From: Escherichia coli
GTDB taxonomy: Bacteria > Pseudomonadota > Gammaproteobacteria > Enterobacterales > Enterobacteriaceae
Length of the DNA stretch: 64,000 bases
Assembly (NCBI RefSeq): GCF_050320075.1
Contig: NZ_CP190018.1
Strand: one strand, 5' to 3'
The notes beneath the pieces were generated by a model, which searched no databases, was not told the origin of the DNA, and saw nothing but the letters and a program-made list of their open reading frames with translations. This document shows, in pieces, positions 1 through 64,000 of the stretch; positions within the stretch are counted from its first letter, which is position 1, and every line of letters begins with the position of its first letter. Position numbers and translations under genes: made by a program.

Positions 1-212
1 TTTCCGCATTGGCGATTGCAGAGGCTAAAGGGAAAATTAAAAATAACGAAGTTGACGTTGTTTTACTTGGCCCGCAAGTTCGCTTTCAGAAACCAGAGAT
101 TGAAGCTGTTGCACAGGGGAAAATGCCTGTAGCTGTTATCGAGATGAAAGACTATGGCACCATGAACGGACAGGCAGTTCTTGAATTTGCGATGAAACTA
201 CTGCAAGAGTAA
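1..212 (+). CDS. PTS lactose/cellobiose-family EIIB component (5'-truncated by window edge)
   Basis: ORF in frame 3 runs from the window edge to the stop at 210-212; C-terminal motif DVVLLGPQVRF...MKDYG is typical of ChbB/CelA-type EIIB; directly followed by EIIC and EIIA genes. Confidence 0.7.
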   Translation, partial: SALAIAEAKGKIKNNEVDVVLLGPQVRFQKPEIEAVAQGKMPVAVIEMKDYGTMNGQAVLEFAMKLLQE

Positions 213-326
213 GAATCTAATATTATTAAACTATTACCTGAACTAACTTTTCACACATCATAAAATGGATATGGCATACATGCTTTATTGGGATGTATAA
301 ATATCCAGAACAACAGGTATAAAAAA

Positions 327-1649
327 ATGGGATTAATGACCTCATTCGAACGTGGAATGGAACGTTTTCTTGTTCCAGTTGCTATCAAGTTAAACTCACA
401 AAAACATGTTGCAGCGGTGAGAGATGGATTCGTTTTTACGTTTCCAATTATCATGGCAAGCTCATTAATTATATTAATTAACTTTGCCATATTATCGCCC
501 GACGGCTTTATTGCCGGGCTGCTGCATCTGAACAGCGTTTTCCCCAACCTTGAAAAAGCACAAGCTATTTTTACTCCGGTAATGAATGGCTCTGTAAATA
601 TCATGTCAATTATGATTGCTTTCCTGGTCGCCAGAAATATGGCGATTAGCTATGAGCAAGATGATCTTTTATGCGGATTAACGGCAATAGGAGCATTTTT
701 TATTGTTTATACGCCATATCAGATGATAGATGGGCAAGCATTCCTGACGACCAAATATCTCGGCGCACAGGGGTTGTTTGTTGCTGTTATCGTTGCATTA
801 ATCACCAGTGAAATATTTTGTCGCTTAGCTCGAAACCCAAAAATCACCATAACGATGCCGGCAGCTGTACCTCCTGCGGTATCGCGTTCATTTAAAGTTT
901 TATTGCCAATATTTTTTGTCATGGTGTTCTTTTCCGCACTTAATTATTGCCTGACACTGATATCCCCGGCAGGATTAAACGATCTCATTTACAAATTAAT
1001 CCAGACGCCGCTCAAACATATGGGAACGAATATCTTTGCGGTAATTATCCTGGGGGCTGTGGGTAATTTCCTGTGGGTGCTGGGGATCCACGGACCTAAT
1101 ACCACCTCGGCAATTCGAGAAACTGTTTTTTCTGAGGCTAATCTGGAGAATCTCTCCTGGGCCGCTCAACACGGCACTACCTGGGGCGCGCCATATCCGA
1201 TTACCTGGACTTCTATTAATGATGCATTCGCCAACTGCGGCGGTTCAGGTATGACGTTGGGGTTATTGTTGGCTATTTTTATCGCGTCTAAGCGTGCGGA
1301 ATACCGTGATCTGGCAAAAATGTCGTTTATCCCCGGTATTTTCAATATCAATGAACCGATAATGTTCGGCCTTCCTATTGTACTTAACCCCATCATGATG
1401 GTGCCGTTTATTCTGGTTCCCATTGTTAACTGTGCCATTGGTTACTTCTTTGTTTCGATGGAAATTATTCCACCGGTTGCTTATGCCGTGCCCTGGACTA
1501 CGCCCGGACCTTTAATTGCTTTCCTCGGAACCGGGGGAAACTGGCTGGCGTTACTGGTGGGTTTTTTATGTTTAGGTGTGGCGACAATGATCTATTTACC
1601 TTTTGTTATTGCCGCCAACAAGGTCAATAACTTAACAACTAACGGATAA
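327..1649 (+). CDS. PTS lactose/cellobiose-family EIIC permease
   Basis: 440-aa polytopic membrane protein from ATG at 327 (ORF track 288..1649); ChbC/CelB-like sequence; located between EIIB and EIIA genes. Confidence 0.85.
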   Translation: MGLMTSFERGMERFLVPVAIKLNSQKHVAAVRDGFVFTFPIIMASSLIILINFAILSPDGFIAGLLHLNSVFPNLEKAQAIFTPVMNGSVNIMSIMIAFLVARNMAISYEQDDLLCGLTAIGAFFIVYTPYQMIDGQAFLTTKYLGAQGLFVAVIVALITSEIFCRLARNPKITITMPAAVPPAVSRSFKVLLPIFFVMVFFSALNYCLTLISPAGLNDLIYKLIQTPLKHMGTNIFAVIILGAVGNFLWVLGIHGPNTTSAIRETVFSEANLENLSWAAQHGTTWGAPYPITWTSINDAFANCGGSGMTLGLLLAIFIASKRAEYRDLAKMSFIPGIFNINEPIMFGLPIVLNPIMMVPFILVPIVNCAIGYFFVSMEIIPPVAYAVPWTTPGPLIAFLGTGGNWLALLVGFLCLGVATMIYLPFVIAANKVNNLTTNG

Positions 1650-1676
1650 TCCCATTTACACAGGAAGGAGATGTTG

Positions 1677-1988
1677 ATGTTTGCAGATGAAGAACTTGTT
1701 ATGGAGTTACTGATCAACGCGGGACAGGCACGTTCTGATGCGATGGAAGCCATACGTTGTGCCGGGCAAAAAGACTGGCAGGGCGCAACTCAGCTAATGG
1801 CCAGTTCGGAATTAGCCTGTCTTCAGGCACATAAGATTCAGACCGCGTTAATTAGTCAGGATGAAGGTTGTGGCAAAATAGAAGTTAATTTAATTCTGGT
1901 TCATGCACAGGATCATTTGATGAATGCAATATTATGCCAGGATTTAGCCAGGGAAATTATTTCATTAAGAAAAGAGCTCCATGCCTGA
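1677..1988 (+). CDS. PTS lactose/cellobiose-family EIIA component
   Basis: About 103-aa helical protein resembling ChbA/CelC; GGAG Shine-Dalgarno at 1667-1670 favours ATG 1677 over ATG 1671. Confidence 0.8.
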   Translation: MFADEELVMELLINAGQARSDAMEAIRCAGQKDWQGATQLMASSELACLQAHKIQTALISQDEGCGKIEVNLILVHAQDHLMNAILCQDLAREIISLRKELHA

Positions 1989-2040
1989 TTTTTTCCTCCA
2001 GTGCGATAGCTGGAGGAAATTATTACACTCTTAAGGATAA

Positions 2041-5181
<3,141 letters not shown>

Positions 5182-5208
5182 GACTTCAGGAAGATATTAC
5201 GGAGATAT

Positions 5209-5230
5209 CAGGCTCTGTGATCAGAGCCTG
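5209..5230. terminator. Perfect 9-bp stem / 4-nt loop hairpin between convergent GH1 gene and marB (likely bidirectional terminator)
   Basis: CAGGCTCTG-TGAT-CAGAGCCTG read directly from sequence; lies between stop codons at 5181 (+) and 5238 (-). Confidence 0.5.
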
Positions 5231-5237
5231 ACAATAA

Positions 5238-5456
5238 CTACATAGCGTGTTGATTATAATAGGGCACGCCGAGCGCATCCGACTTATCACTGCCAGTACC
5301 CATGTGATTTAAATCAAACGGTGGTTGTTCCTGCGATGGGGGAACAACCACGACATTGGCACAGGAAGTAACAACCGGCTGCGTGGTTTGTTCCGCAATG
5401 CCCTGCGTGGAAAAGAGAATAAACGCAGCTGCTATTGCGGATAAAAGTGGTTTCAT
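5238..5456 (-). CDS. marB: Multiple antibiotic resistance protein MarB
   Basis: 72-aa periplasmic small protein with signal peptide; sequence recognised as MarB; immediately downstream of marA. Confidence 0.9.
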   Translation of the reverse strand: MKPLLSAIAAAFILFSTQGIAEQTTQPVVTSCANVVVVPPSQEQPPFDLNHMGTGSDKSDALGVPYYNQHAM

Positions 5457-5487
5457 GATTGCCTCAGTGACGTTGTCACGTTATCAA

Positions 5488-5871
5488 CTAGCTGTTGTAA
5501 TGATTTAATGGATGTAAAAAGCGCGATTCGCCCTGCATATTGGTCATCCGGTATTTATGTGGCGGAACATCAAAGTAATTTTTGAAGGTTCGGGTCAGAG
5601 TTTGTTGCGACTCGAAGCCATATCGTTCTGCCAGATAGAGTATCGGCTCGTTACTTTCCTTCAGCTTTTGCGCGATTTCCGTCATCTTACGGCTGCGGAT
5701 GTATTGGCCTAATGAATGACCGGTTTCTTTTTTAAACATCCGTTGCAGGTGCCATTTAGAGTAACCCGAACGCTCTGACACTTTCTCCAGTGACAGTGGC
5801 GATTCCAGGTTGTCCTCGATCCAGTCCAAAATGCTATGAATGGTAATAGCGTCAGTATTGCGTCTGGACAT
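5488..5871 (-). CDS. marA: AraC/XylS-family transcriptional activator MarA
   Basis: ORF 5488..5877 translates to MarA (…[69 protein letters not shown]…); start chosen at second Met to give the canonical 127 aa, the 129-aa alternative begins at 5877. Confidence 0.9.
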
Positions 5872-5891
5872 CGTCATACCTCTTTTTTTGT

Positions 5892-6326
5892 TTACGGCAG
5901 GACTTTCTTAAGCAAATGCTCAAGTGTTGCCACTTCGTCCGCCGTCAGGTTTTTTGTTAATTCTTGATGCAGGTCCTGGCCAACTAATTGATGGCATTGT
6001 TCACATATTGCCGCGCCGCTGGTGGTAAGTTTTACCAGTACGCCGCGCTTGTCATTCGGGTTCGGCAACCTTTCCACCCAGCCTTTACAGACCAGGCGAT
6101 CCAGCATACGGGTCAGCGCCCCCAGGTCGACCGATAACACTCTTTTCAGTTCAACCGGAGTAATACACGCCGCGCAGCGGATAGAGCAGAGCACCTTAAA
6201 CTGTGCCGCGGTAATATCCAGCGGAGACAGATACTCGTTAAGCAGGCGATCTTTCTTCTGATTAACCATATGGATTAAGCGACCCAATGGAATAATTTCA
6301 TTGAACAGATCGCTGGTACTTTTCAC
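5892..6326 (-). CDS. marR: Transcriptional repressor MarR
   Basis: 144-aa winged-helix repressor recognised as MarR; GTG start at 6324-6326; first gene of marRAB. Confidence 0.92.
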
Positions 6327-6331
6327 ATTAG

Positions 6332-6425
6332 TTGCCCTGGCAAGTAATTAGTTGCAGGGGATAATATTGCCCAGGCAAGTATAAGTCAAATGAATGAATT
6401 GACCGATGCCACGTTTTGCTAAATC
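6332..6425 (-). promoter_or_regulatory. marO operator/promoter region: two MarR palindromes (TTGCCCTGGCAA 6332-6343; TTGCCCAGGCAA 6367-6378) and marbox (6401-6425)
   Basis: Both TTGCC-N2-GGCAA palindromes are visible; the sequence at 6401-6425 is the reverse complement of the canonical marbox GATTTAGCAAAACGTGGCATCGGTC; positioned between divergent marR and marC. Confidence 0.8.
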
Positions 6426-6537
6426 GGTTCAAGTTTTGGTCAATGCGATGCAAGGCTAGCTAAAGAGTGACACTTTATCGTTGTTTACCCCTTATACTTT
6501 TCGCTGATAACCCAGATACACAGGATAACAACCACCA

Positions 6538-7203
6538 ATGTTAGATTTATTTAAAGCAATTGGCCTGGGGCTGGTGGTGTTACTACCGTTAGCTAACCCA
6601 TTAACAACTGTCGCGTTATTTCTTGGCCTGGCAGGCAACATGAACAGTGCCGAACGTAATCGTCAGTCGTTGATGGCCTCGGTGTACGTCTTTGCCATCA
6701 TGATGGTGGCGTATTACGCCGGGCAACTGGTGATGGATACATTTGGCATTTCGATTCCCGGTCTGCGAATTGCAGGCGGCTTAATCGTCGCGTTTATCGG
6801 TTTTCGGATGCTTTTTCCGCAACAGAAAGCGATTGATTCACCGGAGGCGAAAAGCAAGTCGGAAGAGCTGGAAGATGAACCCAGCGCCAATATTGCTTTT
6901 GTACCACTGGCAATGCCAAGTACCGCCGGTCCGGGAACCATTGCAATGATTATTAGCTCGGCGTCCACAGTGCGTCAGAGTTCAACCTTCGCTGATTGGG
7001 TGCTGATGGTTGCGCCGCCGCTGATCTTTTTCCTGGTGGCGGTTATTTTGTGGGGAAGTCTACGCAGCTCTGGCGCAATTATGCGGCTGGTGGGTAAGGG
7101 GGGCATTGAAGCGATCTCCCGTCTGATGGGATTCCTGCTGGTATGTATGGGGGTGCAGTTTATTATTAACGGCATCCTGGAAATCATTAAAACGTACCAC
7201 TAA
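6538..7203 (+). CDS. marC: Inner-membrane protein MarC (UPF0056 family)
   Basis: 221-aa polytopic membrane protein; divergent from marRAB. Confidence 0.88.
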
Positions 7204-7204
7204 A

Positions 7205-7224
7205 AAAGGCCCAAATGGGCCTTT
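7205..7224. terminator. Hairpin terminator between convergent marC and sotB
   Basis: AAAGGCCC-AAAT-GGGCCTTT stem-loop flanked by A-run and T-run, usable from both strands. Confidence 0.65.
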
Positions 7225-7227
7225 CAA

Positions 7228-8418
7228 CTATTGTGTCTGTTCTTCGAGTGTCACTGGCCAGCGGCGGAAAATGATGATTGACCATATTAACGCGGCAAAG
7301 GCAGGCACCGCGCCCACATAACCAATCATCGACATTGACCAGTGCAGACTTACCTGATTACCTACCAACGCACCCGCGCCGATTCCAATATTAAATATCC
7401 CCGAGAATAGCGCCATCGCGACGTCGGTGGCATCTGGTGCCAGCGCCAGCACTTTAACCTGCATACCAAGCCCGATGATCATCATCGCGATCCCCCAGAA
7501 AATACTTAGCACCCCGAGGTGTATTTCACTGTTCGCCGCAGGTAGCAGCAGTGCGAGGCACACCAGCAACAACGCAATCGCCGTACTCACCAACGCAGAC
7601 GCATACTGATTACCCAGTTTCCCGAAAATCACGCTGCCAATAATGCCCGCACCACCGAGTAATAACAGTAATGCCGTGGCAAAGTTGGCGCTGAATCCCG
7701 CAATGTTTTGCACAAAAGGCTCGATATAGCTGTATGCCGTGTAATGGGCGGTGACAACCACCACAGTTAACAAATAAATGCTCATTAATGCCGGGCGGCG
7801 GAACAATAGCGGGAGGCTTTTCAATGAACCGGAATGCTCACTGGGCAGCAAGGGAAGTAACTTAATCAGGCACAAAAGGGTAATAAACGCCCCGATACCA
7901 ATCGCGAAGAAGGTCATTCGCCAGCCAAAATACTGCCCCACAATGCGCCCGAGAGGTAAACCTAATACCATTGCCAGTGCTGTACCGGTGGCAATTAAAC
8001 TCAACGCCTGCGCTCGCTTCCCGGCCGGAGCCATACGGATCGCCAGAGACGCCGTAATCGACCAGAAAATCGCATGTGCAAAAGCCACACCAATGCGACT
8101 GATCACCAGAACGGTAAAGCTCCACGACAAAAACGACAGTACGTGGCTGGCAATAAATACCACAAACAGGCAGATCAGTAATTTGCGCCGTTCAACCTGG
8201 CTGGTCATTAACATAAAAGGCAATGACATTAGCGCTACTACCCATGCGTAAATGGTCAACATAATGCCGACCTGAGCGGTTTGCATGTGAAAACTTTGCG
8301 CAATGTCAGAGAGCAGGCCAACTGGGACAAATTCGGTGGTGTTGAAGATGAAGGCGGCGACTGCCAGCGTAACGACCCGTAGCCACGCCACTTTGCGGGA
8401 AACAGTGTTTGTTGTCAT
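7228..8418 (-). CDS. sotB: MFS sugar efflux transporter SotB (YdeA)
   Basis: 396-aa 12-TM MFS protein recognised as SotB/YdeA; synteny with marC. Confidence 0.85.
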
Positions 8419-8567
8419 AACAGATTATCGGGTGAGTTGCGAAAAAGTGATGAAATGATCTTAAAACGGTTAATGATGTGAATACAATGCATTTGTGATC
8501 TGGATCGCGTTTTCCGTTTCTCTGACGCTGATTCTGTTCCGCGTCAGAGAGTCGGTAACATCACGGT

Positions 8568-9683
8568 TTAATGACGTTCAGGGAGGTCTGGCGTTTTGGC
8601 GGTTGCGGGTATAGGTGATCTGACAGGGGAGCGAGGCCTGTTTTTCACCAGGTCTTCGTGAGTAACTTTTGGCGGCGTTTCATTTTTTACAAAAAGTTTG
8701 AGGGTCCTGCGCGCCATATGTTTGATAATTTTATCATCACTTAATGATGCTGGCATCAACACGTCAATCAAATCACTTTCATTGGGATTCATAAATTGGT
8801 GATAGTGCAATAACATATTGGCGAAAAATAAAAACAAGTCCTGAAAATGTGGAAAATCTTGTTCTGTTAAAAGGGATAAAAAGCAGATGCAGACTTCTGG
8901 TAGTACATGTTTGTTAGAACCTAGTGAATCCATCAGACTTTGCAATAAATCCTCTTTTAATTCGCTGTCCGTTATGTCGAGAATAGCGGTGAGCAAGTTA
9001 GGTTCTTTATTCCCGAACCATCTGTGAACCTCAGAGTTATTCCATAATCGGGGGAGTATGACAAAATTACCGCGAGAGATAAAATTCAGGACAAGCAAAT
9101 CAAACTGGCGTAAGTAATCTGCAGCGGTATGGTGATCCGGATGCAGGGGTTCAATATGTGGCGTATGCGCTCTTTTGATAGGAACGCCAGGGTTGATCAT
9201 TGGAAATTGTTCTATAAAGTCATTCAGAAACAGAAAGAGCACACGCTCGACGCCAGTCTGAAATACGCGCCCCATAGTGACAGGCTTTGGGTTGGGAGCG
9301 CAAAAAATATTAATTTCCCCATCATGGCGGAAATTATCTAAATAAATAGGGCTTAAATTTATTACTACCTGAAATTCAATATCTTCTTTGTGTCTTCCAT
9401 TCCTGGCAGGATAAGTGAGTTTAAATTGAACTTTTTCATTGTATAGCGTGTCGTTACCCCGGAAAGAGGTTCTCTGAATATATGACAAGTTATCAAGGTT
9501 ATTAAATATCTTTTTTGTGGCTGAGCTGATGTTTAAAGACGTACGCCACTCTTCATCACATATTATTGTACTTAGCGCATCAATAAAATCCTTTAAAACT
9601 TCTTTTACCTGAGGTGCAATATTACGAACGGGAAAATCATCAGGAAGAGATATGTAATTGCTGATGCTTACTGGCGTAACCAT
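8568..9683 (-). CDS. yneK: Uncharacterised protein YneK
   Basis: 371-aa ORF at the position expected for yneK between sotB and yneJ. Confidence 0.7.
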   Translation of the reverse strand: MVTPVSISNYISLPDDFPVRNIAPQVKEVLKDFIDALSTIICDEEWRTSLNISSATKKIFNNLDNLSYIQRTSFRGNDTLYNEKVQFKLTYPARNGRHKEDIEFQVVINLSPIYLDNFRHDGEINIFCAPNPKPVTMGRVFQTGVERVLFLFLNDFIEQFPMINPGVPIKRAHTPHIEPLHPDHHTAADYLRQFDLLVLNFISRGNFVILPRLWNNSEVHRWFGNKEPNLLTAILDITDSELKEDLLQSLMDSLGSNKHVLPEVCICFLSLLTEQDFPHFQDLFLFFANMLLHYHQFMNPNESDLIDVLMPASLSDDKIIKHMARRTLKLFVKNETPPKVTHEDLVKNRPRSPVRSPIPATAKTPDLPERH

Positions 9684-9766
9684 ATTTGCCCCATATAGTC
9701 ATAAGTCATCGGAGCATCACTATATAGAGCATATTAGCCGCAAGAACTATCAAAAATAGCTCATTG

Positions 9767-10642
9767 CTAACTCTGTTTTGCCGAGTCAGACACATCCAGT
9801 AGTTGAATAAATGCCTCAAGCGGACGCGTTTTCGCACCGCGACGCCAGACCAGCCAGGTTGTTAACCAACGCCATTGCTCAGCTAACGGCCACGCTTCAA
9901 CCTGGTGATGCCCCGGCATACTTTCCAGCATAGAGCGTGGAATAAGCGCAATGCCTGCTCCTGCGACCACACAGGCCAACATCCCGTGATACGACTCCAT
10001 CTCGTGAATAGTTCCCGGAGCGGCACCGTCAGCATGAAACCAGCTCTCGAAGTGGCGACGATACGAACAATTGGCGCGGAAGGCATAAATGTTACTGCCA
10101 TTAACCTGACTGGCACGGGTTACTGGCGCATGTCCTTGTGGCGTGACAATCATCAGCTCCTCGCGGTACACCGGTATCCCGTCAATGGCAGTATGGTTAA
10201 TGGGCCCATCAATAAACGCCGCATTCAGTTTTCCCTCCAGCACCCCTTCCAGCATAGTGCCGGAAGGGCCGGTGGAAAGTGAAAACTGAATTTTGGGATA
10301 ACGACGGTTAAATTCCGCCAGCGTGGCCGGAATGCGCACTGCTGCGGTGCTTTCCAGCGAACCAAGAGAAAATAAACCTTGCGGCTCATCGCCAGCGACA
10401 ATGCTCCGCGCTTCATCCACTAATGCGAGAATTTGTTGGCTATAGCGTAAAAAGTTATGCCCGGCAGGCGAGAGACGTAAACGCTGATTCTCGCGAATAA
10501 ACAGATCAACCCCCAGTTCTGTTTCCAGCTGGCGTAGACGGGTAGTGAGATTCGACGGCACGCGATGCACTTTTGCTGCAGCCTGGGTAATGCTGCCAGC
10601 TTCGGCAACCGCGTTGAACATCTCCAGTTGGGTCAGATCCAT
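9767..10642 (-). CDS. yneJ: LysR-family transcriptional regulator YneJ
   Basis: N-terminal HTH ([40 protein letters not shown]) and LysR substrate-binding domain; divergent from sad. Confidence 0.82.
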
Positions 10643-10742
10643 AATATTCTCGATTCATGAATAAGTGGCTTAATATTATTCATTTTCAAGCAAGAGTAAA
10701 TCTGCGTATCTTTTTACCATAACTCATAAAGGAGATACCCCG

Positions 10743-12131
10743 ATGACCATTACTCCGGCAACTCATGCAATTTCGATAAATCCTGCCACCGGTGAACAAC
10801 TTTCTGTGCTGCCGTGGGCTGGCGCTGACGATATAGAAAACGCACTTCAGCTGGCGGCAGCAGGCTTTCGCGACTGGCGCGAGACAAATATAGATTATCG
10901 TGCTGAAAAACTGCGTGATATCGGTAAGGCTCTGCGTGTCCGTAGCGAAGAAATGGCGCAAATGATCACCCGTGAAATGGGCAAACCAATCAACCAGGCG
11001 CGCGCTGAAGTGGCGAAATCGGCGAATTTGTGTGACTGGTATGCAGAACATGGTCCGGCAATGCTGAAGGCGGAACCTACGCTGGTGGAAAATCAGCAGG
11101 CAGTTATTGAGTATCGACCGTTGGGGACAATTCTGGCGATTATGCCGTGGAATTTTCCGTTATGGCAGGTGATGCGTGGCGCGGTTCCTATCATTCTTGC
11201 AGGTAACGGCTACTTACTTAAACATGCGCCGAATGTGATGGGCTGTGCACAGCTCATTGCCCAGGTCTTTAAAGATGCGGGTATCCCACAAGGCGTATAT
11301 GGCTGGCTGAATGCCGACAACGACGGCGTCAGTCAGATGATTAAAGACTCGCGCATTGCTGCTGTCACGGTGACCGGAAGTGTTCGTGCGGGAGCGGCTA
11401 TTGGCGCACAGGCTGGAGCGGCACTGAAAAAATGCGTACTGGAACTGGGCGGTTCGGATCCATTTATTGTGCTTAACGATGCCGATCTGGAACTGGCGGT
11501 TAAAGCGGCGGTAGCCGGACGTTATCAGAATACCGGACAGGTTTGTGCAGCGGCAAAACGCTTTATCATCGAAGAGGGAATTGCTTCGGCATTTACCGAA
11601 CGTTTTGTGGCAGCTGCGGCAGCCTTGAAAATGGGCGATCCCCGTGACGAAGAGAACACTCTCGGACCAATGGCTCGTTTTGATTTACGTGATGAGCTGC
11701 ATCATCAGGTGGAGAAAACCCTGGCGCAGGGTGCGCGTTTGTTACTGGGCGGGGAAAAGATGGCTGGGGCAGGTAACTACTATCCGCCAACGGTTCTGGC
11801 GAATGTTACCCCAGAAATGACCGCGTTTCGGGAAGAAATGTTTGGCCCCGTTGCGGCAATCACCATTGCGAAAGATGCAGAACATGCACTGGAACTGGCT
11901 AATAATAGCGAGTTCGGCCTTTCAGCGACCATTTTCACCACCGACGAAACACAGGCCAGACAGATGGCGGCACGTCTGGAATGCGGTGGGGTGTTTATCA
12001 ATGGTTATTGTGCCAGCGACGCGCGAGTGGCCTTTGGTGGCGTGAAAAAGAGTGGCTTTGGTCGTGAGCTTTCCCATTTCGGCTTACACGAATTCTGTAA
12101 TATCCAGACGGTGTGGAAAGACCGGATCTGA
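10743..12131 (+). CDS. sad: NAD+-dependent succinate-semialdehyde dehydrogenase Sad (YneI)
   Basis: 462-aa aldehyde dehydrogenase with catalytic Cys motif (GQVCAAAKR) and ELGG motif; synteny. Confidence 0.88.
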
Positions 12132-12194
12132 CGCTACATATTCAGCTCTGATATACTCGCAGGTCTTTTCAGACCTGCGGTCCAGGAGTAGAAA

Positions 12195-13121
12195 GTGGCA
12201 GTCGCCATGGATAATGCAATTTTAGAAAACATCTTGCGGCAAGTGCGGCCGCTCATTGGTCAGGGTAAAGTCGCGGATTATATTCCGGCGCTGGCTACGG
12301 TAGACGGTTCCCGGCTGGGTATTGCTATCTGTACCGTTGACGGACAGCTTTTTCAGGCCGGAGACGCGCAAGAACGTTTTTCCATTCAGTCTATTTCCAA
12401 AGTGCTGAGTCTCGTTGTCGCCATGCGTCATTACTCCGAAGAGGAAATCTGGCAACGCGTCGGCAAAGATCCGTCTGGATCACCGTTCAATTCTTTAGTG
12501 CAACTGGAAATGGAGCAGGGTATTCCGCGTAATCCGTTTATTAATGCCGGTGCGCTGGTGGTCTGCGATATGTTGCAAGGGCGATTAAGCGCTCCTCGGC
12601 AACGTATGCTGGAAGTCGTGCGCGGCTTAAGCGGTGTGTCTGATATTTCATACGATACGGTGGTAGCGCGTTCCGAATTTGAACACTCCGCGCGAAATGC
12701 GGCTATCGCCTGGCTGATGAAGTCGTTTGGCAATTTCCATCATGATGTGACAACCGTTCTGCAAAACTACTTTCATTACTGCGCTCTGAAAATGAGCTGT
12801 GTAGAGCTGGCCCGGACGTTTGTCTTTCTGGCTAATCAGGGGAAAGCTATTCATATTGATGAACCTGTGGTGACGCCAATGCAGGCGCGGCAAATTAACG
12901 CACTGATGGCGACCAGTGGTATGTACCAGAACGCGGGGGAGTTTGCCTGGCGGGTGGGACTACCGGCGAAATCTGGCGTTGGTGGCGGTATTGTGGCGAT
13001 TGTTCCGCATGAAATGGCCATCGCAGTCTGGAGCCCGGAACTGGATGATGCCGGTAACTCGCTTGCGGGCATTGCTGTCCTTGAACAATTGACGAAACAA
13101 CTAGGGCGTTCGGTTTATTAA
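12195..13121 (+). CDS. glsB: Glutaminase 2 GlsB (YneH)
   Basis: 308-aa serine-dependent glutaminase; N-terminus [16 protein letters not shown]...; GTG start. Confidence 0.88.
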
Positions 13122-13480
13122 TGCAGCCTCTCGATCCACTCTTCGCGCGTTTATCCCGTTCAAAATTTCGCTCTCGGTTTCGTTTGGGCATGAAAGAGCG
13201 TCAGTATTGTCTGGAGAAAGGCGCGCCAGTCATCGAACAACATGCGGCGGATTTTGTCGCTAAACGTCTTGCTCCGGCATTACCGACTAATGACGGTAAG
13301 CAAACCCCCATGCGCGGGCATCCTGTGTTTATCGCTCAGCACGCCACTGCAACCTGTTGTCGCGGTTGTCTGGCTAAGTGGCATAACATTCCGCAGGGTG
13401 TTTCGTTAAGCGAGGAACAACAACGTTATATCGTGGCGGTAATCTATCACTGGTTGGTTATACAGATGAATCAGCCATGA
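13121..13480 (+). CDS. yneG: DUF4186-family protein YneG
   Basis: 119-aa ORF whose start overlaps the glsB stop; Cys-containing small protein at the yneG position. Confidence 0.7.
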   Translation: MQPLDPLFARLSRSKFRSRFRLGMKERQYCLEKGAPVIEQHAADFVAKRLAPALPTNDGKQTPMRGHPVFIAQHATATCCRGCLAKWHNIPQGVSLSEEQQRYIVAVIYHWLVIQMNQP

Positions 13481-13618
13481 TAATTGCGGAAAACGATAAA
13501 ATAGCATTCCCAGGATATCTTTATTTGCCGCCGCTGTCAGCGAACATGCTATCCTTTATAAGAATTTACTTATTACGTTGAGATAATTGCCACCCGCAAT
13601 TGTATGGACAGATAATTA

Positions 13619-15037
13619 ATGCATGTACAGCCCATTTCAACTTTCCGTTTGTTCCAGGAAGGTCATCTGCTACGTAATAGCATCGCTATTTTTGCGCTAA
13701 CCACGCTGTTCTATTTCATTGGTGCAGAGTTACGGCTGGTTCACGAACTTTCTCTTTTCTGGCCGCTGAATGGCGTAATGGCGGGGGTGTTTGCCCGCTA
13801 TGTCTGGCTTAATCGGCTGCATTACTATGCGCTCAGTTATGTGGCGATGCTGGTTTATGATGCCATAACCACCGAATGGGGGCTGGTTTCACTGGCTATC
13901 AATTTCTCCAATATGATGTTTATTGTTACCGTCGCCTTTCTGGTCGCGCGGGATAAGCGTCTGGGGAAAAATAAGTATGAGCCAGTAAGTGCCTTACGGC
14001 TATTTAATTACTGTCTGATTGCCGCATTATTATGCGCTATTGTCGGGGCGATTGGTTCGGTCAGTATTGATAGTCTGGATTTCTGGCCTTTGCTTGCGGA
14101 CTGGTTCAGTGAGCAATTCTCAACGGGCGTGTTGATCGTGCCTTGTATGCTGACGTTGGCTATTCCGGGAGTGCTGCCGCGCTTTAAAGCAGAACAGATG
14201 ATGCCCGCCATCGCGCTTATTGTGTCGGTTATTGCCTCGGTAGTCATTGGCGGAGCGGGGAGTCTGGCGTTCCCGCTGCCTGCATTAATCTGGTGTGCCG
14301 TGCGCTATACGCCGCAGGTAACATGTCTGTTGACCTTTGTCACCGGTGCGGTGGAAATCGTACTGGTGGCAAATTCGGTGATTGATATCTCGGTCGGTTC
14401 GCCGTTCTCCATTCCGGAAATGTTCTCCGCACGTCTCGGTATTGCTACGATGGCGATATGCCCAATTATGGTTTCTTTTAGCGTGGCAGCGATCAATTCG
14501 CTAATGAAGCAAGTTGCGCTGCGAGCCGACTTTGATTTTCTGACTCAGGTTTACTCACGGTCCGGTCTTTATGAGGCGCTGAAAAGTCCATCGCTGAAAC
14601 AGACACAACATCTGACTGTCATGCTGCTTGATATCGACTATTTCAAAAGTATTAACGATAACTATGGACATGAATGTGGCGATAAAGTGTTAAGCGTGTT
14701 TGCAAGGCATATTCAGAAGATTGTCGGTGATAAGGGGCTGGTGGCACGAATGGGCGGCGAAGAATTTGCTGTTGCAGTGCCGTCGGTGAATCCTGTCGAT
14801 GGTCTGCTAATGGCGGAAAAAATCCGTAAAGGCGTTGAACTGCAACCATTCACCTGGCAACAAAAAACGCTTTATCTCACGGTAAGTATTGGCGTCGGTA
14901 GTGGTTGCGCATCGTACCGAACGCTGACCGATGACTTTAATAAATTGATGGTCGAAGCCGATACATGTCTGTATCGCTCGAAGAAAGATGGGCGCAACCG
15001 TACCAGCACTATGCGTTACGGTGAGGAAGTTGTCTGA
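13619..15037 (+). CDS. dgcF: Membrane-bound diguanylate cyclase DgcF (YneF)
   Basis: N-terminal multi-TM region and C-terminal GGDEF domain (RMGGEEFAV); start codon uncertain. Confidence 0.75.
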   Translation: MHVQPISTFRLFQEGHLLRNSIAIFALTTLFYFIGAELRLVHELSLFWPLNGVMAGVFARYVWLNRLHYYALSYVAMLVYDAITTEWGLVSLAINFSNMMFIVTVAFLVARDKRLGKNKYEPVSALRLFNYCLIAALLCAIVGAIGSVSIDSLDFWPLLADWFSEQFSTGVLIVPCMLTLAIPGVLPRFKAEQMMPAIALIVSVIASVVIGGAGSLAFPLPALIWCAVRYTPQVTCLLTFVTGAVEIVLVANSVIDISVGSPFSIPEMFSARLGIATMAICPIMVSFSVAAINSLMKQVALRADFDFLTQVYSRSGLYEALKSPSLKQTQHLTVMLLDIDYFKSINDNYGHECGDKVLSVFARHIQKIVGDKGLVARMGGEEFAVAVPSVNPVDGLLMAEKIRKGVELQPFTWQQKTLYLTVSIGVGSGCASYRTLTDDFNKLMVEADTCLYRSKKDGRNRTSTMRYGEEVV

Positions 15038-15263
15038 CATCTTTATTCATTCACAGCGATTTTAACGGAATGTGTTCTACCACTTTATGATCCAAGAAAA
15101 GGCGTTTTTCCTCGATTAAACCATGATCCGCGCCACACTTTTCTCATAAAACTGCTCATTAATCATCAGGAGTTGATCAAAACAGGGGTTCGGCGTATTA
15201 AAGTTTGCTAACCTGTCGTACCAATTCAAACAGGTTGTATGACTAATCAGAAGGGAACCCATT

Positions 15264-16715
15264 GTGAAAACACTAAATCGTCGCGATTTTCCCGGTGCAC
15301 AGTATCCAGAACGTATCATTCAGTTTGGTGAAGGTAACTTCCTGCGCGCCTTTGTTGACTGGCAAATCGATCTCCTGAATGAGCACACCGATCTGAATTC
15401 TGGCGTGGTCGTTGTTCGTCCGATTGAAACTTCATTCCCGCCGTCACTGAGCACGCAGGATGGTCTGTATACCACCATTATCCGTGGTCTGAACGAGAAG
15501 GGGGAAGCGGTCAGCGACGCGCGTCTGATTCGCTCTGTTAATCGTGAAATCAGCGTCTACAGTGAATACGATGAATTCCTGAAACTGGCGCATAACCCGG
15601 AAATGCGCTTTGTTTTCTCTAACACCACCGAAGCGGGTATCAGCTACCATGCGGGCGATAAATTCGATGACGCGCCAGCGGTAAGTTATCCGGCAAAACT
15701 GACCCGTCTGCTGTTCGAACGTTTTAGCCATTTCAACGGTGCGCTGGATAAAGGTTGGATCATCATCCCGTGTGAGTTGATCGACTACAATGGCGACGCG
15801 TTGCGTGAACTTGTGCTGCGCTATGCGCAAGAGTGGGCACTACCAGAAGCATTTATTCAATGGCTGGATCAGGCTAACAGCTTCTGTTCTACGCTGGTGG
15901 ACCGTATCGTTACCGGCTATCCGCGTGATGAAGTGGCTAAACTGGAAGAAGAACTGGGTTATCACGATGGTTTCCTCGACACCGCTGAACACTTTTACCT
16001 GTTTGTGATTCAGGGGCCGAAATCCTTAGCGACTGAACTGCGTCTGGACAAATATCCGCTCAACGTGCTGATTGTTGACGATATTAAACCGTACAAAGAA
16101 CGCAAAGTGGCAATACTCAACGGTGCGCACACCGCGCTGGTGCCGGTAGCGTTCCAGGCAGGGCTGGATACCGTAGGTGAAGCGATGAACGATGCTGAAA
16201 TTTGCGCATTCGTTGAAAAAGCCATCTACGAAGAAATTATTCCGGTACTGGATTTGCCACGCGATGAGCTGGAGTCTTTCGCCAGTGCAGTCACCGGACG
16301 TTTCCGTAACCCGTACATCAAACATCAGTTGCTATCTATCGCCCTCAACGGTATGACCAAGTTCCGCACCCGCATCCTGCCGCAACTGCTGGCAGGGCAG
16401 AAGGCAAACGGCACACTTCCGGCGCGCCTTACTTTCGCATTAGCGGCATTGATTGCGTTTTATCGCGGTGAGCGTAATGGAGAAACATATCCGGTACAGG
16501 ACGATGCACATTGGCTGGAACGTTATCAGCAACTCTGGAGCCAGCATCGTGACCGTGTTATCGGTACCCAGGAACTGGTAGCGATTGTTTTGGCAGAAAA
16601 AGACCACTGGGAGCAGGACCTGACGCAAGTGCCTGGTCTGGTCGAGCAGGTGGCTAATGACCTGGATGCGATTCTCGAAAAAGGAATGCGCGAAGCTGTA
16701 CGTCCGTTGTGCTAA
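15264..16715 (+). CDS. uxaB: Altronate oxidoreductase (tagaturonate reductase) UxaB
   Basis: 483-aa mannitol-dehydrogenase-family protein; N-terminus [30 protein letters not shown]. Confidence 0.9.
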
Positions 16716-16722
16716 TACTCTG

Positions 16723-16750
16723 AACCCGGTTTCGACCGGGTTTCTTATTT
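16723..16750 (+). terminator. Rho-independent terminator downstream of uxaB
   Basis: AACCCGGT-TTCG-ACCGGGTT hairpin followed by TCTTATTTT. Confidence 0.7.
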
Positions 16751-16911
16751 TACTATATTAGTTACAACATCCTATGTGCCTTTATCATTAACGGGTGCCA
16801 TATGCCACACCTGTAAATGTTGTAAGCTTGTAGGTAATTTGTACGTAGCGTCTTGAGAATGTGATCGTAATCACGTTTAATAGGGCGACTTTTCCACGCC
16901 TGAAGATAACC

Positions 16912-17826
16912 ATGATTGTTCGTCCACAACAACACTGGCTGCGCCGTATTTTTGTCTGGCACGGCTCAGTATTATCCAAGATATCCTCGCGCTTACTACT
17001 CAATTTTCTCTTTTCTATCGCTGTTATTTTCATGCTGCCCTGGTACACGCATTTGGGCATCAAATTCACCCTCGCACCGTTCAGCATTCTCGGTGTTGCC
17101 ATCGCCATTTTTCTTGGTTTTCGTAATAATGCCGGGTACGCCCGTTACGTTGAAGCGCGAAAACTTTGGGGGCAGTTGATGATTGCCTCACGGTCGTTAC
17201 TGCGGGAGGTAAAAACGACATTGCCGGATTCGGCAAGTGTAAGGGAGTTTGCCCGGCTGCAAATTGCCTTCGCCCATTGTTTACGCATGACATTACGCAA
17301 ACAGCCACAGGCGGAAGTGCTGGCACATTATCTCAAGACTGAAGATCTTCAGCGTGTACTGGCTTCGAACTCTCCAGCTAACCGTATCTTGTTAATAATG
17401 GGAGAATGGTTGGCGGTTCAGCGCCGCAATGGACAGCTTTCAGATATCCTGTTTATTAGCCTCAACGATCGGCTTAACGATATTTCAGCGGTTCTGGCAG
17501 GCTGCGAGCGCATTGCCTATACGCCAATTCCCTTTGCCTACACCCTGATTTTGCATCGCACCGTTTATCTGTTTTGTATCATGCTGCCGTTCGCGCTGGT
17601 CGTGGACCTGCATTACATGACGCCTTTTATCTCTGTGCTGATTTCCTACACTTTTATTTCGCTGGATTGTCTGGCGGAAGAACTGGAAGATCCCTTCGGT
17701 ACTGAAAACAATGATTTACCGCTGGATGCTATCTGCAACGCTATTGAAATTGACCTGTTACAGATGAACGATGAAACAGAAATTCCAGCAAAAATTCTTC
17801 CCGATCGTCATTACCAGCTGACGTAA
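16912..17826 (+). CDS. yneE: Bestrophin-family membrane protein YneE
   Basis: 304-aa ORF from ATG 16912 (ORF track extends upstream to 16861); bestrophin-like membrane protein; convergent with tam. Confidence 0.78.
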   Translation: MIVRPQQHWLRRIFVWHGSVLSKISSRLLLNFLFSIAVIFMLPWYTHLGIKFTLAPFSILGVAIAIFLGFRNNAGYARYVEARKLWGQLMIASRSLLREVKTTLPDSASVREFARLQIAFAHCLRMTLRKQPQAEVLAHYLKTEDLQRVLASNSPANRILLIMGEWLAVQRRNGQLSDILFISLNDRLNDISAVLAGCERIAYTPIPFAYTLILHRTVYLFCIMLPFALVVDLHYMTPFISVLISYTFISLDCLAEELEDPFGTENNDLPLDAICNAIEIDLLQMNDETEIPAKILPDRHYQLT

Positions 17827-17829
17827 TAT

Positions 17830-18588
17830 TTACTCCGTACGCCGGGCAACAATAAAAAGACGCGGAAATGCCAGCAGTATCTGTCCGTTCTCTTGCAGTG
17901 GATACTGCTCTTCCAGCATCTGATGGTAGCGCGTAAGAAAATGCTGCTGTTCGCTCTCGGTCAGATCCTGTAACCACGGACGTAATCCGGTGGCGGTCAC
18001 CCAATCGATAATCGCCTGGTGCGACGGCATCTGGTGATAGTAGGTGGTTCGCCAGATATCGACCTCACATCCGGCTTCGCTCAAAATATCGTAGTAAGCA
18101 TGAACGCCAGCCAGCGGCTCACGCCCGCGATCCGGATAATTTTGTTCCCAGGCAACTTCGCGCATGAGCACATGGGTCGGCTCTAGCCAGTTATCTGGCA
18201 TCTGTACTGCCAACACACCCTGCGGATTAAGTAAAGAAACCAGATGAGGGAACAATTCGTAGTGGTCGGGCAGCCATTGCAGTGAGGCATTAGCAAAAAT
18301 CAGATCGAGTGCCTGTTCCGGTTGCCAGTTGCGGATGTCTGCTTCCACGAACTGGCAGTCTGGCAAAGCACTGCGCGCTTCAGCAATCATCGCCGGAGAC
18401 GAGTCGATGCCTGTTATCCTGGCCGCAGGCCAACGTTGATGCAGCAGGGCGGTGCTGTTACCTGGGCCACAGCCAAGATCGGCAACGTATTCGATATTTT
18501 CCAGCGGCACTCTGGCAAGCAGCTCCACCGCCGGACGCGATCGTTCAGCGGTAAAGTGCAGATATAAAGAGGGGTTCCAGTCAGACAT
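17830..18588 (-). CDS. tam: trans-Aconitate 2-methyltransferase Tam
   Basis: 252-aa SAM-dependent methyltransferase ([10 protein letters not shown] motif); downstream of lsrG. Confidence 0.88.
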
Positions 18589-18644
18589 TTTTTTACTCCC
18601 GTCAGCGCGTTACCCCAATTGTAGATAAAATTGATAAATTCGCC

Positions 18645-18935
18645 TCACGGCATCAACCCATTGAACAGACGTTTTTTACGCGGCCCGGTCATTAAAGATT
18701 CCAGTTTCGCGACACAGGTTTTGTAGTGGGGCGTGGTTTTATGGAACGCCACTGCGTCTTCATCTTTATAGGCTTCGTAGATAAAAAAGCGCGAATTCAC
18801 TTCCGGGTCCTGTAAGACATCGAAGCGCAAATTGCCTTCTTCCTGTACCGAGCCCAGGTGGTTCTGGCGAAAAACTTCGATAAACTCGTCAACCTTGTCT
18901 TCATGAACGTTAATTTCAACCAGTGTGACGTGCAT
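18645..18935 (-). CDS. lsrG: AI-2 degradation protein LsrG ((4S)-4-hydroxy-5-phosphonooxypentane-2,3-dione isomerase)
   Basis: 96-aa ABM-fold protein; last gene of the lsr operon. Confidence 0.88.
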
Positions 18936-18958
18936 AATTCTTCTCCTTAAATCCGCAG

Positions 18959-19834
18959 TTACTGTTTTTCACTCAGATAGAGTTCATATGCCCGATCAGC
19001 CGTTTCGTTATGGTGTACCACCGCCTGTACGGCTTTCATCATCGCCACCGGATGGTCAGACTGGAAAATATTACGCCCCATATCCACACCAGAAGCGCCC
19101 TGATCGATAGCCTGCCAGCACATTTCCAGCGCCTCGCGCTCCGGTAATTTTTTACCGCCAGCAATAACAATGGGTACCGGACATCCGGCAACAATCCGTT
19201 CAAAACCTTTATCGACATAATAAGTTTTGATAATCTGCGCCCCCATTTCAGCGGCGATTCGGGTAGCCAGCGAGAAATAACGCTGATCGCGCACCATATC
19301 TTTGCCCACGCCAGTCACGGCCATGGTCGGCATTCCTACTTTCATTCCGGCATCGACCAGCTGAATAATATTTTTAATCGACTGATGTTCATATTCACTG
19401 CCGATATAAACCTGCGCCGCCACCGCGCAACTGTTCAGGCGCACGGCGTCATCCATCGATAACGCCACGGCTTCATTACTTAATTCCGCCAGAATAGAGT
19501 TCGCACCTGACGCCCGCAGTACCACTGGCTTATTAGTCGCCGGGGGGACTACGCTGCGCAAAATGCCGCGCGTACACATTAATACATCGGCATGTTCAAA
19601 CAGCGGGGCGATATTTATATCAATGCGTTCAAGTCCGGTAGTCGGCCCCTGAAAATAACCATGGTCAAAGGCCAGCATCACGGTGTTACCCGTTTTCGGA
19701 TTAAATATCCGTGATAAGCGTGACTGCATTCCCCAATCCAGCGCACCGCAACCTTTCAGGGTAAAAGGGATATTTTGTTGCGGTTGATCGGTACGAAAAT
19801 CTTTACCATCTTTAATATCGTCTAAATCTGCCAT
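18959..19834 (-). CDS. lsrF: LsrF (aldolase-family 3-hydroxy-5-phosphonooxypentane-2,4-dione thiolase)
   Basis: 291-aa DeoC/FbaB-type aldolase-fold protein; operon position. Confidence 0.88.
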
Positions 19835-19860
19835 AACGTACTCCGGTTAAGTAATGCACA

Positions 19861-20883
19861 TCAGAAATCGTATTTGCCGATATTCTCTTTGTTGAATATC
19901 ACGCGCTCCGGTAACAGTACGATGCCATTACCATCCGCTTCGTAGTCATAGCCCTGAACGCTGTTTGGCGAGACTTCCACCTGACCTACGCCCTGAATAT
20001 CCAGCTTGTCGCCCGTTTTCATTGATCCTTTTTTCAATAATTCATCCGCGACATAAACTGATATTTTACCTTGCTGAACCACATCCCACAGGCCAAATTC
20101 TTTCACCGTGCCGCGTTCCACATACGGACGCATCACGTTTGGCGTACTGAATCCGACAATCGCAACTTTGTCATTTTTCAGGTTTTCTGCAGCTTGTGCG
20201 GCAGCGGGCAGGGCGTTGGCGTCGGGGGCGATAATGGCGTCGAGATCGCTATAGGCTTTTAATATTCCTTCTGCAGTTTGTAACGATTTAGTGGCATCGT
20301 TATAGCCAAACTGCGTAGTGACAATTTCCCAGCCTGGATGCTCTTTGGCGATTTTCGCTTTCGCCTCTTTCACCCACTGGTTTTGGTCCGTAACGGTGGG
20401 GCTTGAGTAGAAAAACGCGACTTTGGTTTTGTCTTTATTCACCTGACGCGCCGCCATATCCACCAACATACCTCCCAACTGGGCGGGCGTTCCCTGATTA
20501 ATGTAGTAAGAGCGGCACTCCGGTTTAGTATCAGAGTCCCAGGTCAGCACTCTCACACCACGTTGCATGGCGCGTTTCAGTGCCGGACACAAGCCATCAG
20601 GCGAAACCGCAGAAACGATAATGGCGTTATAACCCTGATTAACGAAGTTATTAATCAACTGTACCTGACCAGAAACACTGGGTTCTGTCGGCCCGTCGTA
20701 GGTCACATCAACGCCCAGCTCTTTACCCGCTTGTTGTGCGCCGTTGCCACCGCTGGTAAAAAATCCCACGCCAACCAGTTTGGGAATAAATGCAATACGC
20801 TCTGCGGCCTGCACATTCATAGAGATTGCGGCAATGCCAAGCGCGCTAAGTAAGGCGATTTTCTTAAAGCGATGAAGTGTCAT
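19861..20883 (-). CDS. lsrB: AI-2 periplasmic binding protein LsrB
   Basis: 340-aa protein with signal peptide and periplasmic sugar-binding fold. Confidence 0.88.
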
Positions 20884-20894
20884 GAAGATATCCT

Positions 20895-21887
20895 TTATGG
20901 CAATGGGTTATTGGCCCGACGCGCCAGCCACTCTTTAATTTGCTGGCGATGCAGGCTAACGGAACGACCTACGACAACGACGATAAGTAGCGCACCGGAA
21001 AGGGCGCTGGACACCTGATTTGGCACTCCTGCCATTTGCAAACCTTGTTGCAAATATCCCACTAATAAAACCGCAATGGCGGTGCCGATAATGGAACCGG
21101 AACCACCATAAATATTGGCACCGCCAAGCACCACGGCGGTGATGGCGGGCATCAGAAACGACGCACCGAGATCGGAACGTGCTGAACCAAAATACGATAC
21201 CAGCAGCACAGCGGCGACTGCAGACGCCAGCCCCGTCATGGCATAGAGCGCACATAAGGTGCGGTTAACTGGAATCGCGCTATAAAGCGCCACGCGCGGG
21301 CTTTGCCCAATCAAAAACACGTTACGTCCGGCATGGGTTTTATGCAGCCAGAGCCAGAAAACGAGGAGACATATCAGAAAGATAATCAGCGGAACGGGGA
21401 ATCCCAGCACATCCAGGTTAGCGAAATCTGTAAACGCCATCGGGAATCCACCAATACCTTCGTACCCCGTCGCTCCGGCCATCCCGGAAAGCAGCAGAGC
21501 GCTTCCGGCAAACAGATACAGCGTGCCAAGCGTAATCACCAGCGGGTTAACTTTGGTATAGATAATTAATCCGGCGTTGATCAGCCCGCACAATGCGCCG
21601 AGCAGTAAGGTCAGGAGAATCGCCAGCGGCATCGGCACACCACTTTGAAACAATACGCCCAATGCAATGGCGCAGAGGCCGATGGTCGAACCAAACGAAA
21701 TATCGATCCCACCACTGACAATCACCATCGTCAGCGGTAGGGCGACAATGCCAATGCAGATAAAGTCACTGGTGCTGAACAGCAACATATTGAGATCTAA
21801 CATCCGCGGGTTAATTGCACCAAATGCGACAATCTCAATAACGAGCAGTGCGGCAAGAGCCAGTTCCCAACCGTAGCGAATACGCAT
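20895..21887 (-). CDS. lsrD: AI-2 ABC transporter permease LsrD
   Basis: 330-aa ribose-type ABC permease. Confidence 0.86.
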
Positions 21888-22915
21888 TATGCAGCCTCCC
21901 GTTTTTTACCTGACGAAGCGGGTTTAACGGATGGCGGTGGCGTCATAAAGCGGGCATATTTTTGCCGCCGCAGATTACGTTCCAGCGCACAACGCAGGCG
22001 TCCATCAAACACCAGCACCGCCAGCAGCACGAGGCCCGCGATAAAATCGTTCCACCATGCCGGAATGCGCAACAGCACCAGTACACTATCGATCTGCGTC
22101 AGGAACCATGCGCCGAGTACCGCACCGATGATCGCGCCGGAACCGCCGAGCAAACTAATGCCGCCCAGCACGCAGGCTGCAATTGCTTTCATCTCCAGCC
22201 CGGTACCGGTCTGGTTGGGGATAAAACCAATCTGCGAAGCAAACACAATTCCCGCCAGTGCCGCCATGCAGCCGTTCAACGAAAATGCCACAATGCGAAT
22301 GGCTTCCGTACGAACGCCCAGTTGACGAGCGCCCTGTAAATTATCGCCCGTGACATAAAAACTGCGTCCAAACGCCGTCTTTGCCAGCAGCCAGGCCATA
22401 AATGCCACCAGAATTATCGTCAACCAACCAATCGCGGAAACGCCAAACAGCAGCGGGGCGGAGAGTTGTTTCAGTTCGGCGGGTAATCCCTCAATCCATT
22501 TACCGCCAGTCCACAGCAACATGATGCCTCTGTACAACCCTAACGTTCCAAGGGTGGCAACAATGGCAGGGATCTTTAGCCACGCGACCAGGACACCGTT
22601 GAAAAATCCCGCGAGCAAACCAAGCAGTAGAGTCGCGACACAAGCAACAGGTAGTGAATACCCCGCGTTCAGTAACATCCCCAACAGCACCGCGCACATT
22701 CCGGTAATCGAACCCACTGAAACATCAATATTGCGCGTAAGCATTACCAGCGTCGCGCCCATTGCCAGCAGGATCAGGATTTGCGCGCTGCTATAAACCA
22801 TGGTCAGCGTTTGCACACTTAAATACTGGCGGTCGAGAAAACCGGGTAATACAAACAGCAGCACCACCGCCAGCAGTGCTGTGATTTCACGGTTGTTCTG
22901 AATAAATTTCAGCAT
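21887..22915 (-). CDS. lsrC: AI-2 ABC transporter permease LsrC
   Basis: 342-aa ABC permease; stop overlaps the lsrD start. Confidence 0.86.
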
Positions 22916-24444
22916 GACGCCTCCTGACGCTGACTATCGCCGAAGGCAACGCGCATAATGGTCTCGACATTAATATCGCGTCCGGTCAGTGCAGAGTGGG
23001 CAATTTCGCCCTGATGCATCACATATACGCGATCTGCCATCAGTTCGATCTCTTCCAGATCAGAGGAGATAAGCAGCACTGCCACATTCTGTGCGGCGAT
23101 GCTGCGCAACAGCTGGTAGATATCATTACGGGCTGAGACATCCACGCCGCGCGTCGGCTCATCGACAATCAATACTTGCGGCGAGGCTTCCAGACATTTG
23201 GCAATCAGGATTTTTTGCTGGTTGCCGCCGGATAAGGTCCGCGCAGCTTGTTCCGGTTGGTTAAATTTAATATTCAGCGCCCGACGATAACGTTCCAGTG
23301 TGGCGCTATCTTTCGCGGTTTTCGCCCAGAATCCACGAAGGTTATGAGTAAGGGCGCAGACGTTCCAGGCCAGCGAAGCATCGAGATTCAGTCCGGATGA
23401 CTGGCGATCTTCCGGCAGATAAACCAGACCGCGCAGTAAACGTTCTCCAGTGGATAATTTATTGATCTCTTTACCATTCAGCATAATGCGTCCGCCACGC
23501 AAAGTACGCAGACCATAGAGCGTCTCGGCCAGTTCTGTGCGTCCGGCCCCCACCAGCCCAGCCAGACCCAGAATTTCTCCGGCATTAAGCGTCAGGCTGA
23601 CATTCATAAAACCTTCGCCGGTCAGGTTTTCCAGTGTCAGCACCGGCGTTCCGGCGGCATGTTGTGGGCGGTTGCCAGGTAACTCCAGCCATAATTTTTG
23701 GCTGGCAGAGAGCGATTTTTCCCGTAGCGCTGGCGTGATGGCCTGAATAATGTCGTCGGTAGACAGTTCGCTGGTTTTGCCGCTTAAGGCGATAGTTCCG
23801 TCGCGCATCACGCTAATCCGATCGGCAATCTGGCGAATTTCCGGCAGCTTATGCGAGATAAAAACAATACCCACGCCAGTAGCAAGCAGCTCTTGCAAGC
23901 GAGTAAACAAGCGTTCGGTTTCCGCAGGGGTAAGCGAGGCGGTAGGTTCATCGAGGATCAGAATCCGCGAGTCGCGCATCAGCCCGCGGAGGATTTCCAC
24001 CATTTGGCGATCGGCGACATCCAGCGATCCTGCCAGACTATGCAGATCAAACTGGCAGCCCAGCGCCGCCAGCAAGTTCTTCATTTTCTGCATGGAGAGC
24101 TGTTTTTTTGCCAGCCCAAACAGGATGTTTTCTTTTATCGACAGGCTTGGGAAAAGCAGCGGTTCCTGGGGAACGAGATAAATACCCAGCTGATGAGCAT
24201 GAACTGGCGTTAATCTGGCGTAGTTGTTGCCCCCAATCTCCAGCGTACCGCTATCAGCAGGGGTAATACCGGCAATAATCTTCATTAACGTCGATTTACC
24301 GGCACCATTGCCGCCGAGCAGGGCGTGGACCTCCCCCTGATGCAACGTAAAATCGATGCCTTTCAGGACATTGACCCCTGAATACTGTTTATAAACCGAG
24401 CGGGCGCAAAGTAGCGGTAACGCGCGGGTATCACTCGTTTGCAT
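22909..24444 (-). CDS. lsrA: AI-2 ABC transporter ATP-binding protein LsrA
   Basis: 511-aa protein with duplicated ABC ATPase domains (Walker [14 protein letters not shown] signature). Confidence 0.9.
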
Positions 24445-24475
24445 ATTTCCCCCGTTCAGTTTTGCAGGTGAGTTT

Positions 24476-24508
24476 TGAACAAATGTATTTCTGCTTTTAA
24501 TTTGTTCA
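24476..24508. promoter_or_regulatory. Palindrome TGAACAAAT-N15-ATTTGTTCA in lsrA-proximal promoter (candidate LsrR operator)
   Basis: Inverted repeat read directly; same TGAACA-N21-TGTTCA architecture recurs at 24644-24676. Confidence 0.5.
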
Positions 24509-24608
24509 TAACCTTAGGTGGACATTGCACATATTTCCGACGAATAGATCACAATTTATGCTATTTTGATTTTCACGGTTGCGTTTGTTCATACTCGTAG
24601 AGTCAAAC

Positions 24609-24624
24609 TGTGGTTGCCATCACA
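24609..24624. promoter_or_regulatory. Candidate cAMP-CRP site (TGTGG-N6-TCACA) in lsr intergenic region
   Basis: Near-consensus CRP half-sites separated by 6 bp; the lsr operon is known to be CRP-dependent. Confidence 0.45.
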
Positions 24625-24643
24625 GATATAAATGCGCAAGAAC

Positions 24644-24676
24644 TGAACAATTGCATTAAAGATTTAAATATGTTCA
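24644..24676. promoter_or_regulatory. Palindrome TGAACA-N21-TGTTCA in lsrR-proximal promoter (candidate LsrR operator)
   Basis: Inverted repeat read directly, 17 bp upstream of the lsrR start. Confidence 0.5.
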
Positions 24677-24692
24677 AAGTGAAGAATGAATT

Positions 24693-25646
24693 ATGACAAT
24701 CAACGATTCGGCAATTTCAGAACAGGGAATGTGTGAAGAAGAACAGGTCGCGCGGATCGCGTGGTTTTACTACCACGACGGGCTGACCCAGAGCGAGATC
24801 AGCGATCGTCTCGGGCTGACTCGCTTGAAAGTGTCGCGATTACTGGAAAAAGGGCATCAGTCCGGCATTATTCGCGTGCAGATTAATTCTCGCTTTGAAG
24901 GCTGTCTGGAACATGAAACACAATTACGTCGTCAGTTTTCGCTGCAACATGTCCGGGTGATCCCTGGGCTTGCGGATGCTGATGTCGGCGGGCGACTAGG
25001 GATAGGCGCGGCGCATATGTTGATGAGTTTACTTCAACCACAACAGATGCTGGCGATTGGTTTTGGCGAGGCAACCATGAATACGCTGCAACGCTTAAGT
25101 GGTTTTATTTCGTCGCAGCAAATTCGCCTGGTCACGCTCTCCGGTGGCGTCGGTTCTTATATGACGGGTATCGGGCAGCTTAATGCGGCGTGCAGTGTGA
25201 ATATTATTCCGGCTCCGCTGCGGGCATCCTCCGCTGACATTGCCCGTACGCTAAAAAATGAAAATTGCGTCAAAGATGTTCTGTTAGCCGCACAAGCTGC
25301 GGATGTGGCGATTGTCGGCATTGGGGCCGTGAGTCAACAAGACGACGCGACGATCATTCGCTCCGGCTATATCAGCCAGGGCGAACAGTTAATGATTGGT
25401 CGAAAAGGGGCTGTTGGCGACATTTTAGGCTACTTTTTTGATGCAAAAGGTGACGTTGTCACGGATATTAAAATACATAACGAACTGATTGGCTTACCTT
25501 TAAGCGCGCTGAAGACCATACCCGTCCGGGTTGGCGTGGCAGGGGGAGAAAATAAAGCCGAAGCCATTGCCGCTGCAATGAAAGGCGGTTATATCAACGC
25601 ACTGGTTACCGATCAGGACACAGCAGCGGCGATTTTACGTAATTAA
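24693..25646 (+). CDS. lsrR: Transcriptional repressor LsrR (SorC family)
   Basis: 317-aa protein with N-terminal HTH and SorC/DeoR-type sugar-phosphate-binding domain; divergent from lsrA. Confidence 0.9.
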
Positions 25647-25724
25647 ATTTGCATGACCTTATTACCGGGAATGATGGAGAACGTATAGAGGAACAGACAG
25701 AACGCATAAGCCGAGGATAATCTA

Positions 25725-35232: not shown

Positions 35233-36585
35233 TTATGGTTTGAGTTTATACTTCTGACCATTAATGATTTTTTTGATTAACTCGAATGCAGCGGGGGAAT
35301 ATTTATGAACACCTTCCTTCCCCGTTTTCACTAGCACATGATAGTTATTATCTGAGGATTTAATATTAAAACCAGTTTCCTTGTGTATTCTTTCTAATAC
35401 TTTATGGACGTAATGCCAAGATCCCATATCAAGTAATTTTGCAAGTTCAGATATGGTGTAGGGATAGCTTGCGTTAAGTGCTTGCCCATTATTTAACTCT
35501 GCAATTCCATAAAGTTTCGCTAACACGTTATCTTGCTCAGCAATGTTCTTAAGCATTTCAAAATCATATGGAAGCTCTTGTTTTACAAGAGATTGAGAGG
35601 CAAATGTATAGGTTCTGGCTAATAGCGCCCTGACTAATTTTGGGTTAACACTGATTTCTGGCGTATTTGACGATAGGGCATCATAAATCCAACCGAAATC
35701 ATTGGCATAGATCACTTTGATTCGGATGCTTTTATTTTCACCAACACCAATCAAAATCTCTTTCTGGTGTGAACCTGTACCTTCACATTCTGGACTAAAG
35801 GAAACCAAATAAATATTCGGAATCAAAGCGTTATTTGGCGCAATTATCTCATCAATATCAGACAGGATGGCTTTAATATTCTCATCATTAATACTATAGC
35901 CAATGAAGAACAACGGATGCTCGACGAAATATGTTAATAGTTTTGCACTGATATACTTTTTACGCTTATAAAACTCAACATAGTCTTCATTTGTTATAAT
36001 GATGCTTTCTGGTTCTTTACTACTGCCGTGAATCTTCATGATTTCACCGTATGTAGTATAGTTAACAGTCACAACATTATGGCCAACTATCGGTTGGTAG
36101 TTATCAAATATCTTTTCAAGCAGATCGTCATAGTTTGTTGTAATAATGGCATGGGGCCTTACTTTTTTTAACTTTTCAATTTCTTCAGTGTACTCCATTG
36201 CTGAAAAATCAACCGAGTCTGAAAGGTTATTCAACAATGTTGCAATCTCATGCTTGATATATATATCTTTAGAGCTTTTTCCATTGAAATACTGTTCAGG
36301 ATAACGAGATGTCCCCACATCCCAAGCCCACTCAGCGTATGACTCAGAAAAATCACTTGCTATCATTGGTTTATTGTCATTTCTTGTTTGACTGTAGTAA
36401 CCATACGGGCGAGTGATTAATGGGCAAGTTTCAGCGAGATACTTTAACAGGTTTTCCCAATCAGGAGCTTTCAAGTAGCGTTGAGATACCCCTGCACCCA
36501 TAAAGAGAATTGGCTGTACCTGTAAACCTTCAAGACATGATTTGATATCTTCAATTATTTCTGTCTGATATTCAGAGAAGTCCAT
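35233..36585 (-). CDS. SIR2-like (SIR2_2 / ThsA-DSR-type) domain protein with uncharacterised C-terminal domain; candidate NAD+-depleting anti-phage effector
   Basis: 450 aa; SIR2_2 hallmarks PILFMGAGVS (res 25-34), IITTNYDDLLE (res 147-157, putative catalytic Asn151), KIHGS (His186), EHPLFFIGYSINDE (res 222-235); C-terminal about 190 aa with no recognised family; gene is markedly AT-rich. Confidence 0.75.
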   Translation of the reverse strand: MDFSEYQTEIIEDIKSCLEGLQVQPILFMGAGVSQRYLKAPDWENLLKYLAETCPLITRPYGYYSQTRNDNKPMIASDFSESYAEWAWDVGTSRYPEQYFNGKSSKDIYIKHEIATLLNNLSDSVDFSAMEYTEEIEKLKKVRPHAIITTNYDDLLEKIFDNYQPIVGHNVVTVNYTTYGEIMKIHGSSKEPESIIITNEDYVEFYKRKKYISAKLLTYFVEHPLFFIGYSINDENIKAILSDIDEIIAPNNALIPNIYLVSFSPECEGTGSHQKEILIGVGENKSIRIKVIYANDFGWIYDALSSNTPEISVNPKLVRALLARTYTFASQSLVKQELPYDFEMLKNIAEQDNVLAKLYGIAELNNGQALNASYPYTISELAKLLDMGSWHYVHKVLERIHKETGFNIKSSDNNYHVLVKTGKEGVHKYSPAAFELIKKIINGQKYKLKP

Positions 36586-36799
36586 ACTTTAGCCTTTAGG
36601 ATGTGAGATGCTGGAGTAGTAAATCGCCGCGGAGCGGTTCGGGGTTCTGTGACACCCGAATTTTACCTCGGTTTCCTTTGTATATAATATCATTGAAGTT
36701 ATTTGCATTTCTCAGAAATCTTCTCTGGCTTTGATTGCTATAGCCGAAAGATAGCGCACACTTCGCCGTTGGTCAGTTAGTACGAGGTTTCCGCCAAGT

Positions 36800-37835
36800 T
36801 CACCTTTTACCAAAGATGGCCTCAGAGCTTCCCTGAAGCTTTATCATGGTTTCAAGTAGGTCATCTTCGTTCAGTGAGCGCTGAGATTTGTTGATGCTAG
36901 GCGCGTGCCGTCTGCGGGAAGGCTCATCACCAGAACAAGGTAACGATAGTGAGCGATTATTGTCCCGTTTTCTCTGGACCTGACGGGCAACATCCAACAC
37001 ATGGCCAAGTCTCTTGTTATCTACAATGGCGACGGGCTCAACCTCAGAAAGCCGGTCATAGGTGGAGTAGGGTAGCAGCACGCCATTTAGTCGCAGCTCC
37101 TTATGTCCGTCAGGATAATGCCAGACATCAATATACTTGCCGATGGCTCTTCGACTGTACTCGTTGTCCTCAATCAGATAGAGCATTTTATCGTATTGTA
37201 CAGTCAGATTTTTTGATACCCGGCGAGGCTCTCGCCAGGTAAATTCTGCATCAAGGTCATCGTCTAATGCCAGCGGCCGGTACGCGTTAAAATCATGCAA
37301 GGGTTCTTTGGCAAAGCGCCGGTTATAATCCGCCATGTATTCTTCTGCAAATGCATTGGCCGCTTCTATTGTACAGATCCCCTTAAGCCTGAGCTCCTTA
37401 ACGAGTCGGTCCTGAAGTGTCAAATGAGCACGTTCAACGCGGCCTTTTGCCTGGCTGGTTTCAGCACACAAAGGAGTAATATTAAGGCAGCGCATGGCCC
37501 TGGCAAACTGGGTATCGCCGAGACCGGTGGTGGCGTGCTTATTATTGACTCTGAATACGCTGGCTTTATCGCTGTAGAGGATCATCGGTTTACCGTATTC
37601 AGTGGTGGTCGCAGCCATCAATTTGTATCAGCTCGCCAGTACAAGGACGCCGGTAACGAGGCTGATGAATTTTCGGTGCGCGTTGTCTGCGGGGGATCCA
37701 GAGTCCCGCGTTTATCATGAGACGTCGGATGGTTTCCTTTCCAAGGACCAGACCGTGAACTTCCTCCAGCTTTTCCCGCGCCAGCGTGGGGCCAAAATCA
37801 CGGTAGTGCTCCCGGATTATACTGAGTGCCTCCAA
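36800..37835 (-). mobile_element. Remnant IS element: DDE (integrase-core) transposase gene disrupted by a frameshift
   Basis: Two overlapping minus-strand ORFs (37599..37835 N-terminal HTH part ending …IQIDGCDHH; 36800..37621 catalytic part …ILYSDKASVF…AETSQAKGRVERAHLTLQ); family not confidently assigned (IS481/ISNCY-like); IS ends not identified. Confidence 0.6.
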
Positions 37836-38198
37836 TGAGCCACAAATAGAACATTAGCATTGAGCCTCTATAATTTTGGTGCGCATAATGTATATTATGT
37901 TAAATGTGGTGGGTTTGTTCTTAAGTTCATGTGTTCCGCTCTTTCAGTAGCTTAACTGATGAATCAGTCAGCAGCTCTTGCCGTGCAAGCTACGCGGCGG
38001 TTCGTACCAGATTGGCCACCTCCATCTCCTGGTTCGCTTTCCCCTCCCCCCGGTAAACCTCACCCAACGTTAATTAATGATGTCAGTATGTGGGCGCTAT
38101 CCTTGTATGTAAAATCCACTGACGATTACGCCCATCTGTGAAAAAAAACTCACAATGCCATTCGATGCATCTCCATACTGAACGAGGCGTTATCGTCT

Positions 38199-39098
38199 TT
38201 ATCGCCCCGTAGTGGATATCAGAAAATCAATCAGGGCCTTCACTCTTTTCGTTTTACCCGCGTTTTTGGGGTAATAGAGATACACTGGCGGGTAGGTTTT
38301 CCAGTATCTCTCCATCACCGGAATAAAGCGCTCCCTGTCCGGCTGTAACTGCCAGACAGGCTCAAACAAGCGCCCAATTCCCAGCCCGTTACGGATCCCG
38401 TCTGCCATAACGTCAATATCGTTGCTGATTAACTGCCCCGGCATCTCAACGGTCAACTGCTCACCGCGATCGTTCAGGAGCAGCGGAAGGATGCGGTTGT
38501 TGGTGATAAAACGGTAACCAATCAGCTGGTGATGACAGAGATCTGCCGGCACTTCAGGCGTTCCATGTCGGGAGAGATACGCTGAGGATGCATATAATCC
38601 TTCACGAAACGGTTTCATTAACGGTCGGGCCACCACCCCTCCCTCAAGAATATCGCCAAAACGGATCCCCAGATCAAAACGCTCTTTGATGATATTCACG
38701 GTACCGTCGTAGACCGAAATTTCTAACTGTATACCCGGATATTGCTGACAGAATTCTGCCATCGCAGGCTTAAGAATTAACAGGTAGGCAAAACGCGAGA
38801 GCGTAATTCGCACCATCCCAGAGGGCTCCTGATGCTGGTCGCGAATGCTTTCAAGTGAGTTTTCCAGCGACTCCACCGCCGCAGCGGTCTGTTCCAGCAA
38901 TAATTGACCGGTTTCCGTCAGCTCTATACGGCGGGTCGTACGCACAAAAAGCGGATGGCCGATATACTCTTCCAGCAGCTTTAGTGCATTGCTGACGGAG
39001 GGAGGCGTAATTTCCAGTTTCCTTGCGGCTGCCGAAATATTGCCCTCCCGCGCAATGCTCTGGAAGATGCGAATCTGGTTATAAAGAGCGTTATTCAT
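38199..39098 (-). CDS. LysR-family transcriptional regulator
   Basis: 299-aa protein; N-terminal HTH (IFQSIAREGNISAAARKLEITPPSVSNALKLLE); divergent from the oxidoreductase cluster. Confidence 0.85.
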   Translation of the reverse strand: MNNALYNQIRIFQSIAREGNISAAARKLEITPPSVSNALKLLEEYIGHPLFVRTTRRIELTETGQLLLEQTAAAVESLENSLESIRDQHQEPSGMVRITLSRFAYLLILKPAMAEFCQQYPGIQLEISVYDGTVNIIKERFDLGIRFGDILEGGVVARPLMKPFREGLYASSAYLSRHGTPEVPADLCHHQLIGYRFITNNRILPLLLNDRGEQLTVEMPGQLISNDIDVMADGIRNGLGIGRLFEPVWQLQPDRERFIPVMERYWKTYPPVYLYYPKNAGKTKRVKALIDFLISTTGR

Positions 39099-39233
39099 AA
39101 TGTTTTCCTAAGCAATTCTCGCCTGATTATTAAGTACAGTCTAAAAATGCTTAAGTCAATGACCCTCTAATCTTCCTGAAATACGCCTCTTATACTTTAG
39201 TCTCTTTCTACTACGACCTGAGTTCAGGAGACT

Positions 39234-39545
39234 ATGATGCGAATTTTATGTCTGGATATCCCTGCCCCTGGAGCATCGCTGGAGAAATATGCTCCGCACC
39301 TCAACGCTGAAGCGCTGCACGCCTGGGGATTGTATAAATCAGGCTTCATCCGCGACATCTACTTCCGTCAGGACAGACCTGGCGTCGCTATTTTTCTTGA
39401 ATGTGACTCTGTCGATGAAGCGATGAACGTTATGGCCGAATTCCCGTTGGCAAAAGCAGGCTTACTAAGCTTCGAGTGTATACCGCTTGGCTCCTTTATT
39501 AACTGGGAAAATCTCTTCGCCGATGAATTTAAAAATAAAGAGTGA
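39234..39545 (+). CDS. Muconolactone isomerase-like small protein (Dabb/YciI-like fold)
   Basis: 103-aa protein with pattern similar to CatC-type muconolactone delta-isomerases; family assignment tentative. Confidence 0.45.
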   Translation: MMRILCLDIPAPGASLEKYAPHLNAEALHAWGLYKSGFIRDIYFRQDRPGVAIFLECDSVDEAMNVMAEFPLAKAGLLSFECIPLGSFINWENLFADEFKNKE

Positions 39546-39553
39546 GGACCGAT

Positions 39554-40243
39554 ATGAAACCTGCATATAAACCAGTGCTATGTGTCGTTTCCAGCCATCC
39601 GATTAAAGGCGCATCCGGTGTACCAACCGGTTTTTTCCTGGCCGAGCTGACTCATCCGCTGAAAGTACTGGAAGATGCCGGAATAAAAACAACAATAGCC
39701 AGTATTCGCGGGGGGCAGCCACCGGTGGATGGATTTGACCTCAGCGACCCTGTTAACGCCTGGTACTGGAACGAAACCGATTTTCAGCAGCGCCTGGCAA
39801 CAACACCTGCGTTATCCGAGCTGAAAGGTGCCGATTACAGCGCAGTTTTCTTTGCAGGTGGTCATGGGACCATGTGGGATTTCCGTGATAATCAGGATGC
39901 CCAGCGTATTATCCGCGAAGTGTATGAAAGTGATGGGATTGTCTCAGCCGTCTGCCACGGGCCTGCGGCATTGGTTGACGCAAAACTCAGTAGCGGCGAA
40001 TACCTGATAAAAGGGAAAAATGTGGCGGCCTTTACCAACAAGGAAGAGGAAGAAGTTCACACAACAGATGTGGTTCCCTTCCTGCTTGAAACCGCACTTC
40101 GCGAGCATGGTGCGCTTTATCATGAAGCTCCAAACTGGTCTGAAAACGTGGTTACCGACGATCGCCTTATCACGGGGCAGAATCCCGCTTCAGCACATGG
40201 GGTTGGTGTGGCGCTGTTAAATGCACTCCGCCGGACAGCTTAA
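39554..40243 (+). CDS. DJ-1/PfpI-family (class I glutamine amidotransferase-like) protein
   Basis: About 229-aa protein with nucleophile-elbow context (SAVCHGPAAL); ORF track 39542..40243, ATG 39554 more likely. Confidence 0.7.
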   Translation: MKPAYKPVLCVVSSHPIKGASGVPTGFFLAELTHPLKVLEDAGIKTTIASIRGGQPPVDGFDLSDPVNAWYWNETDFQQRLATTPALSELKGADYSAVFFAGGHGTMWDFRDNQDAQRIIREVYESDGIVSAVCHGPAALVDAKLSSGEYLIKGKNVAAFTNKEEEEVHTTDVVPFLLETALREHGALYHEAPNWSENVVTDDRLITGQNPASAHGVGVALLNALRRTA

Positions 40244-40316
40244 TTAATTCATCGTTACTCACCTTACTTGGCCGGTTTAAGTCAGCCACGATCCGGCCTT
40301 TTTTCAGGAGCTGAAT

Positions 40317-41264
40317 ATGAAAACACTACCTCCAGTCGCACTAGGTACATGGTCCTGGGGCACAGGCTTTGCCGGCGGCGACACCGTCTTTGGTAATCAT
40401 CTTTCTGATACTCAGATGGCAGAAGTGTTCACTGCGGCCATGAGTAAGGGCCTCAATCTCTGGGATACCGCAGCAGTATATGGTATGGGGAGTTCCGAGA
40501 CTGCGCTGGGAGCATTAGTCCGTCAGTTTCCCCGCGAGAACATAATTTTATCCACCAAATTCACGCCGCAGATTGCGGACAAGCAGTCTGCGCAGCCTGT
40601 CAGCGATATGCTTGAGGCCAGCCTTGGGCGCCTGGGCGTGGACGCGATTGATATCTACTGGATCCATAATCCCCTCGACGTCGAAAAATGGACACCAGGA
40701 CTGATCCCACTTTTACAAAGCGGTAAGGTAAAACGCGTAGGTGTTTCCAACCACAATCTGGCACAAATCAGACGCGCCAATGAAATCCTTAACGCTTCCG
40801 GTTATTCCCTCAGTGCAGTACAAAATCACTACAGCCTGCTCTATCGCGCTTCTGAAGAGGCCGGGATCCTTGATTATTGCCGACAAAATAACATCACGTT
40901 CTTTGCTTACATGGTCCTGGAGCAAGGCGCGCTCAGTGGTCGTTATGATTCAAATCATCCCATGCCTGCCGGGAGTGGCCGGGCCGAAAGTTATAACGCA
41001 GTACTGCCGCAGATAGAAAGACTAACCGCCGCCATGAAAAAAATGGGAGCCGAAAGGAATGCCAGCGTGGCACAGATAGCCATCGCATGGGCTATTGCGA
41101 AAGGTACCCTTCCCCTCGTTGGTGCGACTAAAGTCCATCACGTTCTGGACGCCGCCTGCGCTTCAGACATCCAGTTACGCGATGAGGAAATCATCCTGCT
41201 GGAACAACTCGCCGCAGAGACCAGAGTGGATACACGAGGCGCCTGGGAAAAACCGATGGTGTAA
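40317..41264 (+). CDS. Aldo/keto reductase family oxidoreductase
   Basis: 315-aa protein with AKR features (LWDTAAVYG, VGVSNH). Confidence 0.8.
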   Translation: MKTLPPVALGTWSWGTGFAGGDTVFGNHLSDTQMAEVFTAAMSKGLNLWDTAAVYGMGSSETALGALVRQFPRENIILSTKFTPQIADKQSAQPVSDMLEASLGRLGVDAIDIYWIHNPLDVEKWTPGLIPLLQSGKVKRVGVSNHNLAQIRRANEILNASGYSLSAVQNHYSLLYRASEEAGILDYCRQNNITFFAYMVLEQGALSGRYDSNHPMPAGSGRAESYNAVLPQIERLTAAMKKMGAERNASVAQIAIAWAIAKGTLPLVGATKVHHVLDAACASDIQLRDEEIILLEQLAAETRVDTRGAWEKPMV

Positions 41265-41366
41265 AGCCCGTCCGGAACAGACTGTCATGAATGACACACA
41301 CGAACGGGCTGTTCCGGGTGATTCTAATCTGTATCACTTTTACTGCTTTGTATGAATGGTGAGAAT

Positions 41367-42044
41367 ATGAAAATCATTTGCCTCGAAGAACATTATCTCG
41401 ACAGCGAGTTAGGGCGAGCGTGTATGCCTGTTGCGCTTGAGCAGGCACCTTTCCTTGGCGACAGGGGGAAAACCGTCGCTGATGGTCATAATCCTGACCG
41501 ACTCCCTGCTTTCCCGCTTTAATAAACTGAATGTGCCACTCTATCTTCATCCCGGGTTACCGCTTAAAAGCGTACAGCAGGCCTACTTCACGGGCTTCAG
41601 CGCAGAGGTCAACGCCAGGCTTTCTATGTTTGCCTGGGGCTGGCATCACGAAGCGGGGATCCATTTGTTGCGGCTGATGTTATCGGGCGCATTTGATAAA
41701 TATCCCAACCTGCAGGTAATCAGTGGCCACTGGGGGGAGATGTTACCCTTCTGGCTCCAGCGTCTTGATGACAGCCTACCACTGGCTGCAACGGGTCTGT
41801 CACGCACGCTAACGAGAACCTTCCAGGAACACGTTTACGTTACCCCGTCATATGCTAACACTGCCGCACTTCCAGTTTATCTACGCGTTAATGGGTGCTG
41901 AAAGGATCCTGTTCTCCGTCGGTTATCCCTATCAGACCCCTGGACGGTGTAAAAACCTTTATAGACAGTCTGCCCGTCAACAAGGCTGAAAAAGAGGCCA
42001 TCGCGTTTCGCAATGCAGAACGTTTACTGGGCATCACGGTTTAG
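41367..42044 (+). pseudogene. Amidohydrolase-2 (ACMSD-like metal-dependent hydrolase) gene remnant with frameshifts
   Basis: N-terminal MKIICLEEHYLD… in one frame, central part (ORF 41431..41901) in another, C-terminal …FSVGYPYQ…NAERLLGITV in a third; total length too short for the family. Confidence 0.55.
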
Positions 42045-42194
42045 TTCACCGTTTCATGATGACTGAGCACATTGTGATCAGCCGACAATTATTAGTTTTT
42101 GCCTAAAAGTGAATGAGCCTTTACTGCTCTAAAAAAATAATGTTGTCACTCTATACTGGATTTAATATTCACCAAAGATGTTTAACTGATTGAA

Positions 42195-42767
42195 ATGAAA
42201 AATATCCTTGTTATTTCAGGTCATCCTGAGCTTACCCATTCCGTCGCCAATGCCACTATTCTTGATGAAGTGGAGACCGCCCTTCCCGATGTTGAGATTC
42301 GTCGTCTGGACAGGCTCTATCCGGATGGCAAATTCAACATCGCGGCGGAGCAGAAAAGCCTGCTCAGGGCCGATGTGATTGTCTGGCAGTTCCCTTTTTC
42401 CTGGTATGGGCTGCCAGGATTAATGAAAAAATGGCTGGACGAGGTCTTTGTTCACGGCTTCGCGCATGGCTCAACGGCGAAACTGGGCGGTAAAAAGCTG
42501 ATCCTCTCCTTTACAACGGGAGCGCCAGAGGAGCTCTATACCGTCGACAGTTTCTTTGGCCATACCATTGAAGAGTATCTTATTCCGTTCGAAACCACGG
42601 CAAGGCTGTGCAATCTTGAGCTGCTGGCGCCGGTTTATACCTGCGGTATCAGCTATGCCGACCGGGATGCCGACAAAATCGCGCAGCAAAAAACGCTTGC
42701 CCGGGAACACGCTTCAAGGCTTGTCGAACTGCTCAATTCCGTCGTGAATAATCCAGAGGGAGAATAA
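42195..42767 (+). CDS. Flavodoxin-like NAD(P)H:quinone oxidoreductase (KefF/MdaB/general stress protein 14-like)
   Basis: 190-aa protein; N-terminal MKNILVISGHP flavodoxin-like-fold signature. Confidence 0.7.
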   Translation: MKNILVISGHPELTHSVANATILDEVETALPDVEIRRLDRLYPDGKFNIAAEQKSLLRADVIVWQFPFSWYGLPGLMKKWLDEVFVHGFAHGSTAKLGGKKLILSFTTGAPEELYTVDSFFGHTIEEYLIPFETTARLCNLELLAPVYTCGISYADRDADKIAQQKTLAREHASRLVELLNSVVNNPEGE

Positions 42768-42769
42768 CA

Positions 42770-43789
42770 ATGCAGTATACCCGGCTCGGTAAAAGTGACT
42801 TACTTGTTTCCCGCATCTGCATGGGATGCATGGGGTTTGGCGATCCGTCGACGGGTCAGCATAGCTGGACGCTGGACGAAACAGCAAGCCGCGACATCAT
42901 TCGCTATGGCCTTGAAAAGGGCATCAACTTTTACGATACCGCTATAGCCTACCAGAATGGCTCCAGTGAGCGATACGTTGGCCGGGCATTACGGGAGATG
43001 GCGAAACGCGATGATATCGTCCTGGCCACCAAGTTTCTGCCGCGAACCCCCGCACAAATTGCCGGAGGGATCAGCGGAAAAGAGGCAATCGCTCAATCCC
43101 TTGACCAGAGCCTGAAGAATCTGGGGATGGACTATATCGACCTCTACATCTACCACATCTGGGATTACAACACGCCCATTATCGACGTGCTTGAAGCGTT
43201 ACATACCGCTGTTACTGCTGGCAAAGTACGATCTGTTGGTATTTCAAACTGCTATGCCTGGCAGCTGGCGAAGGCGAACGCCCTTGCTGAACGCGAAGGG
43301 CTGATGCCCTTTGTTTCCGTACAGAGCCACTACAATCTAATTATGCGCGAAGATGAACGGGAGCTCTTCGGCCTGTGCACTGAGGATAATATCGCAATGA
43401 CCCCCTATAGCGCGCTGGCCAGCGGCCGCCTCTCTCGTAAAGAAGGCTATACACGGCGAGCCACAGAGGATGACTATGCGCGTGGAAAATATGACAGCAC
43501 GGCTGAACAGGATCGCAGCATTATTGAGCGTGTAGCCGAACTGGCCGAACGCCATCTGGTGTCAATGACGGAAATATCTCTCGCTTGGCTGCTGACAAAA
43601 GTCACATCACCTGTCGTAGGGGCTACAAAAAAAGCTCATGTCGATGGCGCGGTAAACGCAGTAAATCTTCAACTAAGTCCGGAGGAAATTCAGTTTCTGG
43701 AAGAAACCTACCAGCCGCATGTTCTGACGGGGGTCATGGCGCAAAATACGCCGCAAACGAAAGATGTTAAGCAGGTCTGGATGCGATAG
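42770..43789 (+). CDS. Aldo/keto reductase family oxidoreductase
   Basis: 339-aa AKR (GINFYDTAIAYQNG, VGISN); start immediately follows the upstream stop. Confidence 0.8.
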   Translation: MQYTRLGKSDLLVSRICMGCMGFGDPSTGQHSWTLDETASRDIIRYGLEKGINFYDTAIAYQNGSSERYVGRALREMAKRDDIVLATKFLPRTPAQIAGGISGKEAIAQSLDQSLKNLGMDYIDLYIYHIWDYNTPIIDVLEALHTAVTAGKVRSVGISNCYAWQLAKANALAEREGLMPFVSVQSHYNLIMREDERELFGLCTEDNIAMTPYSALASGRLSRKEGYTRRATEDDYARGKYDSTAEQDRSIIERVAELAERHLVSMTEISLAWLLTKVTSPVVGATKKAHVDGAVNAVNLQLSPEEIQFLEETYQPHVLTGVMAQNTPQTKDVKQVWMR

Positions 43790-43904
43790 CCCTTATTCAC
43801 TTTTCCTCCTCTCGTCTTTGAGAGCGCCAGTAGCGGTCGGTTACGTTCTTACCAGCACCAGTTGATCGAACGTCTTAAACAGTAACGTCAGTAAAAAGAT
43901 CATC

Positions 43905-44630
43905 GTGAAAAAGACTTTTATGCTTTTAATTTGCATGCAAATAAGCAGCCCTGTCTTTGCAACAAAACCGGACGCGCCGAATAAGCCGGAGATGAATATC
44001 TTCGAGCTCGGCATCAGACCCGATCGGGACAACGACTTTGCAGACGTGGCCAGACAGACGATTTCCGCTTCGGTTGATCATGAAGCAGGTACACTGGCGA
44101 TGTATGCCCTGCAACGCAGCGACAATTCAGGTCAGGCATTCATGTTCGAACTCTATGAAAATGAGCGTGCTTATCGCAAACATCTCAATGCCGCCCCATA
44201 CAAAGCATTCGCTGCTCGTGCACCTGACATTATTGACAGGAAGAAGAAAATTACCCTGGAGCCACAGTTTCTGGGCGACAAACACATCATACCGAATGAA
44301 CGAACTATCAATAATCTGGTGATCGTCGAAGTAAAGCCTGAATTTCAGAGCGAATTTAGAAACATCGTCCTTCCTGAAATGGTCGAGTCGCTCAAAGTAG
44401 AGAAAGGCGTGTTAGCCATGTATGCCGGTACAGATTCAGAGACTCCAAAACGCTGGTATTTCTATGAGATTTACGCCAGTGAGGAGGATTATCAACTGCA
44501 CCGACAAACGCTGCACTTCCTGGATTACCTCAGGCAAACGGCGCATATGAGCGCCAGGAAGGACGCAATCCCGGTAAAACCGGTATTTCTTCGTAACAAA
44601 GGCGGAATCAAACAGGAGCCGCAACGTTGA
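43905..44630 (+). CDS. Putative secreted protein with tandem ABM (antibiotic-biosynthesis-monooxygenase-like) domains
   Basis: 241-aa ORF with N-terminal hydrophobic signal-like segment and two ABM-like halves (AMYALQR…FELYENERAY; AMYAGT…YEIYASEEDY); start uncertain. Confidence 0.5.
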   Translation: MKKTFMLLICMQISSPVFATKPDAPNKPEMNIFELGIRPDRDNDFADVARQTISASVDHEAGTLAMYALQRSDNSGQAFMFELYENERAYRKHLNAAPYKAFAARAPDIIDRKKKITLEPQFLGDKHIIPNERTINNLVIVEVKPEFQSEFRNIVLPEMVESLKVEKGVLAMYAGTDSETPKRWYFYEIYASEEDYQLHRQTLHFLDYLRQTAHMSARKDAIPVKPVFLRNKGGIKQEPQR

Positions 44631-44645
44631 CCAGTAAGGATTAAC

Positions 44646-44885
44646 ATGAAAAGCGTACTTGCAGCAGCGGCTATGTCGCTTGTTATTTCTGATTTTGCTA
44701 ATGCTGAGGAAACAAGAGGTAAAGCTATGATGAAAATAGAACCGTCAGCGATTTCGGAAGCTGATATTCGTTCCGTCTCACCGGCTCTCGCGCGCTTTGG
44801 TCGCGAAGCTATTACTGAAGATCTGTGGACACGCGACGCCCTCTCACCGAGGGATCGTAGAGTAGTTAAACTTACTGTTATTTAA
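44646..44885 (+). pseudogene. Truncated carboxymuconolactone decarboxylase (AhpD-like) family fragment
   Basis: 79-aa ORF with CMD-like N-terminal motif (…ALSPRDRRVV…) ending abruptly; sits at the island/fimbrial junction. Confidence 0.4.

Positions 44886-64000: not shown

Follow-up and report, generated by a model that had tools for sequence, protein, structure and literature searches.

The marRAB control region of an Escherichia coli genome in its textbook, wild-type form

Is the control region of the marRAB operon intact in this Escherichia coli genome, and, if so, what does an intact operator say about the source of any multidrug resistance (MDR) in the strain? An earlier, sequence-only reading of a 64-kb stretch of DNA (hereafter the window) had described an intact marO operator with two MarR palindromes and a marbox, and had concluded that only coding changes in MarR could then account for an MDR phenotype. 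The whole window is a base-for-base match to positions 2,575,051-2,639,050 of E. coli YZLc1-3 (NZ_CP123240.1), a strain from chicken faeces in Yangzhou.

The marRAB control region found here is the textbook form, already known and wild-type; we are highly confident that window positions 6327-6537, the control region between marC and marRAB, represent canonical E. coli marO with no departure from the wild type. The same marO architecture has been described previously (PMC3920692, PMC6003448). Binding, repression and activation in this strain would be expected to follow the K-12 literature: MarR dimers would occupy two near-identical palindromes, with MarR at site I excluding RNA polymerase and site II, in the leader, covering the marR ribosome-binding region. 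On release of MarR (by salicylate or other phenolics), or on its inactivation, the promoter would fire, and MarA, SoxS or Rob bound to the marbox upstream of the -35 hexamer would then increase transcription, with Fis acting as an accessory factor further upstream of the marbox.

Genes and control elements of the mar locus

The genes marR, marA and marB, recognised from their open reading frames and the best genome matches, follow one another in this order on the minus strand, with marC divergent on the plus strand and ydeA beyond marC (Table 1), the arrangement that defines the surroundings of marO. All four mar products (MarR, MarA, MarB and MarC) pass their NCBIfam equivalog cut-offs as well as the Pfam models expected of them, and marB and marC are annotated as such in the NZ_CP123240.1 record. 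MarR matches the NCBIfam equivalog NF008565 (319 bits, cut-off 240) and Pfam PF01047 (65.9 bits, cut-off 24.6), which places it in the MarR family of winged-helix (wHTH) proteins, and the solved E. coli MarR structures 3voe, 1jgs and 5h3r in the PDB match it with E about 1e-90. MarA matches Pfam HTH_18 and HTH_AraC as well as the MarA equivalog, and thus falls in the MarA/SoxS/Rob subgroup of the AraC/XylS family, whose members are dual helix-turn-helix monomers.

Table 1. Features of the mar locus (window coordinates; positions with a sign are relative to the predicted marRAB transcription start)
Feature	Position	Strand	Description
marB	5238-5456	-	72 aa; third gene of the operon; NCBIfam MarB equivalog, 138 bits (cut-off 87)
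marA	5488-5871	-	127 aa; AraC/XylS-type activator, predicted marbox binder; passes NCBIfam NF008564 and NF012198
marR	5892-6326	-	144 aa; GTG start (6324-6326); predicted repressor at sites I and II
MarR site II palindrome	6332-6343	-	sense TTGCCAGGGCAA; 5' leader, about +11 to +22
marRAB transcription start (+1), predicted	6353	-	7 nt downstream of the -10 hexamer
-10 hexamer TATTAT	6361-6366	-	promoter scan
MarR site I palindrome	6367-6378	-	sense TTGCCTGGGCAA; falls exactly in the -35/-10 spacer; -25 to -14
-35 hexamer TTGACT	6384-6389	-	promoter scan
marbox	6405-6424	-	20 bp; sense ATTTAGCAAAACGTGGCATC; predicted MarA/SoxS/Rob site; -71 to -52
Probable Fis site core	6427-6441	-	sense GACCAAAACTTGAAC; K-12 GAACAAAACTTGAAC; centred about -81
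marC	6538-7203	+	divergent from marRAB; borders the intergenic region; NCBIfam MarC equivalog, 377 bits

Direct reading of the sequence gives the palindromes TTGCCCTGGCAA at 6332-6343 and TTGCCCAGGCAA at 6367-6378, where the earlier reading had put the two MarR sites. They are the only two matches to TTGCCNNGGCAA on either strand of the 64 kb, against 0.14 expected, and none of 100 shuffles yielded two or more. The two form the pair TTGCCnnGGCAA that is characteristic of marO, with site I between the -35 and -10 hexamers and site II just 5' of the marR start, and they are the cores of the two copies of a 15-nt direct repeat, 35 bp apart. The hexamers themselves come from an independent promoter scan, which returned TTGACT-17-TATTAT on the minus strand (6389-6361) with 10 of 12 positions matching.

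In the published operator, site I sits between -35 and -10, and its deletion leads to an MDR phenotype, while site II lies near the translation start (PMC3920692); the native ribosome-binding site is overlapped by the downstream MarR site (PMC6003448). The positions of both sites in the window agree with the placement in PMC3920692. Site II is 5 nt upstream of the marR GTG, and its centre holds the sole Shine-Dalgarno-like sequence, AGGG, 8 nt before the GTG, so that the earlier description of site II as overlapping the marR ribosome-binding region was right. With the predicted transcription start at 6353, the marR GTG falls at +28, and the marbox is centred at -61.5, in agreement with its published position. 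The MarR footprint limits and the transcription start are reportedly those of Martin and Rosner (1995, 1997) and RegulonDB.

The 21-mer of the K-12 mar marbox, GATTTAGCAAAACGTGGCATC, occurs without a mismatch at 6405-6425 of the minus strand, against 0 chance matches expected. The marbox reported earlier is thus present, on a span of 6405-6425; the 6401-6425 first given to it took in four bases of the adjoining spacer. The marbox consensus AYNGCACNNWNNRYYAAAYN, with one mismatch, matches the plus strand at 6406-6424; the marbox is therefore consensus-forward on that strand and backward relative to marRAB transcription, upstream of the -35 hexamer, as it is in marO. This backward orientation reportedly defines the class (Martin et al. 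1999). The degenerate consensus on its own, with one mismatch allowed, is not significant in the window (one match, 1.58 expected) and was dropped as independent evidence; the case for the marbox comes from its exact identity to K-12 and its conservation across species. MarA, SoxS and Rob all work through the marbox (PMC6003448).

Conservation of marO within E. coli and across Enterobacteriaceae

In K-12 MG1655 (NC_000913.3, about 1618909-1619119), the sequence corresponding to window positions 6327-6438, from the marR GTG to -85, is identical, and with it site II, the leader, the -10 hexamer, site I, the -35 hexamer, the spacer and the marbox. The only two differences in the 211-bp intergenic region, at 6439 and 6480, are both upstream of the marbox. 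Two differences in 211 bp contrast with a third-codon-position divergence of 5.3% in the flanking genes (P about 0.0009), and the 100 bp at 6327-6426 carry zero differences (P about 0.004). The two genomes also share the mar gene order and an identical MarA (127/127 residues, 100%). MarB is the same at 67 of 72 residues, with five substitutions, and MarR at 141 of 144, the exceptions being K62R, G103S and Y137H. The alignment of MarR and marO with K-12, which the sequence-only reading had proposed as its check, thus finds every mapped binding site unchanged and lists three MarR substitutions.

Outside the operator, the marR-marA spacer measures 20 nt and contains a run of seven A (5883-5889) in the window, compared with 19 nt and six A in K-12, and the region downstream of marB holds a 6-phospho-beta-glucosidase cluster in the window but eamA in K-12. 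The seven-A run adjoins the marA Shine-Dalgarno sequence on its upstream side, and the 20-nt spacer is also found in other lineages.

Counts for E. coli were made over about 5,400 complete genomes. The 94-bp region 6332-6425 is exact in 3803 of 5418 records. The 57 bp at 6327-6383, comprising both MarR sites, the -10 hexamer and the leader, are exact in 5143 of 5401 records (95%), and the -35-to-marbox half (6379-6430) in 3980 of 5353. All sampled E. coli variants fall in the marbox-to--35 spacer (C>T at 6392, C>T or C>G at 6401, and deletions of 1 bp and 5 bp) or in the leader (C>T at 6358); the palindromes and the marbox are free of them. Hardly any variation in E. coli touches the MarR-site half of marO, and natural variation is concentrated in the spacer between marbox and -35 hexamer.

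A 57-bp segment within marR itself (6114-6170, codons ~53-71) is unusually diverged, at 80-90% identity in 1632 records and 90-95% in 2869, in contrast to the adjacent operator, which is exact in 95%; old allelic lineages, or recombination inside marR, may be the cause. Tallies in the identity band of at least 99% are approximate, as they may include a few partial alignments (for example, H169). Five of the mar-region matches are on E. coli records labelled as plasmids.

Derepressed mar alleles, which carry natural or selected lesions of the operator or of marR, among them a 20-bp operator duplication (PMC3920692), belong to the same locus, but none of their lesions is present in the window. 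Several other genomes do depart from the standard layout. In UPEC957C, a canine uropathogenic E. coli (UPEC), a 35-bp deletion corresponding to window 6347-6381 removes site I, the -10 hexamer and the transcription start; this natural operator damage apparently arose between the two 15-17-bp MarR-site repeats, and marC is truncated in the same genome. FDAARGOS_1371 has lost most of marR, from site II to the 3' end, and has YdeA, MarC and MarB proteins in common with the window. Deletions of 5 bp in PSS-12 and 1 bp in NT1N28 lie in the interval between marbox and -35 hexamer and change the helical phasing of the activator site, and in Combat13F7 and ETEC1720 the sequence beyond about -100 is replaced, with a RelE/ParE-family toxin gene in the usual place of marC.

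The cross-species footprint was drawn from 80 marR loci of other Enterobacteriaceae species, with 81 distinct sequences in the tallies. Upstream of the marbox, identity to the window is about 0.3, and at 6425 it climbs sharply; across the 81 sequences it is 0.86 for the marbox, 1.00 for the -35 hexamer, 0.93 for site I and 0.97 for site II. The -35 hexamer TTGACT is identical in 79 of the 81, site II is kept as TTGCC[A/G]GGGCAA in 78, and the TTGCC...GCAA frame of site I is kept in 79, the variable positions of both palindromes being their central bases. Spacing between sites I and II is 35-36 bp in 79/81 sequences, and the distance from marbox to -35 hexamer is constant in 73 of the 76 in which both landmarks were found. 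Within the marbox, the blocks TTTAGCAA and GTGGCAT are conserved across species. Fixed half-sites, variable centres and fixed spacing form the pattern expected of the operators of a dimeric repressor together with an activator site that depends on helical phase.

Citrobacter, Salmonella, Enterobacter, Kosakonia, Lelliottia and related genera share with the window TTGACT, two TTGCC...GCAA palindromes 35-36 bp apart, the marbox blocks, their constant distance from the -35 hexamer and the GTG start of marR. In most of them the -10 hexamer reads TAATAT and site I reads TTGCCTGAGCAA, and their marboxes differ from that of the window in the A/T-rich centre. Two contigs that bear the labels 'Caldithrix sp. 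MAG' and 'Chryseobacterium sp. 18061' have MarR proteins 97% and 88% identical to that of E. coli, respectively, and are very likely enterobacterial contamination or mislabelling.

The comparison with K-12, the counts over ~5,400 E. coli genomes and the 80 Enterobacteriaceae loci indicate that the marO layout is under constraint. The intact architecture claimed by the earlier reading is borne out by the identity of 6327-6438 to K-12, with which the promoter scan and the conservation across ~80 species agree. That reading had also called the layout functional; the sequence is indeed intact, and function is predicted from its identity to K-12. The footprint and the genome counts together make a useful sanity reference.

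The upstream haplotype, MarR polymorphism and resistance

Judged by its sequence, the mar locus here is a wild-type allele, predicted to be repressible. An intact operator might nevertheless be accompanied by regulation that is quantitatively shifted by variants outside 6332-6425, namely the C at 6439, the haplotype at 6456 and 6480, the seven-A run, and MarR K62R, G103S and Y137H. We regard such a shift as distinctly unlikely, and the evidence on it begins upstream of the marbox. The Fis site in marO is reportedly centred at about -81 (Martin and Rosner 1997). The window has a G-N13-C core centred about there, a candidate Fis site with one substitution relative to K-12 (6439), and Fis is known to bind upstream of the marbox (PMC6003448). 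Among the 81 sequences of the cross-species set, those from outside Escherichia do not conserve the sequence of this probable core.

The sense-strand C at 6439 was at first suspected to be a rare Fis-site variant, as the 71-bp segment 6405-6475 is exact in only 181 records; a narrower query of 45 bp, exact in 3188 of 5373 records, identified it as the majority E. coli allele, K-12 having the minority A. It is the upstream haplotype as a whole that is uncommon, because C at 6439 is combined with a K-12-like base at 6456. In the same region, positions 6430-6444 (sense ATTGACCAAAACTTG) form an 80% direct repeat of the marbox core at 6410-6424 (ATTTAGCAAAACGTG), 20 bp away; this repeat, too, is not conserved outside Escherichia.

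The other points in favour of a quantitative shift are that the K62R-bearing segment of marR is exact in only 263 records, that residue 62 falls inside the part of MarR that the Pfam MarR-family domain matches (residues 38-96), and that the marR-marA spacer is one of 20 nt in place of the 19 in K-12. Against a shift, the C at 6439 is the allele of most E. coli, the 20-nt spacer recurs in other lineages, a fully susceptible isolate carries the same three MarR substitutions, which are not associated with resistance, and all of the changes lie outside the blocks conserved across species. More specifically, the rare haplotype (the 6439, 6456 and 6480 alleles with MarR K62R) could alter Fis-assisted autoactivation or the basal repression of marRAB, which we consider very unlikely; if true, it would amount to a lineage-specific set-point of intrinsic drug tolerance without a classical mar mutation.

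The MarR substitutions are known from published work. The triple K62R/G103S/Y137H was found both in highly resistant isolates and in one from stool whose levofloxacin MIC was 0.016; G103S/Y137H was not associated with resistance, and K62R is cited as having no bearing on loss of MarR function (PMC4317672). Among 280 Norwegian isolates, G103S with Y137H was the commonest MarR variant (PMC7082582). The three substitutions in the window are thus most readily taken as benign published polymorphisms, and the epidemiology suggests that the affinity of MarR would be unchanged.

Resistance can also come from acquired genes, target mutations, acrR, soxR, rob and lon, and from induction through the marbox by SoxS or Rob. 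Because it has so many other sources, an intact marO does not imply that MDR stems from the MarR coding sequence. The contention that MarR coding changes must underlie any MDR in this strain draws on a wild-type operator next to a MarR with three substitutions, but it poses a false dichotomy: the substitutions are common polymorphisms of susceptible isolates too, and numerous unrelated resistance loci and acquired genes exist. Natural mar lesions of other kinds are known in related genomes (marR in FDAARGOS_1371, site I in UPEC957C), with none in the window. We therefore hold this explanation to be extremely unlikely. For a genotype-phenotype reading of resistance in YZLc1-3, one should look outside mar, and K62R, G103S and Y137H should not be counted as resistance mutations.

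Finally, the palindromes might work not as protein sites but as hairpins of RNA or DNA, for instance in a leader structure sequestering the marR ribosome-binding site; this is almost certainly wrong. In the predicted leader RNA, site II can pair into a 4-bp stem closed by a 4-nt loop, but the leader folds no better than shuffled sequences (minimum free energy -4.8 kcal/mol, against -8.05 kcal/mol on average for the shuffles, z = +1.28; 186 of the 200 shuffled leaders are at least as stable), on which ground the RNA-hairpin reading of site II was rejected. Site I, which is upstream of the transcription start, is not transcribed, and invariant half-sites with a variable centre across species are what a dimeric winged-helix operator would be expected to show.

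Other features of the window

Downstream of marB, positions 1-5181 hold a cluster of PTS IIB/IIC/IIA, carbohydrate porin and 6-phospho-beta-glucosidase genes, the glucosidase segment being matched in only 400 of 5426 genomes. The glucosidase gene (3742-5181, plus strand), which adjoins marB, carries a nonsense change of Tyr110 from TAT to TAA (stop at 4069-4071), a single T>A at 4071 relative to strain 746 that PGAP flags as an 'internal stop'; of the 400 E. coli genomes with the gene, two, YZLc1-3 and Ec-U3, have this stop. Elsewhere in the window, at ~33445-37808 and ~45053-48462, are hipBA and a SIR2-family gene beside a degraded ISNCY transposase, and a fimbrial operon with an IS1 insertion that has the truncated usher on one side and a truncated fimbrial subunit on the other.

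Follow-up and report, generated by a model that had tools for sequence, protein, structure and literature searches.

The 248-bp intergenic region between the divergent genes lsrA and lsrR of Escherichia coli very probably carries two LsrR operators, each lying on a CRP-dependent promoter, from which LsrR is released by phospho-AI-2. The region lies within a 64,000-nucleotide stretch of E. coli DNA, referred to here as the window, which was analyzed at its full length. A first-pass annotation, made from the sequence letters, had proposed LsrR operators on both sides of this region with a CRP site between them, and its interpretation is right in outline. It amounts to the correct recognition of a known control region and is not a discovery. 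A sharper definition of the operator, a homology with DeoR, and an ancestral layout of three units are modest refinements that we did not find in the accessible literature.

The genes flanking the region had been read as divergent lsrA and lsrR, and here NCBIfam equivalogs and RefSeq annotation agree. LsrA, LsrR and LsrK, as well as LsrC and LsrD, are full-length matches to NCBIfam equivalogs. The product of lsrA is the ATPase of the AI-2 ABC transporter, and lsrA is the opening gene of lsrACDBFG, with the genes for LsrC and LsrD downstream of it. Compared with the chains of PDB 4L5I and 4GO1, the encoded LsrR is changed at two positions. The region of the window matches E. coli chromosomes annotated lsrA/lsrR with 100% identity, the RefSeq annotation of these matching chromosomes gives lsrACDBFG-tam and lsrRK, and the lsr region was found in 4181 of 5426 complete genomes. 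The NCBIfam matches, the complete identity and the RefSeq annotation therefore establish that this is the well-studied E. coli lsr control region, whose biology is already known. The positions of all features are collected in Table 1.

Table 1. Genes, operator units, CRP sites, published boxes and candidate promoter elements in and around the lsrA/lsrR intergenic region (positions are those of the window).
Feature	Positions	Strand	Basis
lsrA, CDS	22909-24444	-	NCBIfam equivalog NF011967, 957 bits (cut-off 586); annotated lsrA in RefSeq E. coli
Key motifs of the published p-lsrA-box: AAAACTGAA (24463 down to 24455) and AAAACT (24476 down to 24471)	24455-24476	-	mapped from PMC8487509
O_A, probable lsrA-side LsrR operator unit, TGAACAAATGTATTTCTGCTTTTAATTTGTTCA	24476-24508	+	exact pattern match, conservation, PWM
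Candidate lsrA -10 element, TAAGGT	24511-24516	-	fixed offset from O_A; CRPI at -41.5, start at about 24504
CRPI, weak putative CRP site, TGTGATCTATTCGTCG, 6/10 core matches	24538-24553	-	placement in PMC5137460; exact boundaries putative
O_M, decayed third operator unit, TGCTATTTTGATTTTCACGGTTGCGTTTGTTCA	24559-24591	+	positional homology; starts 83 bp after O_A
CRPII, TGTGGTTGCCATCACA, 9/10 core matches to TGTGA-N6-TCACA	24609-24624		direct reading, conservation
Published p-lsrR-box, -237 to -197 from the lsrA ATG	24641-24681		coordinates in PMC5137460
O_R, probable lsrR-side LsrR operator unit, TGAACAATTGCATTAAAGATTTAAATATGTTCA	24644-24676	+	exact pattern match, within published box, conservation, PWM
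Candidate lsrR -10 element, AACAAT	24646-24651	+	CRPII centre (24616.5) taken as class II (-41.5); positions -12 to -7
lsrR, CDS of SorC/DeoR-subfamily repressor	24693-25646	+	NCBIfam NF011947, 618 bits (cut-off 486)
lsrK, CDS of AI-2 kinase	25725-27317	+	NCBIfam NF008187, 1000 bits

The two units on which this interpretation depends, O_A beside lsrA and O_R beside lsrR, both read TGAACA-N21-TGTTCA, and direct reading of 24300-24850 confirmed the coordinates given to them. In O_A the arms occupy 24476-24481 (TGAACA) and 24503-24508 (TGTTCA); in O_R they occupy 24644-24649 and 24671-24676, and 21 bases separate the arms in each case. The exact pattern occurs twice in the 64-kb window, where none is expected, and never in 100 dinucleotide-preserving shuffles. 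When up to two mismatches were allowed, four matches were found against 3.2 expected in 64 kb, the two additional ones being unrelated and at chance level. A position weight matrix (PWM) trained exclusively on O_A and O_R sites from outside Escherichia gave 37.8 bits for O_R and 33.1 bits for O_A of E. coli, while the runner-up in the 64 kb reached 12.0. The two units start 168 bp apart, and a repeat finder aligned their 33-mers as direct repeats with 76% identity, a relationship on which the first-pass annotation did not remark.

In order to follow these units across species, we collected 21 orthologous lsrA/lsrR-lsrK loci by scanning species-representative genomes, five further loci (Salmonella, Photorhabdus, Morganella, Enterobacter and Pantoea) by exact-protein look-up, and loci from Klebsiella, Sinorhizobium, Alloyangia and a Bacillus from a plasmid collection. 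O_A was present in all 16 Enterobacterales genera with zero or one arm mismatch, and O_R in 14 of the 16 with zero to two, both with a spacing of exactly N21. This exact spacing was seen in Escherichia, Citrobacter, Izhakiella, Serratia, Mangrovibacter, Buttiauxella, Edwardsiella, Salmonella, Photorhabdus, Morganella, Enterobacter, Pantoea and Klebsiella. The distance between the starts of O_A and O_R was 163-168 bp in the other genera. In a 10-taxon alignment, 23 of the 24 arm columns of the two units were invariant (12/12 in O_A and 11/12 in O_R) versus 69/224 of the remaining intergenic columns (Fisher p = 3e-10), while the spacers had 6/21 (O_A) and 10/21 (O_R) invariant columns. Further afield, the Bacillus lsr locus, whose LsrR is 39% identical, keeps GAACA-N21-TGTTC. 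The alphaproteobacterial lsr loci of Sinorhizobium meliloti and Alloyangia (LsrR 41-44% identical) contained no TGAACA-N(17-26)-TGTTCA at two or fewer mismatches; the TGAACA/TGTTCA motif is therefore not universal to LsrR.

Short inverted repeats are common in AT-rich intergenic DNA such as this, and several 6-nt repeats found in the region are probably of that kind; the two units might likewise be chance similarities devoid of function. Besides failing to arise even once in the shuffles, however, they have arms that are invariant across 16 genera while their spacers vary, and one of them coincides with a published footprint box. Judged by the conservation data, the chance reading is already refuted, and we assign it a negligible probability.

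LsrR is reported to bind two intergenic "boxes," thereby repressing both the lsr operon and itself, that is, in both directions, and its binding to the promoter fragments as a whole is relieved by phospho-AI-2 (PMC5137460). We checked our mapping of these boxes against the sequence TAATGCA given for -214 to -208 in PMC5137460, which equals TGCATTA at 24652-24658 on the + strand. The p-lsrR-box encloses O_R with 3-5 bp to spare, and O_R holds both motifs reported to be required for binding, AACAAT (24646-24651) and AAGATTTAA (24659-24667). In the p-lsrA-box the motifs reported as crucial are AAAACT and AAAACTGAA (PMC8487509, citing mutational work in Xue 2009). These sit between O_A and the lsrA start codon, and they overlap O_A at base 24476 alone. 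Thus, of the two operators, for which the first-pass annotation had named LsrR footprints as the check, the one at the lsrR promoter falls within its published box, but the one at the lsrA promoter lies beside the published motifs and receives no confirmation from the accessible footprint information.

This discrepancy raises the alternative that the lsrA-side operator is the AT-rich p-lsrA-box itself, AAAACT-N7-AAAACTGAA at 24455-24476, and that 24476-24508 is something else, for example promoter elements. Both motifs are, after all, reported as LsrR-binding boxes of the lsrA promoter (PMC8487509), GTTCA at 24454-24458 resembles a half-site and is complementary to 24641-24648, and TGAACA resembles the -35 consensus TTGACA. 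Yet only 4 of the 15 motif columns are invariant among the 10 taxa, against all 12 arm positions of O_A at a fixed spacing. The motifs are absent altogether in Salmonella, Pantoea and Enterobacter, and the length of the stretch between them varies; the portion of 24455-24476 that is conserved consists of the TT adjoining TGAACA and of CGTTC by the lsrA ribosome-binding site. Moreover, replacing AAAACT would destroy the TTT of TTTGAACA, comprising the first base of TGAACA and the two T's preceding it, which belongs to the part corresponding to the TTGAACA contacted by DeoR. Since the replacement also hits the TGAACA arm, the published mutant results are compatible with O_A. A -35 element, for its part, leaves unexplained both the conservation of two arms with their N21 spacing and the match to the DeoR operator. 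We consider the p-lsrA-box alternative very unlikely and strongly favour O_A as the lsrA-side operator, a choice backed by conservation and not by the published motifs beside O_A. A full-text literature search for LsrR together with TGAACA gave no relevant paper, and searches for lsr start sites and box sequences added nothing. A point against our reading of the operators is that later LsrR footprints at other promoters, cysP and cysN among them, are reported with quite different AT-rich motifs.

The arrangement of the twin sites had been described as symmetric, and this part of the first-pass annotation did not survive: the units share one polarity, they flank a third, and the region holds two CRP sites, not one. 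When the PWM was applied to O_A and O_R in reverse orientation, scores fell 13-17 bits below those in the forward orientation, and the pooled consensus of the units, TGAAcAA.TG..TTt.....t...a..TGTTCA, is asymmetric. By sequence, therefore, the units are polar, with palindromic ends, and form an array of direct repeats as opposed to mirror images. We also looked in each 33-mer for inner half-sites (GTTCA at positions 12-16 and TGAAC at 18-22). These were supported for the left half of O_R, with a mean of 3.8 of 5 matches; in O_A, in O_M and in every right half the same test gave no support. Full two-fold symmetry of the 33-mers was rejected on this ground, and the unit is described as polar as a consequence.

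The third unit, O_M, announces itself in E. coli by an extra TGTTCA at 24586-24591, within TTTGTTCATA (24584-24593) and 83 bp from the matching end of O_A, which the first-pass annotation had not remarked on. This right arm is invariant, and the left arm has decayed. The PWM score of the E. coli O_M is -2.5 bits (rank 59 of 127,936), and because of this score we rejected it as a functional operator and regard it as a relic. Its positional homologue has a single mismatch in Salmonella, Serratia, Edwardsiella, Photorhabdus and Morganella, reading TGAATA...TGTTCA in Salmonella and Serratia. When copies with three or four mismatches are included, O_M was found in 11 of the 16 genera (one to four arm mismatches), starting 81-83 bp after O_A. 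In E. coli the step from O_A to O_M measures 83 bp and that from O_M to O_R 85 bp; in Salmonella both steps are 83 bp. We found no mention of O_M, or of the direct-repeat polarity, in the accessible literature.

These observations suggest a fuller reading, which we regard as a serious possibility that falls somewhat short of probable. The LsrR operator would be a polar 33-bp element, TGAACAAwTG..TT-N-TGTTCA, related to the operator of DeoR and 3 bp shorter, and the published AT-rich boxes would be only fragments or flanks of it. The ancestral Enterobacterales layout would have comprised three direct units about 83 bp (8 turns) apart with two CRP sites interleaved, the middle unit having been lost in E. 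coli. Such a three-unit layout, if true, would favour a phased, cooperative LsrR-DNA complex.

A related idea builds on our best explanation without displacing it. In this view the repeats would act jointly and not each at its own promoter: LsrR tetramers bound at O_A, O_R and, in the ancestral layout, O_M would all face the same side of the DNA and join into a loop or a higher-order complex, with the CRP sites enclosed in it and both promoters repressed cooperatively. The E. coli distances of 168 bp (O_A to O_R) and 83 bp (O_A to O_M) amount to approximately 16 and 8 helical turns. In addition, 12 of 14 mutants selected for stronger expression in the lsrA direction were changed in the p-lsrR-box, ∼170 bp away from O_A, and restoring the p-lsrR-box removed the gain (PMC5137460). 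However, a weakened divergent lsrR promoter would account for these mutants equally well, the altered bases lying around the start predicted for that promoter. The distance from O_A to O_R in Buttiauxella, 163 bp, is half a turn out of phase, O_M has decayed in Escherichia to the negative score given above, and we know of no protein interface between tetramers. We consider looping possible but doubtful.

The CRP site proposed between the repeats, TGTGG-N6-TCACA, is present as described, with TGTGG at 24609-24613, TCACA at 24620-24624 and six bases between. The order of elements in the literature is p-lsrR-box, CRPII, CRPI and p-lsrA-box (PMC5137460, Fig. 2), and the proposed site occupies the position implied there for CRPII. 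A CRP-like core by itself is not beyond chance: five sites with at most one mismatch were found where 1.8 were expected, and 3 of 100 shuffles reached five. The support for CRPII accordingly comes from its conservation. In the 10-taxon alignment 9 of its 10 half-site columns and none of its 6 spacer columns are invariant, and the distance from its centre to where O_R starts is 27.5 bp in 12 of 13 genera; in Pantoea it is 1 bp shorter, at 26.5 bp.

A second, weaker CRP site that the first-pass annotation did not mention, CRPI, serves the lsrA side. The CRPI box is described as "very close" to TGTGCAAT (PMC5137460), which is the reverse complement of 24524-24531, and CRPI is most likely TGTGATCTATTCGTCG, running from 24553 down to 24538 on the - strand. 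One half of this site, GATCAC/TCACA, is conserved, and in nine genera the end of O_A and the site centre are a constant 37.5 bp apart. Expression of lsr requires crp and is abolished when it is deleted, and CRP activates both lsrA and lsrR (bioRxiv 10.64898/2026.06.09.730415).

A scan of 24400-24740 for sigma-70 consensus sequences found no promoter, and the promoter positions therefore rest on CRP geometry and conservation. If each CRP site acts from -41.5, the lsrR start is predicted near 24658, ∼41.5 bp downstream of CRPII, with the -10 element inside O_R, and the lsrA start is predicted near 24504, ∼41.5 bp downstream of CRPI, with the -10 element abutting O_A. Assuming this distance yields the -10-like hexamers AACAAT and TAAGGT, which is consistent with the scheme but partly circular. 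The candidate lsrR -10 element is the same hexamer that is reported to be essential for LsrR binding. On the lsrA side, the block TAACCTTA at 24509-24516 is conserved, and the hexamer at a fixed offset beside O_A reads TAnnnT in 12 of 15 genera with varying inner bases (TAAGGT, TATGTT, TACGCT, TACCGT, TACCAT and TACATT). We infer from this combination of a conserved TAnnnT and variable inner bases the pattern expected of a -10 element. Relative to the predicted starts, O_R would extend from about -14 to +19 and O_A from about -4 to +29. Regarding the up-mutations in PMC5137460, we rejected an explanation through CytR in favour of the putative creation of a better -10 element.

In the mechanism that we propose, binding of LsrR at both promoter regions, its release by phospho-AI-2 and the dependence on CRP are taken from the literature (PMC5137460; bioRxiv 10.64898/2026.06.09.730415), and to these we add the features observed here, with their conservation and fixed geometry. 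The main recognition elements would be the outer ends, TGAACA and TGTTCA, of each 33-bp unit. By analogy with B. subtilis DeoR, each unit would bind one LsrR tetramer, a dimer of dimers, whose outer helix-turn-helix domains would recognize the conserved ends, leaving the weaker and asymmetric interior (consensus TGAAcAA.TG..TT ... TGTTCA) to the inner domains. Contact by four domains would call for inner half-sites, and it speaks against this scheme that these are weak in O_A and O_M. LsrR bound at O_A and O_R would block RNA polymerase at both promoters; phospho-AI-2, the product of LsrK, would release LsrR, and cAMP-CRP would be needed for any expression.

The lsr switch is a model for AI-2 uptake and signal quenching and is widely reused in synthetic biology. 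Its operators stand in the literature as loose AT-rich motifs, and katG, ahpCF, fim and cys are among the new LsrR targets now being nominated from them. With a polar TGAACA-N21-TGTTCA definition, direct targets of LsrR could be tested for far more specifically, and such a definition would also explain why promoter-engineering mutations cluster as they do.

The published E. coli lsr region is the same locus, and its LsrR boxes, CRP sites, two-way repression and activation by CRP are established; the published boxes are short AT-rich motifs, whereas the operators described here are TGAACA-N21-TGTTCA. The LsrR "boxes" of the intergenic region reportedly go back to Xue et al. 2009 (Cell Res 19:1258), and its CRP sites are said to have been described by Wang et al. 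2005 and by Xavier and Bassler 2005, according to the summary in PMC5137460.

A close relative of the lsr units is the operator of DeoR, a regulator of the same subfamily. In B. subtilis, the operator to which the DeoR tetramer binds is 39 bp long, ATTGAACAAAATTTCAATTACCAATTTACATATGTTCAA, and has the form TGAACA-N24-TGTTCA; its left palindrome is strong and its right half weak, and base-specific contacts to TTGAACA involve R34 and R39 (PMC11229326). A phmmer comparison of LsrR with DeoR (PDB 8R7Y) gave E = 4.5e-28, and R34 and R39 of DeoR (chain positions 39 and 44 in 8R7Y, owing to a 5-residue tag offset) align with R44 and R49 of LsrR within a common motif, R-x-x-V-S-R-L-L. One gap of 3 bp is enough to align the lsr units with the DeoR operator, and at the right end of the E. 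coli O_R 15 of 16 bases agree with it (ATTTAAATATGTTCAA versus ATTTACATATGTTCAA). Both systems have the outer elements TGAACA ... TGTTCA, a strong left half with a right half that retains only the outer element, a tetrameric protein, a divergent layout of regulator and operon, and a sugar-phosphate inducer. They differ in the spacer, 24 bp for DeoR and 21 bp for lsr, and in number, with one operator at -60 to -21 for DeoR against two or three units in the lsr region. The inner half-site of the DeoR operator is TTCAA, where most lsr units have A(A/T)TG(Y)(R)TT instead; the full TGAAC-N6-GTTCA, which matches the layout of the left DeoR half-operator, is kept only in the left half of O_R of Citrobacter, Izhakiella and Serratia. 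At the level of aligned sequence, then, the lsr units fit the structurally defined DNA recognition of the SorC/DeoR subfamily, and the analogy supports one LsrR tetramer per 33-bp unit with its outer domains on the conserved ends.

The lsr system also shares features with two others. CggR of Bacillus subtilis (SorC/CggR) is likewise a dimer-of-dimers tetramer released by a phosphorylated sugar, and its operator of ∼45 bp resembles the lsr units in having two half-operators of unequal strength. In contrast, its DNA-binding domain is a winged helix, its motif, CGGGAC ... TGTC, is unrelated to that of lsr, and its operator lies downstream of the start, at +32 to +77. A published list of incoherent type-1 loops of CRP includes the lsr genes (PMC6121374), and from geometry alone their promoters would be classed as class II CRP-dependent. 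They resemble the gal and mgl class II CRP promoters with a local repressor, which form incoherent feed-forward loops, in the placement of CRP ∼41.5 bp upstream of the predicted starts, in their poor -35 elements, and in a specific repressor that overlaps the core promoter. Unlike promoters of the gal and mgl type, however, the lsr region has two divergent promoters, each with its own CRP site.

Between the lsrA-side LsrR operator unit, O_A, and its lsrR-side counterpart, O_R, lies a third unit, O_M, of which the right arm is the sole surviving part in Escherichia. Homologues of O_M with at most one mismatch to TGAACA-N21-TGTTCA were found in Salmonella (locus L023), Serratia, Edwardsiella, Photorhabdus (L024) and Morganella (L025).

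Features of the lsrA/lsrR control region and its surroundings (window coordinates)
Feature	Position	Remark
O_M, third 33-bp unit	24559-24591	83 bp from O_A, 85 bp from O_R
O_M right arm	24586-24591	
TGTGCAAT	24524-24531	reverse complement of these positions
GTTCAGTT	24454-24461	adjoins lsrA ribosome-binding site
AACTGAAC	24641-24648	left edge of O_R
ORF after lsrK	27793-33261	1822 aa

Photorhabdus and Morganella possess both O_A and O_M. Upstream of lsrR at these two loci, O_R was not recognisable, and the usual position of the CRP-like site CRPII held no CRPII-like site. The absence of both elements suggests either a different wiring of lsrR autoregulation in these genera or errors in the annotation of the lsrR starts.

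Near the lsrA ribosome-binding site, the octamer GTTCAGTT is the perfect complement of AACTGAAC. CCGTTC is kept in 10 taxa and is missing from Salmonella, Pantoea and Enterobacter; the element could be a stray half-site, or merely a portion of the 5' leader.

Following lsrK, the window carries a long ORF. The annotation of its counterpart in the closest RefSeq genome describes a frameshifted protein bearing an extended signal peptide of the ESPR type (autotransporter-like), and a fragment of an ISNCY transposase comes next; the gene therefore appears intact in this strain.

Beyond Enterobacterales, the lsrA-lsrR intergenic region of the Firmicute Bacillus sp. N5-665 (L031 2308-2340; LsrR 39% identical) contains AGAACA-N21-TGTTCT. 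At the Sinorhizobium (L029) and Alloyangia (L032) loci, where LsrR is 41-44% identical, no TGAACA-N21-TGTTCA-type site was found, and TGTTCAT(A/T)TG elements are present.

Two published up-mutations, TGTGCAAT to TGTACAAT and TGTGCAAT to TGTGTAAT, were both proposed to remove a CytR site (PMC5137460). Both shift the hexamer TGCAAT toward TATAAT, yielding TACAAT and TGTAAT (each 5/6 matches). These mutations may simply build a stronger -10 element upstream of O_A, instead of acting through CytR-site loss.

What the first reader, a model, noticed from the sequence alone, without database searches (positions are those of the whole stretch)
35233..36585. Orphan SIR2-like (ThsA/DSR-type) protein with an unassigned C-terminal domain: candidate single-gene anti-phage NADase
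The 450-aa product has all the SIR2_2 signature blocks seen in defence sirtuins (Thoeris ThsA, DSR1/DSR2, SIR2-HerA, SPARSA): the Gly-rich NAD-binding loop PILFMGAGVS, IITTNYDDLLE with the expected catalytic Asn (residue 151), KIHGS with His186, and the FFIGYS block. Residues from about 260 to 450 match none of the known partner domains (no SLOG, STAND NTPase, APAZ or TIR); the last 70 residues loosely resemble a winged-helix fold. No ThsB, HerA, Argonaute or other partner ORF is present on either strand in the flanks. The gene is conspicuously AT-rich, is bracketed by the hipBA toxin-antitoxin module and a decayed IS element, and occupies a variable position where K-12 carries only pseudogene remnants. 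A SIR2 effector of this size fused to an unknown sensor-like domain and acting alone would be an undescribed architecture. Alternatively it may be a decayed two-gene system whose partner was lost at the adjacent IS.
Basis: partly seen in the sequence, partly recalled or inferred. Interest (0 to 1): 0.85.

Follow-up and report, generated by a model that had tools for sequence, protein, structure and literature searches.

The report
Lone SIR2 gene riding a dif-targeting IS
This is an intact, single-gene SIR2-type NAD-consuming enzyme fused to a small DNA-binding-type winged helix, very probably an untested anti-phage defence gene, and it is the cargo of an insertion sequence that landed next to the chromosome's dif site and whose relatives carry other defence genes in the same slot.

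Summary
ORF 35233-36585 (-) encodes a 450-aa protein with a defence-type SIR2_2 domain whose Asn151 and His186 align with DSR2 N133 and H171. It is AT-rich and has no partner gene.

The N-terminal ~350 residues match PADLOC candidate PDC-S25 (E 2e-82), so the SIR2 module is already catalogued as a single-gene candidate. I found no experimental test of it. The unassigned C-terminus is a helical linker plus a MerR/excisionase-class winged helix, seen only in this family. The ~520-aa PDC-S25 relatives carry an unrelated C-terminus.

Full-length homologues (~450 aa) occur from Enterobacterales to Firmicutes and archaea. In 90 loci no neighbour family recurs in more than 8, so the "lost partner" idea is not supported.

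New here: the gene is the passenger of a decayed IS1202-family ("ISNCY") transporter IS (35111-37872), inserted 5 bp from chromosomal dif (37878-37905). Related copies on hundreds of plasmids hold Shedu, a ThsB-like TIR pair or a PDC-S32-like gene in the same slot.

Most likely it is a standalone abortive-infection NADase, with the winged helix as sensor or regulator. That function is inferred, not shown. I rate it a new variant of a known kind, of moderate interest.

The parts
35233..36585 (-). SIR2-wHTH gene, 450 codons plus stop. RefSeq WP_001551127.1, annotated 'SIR2 family NAD-dependent protein deacylase'.
   Evidence: ORF list. 100% identical copy annotated in E. coli YZLc1-3.
35644..36585 (-). 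Residues 1-314: SIR2_2 Rossmann-type domain with the Gly-rich NAD loop (P25, G30, G32, R36) and the predicted catalytic N151 and H186.
   Evidence: Pfam PF13289 E 3e-25. Invariant columns. HMM alignment puts N151 on DSR2 N133 and H186 on DSR2 H171. Foldseek top hits are KomC, ThsA and DSR2 at E about 1e-9. AF2 pLDDT is mostly above 85.
35491..35643 (-). Residues 315-365: helical linker. It is conserved in the ~520-aa relatives up to about residue 350-365. Model confidence is low for residues 330-370.
   Evidence: AF2 model. Extent of the alignments to the longer relatives.
35236..35490 (-). Residues 366-450: MerR/excisionase-class winged helix (helix 366-373, helix 378-384, helix 390-404, beta-hairpin wing 416-429, helix 431-441). 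Near-invariant N413, Y415, H416, Y429 and S430 sit in or next to the wing.
35168..35206 (-). Strong hairpin followed by a U-run, 27 nt after the SIR2 stop: the likely intrinsic terminator. It lies in the IS backbone, not in the swapped cassette.
   Evidence: RNA fold -33.6 kcal/mol, z -5.25, 0 of 200 shuffles fold as well. The segment 35106-35231 is 91-98% identical in plasmid copies that carry other passengers.
35232..36626 (.). Exchangeable passenger cassette (SIR2 ORF plus 41 bp upstream). Outside these limits the element is 97-98% identical to plasmid copies carrying an unrelated gene.
   Evidence: blastn of the window against L021.
35111..37872 (-). Decayed IS1202-family ('ISNCY') transporter IS, 2762 bp, with imperfect terminal inverted repeats and SIR2 as its passenger.
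   Evidence: The empty site in NZ_CM187539.1 joins window 35108 to 37877. Inverted repeat 35118-35152 / 37831-37865. The related intact transposase matches NF033594 at 483 bits. tIS behaviour is described in PMC10132070 and bioRxiv 10.1101/2022.12.17.520857.
36800..37835 (-). Transposase remnant. It is frameshifted, lacks the N-terminus, and has 134-bp and 307-bp deletions relative to plasmid copies.
   Evidence: ORFs 36800-37621 and 37599-37835. RefSeq pseudogene note. blastn gaps.
35106..35110 (.). ATGTT, the left copy of a probable 5-bp target-site duplication. The right copy, ATTTT, is at 37873-37877. The empty site reads ATGCT.
   Evidence: Sequences read directly. Only 4 of 5 positions match, so this is tentative.
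37878..37905 (+). Chromosomal dif site GGTGCGCATAATGTATATTATGTTAAAT (XerC arm, 6-bp spacer, XerD arm), 5 bp from the transposase-proximal IS end.
   Evidence: Exact single match, 0 expected by chance. The same 28-mer lies between hipA and yneL in K-12 and in the empty-site strain. The sequence is used as E. coli dif in PMC3025954.
33445..35033 (+). hipB and hipA, core neighbours of dif. They are context only and not part of the element.
   Evidence: RefSeq annotation of the identical region. Present in K-12.

Best explanation
The gene encodes a self-contained, horizontally mobile SIR2-family NAD+-consuming effector that most likely works as a one-protein abortive-infection defence. The N-terminal SIR2_2 domain (catalytic N151 and H186) would hydrolyse NAD+ once switched on. 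The C-terminal MerR/excisionase-class winged helix, joined by a flexible helical linker, would be the input module. The most likely input is nucleic acid, or a DNA-bound phage component, that appears during infection. Binding would release or assemble the SIR2 domains, as happens in other SIR2 defences. In this genome the gene was delivered as the passenger of an IS1202-family transporter IS. That IS inserted 5 bp from the XerC arm of the chromosomal dif site and then lost its transposase. The gene is now fixed there in about 4% of complete E. coli genomes. Shown: domain identity, catalytic-residue conservation, the wHTH fold, absence of a conserved partner, purifying selection, passenger status, dif targeting, and defence genes in the same slot of sister elements. 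Inferred: NADase rather than transferase chemistry, phage protection, and what the winged helix binds.
Confidence: 0.6

Rival explanations
1. It is a defence NADase, but the winged helix is not the sensor. Instead it autoregulates transcription or tethers the protein to the nucleoid, and infection is sensed by the SIR2/linker region or through loss of a host factor.
For: MerR- and Xis-class wHTH domains are classic transcription and recombination-directionality regulators. Many defence operons are controlled by wHTH repressors (established knowledge). A short conserved block, GGGTGTCACA..ACCC, lies upstream of the gene in three loci.
Against: The conserved upstream block lies in the IS backbone and is shared with elements carrying other passengers, so it is not specific to this protein. 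The wHTH is found only fused to this SIR2 family and never as a separate regulator of other systems. The recognition helix is variable while the wing is near-invariant, which does not look like operator-specific binding.
Confidence: 0.2
2. The enzyme is an NAD+-dependent transferase or deacylase directed to DNA or DNA-bound proteins by the winged helix. An example would be ADP-ribosylation of phage or plasmid DNA-associated targets. It would not be a bulk NAD+ depleter.
For: SIR2-fold enzymes include ADP-ribosyltransferases and deacylases (noted in PMC9503650). A fused DNA-binding fold would suit a chromatin-targeted modifier. RefSeq names it a protein deacylase.
Against: It matches SIR2_2, not the sirtuin family PF02146. 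It lacks the zinc module. All near relatives with known activity are NADases. The RefSeq name is a generic family label; the only NCBIfam hits are a 23.7-bit match to Dsr2 and a 15.6-bit match to MamR, both far below cut-off, so no curated model supports the name.
Confidence: 0.1
3. The gene serves the mobile element rather than the host. It would act as an addiction or exclusion module that stabilises the transporter IS or its carrier, or excludes competing plasmids and elements that use Xer sites.
For: It is a passenger of an IS that targets dif and plasmid Xer sites. Sister elements are on 689 plasmids, mostly conjugative. Family members sit in a Pf prophage and on a Rep3 plasmid.
Against: There is no antitoxin-like partner. 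In E. coli the transposase has decayed while the passenger stays intact and over 99% conserved in 218 genomes, so it is kept without the element being active. The alternative passengers are recognised anti-phage proteins.
Confidence: 0.07
4. It is the remnant of a two-gene system whose partner was destroyed by the adjacent IS.
For: The gene abuts a decayed transposase. Some SIR2 defences need partners (HerA, pAgo, ThsB, LmuB).
Against: The empty-site comparison shows that the IS and SIR2 arrived together as one 2.76-kb unit between hipA and dif. Homologues in 90 loci share no partner. The full 450-aa architecture is conserved across phyla.
Confidence: 0.03

Closest known systems
PADLOC phage-defence candidate PDC-S25 (models PDLC04968 and PDLC04967); also PHROG 2695
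   Same: Single-gene candidate. The SIR2 module plus linker matches end to end over query residues 10-354 (E 2e-82) with the same catalytic motifs. It is found in prophages and defence islands.
   Different: The models are 517-531 positions long and only the first ~350 are matched. The ~170-aa C-terminus of those relatives is unrelated to the wHTH here (hhalign probability 0.2%) and has no Pfam match. PDC-S25 is itself only a prediction; I found no test of it.
DSR2 and DSR1 (defence-associated sirtuins, single-gene SIR2 NADases)
   Same: A one-protein system with an N-terminal SIR2 NADase and a C-terminal sensor. The catalytic Asn and His align. These are the best PDB sequence and fold matches.
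   Different: DSR proteins are 1000-1200 aa with large helical sensor domains; DSR2 binds the phage tail tube protein. Here the protein is 450 aa with an 85-residue wHTH. NCBIfam Dsr2 scores 23.7 bits against a cut-off of 1400.
Thoeris ThsA (SIR2-SLOG effector)
   Same: The SIR2 domain aligns over residues 131-314 (E 3e-16). Size is similar at about 470 aa.
   Different: There is no SLOG or other nucleotide-sensing domain and no ThsB partner. The C-terminus is a wHTH.
Lactococcal AbiH (single-gene Sir2-like abortive infection protein)
   Same: A precedent for a small standalone Sir2-like Abi protein (PMC13064643).
   Different: No AbiH model appears among the PADLOC hits at E up to 1 (I did not check that the library holds an AbiH model). 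AbiH has no reported wHTH.
tISKpn21, tISKpn65 and tISRel10: transporter ISs of the IS1202 family that target dif and pdif sites
   Same: A transposase of about 465 aa (NF033594), imperfect terminal repeats, insertion 5 bp from the XerC arm with the transposase-proximal end facing it, and one extra passenger ORF.
   Different: The published passengers were reported as of unknown function. Here, and in sister copies, the passengers are recognisable defence genes or candidates, exchanged precisely within a conserved backbone. The window copy has a decayed transposase.

Membership tests
SIR2_2 (PF13289) defence-type sirtuin domain | Significant match to the family profile | tested here: met
   E 3.2e-25, residues 146-266. 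All 27 longer relatives also match.
SIR2_2 (PF13289) defence-type sirtuin domain | Catalytic Asn and His equivalent to DSR2 N133 and H171, plus the Gly-rich NAD loop | tested here: met
   N151, H186, G30 and G32 are invariant in 66 sequences. The profile alignment to DSR2 chains places N151 on N133 and H186 on H171.
SIR2_2 (PF13289) defence-type sirtuin domain | NAD+ hydrolase activity | not testable with these tools
   Needs a biochemical assay.
PADLOC PDC-S25 | Match to the PDC-S25 HMM | tested here: met
   PDLC04968 E 2e-82; PDLC04967 E 1.6e-35.
PADLOC PDC-S25 | Full-length coverage of the model, including its C-terminal ~170 positions | tested here: not met
   Only profile positions 10-349 of 517 are matched. 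The C-terminus of the ~520-aa relatives is not homologous to residues 336-450 (hhalign probability 0.2%).
PADLOC PDC-S25 | Occurs as a single gene without obligate neighbours | tested here: met
   Neighbour clustering over 90 loci.
Thoeris (ThsA/ThsB) | SLOG (or Macro/TM) signal-binding domain on ThsA | tested here: not met
   ThsA models match only residues 129-251. The C-terminus folds as a wHTH.
Thoeris (ThsA/ThsB) | Adjacent TIR-domain ThsB gene | tested here: not met
   None in the window flanks. No recurrent neighbour in 90 loci.
DSR2 | NCBIfam equivalog score above cut-off and a sensor region of about 1000 aa | tested here: not met
   23.7 bits against a cut-off of 1400; the protein is 450 aa.
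SIR2-HerA, SPARSA, Lamassu-Sir2, Avs5, Kongming | Obligate partner or fused module (HerA; pAgo with APAZ; LmuB SMC; STAND NTPase; KomA/KomB) | tested here: not met
   Only the SIR2 part of these models is matched. No such ORF is in the flanks or recurs among homologues.
Canonical sirtuin protein deacylase (CobB-type, PF02146) | PF02146 match and a Cys4 zinc-binding module | tested here: not met
   No PF02146 hit. The protein has only three Cys (17, 54, 267), none in CxxC pairs.
MerR/excisionase-class winged helix | Helix-turn-helix followed by a beta-hairpin wing that superposes on known members | tested here: met
MerR/excisionase-class winged helix | Sequence-family membership (Pfam MerR, HTH_17 and similar) and DNA binding | tested here: inconclusive
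   No Pfam match. PDB sequence hits are only weak, E at or above 0.02. DNA binding is not testable here.
IS1202-family transporter IS (ISAba32/ISAjo2 subgroup behaviour) | IS1202/ISNCY-type DDE transposase | tested here: met
   The window remnant is 86% identical in DNA to an intact 465-aa gene that scores 483 bits on NF033594, cut-off 250.
IS1202-family transporter IS (ISAba32/ISAjo2 subgroup behaviour) | Insertion 5 bp from the XerC arm of a dif or dif-like site, with the transposase-proximal end facing it | tested here: met
   dif at 37878-37905, IS end at 37872. Plasmid copies also abut dif-like sites. Criterion from PMC10132070.
IS1202-family transporter IS (ISAba32/ISAjo2 subgroup behaviour) | 5-bp target-site duplication | tested here: inconclusive
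   ATGTT and ATTTT match at 4 of 5 positions. The empty site has ATGCT.

The most novel reading that the evidence does not exclude
Two linked readings remain open. First, this may be the smallest kind of SIR2 immune protein: a single chain in which a MerR/Xis-like winged helix directly senses phage DNA, or a DNA-protein intermediate, and switches on NAD+ destruction with no partner, nucleotide signal or large sensor domain. Second, the IS1202-family transporter ISs may be dedicated shuttles. They would deliver interchangeable defence cassettes (SIR2-wHTH, Shedu, a TIR pair, an STM4504/PDC-S32-like gene) to Xer recombination sites on chromosomes and conjugative plasmids. That route of defence-gene spread does not appear in the two IS1202 papers I read or in my literature searches.
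Probability: 0.3. Interest if true: 0.7.

Novelty: new variant of a known kind. Interest (0 to 1): 0.5.

Why it matters
If the protein protects against phage, it would be a compact, genetically tractable SIR2 immune protein of 450 aa in one gene, native to E. coli. Its trigger domain is a simple DNA-binding-type fold. That makes it a good model for how SIR2 NADases are held off and switched on. The scan found relatives in 262 species' genomes, archaea included.

The carrier may matter more. A family of Xer-site-targeting insertion sequences with a precise cassette slot holds different defence genes on hundreds of conjugative plasmids and next to chromosomal dif. This would explain how single-gene defences move between replicons. 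It would also assign a function to the 'unknown' passenger ORFs of transporter ISs.

Tried and rejected
- **Conserved 256-aa partner:** V. cholerae and P. aeruginosa each have a 256-aa neighbour, but the two proteins are unrelated.
- **Named family for the C-terminus:** Pfam on the C-terminal alignment gave nothing. The PDB sequence search gave only weak wHTH-like hits, E at or above 0.02. NCBIfam gave a sub-threshold MamR hit.
- **The wHTH fused to other effectors:** the word-based profile search returned only fragments of the same protein. AFDB50 Foldseek returned only SIR2-family proteins or fragments. No evidence was found that the domain is a shared sensor module.
- **Phage genomes:** the collection holds only distant N-terminal-module relatives in temperate phages phBC6A51, BK5-T and Javan227, not the full architecture.
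- **Promoter and terminator scan:** no convincing sigma-70 promoter was found upstream of the gene (4 sites found against 5.1 expected). The simple terminator scan missed the real hairpin, which RNA folding recovered.
- **Upstream operator footprint:** a shared block exists but belongs to the IS backbone, so it does not bear on autoregulation.
- **dN/dS:** a ratio could not be computed because synonymous sites are saturated. Only the pN and pS proportions are reported.
- **Literature:** I searched for the accession, PDC-S25, SIR2 with winged helix or HTH, and ISNCY with defence passengers. No study of this protein or of defence cargo in these ISs turned up.

Full report

Yes. The ORF lies at 35233-36585 on the minus strand and encodes 450 aa. 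GC falls to 0.34-0.40 across it, against about 0.50 on both sides.

Pfam SIR2_2 (PF13289) matches residues 146-266 at E 3e-25. In a 66-member alignment spanning 28-80% identity, these residues are invariant: P25, G30, G32, R36, T149, T150, N151, H186, G187, Y230 and D234.

A profile search of PDB sequences aligns ITTNYD and KIHG with the same blocks in DSR2. This puts N151 on DSR2 N133 and H186 on DSR2 H171, the residue mutated in the deposited 'DSR2 H171A' structures.

The flanks hold hipB and hipA on one side and a broken 'ISNCY family transposase' on the other. None of the known SIR2 partner genes is present.

**2. What the protein is**

*N-terminal module.* PADLOC's best hit is the single-gene candidate PDC-S25: PDLC04968 at E 2e-82, query residues 10-354 on profile positions 10-349 of 517. 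ThsA, LmuA, Dsr1 and Dsr2 models follow, and they match only the SIR2 core. PHROG 2695, of unknown function, matches the same 350 residues. NCBIfam gives only a Dsr2 hit at 23.7 bits against a cut-off of 1400.

*Structure.* An AlphaFold2 model built from the family alignment has pLDDT 85.8 and pTM 0.71. It shows three parts:
- a SIR2 domain to about residue 314;
- a helical linker, poorly placed over residues 330-370;
- a compact C-terminal domain of three helices, a beta-hairpin and a final helix.

The whole model matches the SIR2 domains of KomC, ThsA and DSR2 best, at E about 1e-9.

Its near-invariant residues are N413, Y415, H416, Y429 and S430, in or next to the wing. The domain is mildly basic (+4) beside an acidic SIR2 domain (-18). 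The protein has three cysteines and no zinc module, so it is not a CobB-type deacylase despite its RefSeq name.

**3. How wide the family is, and is the C-terminus special?**

Sequence searches found 764 and 3975 relatives respectively. There are two architectures:
- proteins of about 450 aa that align end to end with the query, in Proteus, Providencia, Vibrio, Acinetobacter, Pseudomonas, Paenibacillus, cyanobacteria, planctomycetes and haloarchaea;
- proteins of about 515-600 aa that align only to residues 10-350. These correspond to the PDC-S25 and PHROG models.

The C-terminus of the longer group has no Pfam match and is not homologous to the winged helix (hhalign probability 0.2%). The winged helix was found only attached to this SIR2 module, or as fragments of it, by sequence and by fold. 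So this is one conserved effector-plus-linker with alternative C-terminal modules. The window's protein is the wHTH variant.

Against two 73-75%-identical alleles, non-synonymous difference is 0.12-0.13 while synonymous sites are saturated at 0.81-0.88. The gene is therefore under purifying selection. The winged helix changes about twice as fast as the SIR2 domain.

**4. Does it act alone?**

I read nine contexts of full-length homologues:
- a V. cholerae mobile element;
- the end of a P. aeruginosa Pf prophage;
- an A. baumannii prophage moron slot;
- a Thioalkalivibrio island with an SNF2 helicase, an Eco57I-type enzyme, Mrr and toxin-antitoxin genes;
- integrase islets;
- a Rep3 plasmid;
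- other loci without a shared neighbour.

I then fetched 79 more loci from a one-genome-per-species collection; 262 species have a relative. I clustered every ORF of at least 70 aa within 5 kb of the gene in 90 loci. The commonest neighbour family occurs in 8 loci and is an IS3 transposase. Next come a dehydrogenase (7), an ABC transporter (5) and an integrase (5). Every same-strand ORF within 120 bp downstream is a singleton. The 'lost partner' alternative is therefore not supported.

**5. The surroundings: a transporter IS at dif**

*Insertion boundaries.* In E. coli the gene is in 220 of 5426 complete genomes. It is always chromosomal and single-copy, and 218 copies are at least 99% identical. 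A strain with hipA next to the LysR gene gives the empty site, which joins window 35108 to 37877.

*The element.* The inserted 2.76 kb has imperfect terminal inverted repeats. It contains, on one strand, the transposase remnant and then SIR2. Five bases beyond its transposase-proximal end lies the 28-bp E. coli dif site, at 37878-37905. The same site lies between hipA and yneL in K-12 and is cited as dif in PMC3025954.

*Match to published behaviour.* IS1202-family elements of the ISAjo2/ISAba32 type insert 5 bp from the XerC arm in a fixed orientation. A few of them, the 'transporter ISs' tISKpn21, tISKpn65 and tISRel10, carry one extra ORF of unknown function (PMC10132070; bioRxiv 10.1101/2022.12.17.520857). 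The window element behaves the same way. The 5-bp duplication is only 4 of 5 here (ATGTT and ATTTT).

*Decay.* The window's transposase has lost 134 bp and 307 bp relative to plasmid copies and is frameshifted.

**6. The same slot carries other defence genes**

The element's backbone recurs on 689 plasmids, mostly conjugative IncF and IncH types. Two backbone segments are 81-98% identical in the five copies I read: the 126 bp after the SIR2 stop, which includes a strong terminator hairpin (z -5.25), and everything from 41 bp upstream of the start codon into the transposase. Between those points the passenger differs:
- an STM4504/CBY_0614 protein, the most common passenger, which hits PADLOC PDC-S32 at 4e-9;
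- a Shedu SduA nuclease at 7e-101, later cut by IS1;
- a ThsB-like TIR protein at 2e-48, paired with PDC-M50A at 8e-32;
- three small ORFs.

Three of the plasmid copies (L021, L025 and L026) also abut a dif-like site.

Enterobacterial SIR2 alleles keep the same backbone ends. Pantoea has a transposase remnant plus dif. Yersinia rohdei has a full dif upstream and a partial XerC-arm copy downstream. E. coli S43, Citrobacter, Kluyvera and Dryocola carry the module without its transposase inside another shared island.

This association is the strongest contextual argument that the SIR2 gene is a defence gene. I found no paper that describes it.

**7. Mechanism**

The best-supported reading is a standalone abortive-infection NADase, with the winged helix as the input or regulatory module.

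- **Shown:** the fold, the catalytic residues, the modular C-terminus, the lack of a partner, selection on the gene, its mobility, and the defence-cargo context.
- **Inferred:** NAD+ hydrolysis, phage protection, and DNA as the ligand.

The rivals are an autoregulatory or tethering role for the winged helix, a DNA-targeted transferase activity, a function serving the mobile element, and a decayed two-gene system. They are weighed in their own section. No experimental work on this family was found. PDC-S25 turns up only as a prediction in strain surveys. It was not among the eight PADLOC candidates tested in one study, where four of the eight protected.

**8. Verdict**

The protein is a new C-terminal variant of an already catalogued but untested single-gene SIR2 candidate, so interest in the protein alone is moderate. 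Its carriage by a dif-targeting transporter IS with an exchangeable defence slot is the less expected result and deserves follow-up.

Noticed in passing
window 37878-37905: The window contains the chromosomal dimer-resolution site dif (exact 28-mer), so it spans the replication terminus region.
   Followed up: yes
L021, L024, L025, L026 (plasmids NZ_OX442410.1, NZ_CP055053.1, CP110411.1, NZ_MT586602.1) against window 35106-35231 and 36627-37872: Sister IS1202-family transporter ISs share a conserved backbone but hold different passengers in one precisely bounded slot: STM4504/PDC-S32-like, Shedu SduA, a ThsB-like TIR with PDC-M50A, or three small ORFs. The backbone occurs on 689 plasmids. This looks like a cassette-exchange system for defence genes aimed at Xer sites.
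   Followed up: partly
L027 (Yersinia rohdei) 5190-5217 and about 7140-7165: The SIR2 module (96% protein identity over the best-matching segment) lies between a full dif site and a partial copy (XerC arm plus 4 nt) in direct orientation, with no transposase. This resembles a dif module or a Xer-integrated element rather than a simple IS.
   Followed up: partly
L023 (E. coli S43), L028-L030, L037: A 74%-identical SIR2 allele keeps the IS end and the segment up to the transposase stop, but sits inside a different element shared by E. coli, Citrobacter, Kluyvera and Dryocola. In S43 it is in the ssrA island, beside an integrase, an AAA ATPase and an HNH endonuclease.
   Followed up: partly
window 27793-33261: The 1822-aa ECSE_1600-family autotransporter is an intact ORF here, whereas K-12 has the pseudogene yneO at the same position.
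   Followed up: no
window about 38199-47000, compared with K-12 (L020): K-12 lacks about 12 kb present here between dif/yneL and the ydeT fimbrial usher: a LysR regulator, a glutamine amidotransferase-like gene, aldo/keto reductases, a quinol monooxygenase and a fimbrial chaperone. So the terminus-proximal side of dif varies independently of the SIR2 element.
   Followed up: no
window 36641-36657: A short block, GGGTGTCACAGAACCCC, upstream of the passenger start is conserved in the S43 and L018 alleles. It lies in the IS backbone and could be a promoter or operator element for whatever passenger is carried.
   Followed up: partly
PDB hits 9r3e and 9r0p: The family profile also detects human FAM118B (E 3e-5), a eukaryotic SIR2-like protein. 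This hints at a distant link between this bacterial clade and animal SIR2-like proteins.
   Followed up: no

Follow-up and report, generated by a model that had tools for sequence, protein, structure and literature searches.

A SIR2-like gene beside the Escherichia coli dif site is probably the passenger of a decayed transporter insertion sequence of the IS1202 family

Introduction

The closest described relatives of the locus studied here are insertion sequences (IS) of the ISAba32/ISAjo2 subgroup of the IS1202 family. These elements insert in a fixed orientation on the XerC side of dif or pdif sites, at a distance of 5 bp, with the left inverted repeat (IRL) beside the XerC arm, and they have imperfect inverted repeats and a 5-bp target duplication (bioRxiv 10.1101/2022.12.17.520857; PMC10132070). 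For the family, the inverted repeats are published as 24–26 bp and the target duplication as 5–6 bp. Its transporter members (tIS) tISKpn21, 65, 63 and Rel10 carry one passenger gene of unknown function each, and circular forms have been reported only for ISKpn21 (bioRxiv 10.1101/2022.12.17.520857; PMC10132070).

Here, we analyze a window of 64,000 nucleotides (GCF_050320075.1, NZ_CP190018.1), which is the region of the E. coli chromosome around hipBA. Coordinates refer to this window unless another locus is named, and the loci with which it was compared are numbered with the prefix L. An earlier note on this DNA had described a frameshifted transposase remnant on the promoter-proximal side of a SIR2-like gene. 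We conclude that remnant and gene very probably belong to one element, a dif-targeting transporter IS of the ISAba32/ISAjo2 subgroup of the IS1202 family that carries SIR2 as its passenger and whose transposase has since been inactivated.

The window element has the characters of the subgroup, namely transposase homology, inverted repeats, a 5-bp duplication and insertion 5 bp from the XerC arm, and its transposase, when intact, shares 71% amino acid identity with that of ISKpn21. Its SIR2 passenger lies between the transposase and the right inverted repeat (IRR) and was moved inside the inverted repeats, as in a tIS. tISKpn21 (2278 bp) is alike in its inverted-repeat architecture with TGT ends, in its 5-bp duplication, in its position 5 bp from the XerC arm with IRL proximal and in its single passenger gene between transposase and IRR. 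It differs in that this passenger is a 214-aa DUF6904 protein encoded on the opposite strand, whereas in the window element passenger and transposase share a strand and the passenger is a SIR2-like protein of 450 aa; tISKpn21 also lacks the 173-bp conserved spacer and the dif-like/terminator right-end module of the window element, and the window copy is dead. The ISAjo2/ISAba32-type IS of Acinetobacter share the family, the oriented targeting of XerC-XerD sites and the 5-bp duplication (PMC10132070), but they are about 1.5 kb and cargo-free, whereas the window element sits at the single chromosomal dif of E. coli.

Less closely related systems invite comparison as well. Acinetobacter dif modules and Tn7-like elements at attTn7 likewise place accessory or defense genes at a conserved 'safe' chromosomal site. 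A Xer-type site bounds the cargo on one side here as well, but the window cargo has only one such site, and that one is degenerate; the transposition machinery of Tn7 is unrelated to that of the window element. Filamentous prophages of the CTX/CUS-1 type (IMEX) occupy the same chromosomal dif, but the window element is without phage genes and uses a DDE transposase, not XerCD, for insertion.

Results

The transposase is represented by two overlapping minus-strand ORFs, 37835–37599 (78 aa) and 37621–36800 (273 aa), which share 23 nt. Both match the NCBIfam model NF033594 (ISNCY transposase, ISNCY_2), the former at model positions 62–138 (E 7e-27, 94.5 bits) and the latter at positions 178–367 (E 8e-68, 229 bits). 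Each fragment falls below the whole-protein cut-off of this model (250 bits) because it is truncated. The IS481, IS3 and IS21 DDE models gave weaker NCBIfam matches to the remnant ORFs; a Pfam search of the two ORFs returned no match, and the family assignment came from NCBIfam. In genomes with the identical sequence, the PGAP label is 'ISNCY family transposase; frameshifted; incomplete; missing N-terminus.' No solved relative came up when the PDB was searched with the sequence of the intact transposase.

The two NF033594 matches leave a 39-position gap (model positions 139–177), which suggests that sequence is missing there. We mapped the deletions by aligning the window to an intact relative on plasmid pECO-cbb3 (L002), which has a 466-aa transposase, and to the element of E. 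coli EC42405 (L053). Window 37831–37600 corresponds to L002 3001–3232 and window 37599–36627 to L002 3367–4339. Between these blocks, a clean 134-bp deletion at 37599/37600 (junction CACCACTG|AATACGG) has removed codons 156–200 and changed the frame. A second deletion of ~306 bp, at 37831/37832, has removed the 5'UTR and codons 1–78; homology to IRL stops and coding homology starts at one nucleotide, 37831. The HTH of the intact protein (residues 16–66; Pfam HTH_28) falls in the region deleted from the window copy.

Two minus-strand parts remain. Of the 466-aa protein, part 1 (37600–37831) retains codons 79–155, among them that for the first catalytic Asp (in IQIDGCDHH); it is 98.3% identical to L002 3001–3232 and 94.4% identical to L053 3847–4078. 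Part 2 (36800–37599) holds codons 201–466 and the stop, including LYSDKASVF and GRVERAH; it aligns gap-free to L002 3367–4166 with 98.8–98.9% identity, and its protein runs colinear with that of the intact transposase, 259/265 residues being identical.

These coordinates and the NF033594 matches bear out the earlier note's view that the two ORFs represent one DDE transposase, and they settle its question about similarity to IS transposases in the affirmative. The note had also placed a frameshift near 37600–37620, in a protein made up of an HTH and a DDE core. The frame is indeed broken there, and the 'frameshift' exists because of the 134-bp deletion, which took 45 codons of the catalytic core; the lesion is this deletion at 37599/37600 plus the ~306-bp deletion at 37831. 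The DDE pieces are present, and the main N-terminal HTH (residues 16–66) is gone. A single uninterrupted ORF of 400–500 aa that combines an N-terminal HTH with a DDE core is absent from the window copy and present in the EC42405 sibling (466 aa). The element is degraded, as the note had proposed, its transposase being non-functional by two deletions; the comparison with intact copies that it had advised, run against pECO-cbb3 and EC42405, placed both of them. Sequencing error, which it had considered as a cause, does not account for the break: the remnant sequence is 100% identical over 1701 bp in all 30 assemblies listed, and 213 records cover at least 80%. A break that is identical across many genomes is therefore not a sequencing error. 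As a member of the IS1202 family, the window copy is dead.

The ends of the element were defined by comparison with an empty site and by the inverted repeats. In strain GN02461 (L007) the site is empty: colinearity with the window runs to 35110 and resumes at 37873, the two stretches overlapping by 5 bp. The boundaries at 35110/35111 and 37872/37873 therefore delimit an element of 2762 bp, 35111–37872. The empty site of GN02461 lacks both the transposase and SIR2 and has a single ATGTT/AACAT beside the XerC arm.

Just outside the left end, the 28-mer GGTGCGCATAATGTATATTATGTTAAAT (37878–37905) matches the published E. coli dif exactly (PMC3603311). On the plus strand it reads GGTGCGCATAA-TGTATA-TTATGTTAAAT (XerC arm, spacer, XerD arm), and it has been left intact. 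This is the sole site with 0 mismatches in a dif scan of the window, it is also present at the GN02461 empty site, and the cumulative GC skew of the window has its maximum at 34–38 kb, where dif lies. The left end is 5 bp from the XerC arm, with IRL proximal, and hipA lies beyond the opposite end. The dif-proximal copy of the 5-bp target duplication (37873–37877) is ATTTT on the plus strand, or AAAAT in element orientation, and the hipA-proximal copy (35106–35110) is ATGTT on the plus strand. The duplication in the window is 4/5 matching (AAAAT vs the original AACAT), with one substitution in the dif-proximal copy.

IRL (37831–37872, minus strand; TATAGAGGCTCAATGCTAATGTTCTATTTGTGGCTCATTGGA) pairs with IRR (35111–35152, plus strand; outer end TGTCAAAGCTCAGTG...) and is homologous to the IRL of L002, L004, L026 and L053. 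Position 2 of IRL is mutated in the window, so that it starts with TAT where intact copies have TGT. The identical IRR ends elements with perfect 5-bp duplications in L004, L026, L012 and L053. An inverted-repeat search paired 37831–37865 with 35118–35152, beyond the SIR2 gene (35 nt, 71%), and the two ends of the window element (TGTCAAAGCTCAGTG... and TATAGAGGCTCAATG...) match at 30/45 positions with gaps. In the alignment to the intact relative, 40 bp of the window (37870–37831) match the left end of the element. BLAST for inverted repeats near the transposase in the plasmid copy found none, because the true right end lies past the cargo.

We searched for an intact sibling using the window element with both deletions repaired as the query. 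Single-piece, full-length matches were found in two E. coli chromosomes, EC42405 and R32_14_1F, with the insertion at the same site. The order in EC42405 is dif, AACAT, IRL (TGTAGAGG...), the 466-aa transposase, spacer, SIR2, right-end module, IRR, AACAT and hipA. This element (NZ_CP043414.1, about 2574744–2577936) is 3193 bp long and has a perfect AACAT duplication and inverted repeats that match at 32/44 positions, with TGT at both ends. Its transposase scores 472 bits on NF033594 (intact homologues, 472–477 bits), its SIR2 protein is identical to the window SIR2 at 448/450 aa, and its cargo is 99.5% identical in nucleotides. The EC42405 arrangement therefore makes the transposase and SIR2 one mobile unit with no further partner gene, and the window copy is a decayed form of this EC42405-type unit. 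The doubly deleted form occurs in ~210 of 5426 complete E. coli genomes (roughly 4%).

The ends and the sibling change the earlier picture of an element without recognizable termini next to a SIR2-like gene. Both terminal inverted repeats are present and nearly intact, with IRL at 37872–37831 and IRR at 35111–35152, outside the interval first described; they had gone unseen since the right one does not adjoin the transposase, and dif had been missed as the insertion point. The idea that the remnant marks where SIR2 was acquired was correct, as SIR2 lies inside the inverted repeats and is absent together with the transposase from the empty site. SIR2 is the element's passenger and not a gene adjoining it, and the possible loss of a partner gene finds no counterpart in the intact EC42405 copy, which holds the transposase and SIR2 only.

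The element is a mosaic. Its transposase is 98.3–98.9% identical to that of a plasmid element with AbiJ cargo and 91.5–94.4% identical to that of EC42405, and its SIR2 is 99.5% identical to that of EC42405. From these identities, its history includes recombination between elements or independent insertions and is not simple linear decay; as judged from the sequences, the mosaic indicates probable recombination between elements in their conserved flanks. On the IncFIB plasmid pRHB30-C10_5 (L003), positions 3908–5201 are a 99% copy of window 37954–36700, including dif and the doubly deleted transposase. This copy of a chromosomal segment is joined to a 43-bp piece of SIR2 (36167–36125), and a chromosomal dif fragment has apparently moved to this plasmid.

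The cargo segment (35233–36627, minus strand) consists of a 42-nt leader and an intact SIR2-like gene (CDS 36585–35233, 450 aa); homology to elements with other cargo ends at 36627 and 35231. The protein matches Pfam SIR2_2 (E 4e-26) and, at residues 10–354, the PADLOC candidate single-gene system PDC-S25 (PDLC04968; E 2e-82). Only its SIR2 core (about residues 130–250) aligns to ThsA and DSR2 models and structures, and it likewise resembles DSR1/2 and KomC. Pfam detected no SLOG domain in the protein, SIR2_2 being the only domain found. In Thoeris, by contrast, ThsA is a SIR2 fused to SLOG and has a ThsB partner, whereas the window cargo is without SLOG and the intact element has no second cargo gene; DSR1/DSR2 are about 1000 aa or more, compared with 450 aa here. 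Since the likeness is limited to the SIR2 core, the cargo is not Thoeris or DSR, and ThsA and DSR2 were both rejected as identities for a protein of different size and domains. By its homology, the SIR2-like protein may act as an NAD-consuming anti-phage effector.

SIR2 homologues with 78–79% amino acid identity exist without any transposase (L008, L009 and L010). E. coli NCTC122 (L008, beside ypjA) and a Pantoea agglomerans plasmid (L010) have kept the spacer, the dif-like module and IRR and have lost the transposase. Pantoea sp. 1.19 (L042) has kept SIR2, spacer, dif-like module and IRR; its transposase is interrupted by about 1.9 kb, and the locus adjoins a dif-like site. The SIR2 homologues of L008, L010 and L042 are about 73–75% identical in nucleotides. 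From these homologues with decayed flanks, the association of SIR2 with the transposon is of long standing, and it has repeatedly fallen into decay.

Between the transposase stop and the cargo lies a conserved non-coding spacer of ~173 bp (36628–36799, minus strand), 98% shared with elements that bear different cargo. A 38-nt block within it, GAGAAATGCAAATAACTTCAATGATATTATATACAAAG (36676–36713, minus strand), is almost fully invariant, its last 5 nt being absent from EC42405, and the block core (36681–36701) is conserved in 6/6 aligned elements, even where overall identity is about 75%. A small hairpin, ACCGCTCCGCGG (36627–36638, minus strand), sits exactly at the left cargo boundary. From its conservation, we infer that the block at 36676–36713 may be a promoter or regulatory signal that drives the same-strand cargo; a protein-binding site is another possible role for the block and the hairpin. 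A sigma-70/terminator consensus scan of 35000–38000 returned 7 promoter-like sites against 6.6 expected and missed the strong right-end hairpin, and an Rfam search (E ≤ 1) of 34900–38200 found no known RNA.

At the other cargo boundary, the right-end module (35153–35232, minus strand) combines a dif-like motif, a terminator-like hairpin and a half-site, ATATGTTGAAA. The dif-like motif (35204–35230) comes directly after the SIR2 stop codon, inverted relative to dif, and reads GGTTCGCATAA-TGACG-TTATGCTAAAG with a 5-bp spacer; it has 3 mismatches in 22 positions in the dif scan, and by our own calculation the chance expectation of such a motif in the element is about 4e-5. The terminator-like hairpin (35168–35206) has a 17-bp stem followed by a T-run (RNA fold −48.4 kcal/mol, z −5.8). 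The right-end 123 bp recur with 98% identity after a different cargo gene in L002. No second dif-like site with ≤4 mismatches was found at the left cargo boundary (36621–36627), and the cargo is therefore not a classical dif module.

E. coli F11 (L051/L054, NZ_CP076123.1 1646400–1662000) carries tandem filamentous prophages (Inovirus-like; Zot/pII/secretin) at dif beside hipA. Their attP reads GGTGCGCATAA TGTACGACTCG TTATGTTGAAA, stem, CTTTAGCATAA CGTCA TTATGCGAACC, and the right-end module is about 88% identical to this region. The full F11 attP has two inverted dif-like sites around the same stem. Of these parts, the transposon right end has only the stem, the second site (spacer of 5 bp) and a portion of the first XerD arm; IRR takes the place of the first XerC arm and its spacer, which leaves the two-site attP hairpin incomplete, and the pair of inverted dif-like sites that marks a CTX-type IMEX attP, flanking a stem and able to form a XerCD substrate, is not found here. 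In a phage collection, the right-end module had no close match, the best being 73% over 88 nt in P2-like phages. With low confidence, we suggest that an ancestor of this sub-lineage may have arisen by fusion of an IS at dif with the end of a neighboring IMEX prophage. As a separate observation, different small genes abut the second dif-like site in the two F11 prophage copies.

The family was surveyed at 40 loci from species-representative genomes. In other genera, 22 related loci have the transposase preceded, 81–132 bp upstream, by a dif or dif-like site (0–4 mismatches) of like orientation. Half of these (11/22) have IRL/IRR pairs and perfect 5-bp duplications, with element sizes of 1567 bp (no cargo), 2278 bp (ISKpn21) and up to 7206 bp. 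Close relatives of the window element keep the spacer that follows the transposase stop (36802–36628) and the 123-bp right end (98% identical) and have different genes between them. On many IncF plasmids the alternative cargo is an AbiJ_NTD4/DUF7014 protein of the STM4504/CBY_0614 family; on pO111_1 it is Shedu SduA, in the same position as SIR2. More distant members carry a MarR-GNAT fusion, GrpB, DUF6904 (ISKpn21) or a LysR/SDR/ADH/hydrolase cluster. Among Erwinia/Providencia relatives (L013 7438–11595 and L020 7440–11246), one carries an SMC-like ATPase, a GHKL ATPase and a receiver (REC)-TCAD9 protein ('ternary conflict system' domain), and the other carries a 1268-aa CHAT-domain protein; PADLOC recognized neither of these two cargos as a complete system. 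In E. coli CX08 (L052 7716–13036), a different IS1202-family transporter IS, with an ISLad2-type transposase, occupies the same dif with a cargo of four genes (a TPR protein, an FRG-domain protein (PDC-S15, 2e-99) and two unknowns). The cargo is thus diverse and often, not always, defense-like. Our literature search for IS1202 or dif-passenger elements together with defense found no prior description of defense cargo.

Two neighboring arrangements were also recorded. In CX08, a P2-like prophage lies just past dif. On pECO-cbb3 (L002 336–5468), tISKpn21 comes after a perfect E. coli-type dif, and the element with AbiJ-like cargo begins 5 bp beyond tISKpn21, so that two different transporter IS stand in tandem at a single site; the pentamers that flank them, AACAT/AAGTC/AAGTC, do not all match.

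To the right of dif (38199–44000), the window contains, among others, genes for a LysR regulator, a glutamine amidotransferase-like protein and aldo/keto reductases, reaching as far as a truncated HTH gene. These genes appear to be missing from the sampled K-12 strains, whose listed matches to window 34400–38600 cover the hipA side only and end near 35113, and the dif-flanking region appears variable between E. coli lineages. In the island right of dif, two plus-strand ORFs of 56 and 156 aa overlap at 41352–41901; identical genomes list them as 'hypothetical protein' and a short 'amidohydrolase family protein,' and they look like a split or truncated amidohydrolase gene.

Discussion

The reading of this locus as a transporter IS builds on what was observed of its anatomy, ends, target site and deletions, of its intact sibling and of the differing cargos in its relatives. 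The points against it are the imperfect duplication (AAAAT vs AACAT), an IRL that starts with TAT and not TGT, the mosaic identities, and the SIR2 homologues that are free of transposase. These homologues, together with the broken transposase, would also suit an isolated, end-less, frameshifted IS remnant beside an independently acquired SIR2 gene. We consider this very unlikely, given that both inverted repeats and the target duplication bracket SIR2, that the empty site is without transposase and SIR2 together, and that an intact unit of transposase and SIR2 with a perfect duplication exists. It is similarly hard to credit that the transposase is functional, either through programmed ribosomal frameshifting (IS3/IS1-like) or behind a sequencing or assembly error. 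The 23-nt overlap of the ORFs is what such a view could draw on, but 134 bp with 45 catalytic-core codons, as well as the first 78 codons, are physically absent, intact family members have one continuous 466-aa ORF, and the same sequence occurs in about 210 independent complete genomes; we see next to no chance that this view is right. An IS3/IS1-type programmed-frameshift transposase was accordingly rejected, the overlap having been made by the 134-bp deletion.

A two-event origin is improbable, and we keep a small probability on it mainly because of the mosaic identities. Under such a history, a transposase-free remnant of SIR2, module and IRR would have been at dif first, a related IS or transposase segment would have come later, and the unit would never have moved whole here. 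Transposase identity is about 99% to the plasmid element and 91–94% to EC42405, that of SIR2 is 99.5% to EC42405, and transposase-free remnants do exist (NCTC122 and the Pantoea plasmid). However, a fresh insertion would place its own IRR between the transposase and SIR2, where there is none, and the spacer continues unbroken into the cargo, exactly as in EC42405. The mosaic would also come about more simply from homologous recombination between related elements in the conserved spacer and ends.

In the transporter IS that we consider very probable, the intact form (3193 bp) comprises IRL, a transposase of 466 aa (N-terminal HTH, DDE core), the spacer, SIR2, the dif-like/terminator module and IRR. 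This element would have transposed as one unit, and the literature on the family suggests copy-out/paste-in via a circular intermediate, with recognition of the XerC side of dif at insertion. It came to lie beside hipA, its IRL toward dif and 5 bp away from the XerC arm; AACAT was duplicated and dif was left intact. Later, in this lineage, the ~306-bp deletion took the promoter/5'UTR and codons 1–78, including the HTH; the 134-bp deletion took codons 156–200 and changed the frame; and a point change altered the second base of IRL. The transposase deletions and the IRL change leave the element immobile, with the cargo gene still full-length and conserved. SIR2 is presumably expressed from the conserved spacer.

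A wider interpretation is speculative, and we lean against it at present. In it, dif-targeting IS1202-family transposons might be a general modular vehicle for accessory, often anti-phage genes, which would occupy a slot between the spacer and a right end derived from a CUS-1/CTX-phage attP. dif and the dif-like sites of plasmids might then be a landing pad shared by transposons and Xer phages, possibly with Xer-assisted swapping of cargo. The defense-type cargos behind this interpretation are SIR2/PDC-S25, Shedu, AbiJ-like, CHAT, the TCAD9 ternary system and FRG/PDC-S15.

For annotation, our results suggest that 'ISNCY pseudogenes' beside dif are best interpreted along with the gene downstream of them and the inverted repeat at the far end. 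The interest of the locus lies mainly in the defense-type cargos, the cargo modularity and the putatively phage-attP-derived end. Altogether, the element explains how roughly 4% of complete E. coli genomes gained a SIR2-like candidate defense gene beside hipBA: it came in on a transposon whose target, dif, is the one site that no chromosome can do without. The published dif-hunting IS1202 subgroup is now extended to the E. coli chromosome, and its 'hypothetical' passenger slot can take recognizable defense genes and be re-used with different cargos.

Follow-up and report, generated by a model that had tools for sequence, protein, structure and literature searches.

Remnant of an Amidohydrolase_2 gene inside a partly eroded, reductase-dominated cluster of Escherichia coli

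According to our analysis, positions 41367-42044 of the window, by which we mean the whole 64,000-nucleotide stretch of Escherichia coli DNA that was analysed (contig NZ_CP190018.1), are almost certainly a genuine pseudogene, inherited across E. coli lineages, of a gene that had 344 codons and encoded an Amidohydrolase_2 enzyme of the ACMSD/LigW-type decarboxylase subfamily. The remnant has stayed where the gene originally lay, within a cluster that is horizontally mobile. The original prediction, made from the sequence of the window, had placed the N-terminal, central and C-terminal parts of such an enzyme in three different frames and had suspected multiple frameshifts and an internal deletion; comparison with intact orthologues in other Enterobacterales, which it had recommended, was carried out and proved decisive for the conclusion that the gene is dead.

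Both the list of open reading frames and direct translation place one Amidohydrolase_2 protein in this interval in four pieces, in frames 0, 1, 2 and 0. The three frames of the original prediction are thus borne out, the C-terminal part being itself split in two:

41367-41501, plus strand: segment 1, frame 0, codons 1-45, MKIICLEEHY...GHNPDR
41502-41850, plus strand: segment 2, frame 1, codons about 164-280, (D)SLLSRFNKLNVPLYLHPG...SGHWGE...HVYVTPS
41851-41939, plus strand: segment 3, frame 2, codons about 282-310, MLTLPHFQFIYALMGAERILFSVGYPYQT
41940-42044, plus strand: segment 4, frame 0, codons 311-344 and the original stop, LDGVKTFIDSL...LLGITV then stop, in full LDGVKTFIDSLPVNKAEKEAIAFRNAERLLGITV then stop

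Segment 1 holds the EEH metal-ligand motif, whose His codon CAT lies at 41391-41393, and its reading frame continues out of frame to a premature stop at 41520-41522; two further premature stops stand at 41899-41901 and 41987-41989. Segment 2 carries the LYLHPG and SGHWGE motifs and corresponds, in a tblastn comparison, to residues 169-285 of the 349-aa form of the protein at 97% identity. Taken together, 226 codons are left in the four frame segments, where the whole domain would occupy some 330-350 residues of a single ORF. The central ORF by itself is recognised by the Pfam profile PF04909 (Amidohydro_2) at 35.7 bits, the cut-off being 26.4, and the frame-corrected concatenation reaches 65 bits, its match spanning 121-289 of the 289 profile positions and leaving those before about 121 uncovered; for an intact orthologue the score is 109 bits, with positions 42-289 covered. 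The metal-ligand set of the window copy is incomplete, EEH and LYLHP being kept while DYPY now reads GYPY. A consensus scan of 39050-45100 for promoters and terminators gave sites no more frequent than in shuffled sequence and no convincing internal promoter or terminator near the remnant, and an Rfam scan of 37000-46000 at E <= 0.1 gave no match.

Intact forms of this gene are found in other bacteria. A protein search with the stitched remnant returned full-length proteins of 344/349 aa at 91-98% identity, including those of Serratia ficaria and Pantoea stewartii, and the intact 344-aa gene sits between an aldo/keto reductase gene (AKR315) and a gene for a 190-aa Flavodoxin_2 protein in contigs L005-L013 and in the Enterobacter mori plasmid L018. 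The Logan contigs L005-L007 hold intact syntenic orthologues of 344 aa in the same gene order, and a scan of one genome per species gave intact syntenic copies in Rahnella rivi, Candidatus Pantoea deserta, Candidatus Pantoea gossypiicola, Rouxiella aceris, Serratia plymuthica and Serratia inhibens. The whole module is also carried on Enterobacter mori plasmids of 213-214 kb, where a 1035-bp gene is annotated as 'amidohydrolase family protein'. Examples of intact orthologues are WP_303570777.1 from the E. mori plasmid and the Rahnella rivi gene at L008 8001-9047. The EEH, LYLHP, GHWGE and DYPY motifs are all found in the intact proteins, and comparison of intact genes with each other gives pairwise dN/dS values of 0.10-0.15, a mark of purifying selection. 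The remnant is closest to the intact 344-codon gene of L007, with 98-99% DNA identity and 13 mismatches in 674 bases, and is about 95% identical to that of L005; judged by sequence, this likeness is homology, and chance is excluded.

Base-level alignment with the intact orthologues of L005, L006 and L007 resolves the damage in the window into three indels, listed here together with one substitution at a motif residue:

41501/41502 junction, plus strand: 356-bp deletion, which maps exactly to L005 8151-8506
41850/41851, plus strand: loss of GG (2 bp), the second frameshift
41937-41940, plus strand: extra C in a C-run (CCCC in place of CCC), the third frameshift
41921-41923, plus strand: GGT codon (Gly), which is GAT in every intact gene and there encodes the Asp of the DYPY motif

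The internal deletion that had been thought probable is therefore real, and the multiple frameshifts arise from these three indels. The missing 356 bp equal 118 codons and 2 nt, so that codons 46-163 are gone together with 2 nt of codon 164, and because 356 is not a multiple of three the deletion itself causes the first frameshift. A GA microhomology at 41499-41502 leaves its junction ambiguous by 2 nt, and its end points in the intact gene lie at the imperfect direct repeats ATCCTGACCGA and ATCCTGACTATGA. The GG pair is present in strain AR_0067 and in all intact orthologues and is missing from the window and from H1, H11 and H23. In a HMMER alignment the Asp of DYPY falls on Asp314 of LigW, which we take, following the LigW literature, to be a metal ligand and a catalytic residue.

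A survey of 5426 complete E. coli genomes, in about 470 of which the locus was matched, bears directly on the suggestion that the frameshifts are errors of sequencing or assembly and that the real gene is continuous. One of the lesions is indeed the gain of one base in a short homopolymer, where CCC has become CCCC, a typical site of error on some platforms. However, the exact 91-mer that holds both the extra C and the Gly codon was found in 129 independent complete genomes and the exact 75-mer lacking GG in 312, and base-calling cannot produce a deletion of 356 bp. Moreover, none of the 470 matches reaches 80% coverage of the intact gene, and the maximum is 68%. We consider an artefact of this kind hardly credible: with identical lesions in 129 to 470 independent complete genomes, the continuous ORF on resequencing that the original prediction had named as its counter-case is effectively excluded. 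The 356-bp deletion is in every E. coli allele inspected and, since even the best match stops at 68% coverage of the intact gene, it appears to be universal in this species. The 1-kb stretch 41200-42200 of the window, which includes the remnant, is shared at 100% identity by many complete E. coli genomes and is present in 472 of the 5426.

The lesions beyond the shared deletion differ between strains. Among five aligned alleles all have the 356-bp deletion, and those with the extra C also lack GG. Alleles of the AR_0067 type have the large deletion as their only lesion and keep an ORF of 187 aa, those of the CFSAN061770 type combine the deletion with the loss of GG, and the window and CFSAN061763 add to these the extra C and the Gly codon. 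The order of lesions is not strictly nested or tree-like, because the window keeps the ancestral His9 codon CAT while alleles with fewer indels have AAT (Asn) at this place; this implies recombination among alleles or homoplasy as the probable background of the series.

It may also be asked whether the enzyme is toggled by programmed recoding or phase variation, a thought invited by the gain of one C in a short C-run. Restoration of the frame would nevertheless leave 118 codons missing, the run has just 3-4 bases, the GG loss lies outside any repeat, and no 'on' or full-length allele occurs among the 470 E. coli genomes; the chance that such a switch operates here is vanishingly small.

Several other copies deserve a record of their own. 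In strain S1-ZIM-01-A the remnant has a further 26-bp insertion (L002 6681-6706), an exact reverse complement of the 26 bp just upstream with a 10-bp spacer between them, which identifies it as a mutation of the quasi-palindrome or template-switch type; in the PGAP annotation this copy is marked as a pseudogene containing an internal stop. A 200-aa protein from ENA metagenome assemblies (P0008) has the N-terminal and central parts in one ORF, and it looks as if a second deletion had joined the out-of-frame read-through (..DRLP) to the central SAEVN.., restoring one ORF. An N-terminally truncated copy of 161 aa (P0037) is annotated in Enterobacter cloacae. An E. coli-type deleted allele is also present on a 3.6-kb contig (L017, JAIJJM010000311.1) of a metagenome-assembled genome labelled Collinsella sp. 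(Actinomycetota); its flanking genes are 98-99% identical to those of E. coli, and the contig most likely comes from E. coli and was mis-binned.

PGAP annotates in most genomes a 51-aa 'hypothetical protein', which is segment 1, and an 'amidohydrolase family protein' of 139-187 aa. In RefSeq the pieces (for example L001 6168-6702) appear as the 'hypothetical protein' WP_023063624.1 or WP_001322415.1 and as the 'amidohydrolase family protein' entries WP_001327999.1, WP_001322416.1, WP_001322417.1 and WP_023153757.1. Given these CDS calls, the fragments could still be translated as far as the sequence goes, and one may suppose that they are truncated proteins with a retained or new role, namely the central ORF of 139/156 aa in the window and that of 187 aa in AR_0067-type alleles. 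The region is kept in all of the roughly 470 genomes that bear the locus, the ratio of substitutions is about 0.3 and thus below the neutral value of 1, and in the metagenome variant P0008 the fusion of the N-terminal and central parts has produced a 200-aa ORF. Against this, about one third of the protein is gone, the missing part lying wholly between the first metal-ligand motif and the second, and the fragment has no start codon or ribosome-binding context from the original gene; in nested subsets of strains the frameshifts that came later make it shorter still, and ligand residues are changed (H9N, D305G). The low number of substitutions is explained by a young lesion, whose flanks are 99-100% identical to intact alleles. 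A role for the truncated products is in our judgement very unlikely, and we keep to the reading of the locus as a pseudogene.

The substitution ratio itself comes from few events. On a codon alignment built by hand from the mapped lesions, E. coli copies differ from L007 by 7-18 mismatches in about 675 nt, and the E. coli-specific derived changes amount to about 6 non-synonymous (H9N, W33R, E273Q, D305G, G341C and A344V) against 5-6 synonymous, roughly a dN/dS of 0.3. This value lies above the 0.10-0.15 of the intact genes, a rise that, at such small counts, may reflect a weak relaxation of constraint. H9N and D305G fall on metal-ligand positions that are invariant in all intact orthologues compared. 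A multi-species codon alignment made with MAFFT, Serratia included, misplaced the E. coli remnant across the deletion and created about 50 spurious non-synonymous differences; its E. coli rows were discarded as invalid.

The identity of the region to its relatives is mosaic. From about 40655 to 41800, a block made up of the 3' half of AKR315 together with most of the remnant, the window shares 99-100% identity with L005 and L007, which are clusters of the Enterobacter type, whereas the rest of the island shows 87-95% identity to them. This suggests that the block is a recombination tract which would span the deletion, and because the flanks are so much closer to the intact alleles than the rest of the cluster, the 356-bp lesion should be young relative to the divergence of the island. 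One could go further and read the tract, of 1.1-1.4 kb, as recent gene flow between an Enterobacter megaplasmid and the E. coli island, coupled with expression of the 139-187-aa fragment in a non-enzymatic or partner-binding role; to this combination we would give a very small chance.

What the ancestral enzyme did can be approached through its relatives. The best solved one is PDB 3nur, an uncharacterised amidohydrolase that matches residues 7-348 end to end (E 1e-68) with the four motifs conserved; it has no assigned function and hence gives no help in naming a substrate, and a literature search for 3NUR as an amidohydrolase found no paper. After it come LigW and the 2,3-dihydroxybenzoate, gamma-resorcylate and salicylate decarboxylases (E 1e-45 to 1e-32). 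The intact protein P0001 matches the LigW/LigW2 5-carboxyvanillate decarboxylases (4inf/4qrn, 4icm, 4qs5) over residues 61-343 with E 3e-45, and His188, the HMGE motif and Asp314 of LigW align with LYLHP, GHxGE and DYPY of the intact orthologue; the two belong to a common Amidohydrolase_2 fold family (PF04909) and have only moderate sequence similarity. For gamma-resorcylate decarboxylase (2dvt, 3s4t) and 2,3-dihydroxybenzoate decarboxylase (6m53, 7wjr) the values are E 1e-41 to 1e-44. The N-terminal 'LEEH' motif corresponds to the Glu8/His10 ligands of gamma-RSD. These decarboxylases are normally met in contexts of aromatic-acid degradation, whereas the cluster described here is dominated by reductases.

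ACMSD (2-amino-3-carboxymuconate-6-semialdehyde decarboxylase; 2wm1, 4ign, 2hbv), after which the gene had at first been named ACMSD-like, belongs to the same superfamily and subfamily, with E 1e-15 to 1e-6, and is clearly more distant from the intact orthologue than the hydroxybenzoate decarboxylases are. The name therefore holds at the level of the subfamily and not for ACMSD itself, which is distant (E 1e-15 at best), the nearest characterised group being the LigW-type decarboxylases (E 1e-45 to 1e-41). NCBIfam has no equivalog for the amidohydrolase or for the 103-aa protein of the cluster, and its matches to the neighbouring genes are far below the cut-offs, so that no specific function can be transferred. 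From the similarities listed above, the ancestral activity was most likely a metal-dependent non-oxidative decarboxylation of a phenolic acid.

The remnant is surrounded by the following genes and gene remains:

38199-39098, minus strand: LysR-family regulator, 299 aa (Pfam HTH_1 and LysR_substrate), aligned over 1-299 with its orthologues, intact
39234-39545, plus strand: conserved hypothetical protein of about 101-103 aa, the first cluster gene, syntenic in all orthologous clusters
39542-40243, plus strand: DJ-1/PfpI protein (type 1 glutamine amidotransferase-like, PF01965), full-length alignment, intact
40317-41264, plus strand: aldo/keto reductase AKR315 (PF00248, 194 bits), directly upstream of the remnant, aligned over 1-315 of 315, intact
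42195-42767, plus strand: Flavodoxin_2 / KefF-like NAD(P)H oxidoreductase, 190 aa (PF02525), aligned over 1-190 of 190, intact
42770-43789, plus strand: second aldo/keto reductase AKR339 (PF00248, 236 bits), aligned over 1-339 of 339, intact
43803-43885, plus strand: scar of a 952-bp deletion and a 3' stub of about 26 codons, PPLVFESASSGRLRSYQHQLIERLKQ then stop, of a second Flavodoxin_2 gene (201 aa)
43905-44630, plus strand: ABM-domain 'putative quinol monooxygenase' (PF03992 in two stretches), aligned over 1-212 of 212 with L005, apparently intact
44646-44885, plus strand: CMD/AhpD-like gene (carboxymuconolactone-decarboxylase family), truncated at codon 79 of 267

The regulator is divergent and stands 135 bp from the first cluster gene, an arrangement kept in all orthologous clusters. 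That first gene has no Pfam or NCBIfam match, and for the Flavodoxin_2 gene at 42195-42767 the KefF-like match of NCBIfam is below the cut-off. The two aldo/keto reductases and the flavodoxin-like protein next to the remnant align end to end with their orthologues, in agreement with the original prediction, which had described the flanking reductase genes as intact. In its full form the module reads LysR, the unknown protein, DJ-1, AKR, Amidohydro_2, Flavodoxin_2, AKR, DUF1330, Flavodoxin_2, ABM and CMD.

The prediction had further seen in the cluster a former module of aromatic or lactone catabolism, now partly eroded. The erosion goes beyond what was claimed, since the cluster has also lost its DUF1330 gene and its second Flavodoxin_2 gene, and CMD is truncated. 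The 952-bp deletion, which is common to all E. coli copies, took the DUF1330 gene and the first 170 or so codons of the second Flavodoxin_2 gene, whose 3' stub is left at about 43805-43885, and the segment it removed is absent from the 5426 E. coli genomes, bar one unrelated partial match. CMD was cut by a 2417-bp deletion with its junction at 44861-44866, which removed a yneL-like HTH pseudogene and fimA as well; the E. coli contigs L002, L003 and L004 have an intact CMD gene and still contain the yneL-like fragment and fimA. In AR_0067, the strain with the least damaged remnant, the LysR regulator is frameshifted (L003 2999-3899). These two further deletions, and the frameshift of the regulator in another strain, point to a general decay of the cluster.

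The catabolic label fared less well. Such a pathway would be defined by enzymes such as a ring-cleavage dioxygenase, a lactonase or a cycloisomerase, or by a complete funnelling route; because no ring-cleavage enzyme or lactonase family was detected among the genes of the full module, aromatic or lactone catabolism is not demonstrated. Detoxification of phenolics, quinones or carbonyls would fit the gene content, with its quinone-reductase-like flavodoxin folds, at least as well, and a role in handling such compounds would also suit the hosts in which the intact copies occur, those of plants and soil.

The cluster varies in other strains and lineages too. CFSAN061763 (L001) has the amidohydrolase allele of the window, but its AKR339 is cut at residue 326 and its ABM and CMD genes are missing. 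The Logan contig L007 (ERR4045343; 3179-4127, 4214-5263, 8077-8801) has a full-length amidohydrolase ORF, but with Asn for His in LYLHP, and its AKR315 and ABM genes are each in two pieces; in another lineage, then, decay of the module follows different routes. Downstream of the cluster, the fimbrial usher gene of the window (45805-47505) stops at 566 aa compared with 883 aa in CFSAN061763, with the break at about 47484, where an IS1 transposase ORF (47499-48002, minus strand) is found; a FimH-like gene follows at 48522-49436. Upstream lie hipA (33654-35033), a gene with a SIR2_2 domain on the minus strand (35233-36585) and, at 36800-37621, a transposase-like remnant, and in other strains hipBA abuts the cluster directly, without the SIR2 gene. 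A literature search on the hipA/yneL/fimbrial/aldo-keto reductase neighbourhood gave no paper on the locus, and the papers returned appear unrelated.

Decay of the gene began when 356 bp were deleted between direct repeats that are short and imperfect (ATCCTGAC..GA), an event that took about one third of the protein and may have come about by slipped-strand or microhomology-mediated misalignment. The loss of GG came next, in a subset of E. coli, and the allele of the window has in addition the extra C and the change of Asp to Gly at a metal-ligand position. The later lesions probably piled up because selection on the gene had ceased, and the remnant would yield no functional enzyme. The ancestral enzyme may have served as a non-oxidative (de)carboxylase acting on a phenolic acid, a partner of the neighbouring reductases for plant-type phenolics, quinones or carbonyls, and this role was presumably dispensable in the gut-adapted E. 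coli lineages that have the island.

The main value of these observations lies in the correction of annotation and in a small worked example of stepwise gene decay. The RefSeq fragments in most of the roughly 470 genomes should be merged and flagged as one pseudogene, and the series of alleles (356-bp deletion, GG loss, extra C) could be used as a lineage marker. The intact module of plant-associated Enterobacterales and of the Enterobacter mori plasmid is uncharacterised and could merit enzymology.

Set beside LigW, the window copy, with codons 46-163 gone, two more frameshifts and Gly at the equivalent of Asp314, is a relic and no active member of the family. Set beside ordinary pseudogenes of accessory islands, it shows no qualitative difference: the mechanisms are the same, namely deletion between short repeats, small indels, IS insertion and fixation in a lineage, and its neighbourhood, where CMD is truncated, fimA has been lost and IS1 cuts the usher gene, is like that of such islands. 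In E. coli K-12, the genes around hipBA and the ydeQRST fimbrial operon are, as we take them, examples of the same kind of decay, and the remnant described here is likewise an ordinary and biologically unsurprising pseudogene in a partly eroded accessory cluster.

Follow-up and report, generated by a model that had tools for sequence, protein, structure and literature searches.

A 79-codon reading frame beside the F9 fimbrial operon of Escherichia coli, very probably a gene remnant left by a lineage-specific deletion

What lies at the locus?

The window, by which we mean the whole 64,000-nucleotide stretch of Escherichia coli DNA analysed here, includes the interval between hipBA and ydeP, the site of the F9 (Fml/Yde) chaperone-usher fimbrial operon. 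Between hipA and that operon sits an island of LysR-linked redox genes: a divergent LysR regulator on the minus strand and then, all on the plus strand, genes for a hypothetical protein, a DJ-1/PfpI protein, an aldo/keto reductase, a split amidohydrolase, a flavodoxin-like NAD(P)H oxidoreductase, a further aldo/keto reductase, a tandem ABM protein and a tandem carboxymuconolactone decarboxylase (CMD) family protein, the last of which is truncated in the window. The features on which our argument turns are these.

37906..44860, plus strand (LysR gene minus): retained part of the ~7.8-kb hipA-F9 island (window 37873-44860 aligns to 1574-8561 of the intact-locus sequence L002; RefSeq)
43905..44630, plus strand: tandem ABM / putative quinol monooxygenase gene, its stop 15 bp before the CMD start (Pfam ABM twice; RefSeq)
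44646..44860, plus strand: retained 5' part of the CMD gene (codons 1-71 and 2 nt), coding for a putative Sec signal peptide and the first ~15-25 residues of domain 1 (identity to L002 up to 8561; RefSeq annotation)
44860..44861, no strand: deletion junction, blunt, with 0 bp of microhomology (BLAST coordinates, breakpoint sequences)
44861..44885, plus strand: foreign tail of the reading frame (R VVKLTVI stop), from the spacer between the F9 major-subunit and chaperone genes (translation against the full-length protein; contiguous with the spacer in 3,600+ genomes)
44861..45052, plus strand: surviving last 192 bp of that native spacer, AT-rich (aligns to L002 10987-11178 and L003 6001-6192)
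45053..45763, plus strand: F9 (Fml) periplasmic chaperone gene, intact (PapD_N and PapD_C domains; RefSeq WP_001551119.1)
47484..48251, minus strand: IS1, replacing 1,821 bp of the F9 operon (RefSeq and locus comparison)

The object of our interest is a reading frame of 79 codons with an ATG start at 44646-44885 on the plus strand, preceded, 8 nt 5' of the ATG, by the putative ribosome-binding site AAGGA. From its end it is 158 bp to the start of the longest chaperone reading frame (45044) and 167 bp to the chaperone start given by RefSeq (45053), which agrees with the figure of about 160 bp in an earlier reading made from the sequence only. RefSeq (PGAP) labels the frame an incomplete carboxymuconolactone decarboxylase family protein, "missing C-terminus", and a pseudogene. 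Since only 15 bp separate the ABM stop from the CMD start, the two genes are probably co-transcribed. Elsewhere in the window, the 6-phospho-beta-glucosidase gene of a PTS/porin cluster (3742-5181) is likewise a RefSeq pseudogene, with an internal stop.

How was the reading frame cut?

Taken alone, the 79-residue peptide matches no family in Pfam or NCBIfam at E<=0.01, so its CMD identity was not demonstrable from those residues and was established by comparing its DNA with that of intact genes. That comparison gives a collinear, near-identical 5' match at the orthologous position: bases 44646-44860 align without a gap to the start of an 804-bp gene of the CMD family in intact relatives, and 43800-44860 is 99.6% identical at the nucleotide level to 7501-8561 of L002 (strain ECO_2_R), with the same flanking genes. 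Residues 1-71 are identical to the 267-residue protein WP_000843779.1, while the last eight codons (RVVKLTVI, then the stop) are F9 spacer sequence and have nothing to do with CMD. The sequence-only reading was therefore right to call the frame a truncated CMD-family gene, but it had the frame ending after the first conserved motif; the cut in fact falls inside that motif, L-S-P-R-D-R-S-V-V-T-V, between R71 and S72, and the foreign tail happens to encode R-V-V and so mimics the missing residues, which explains why the motif was taken as complete. It had also set the breakpoint at 44870-44890 and proposed alignment with intact CMD genes and F9 loci; the alignment places the break at 44860/44861, 10-30 bp further left, and finds homologues of 267 residues, so 79 is not the normal length of this protein.

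The junction itself is sharp. When 44300-45300 was run by megablast against 5,426 complete E. coli genomes, the query up to 44860 matched CMD-bearing genomes, the query from 44861 onwards matched the region upstream of the F9 chaperone in ~3,600 genomes, and two genomes spanned both. At the same point the GC content drops from 0.505 (44661-44860) to 0.365 (44861-45060). Against the intact locus of L002 the break corresponds to 8561/10987, so that 2,425 bp are missing and window 44861-46000 resumes as L002 10987-12126; against L010 (NY1601) it corresponds to 11561/13985, with 2,423 bp missing. The left breakpoint reads ...GGGATCGTAG/TGTGGTGACC... and the right one ...AATAAACAAC/AGTAGTTAAAC..., with 0 bp of in-register homology between them. 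A search for direct and inverted repeats at the breakpoints returned just an out-of-register 5-mer, GTAGT, from which the observed junction would not follow, and a single inverted 6-mer, neither of them more than expected by chance, and there is no IS sequence at 44861; the junction thus carries the signature of neither a microhomology-mediated nor an IS-mediated deletion.

What has gone is considerable. In L002 coordinates, the missing segment comprises the last 589 bp of the CMD gene (8562-9150), the right end of the island with its native edge (9151-9381), a yneL-like AraC/HTH (helix-turn-helix) pseudogene (9553-9819) and the F9 major-subunit gene (10253-10816), followed by 170 bp of the spacer 5' of the chaperone. 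The f9 promoter has gone as well: transcription was mapped to a start 251 nt 5' of the major-subunit start codon, from an H-NS-bound promoter, TAGTCG-N18-CATAAT (Wurpel et al. 2014, PMC3966885), and this exact motif, at L002 9966-9995, belongs to the stretch that was deleted, so that the window has no copy of it. Nor does any fragment of that stretch turn up elsewhere in the 64-kb window. Because the missing DNA completes a reading frame and holds core genes that are contiguous in island-free genomes, parsimony argues strongly for a deletion here and not for an insertion in the other genomes.

The junction shows no sign of a terminator or a non-coding RNA. An Rfam scan of 43800-45300 gave no match; promoter and terminator scans, run on the window and on the intact locus, scored no more sites than they did in shuffled controls, with no terminator-like site between the frame and the chaperone gene; and the spacer folds with z = -0.89, with no stable structure over the same interval.

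We therefore regard the 79-codon frame as a pseudogene remnant produced when one E. coli lineage lost 2,425 bp of its chromosome in a single deletion, a reading to which we give a probability of about 0.93. In the ancestor of this lineage a ~7.8-kb island lay between hipA and the yneL-like pseudogene, with a 267-residue, secreted tandem-CMD protein encoded by its last gene. A blunt, non-homologous deletion then joined CMD codon 71/72 to a point 192 bp 5' of the F9 chaperone start. Lost with it was everything from the CMD 3' end and the native island edge, through the yneL-like remnant, the H-NS-bound f9 promoter and the F9 major-subunit gene, to 170 bp of spacer. The resulting chimeric frame runs eight codons into the spacer before meeting a stop, the F9 operon is left without its own promoter and major pilin, and, in a sub-lineage that includes the window, a later IS1-associated deletion of 1.8 kb destroyed the usher and minor-subunit genes. 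The comparisons show the junction, what was deleted, the direction of the change, its spread among lineages and the order of the two events; the mechanism of the deletion, the loss of function and the signal peptide are inferred.

What has become of the F9 operon?

The window's F9 operon lacks the full set of six structural genes with the mapped promoter. Promoter and major subunit are deleted, and a second lesion, associated with IS1, has truncated the usher, removed ydeS and left ydeR partial. Here IS1 (47484-48251, with flanks 45805-47484 and 48252-48462) has replaced the 3' end of the usher gene, ydeS and the 5' end of ydeR, and the lack of a target duplication suggests that the lesion is an IS1-adjacent deletion. 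The order of the two events can be read from the contigs L007 and L008, in which the junction is present, IS1 is absent and the usher sequence continues intact, with L007 encoding a complete 883-residue usher, both minor subunits and the adhesin; since these IS1-free contigs share the junction, the 2.4-kb deletion came first and IS1 later, in a sub-lineage.

This raises the idea that the first deletion was adaptive, a promoter swap that placed the chaperone, usher, minor subunits and YdeQ/FmlH-type adhesin under read-through from the LysR-linked island operon, giving a rod-less tip adhesin with new regulation. We offer this as conjecture and consider it a long shot. All the genes concerned share one orientation, and with the scans described above giving neither a terminator-like site nor a stable structure between the short frame and the chaperone gene, read-through from the island operon into that gene is possible on the sequence; moreover, carriers free of IS1 (a contig from SRR22402980 is one example) keep the chaperone, usher, minor subunits and adhesin, and L007 shows the usher, both minor subunits and the adhesin. 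However, the window's own sub-lineage went on to lose its usher to IS1, which speaks against selection for keeping the system, and the island looks to be decaying, with a split amidohydrolase here and, in other lineages, a nonsense CMD allele and a split aldo/keto reductase. With the H-NS-silenced promoter and the rod subunit gone, the tip adhesin would, were the idea true, be expressed under a new signal, which would be something other than simple decay.

Where does the island really end?

The deletion reading treats 44860/44861 as a scar inside the locus, and it might be asked whether the breakpoint is instead the native right integration boundary, with the CMD gene truncated as the island arrived. 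Island-type DNA (GC 0.50) does meet F9 DNA (GC 0.37) exactly at the junction. Yet the comparison of L002, L003 and the window refutes a native boundary at this point, and we consider it very unlikely. The island-bearing L002 and the island-free L003 (E5) are collinear except for L002 1607-9381, a segment of 7,775 bp in which neither an integrase nor a transposase was found, and which is flanked by a 7-bp direct repeat, GTTAAAT, at L002 1600-1606 and 9382-9388; the empty site has a single copy (L003 4394-4400), and the left copy in the window is at ~37899-37905. Genomes with the same island have a complete CMD gene and 231 bp more island DNA beyond its stop, up to a GTTAAAT that matches the empty-site copy, and the native right edge lies at L002 9381/9382, 820 bp further right than the left breakpoint. 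As the point of divergence between L002 and L003 falls inside the missing 2,425 bp, the junction is a later deletion scar, and neither the divergence point nor the direct repeat is found at 44860/44861. Besides, core genes have gone from the window too, the F9 major subunit as well as the yneL-like pseudogene, and the CMD gene is present at >=80% of its length in 465 of the 5,426 complete E. coli genomes against two complete genomes with the junction. The proposal in the sequence-only reading, that the island and the fimbrial locus meet here, accordingly stands for this genome, in which island-derived and F9 DNA are indeed joined, but not as a statement about the native right boundary, which is some 820 bp further right in intact genomes.

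As for where the island came from, orthologues of 267 residues with at least 90% identity to the CMD protein occur in Enterobacter asburiae, E. roggenkampii, E. cloacae, E. huaxiensis and Klebsiella aerogenes, a hint that the island may be shared with, or derived from, Enterobacter. Two side observations belong to the same neighbourhood. The island's amidohydrolase (Amidohydro_2) is split into two or three short reading frames at window 41352-42044 (L001 9068-9602), and likewise in ECO_2_R, so that even islands called 'intact' seem to carry it as a pseudogene. About 25 bp to the left of the left GTTAAAT, an additional block of 2,762 bp (window 35111-37872) carries a SIR2-family gene and a frameshifted ISNCY transposase remnant; the block is absent from ECO_2_R and NY1601, Ec-U3 lacks its 36382-37538, and the SIR2 gene beside hipBA could be a defence-type insertion.

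Could the short frame be a gene in its own right?

A further possibility is that 79 residues is the normal length of a genuine small protein. The frame has a plausible ribosome-binding site and a signal-peptide-like N-terminus (MKSVLAAAAMSLVISDFANA/EE, a putative Sec signal peptide shared with the intact CMD protein), and its exact product was found on 176 public contigs by exact-sequence look-up. Those contigs are nonetheless consistent with a single clone, the sampled ones being 100% identical over 8-10 kb; the peptide alone has no family match, its homologues are of 267-269 residues and its last eight codons come from an intergenic spacer. On the strength of the full-length homologues and the spacer-derived tail we have rejected this alternative, which strikes us as extremely improbable.

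The intact gene makes plain how much has been lost. Its 804 bp encode 267 residues with two copies of PF02627 (129.7 bits against a Pfam cut-off of 23), and the solved structure 4g9q in the PDB, a '4-carboxymuconolactone decarboxylase' of 269 residues, aligns over residues 25-259, the alignment with the full-length protein starting at residue 25. In NCBIfam the full-length parent scores 116.4 bits against TIGR02425, the PcaC equivalog, below the cut-off of 155.7, so only a family-level name is warranted and not PcaC function. Compared with WP_000843779.1 and 4g9q, the short frame has in common residues 1-71 (of WP_000843779.1), its place as the last gene of the hipA-F9 island, 15 bp past the ABM gene, and the signal-like N-terminus; it differs in lacking residues 72-267, which are nearly all of the first CMD domain and all of the second, and in ending on eight unrelated residues. 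With orthologues so much longer and a C-terminus made of F9 spacer, it has the features of a truncation pseudogene. Its product, as predicted, would be a signal peptide with ~50 mature residues and no complete CMD domain, and is very probably non-functional, a small secreted peptide with a residual or new role being no more than formally conceivable.

A second, independent lesion of the CMD gene occurs in other E. coli lineages, in which a nonsense allele splits it into 66 and ~190 residues; this allele is on 17 contigs (L011 3001-3804, L012 and L013 among them). L011-L013 keep both the F9 major subunit and the yneL-like pseudogene, and the adjacent aldo/keto reductase is also split in L011 and L012. 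A nonsense allele at an otherwise intact locus fits relaxed selection on the island.

How is the junction distributed?

The deletion is confined, as far as our sample goes, to one lineage. Positions 1-57,300 of the window are 100% identical to the chromosome of E. coli YZLc1-3 (NZ_CP123240.1, from position 2,575,051), and among the 5,426 complete genomes the junction occurs in two, YZLc1-3 (chicken, China) and Ec-U3 (human urine, Burkina Faso), which are 100% identical to each other over 26 kb save for two indels in Ec-U3. The junction 60-mer is identical in Ec-U3 and in the four contigs that we retrieved (L006-L009), and the latter match the window at 100% wherever they align. That the junction is an assembly artefact, for which nothing specific speaks beyond the IS1 and other rearrangements nearby, is a practically negligible prospect and has been rejected, as the identical junction recurs in two complete genomes that differ in country and host of origin, and in independent NCBI, ENA and Logan assemblies. 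Ec-U3 lacks window 41041-41909 (869 bp, the 3' end of an aldo/keto reductase gene and the 5' end of the amidohydrolase) and is otherwise 100% identical; this gap reflects either one more deletion in the clone or a difference in assembly.

Why does it matter?

The f9 operon, between hipBA and ydeP, is known to suffer deletions, truncations and IS elements in ~40% of genomes, and its immediate 5' region to be variable, with insertions and deletions (Wurpel et al. 2014, PMC3966885). The window resembles the disrupted operons described there in its locus and in showing both kinds of lesion, deletion and IS, but differs from them in that an island gene is fused to the chaperone spacer, an arrangement that 2 of the 5,426 complete genomes show. 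In the literature that we searched, this 2,425-bp deletion was not found.

A comparable case is that of E. coli K-12, in which the ydeT/yneL state of the F9 locus reflects a likewise lineage-specific deletion, one that takes away the major-subunit end of the operon beside yneL. The deletion in K-12 has different end points; the K-12 locus is not known to carry the island and has lost the chaperone and the 5' end of the usher, whereas the chaperone is intact in the window.

We are dealing, then, with a known variable and decay-prone region, and with a pseudogene that RefSeq already records as such; the junction is private to its lineage and otherwise ordinary. At the level of annotation, the correction is that the junction is a secondary deletion scar and that the true island boundary is the one with the 7-bp direct repeat. 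The exact junction sequence, scored along with IS1 as present or absent, could serve to mark the clone, a lineage recovered from poultry and human urine. For the biology of E. coli, the locus adds one more route by which F9 fimbriae decay, through loss of the promoter and the major pilin and then through IS1.
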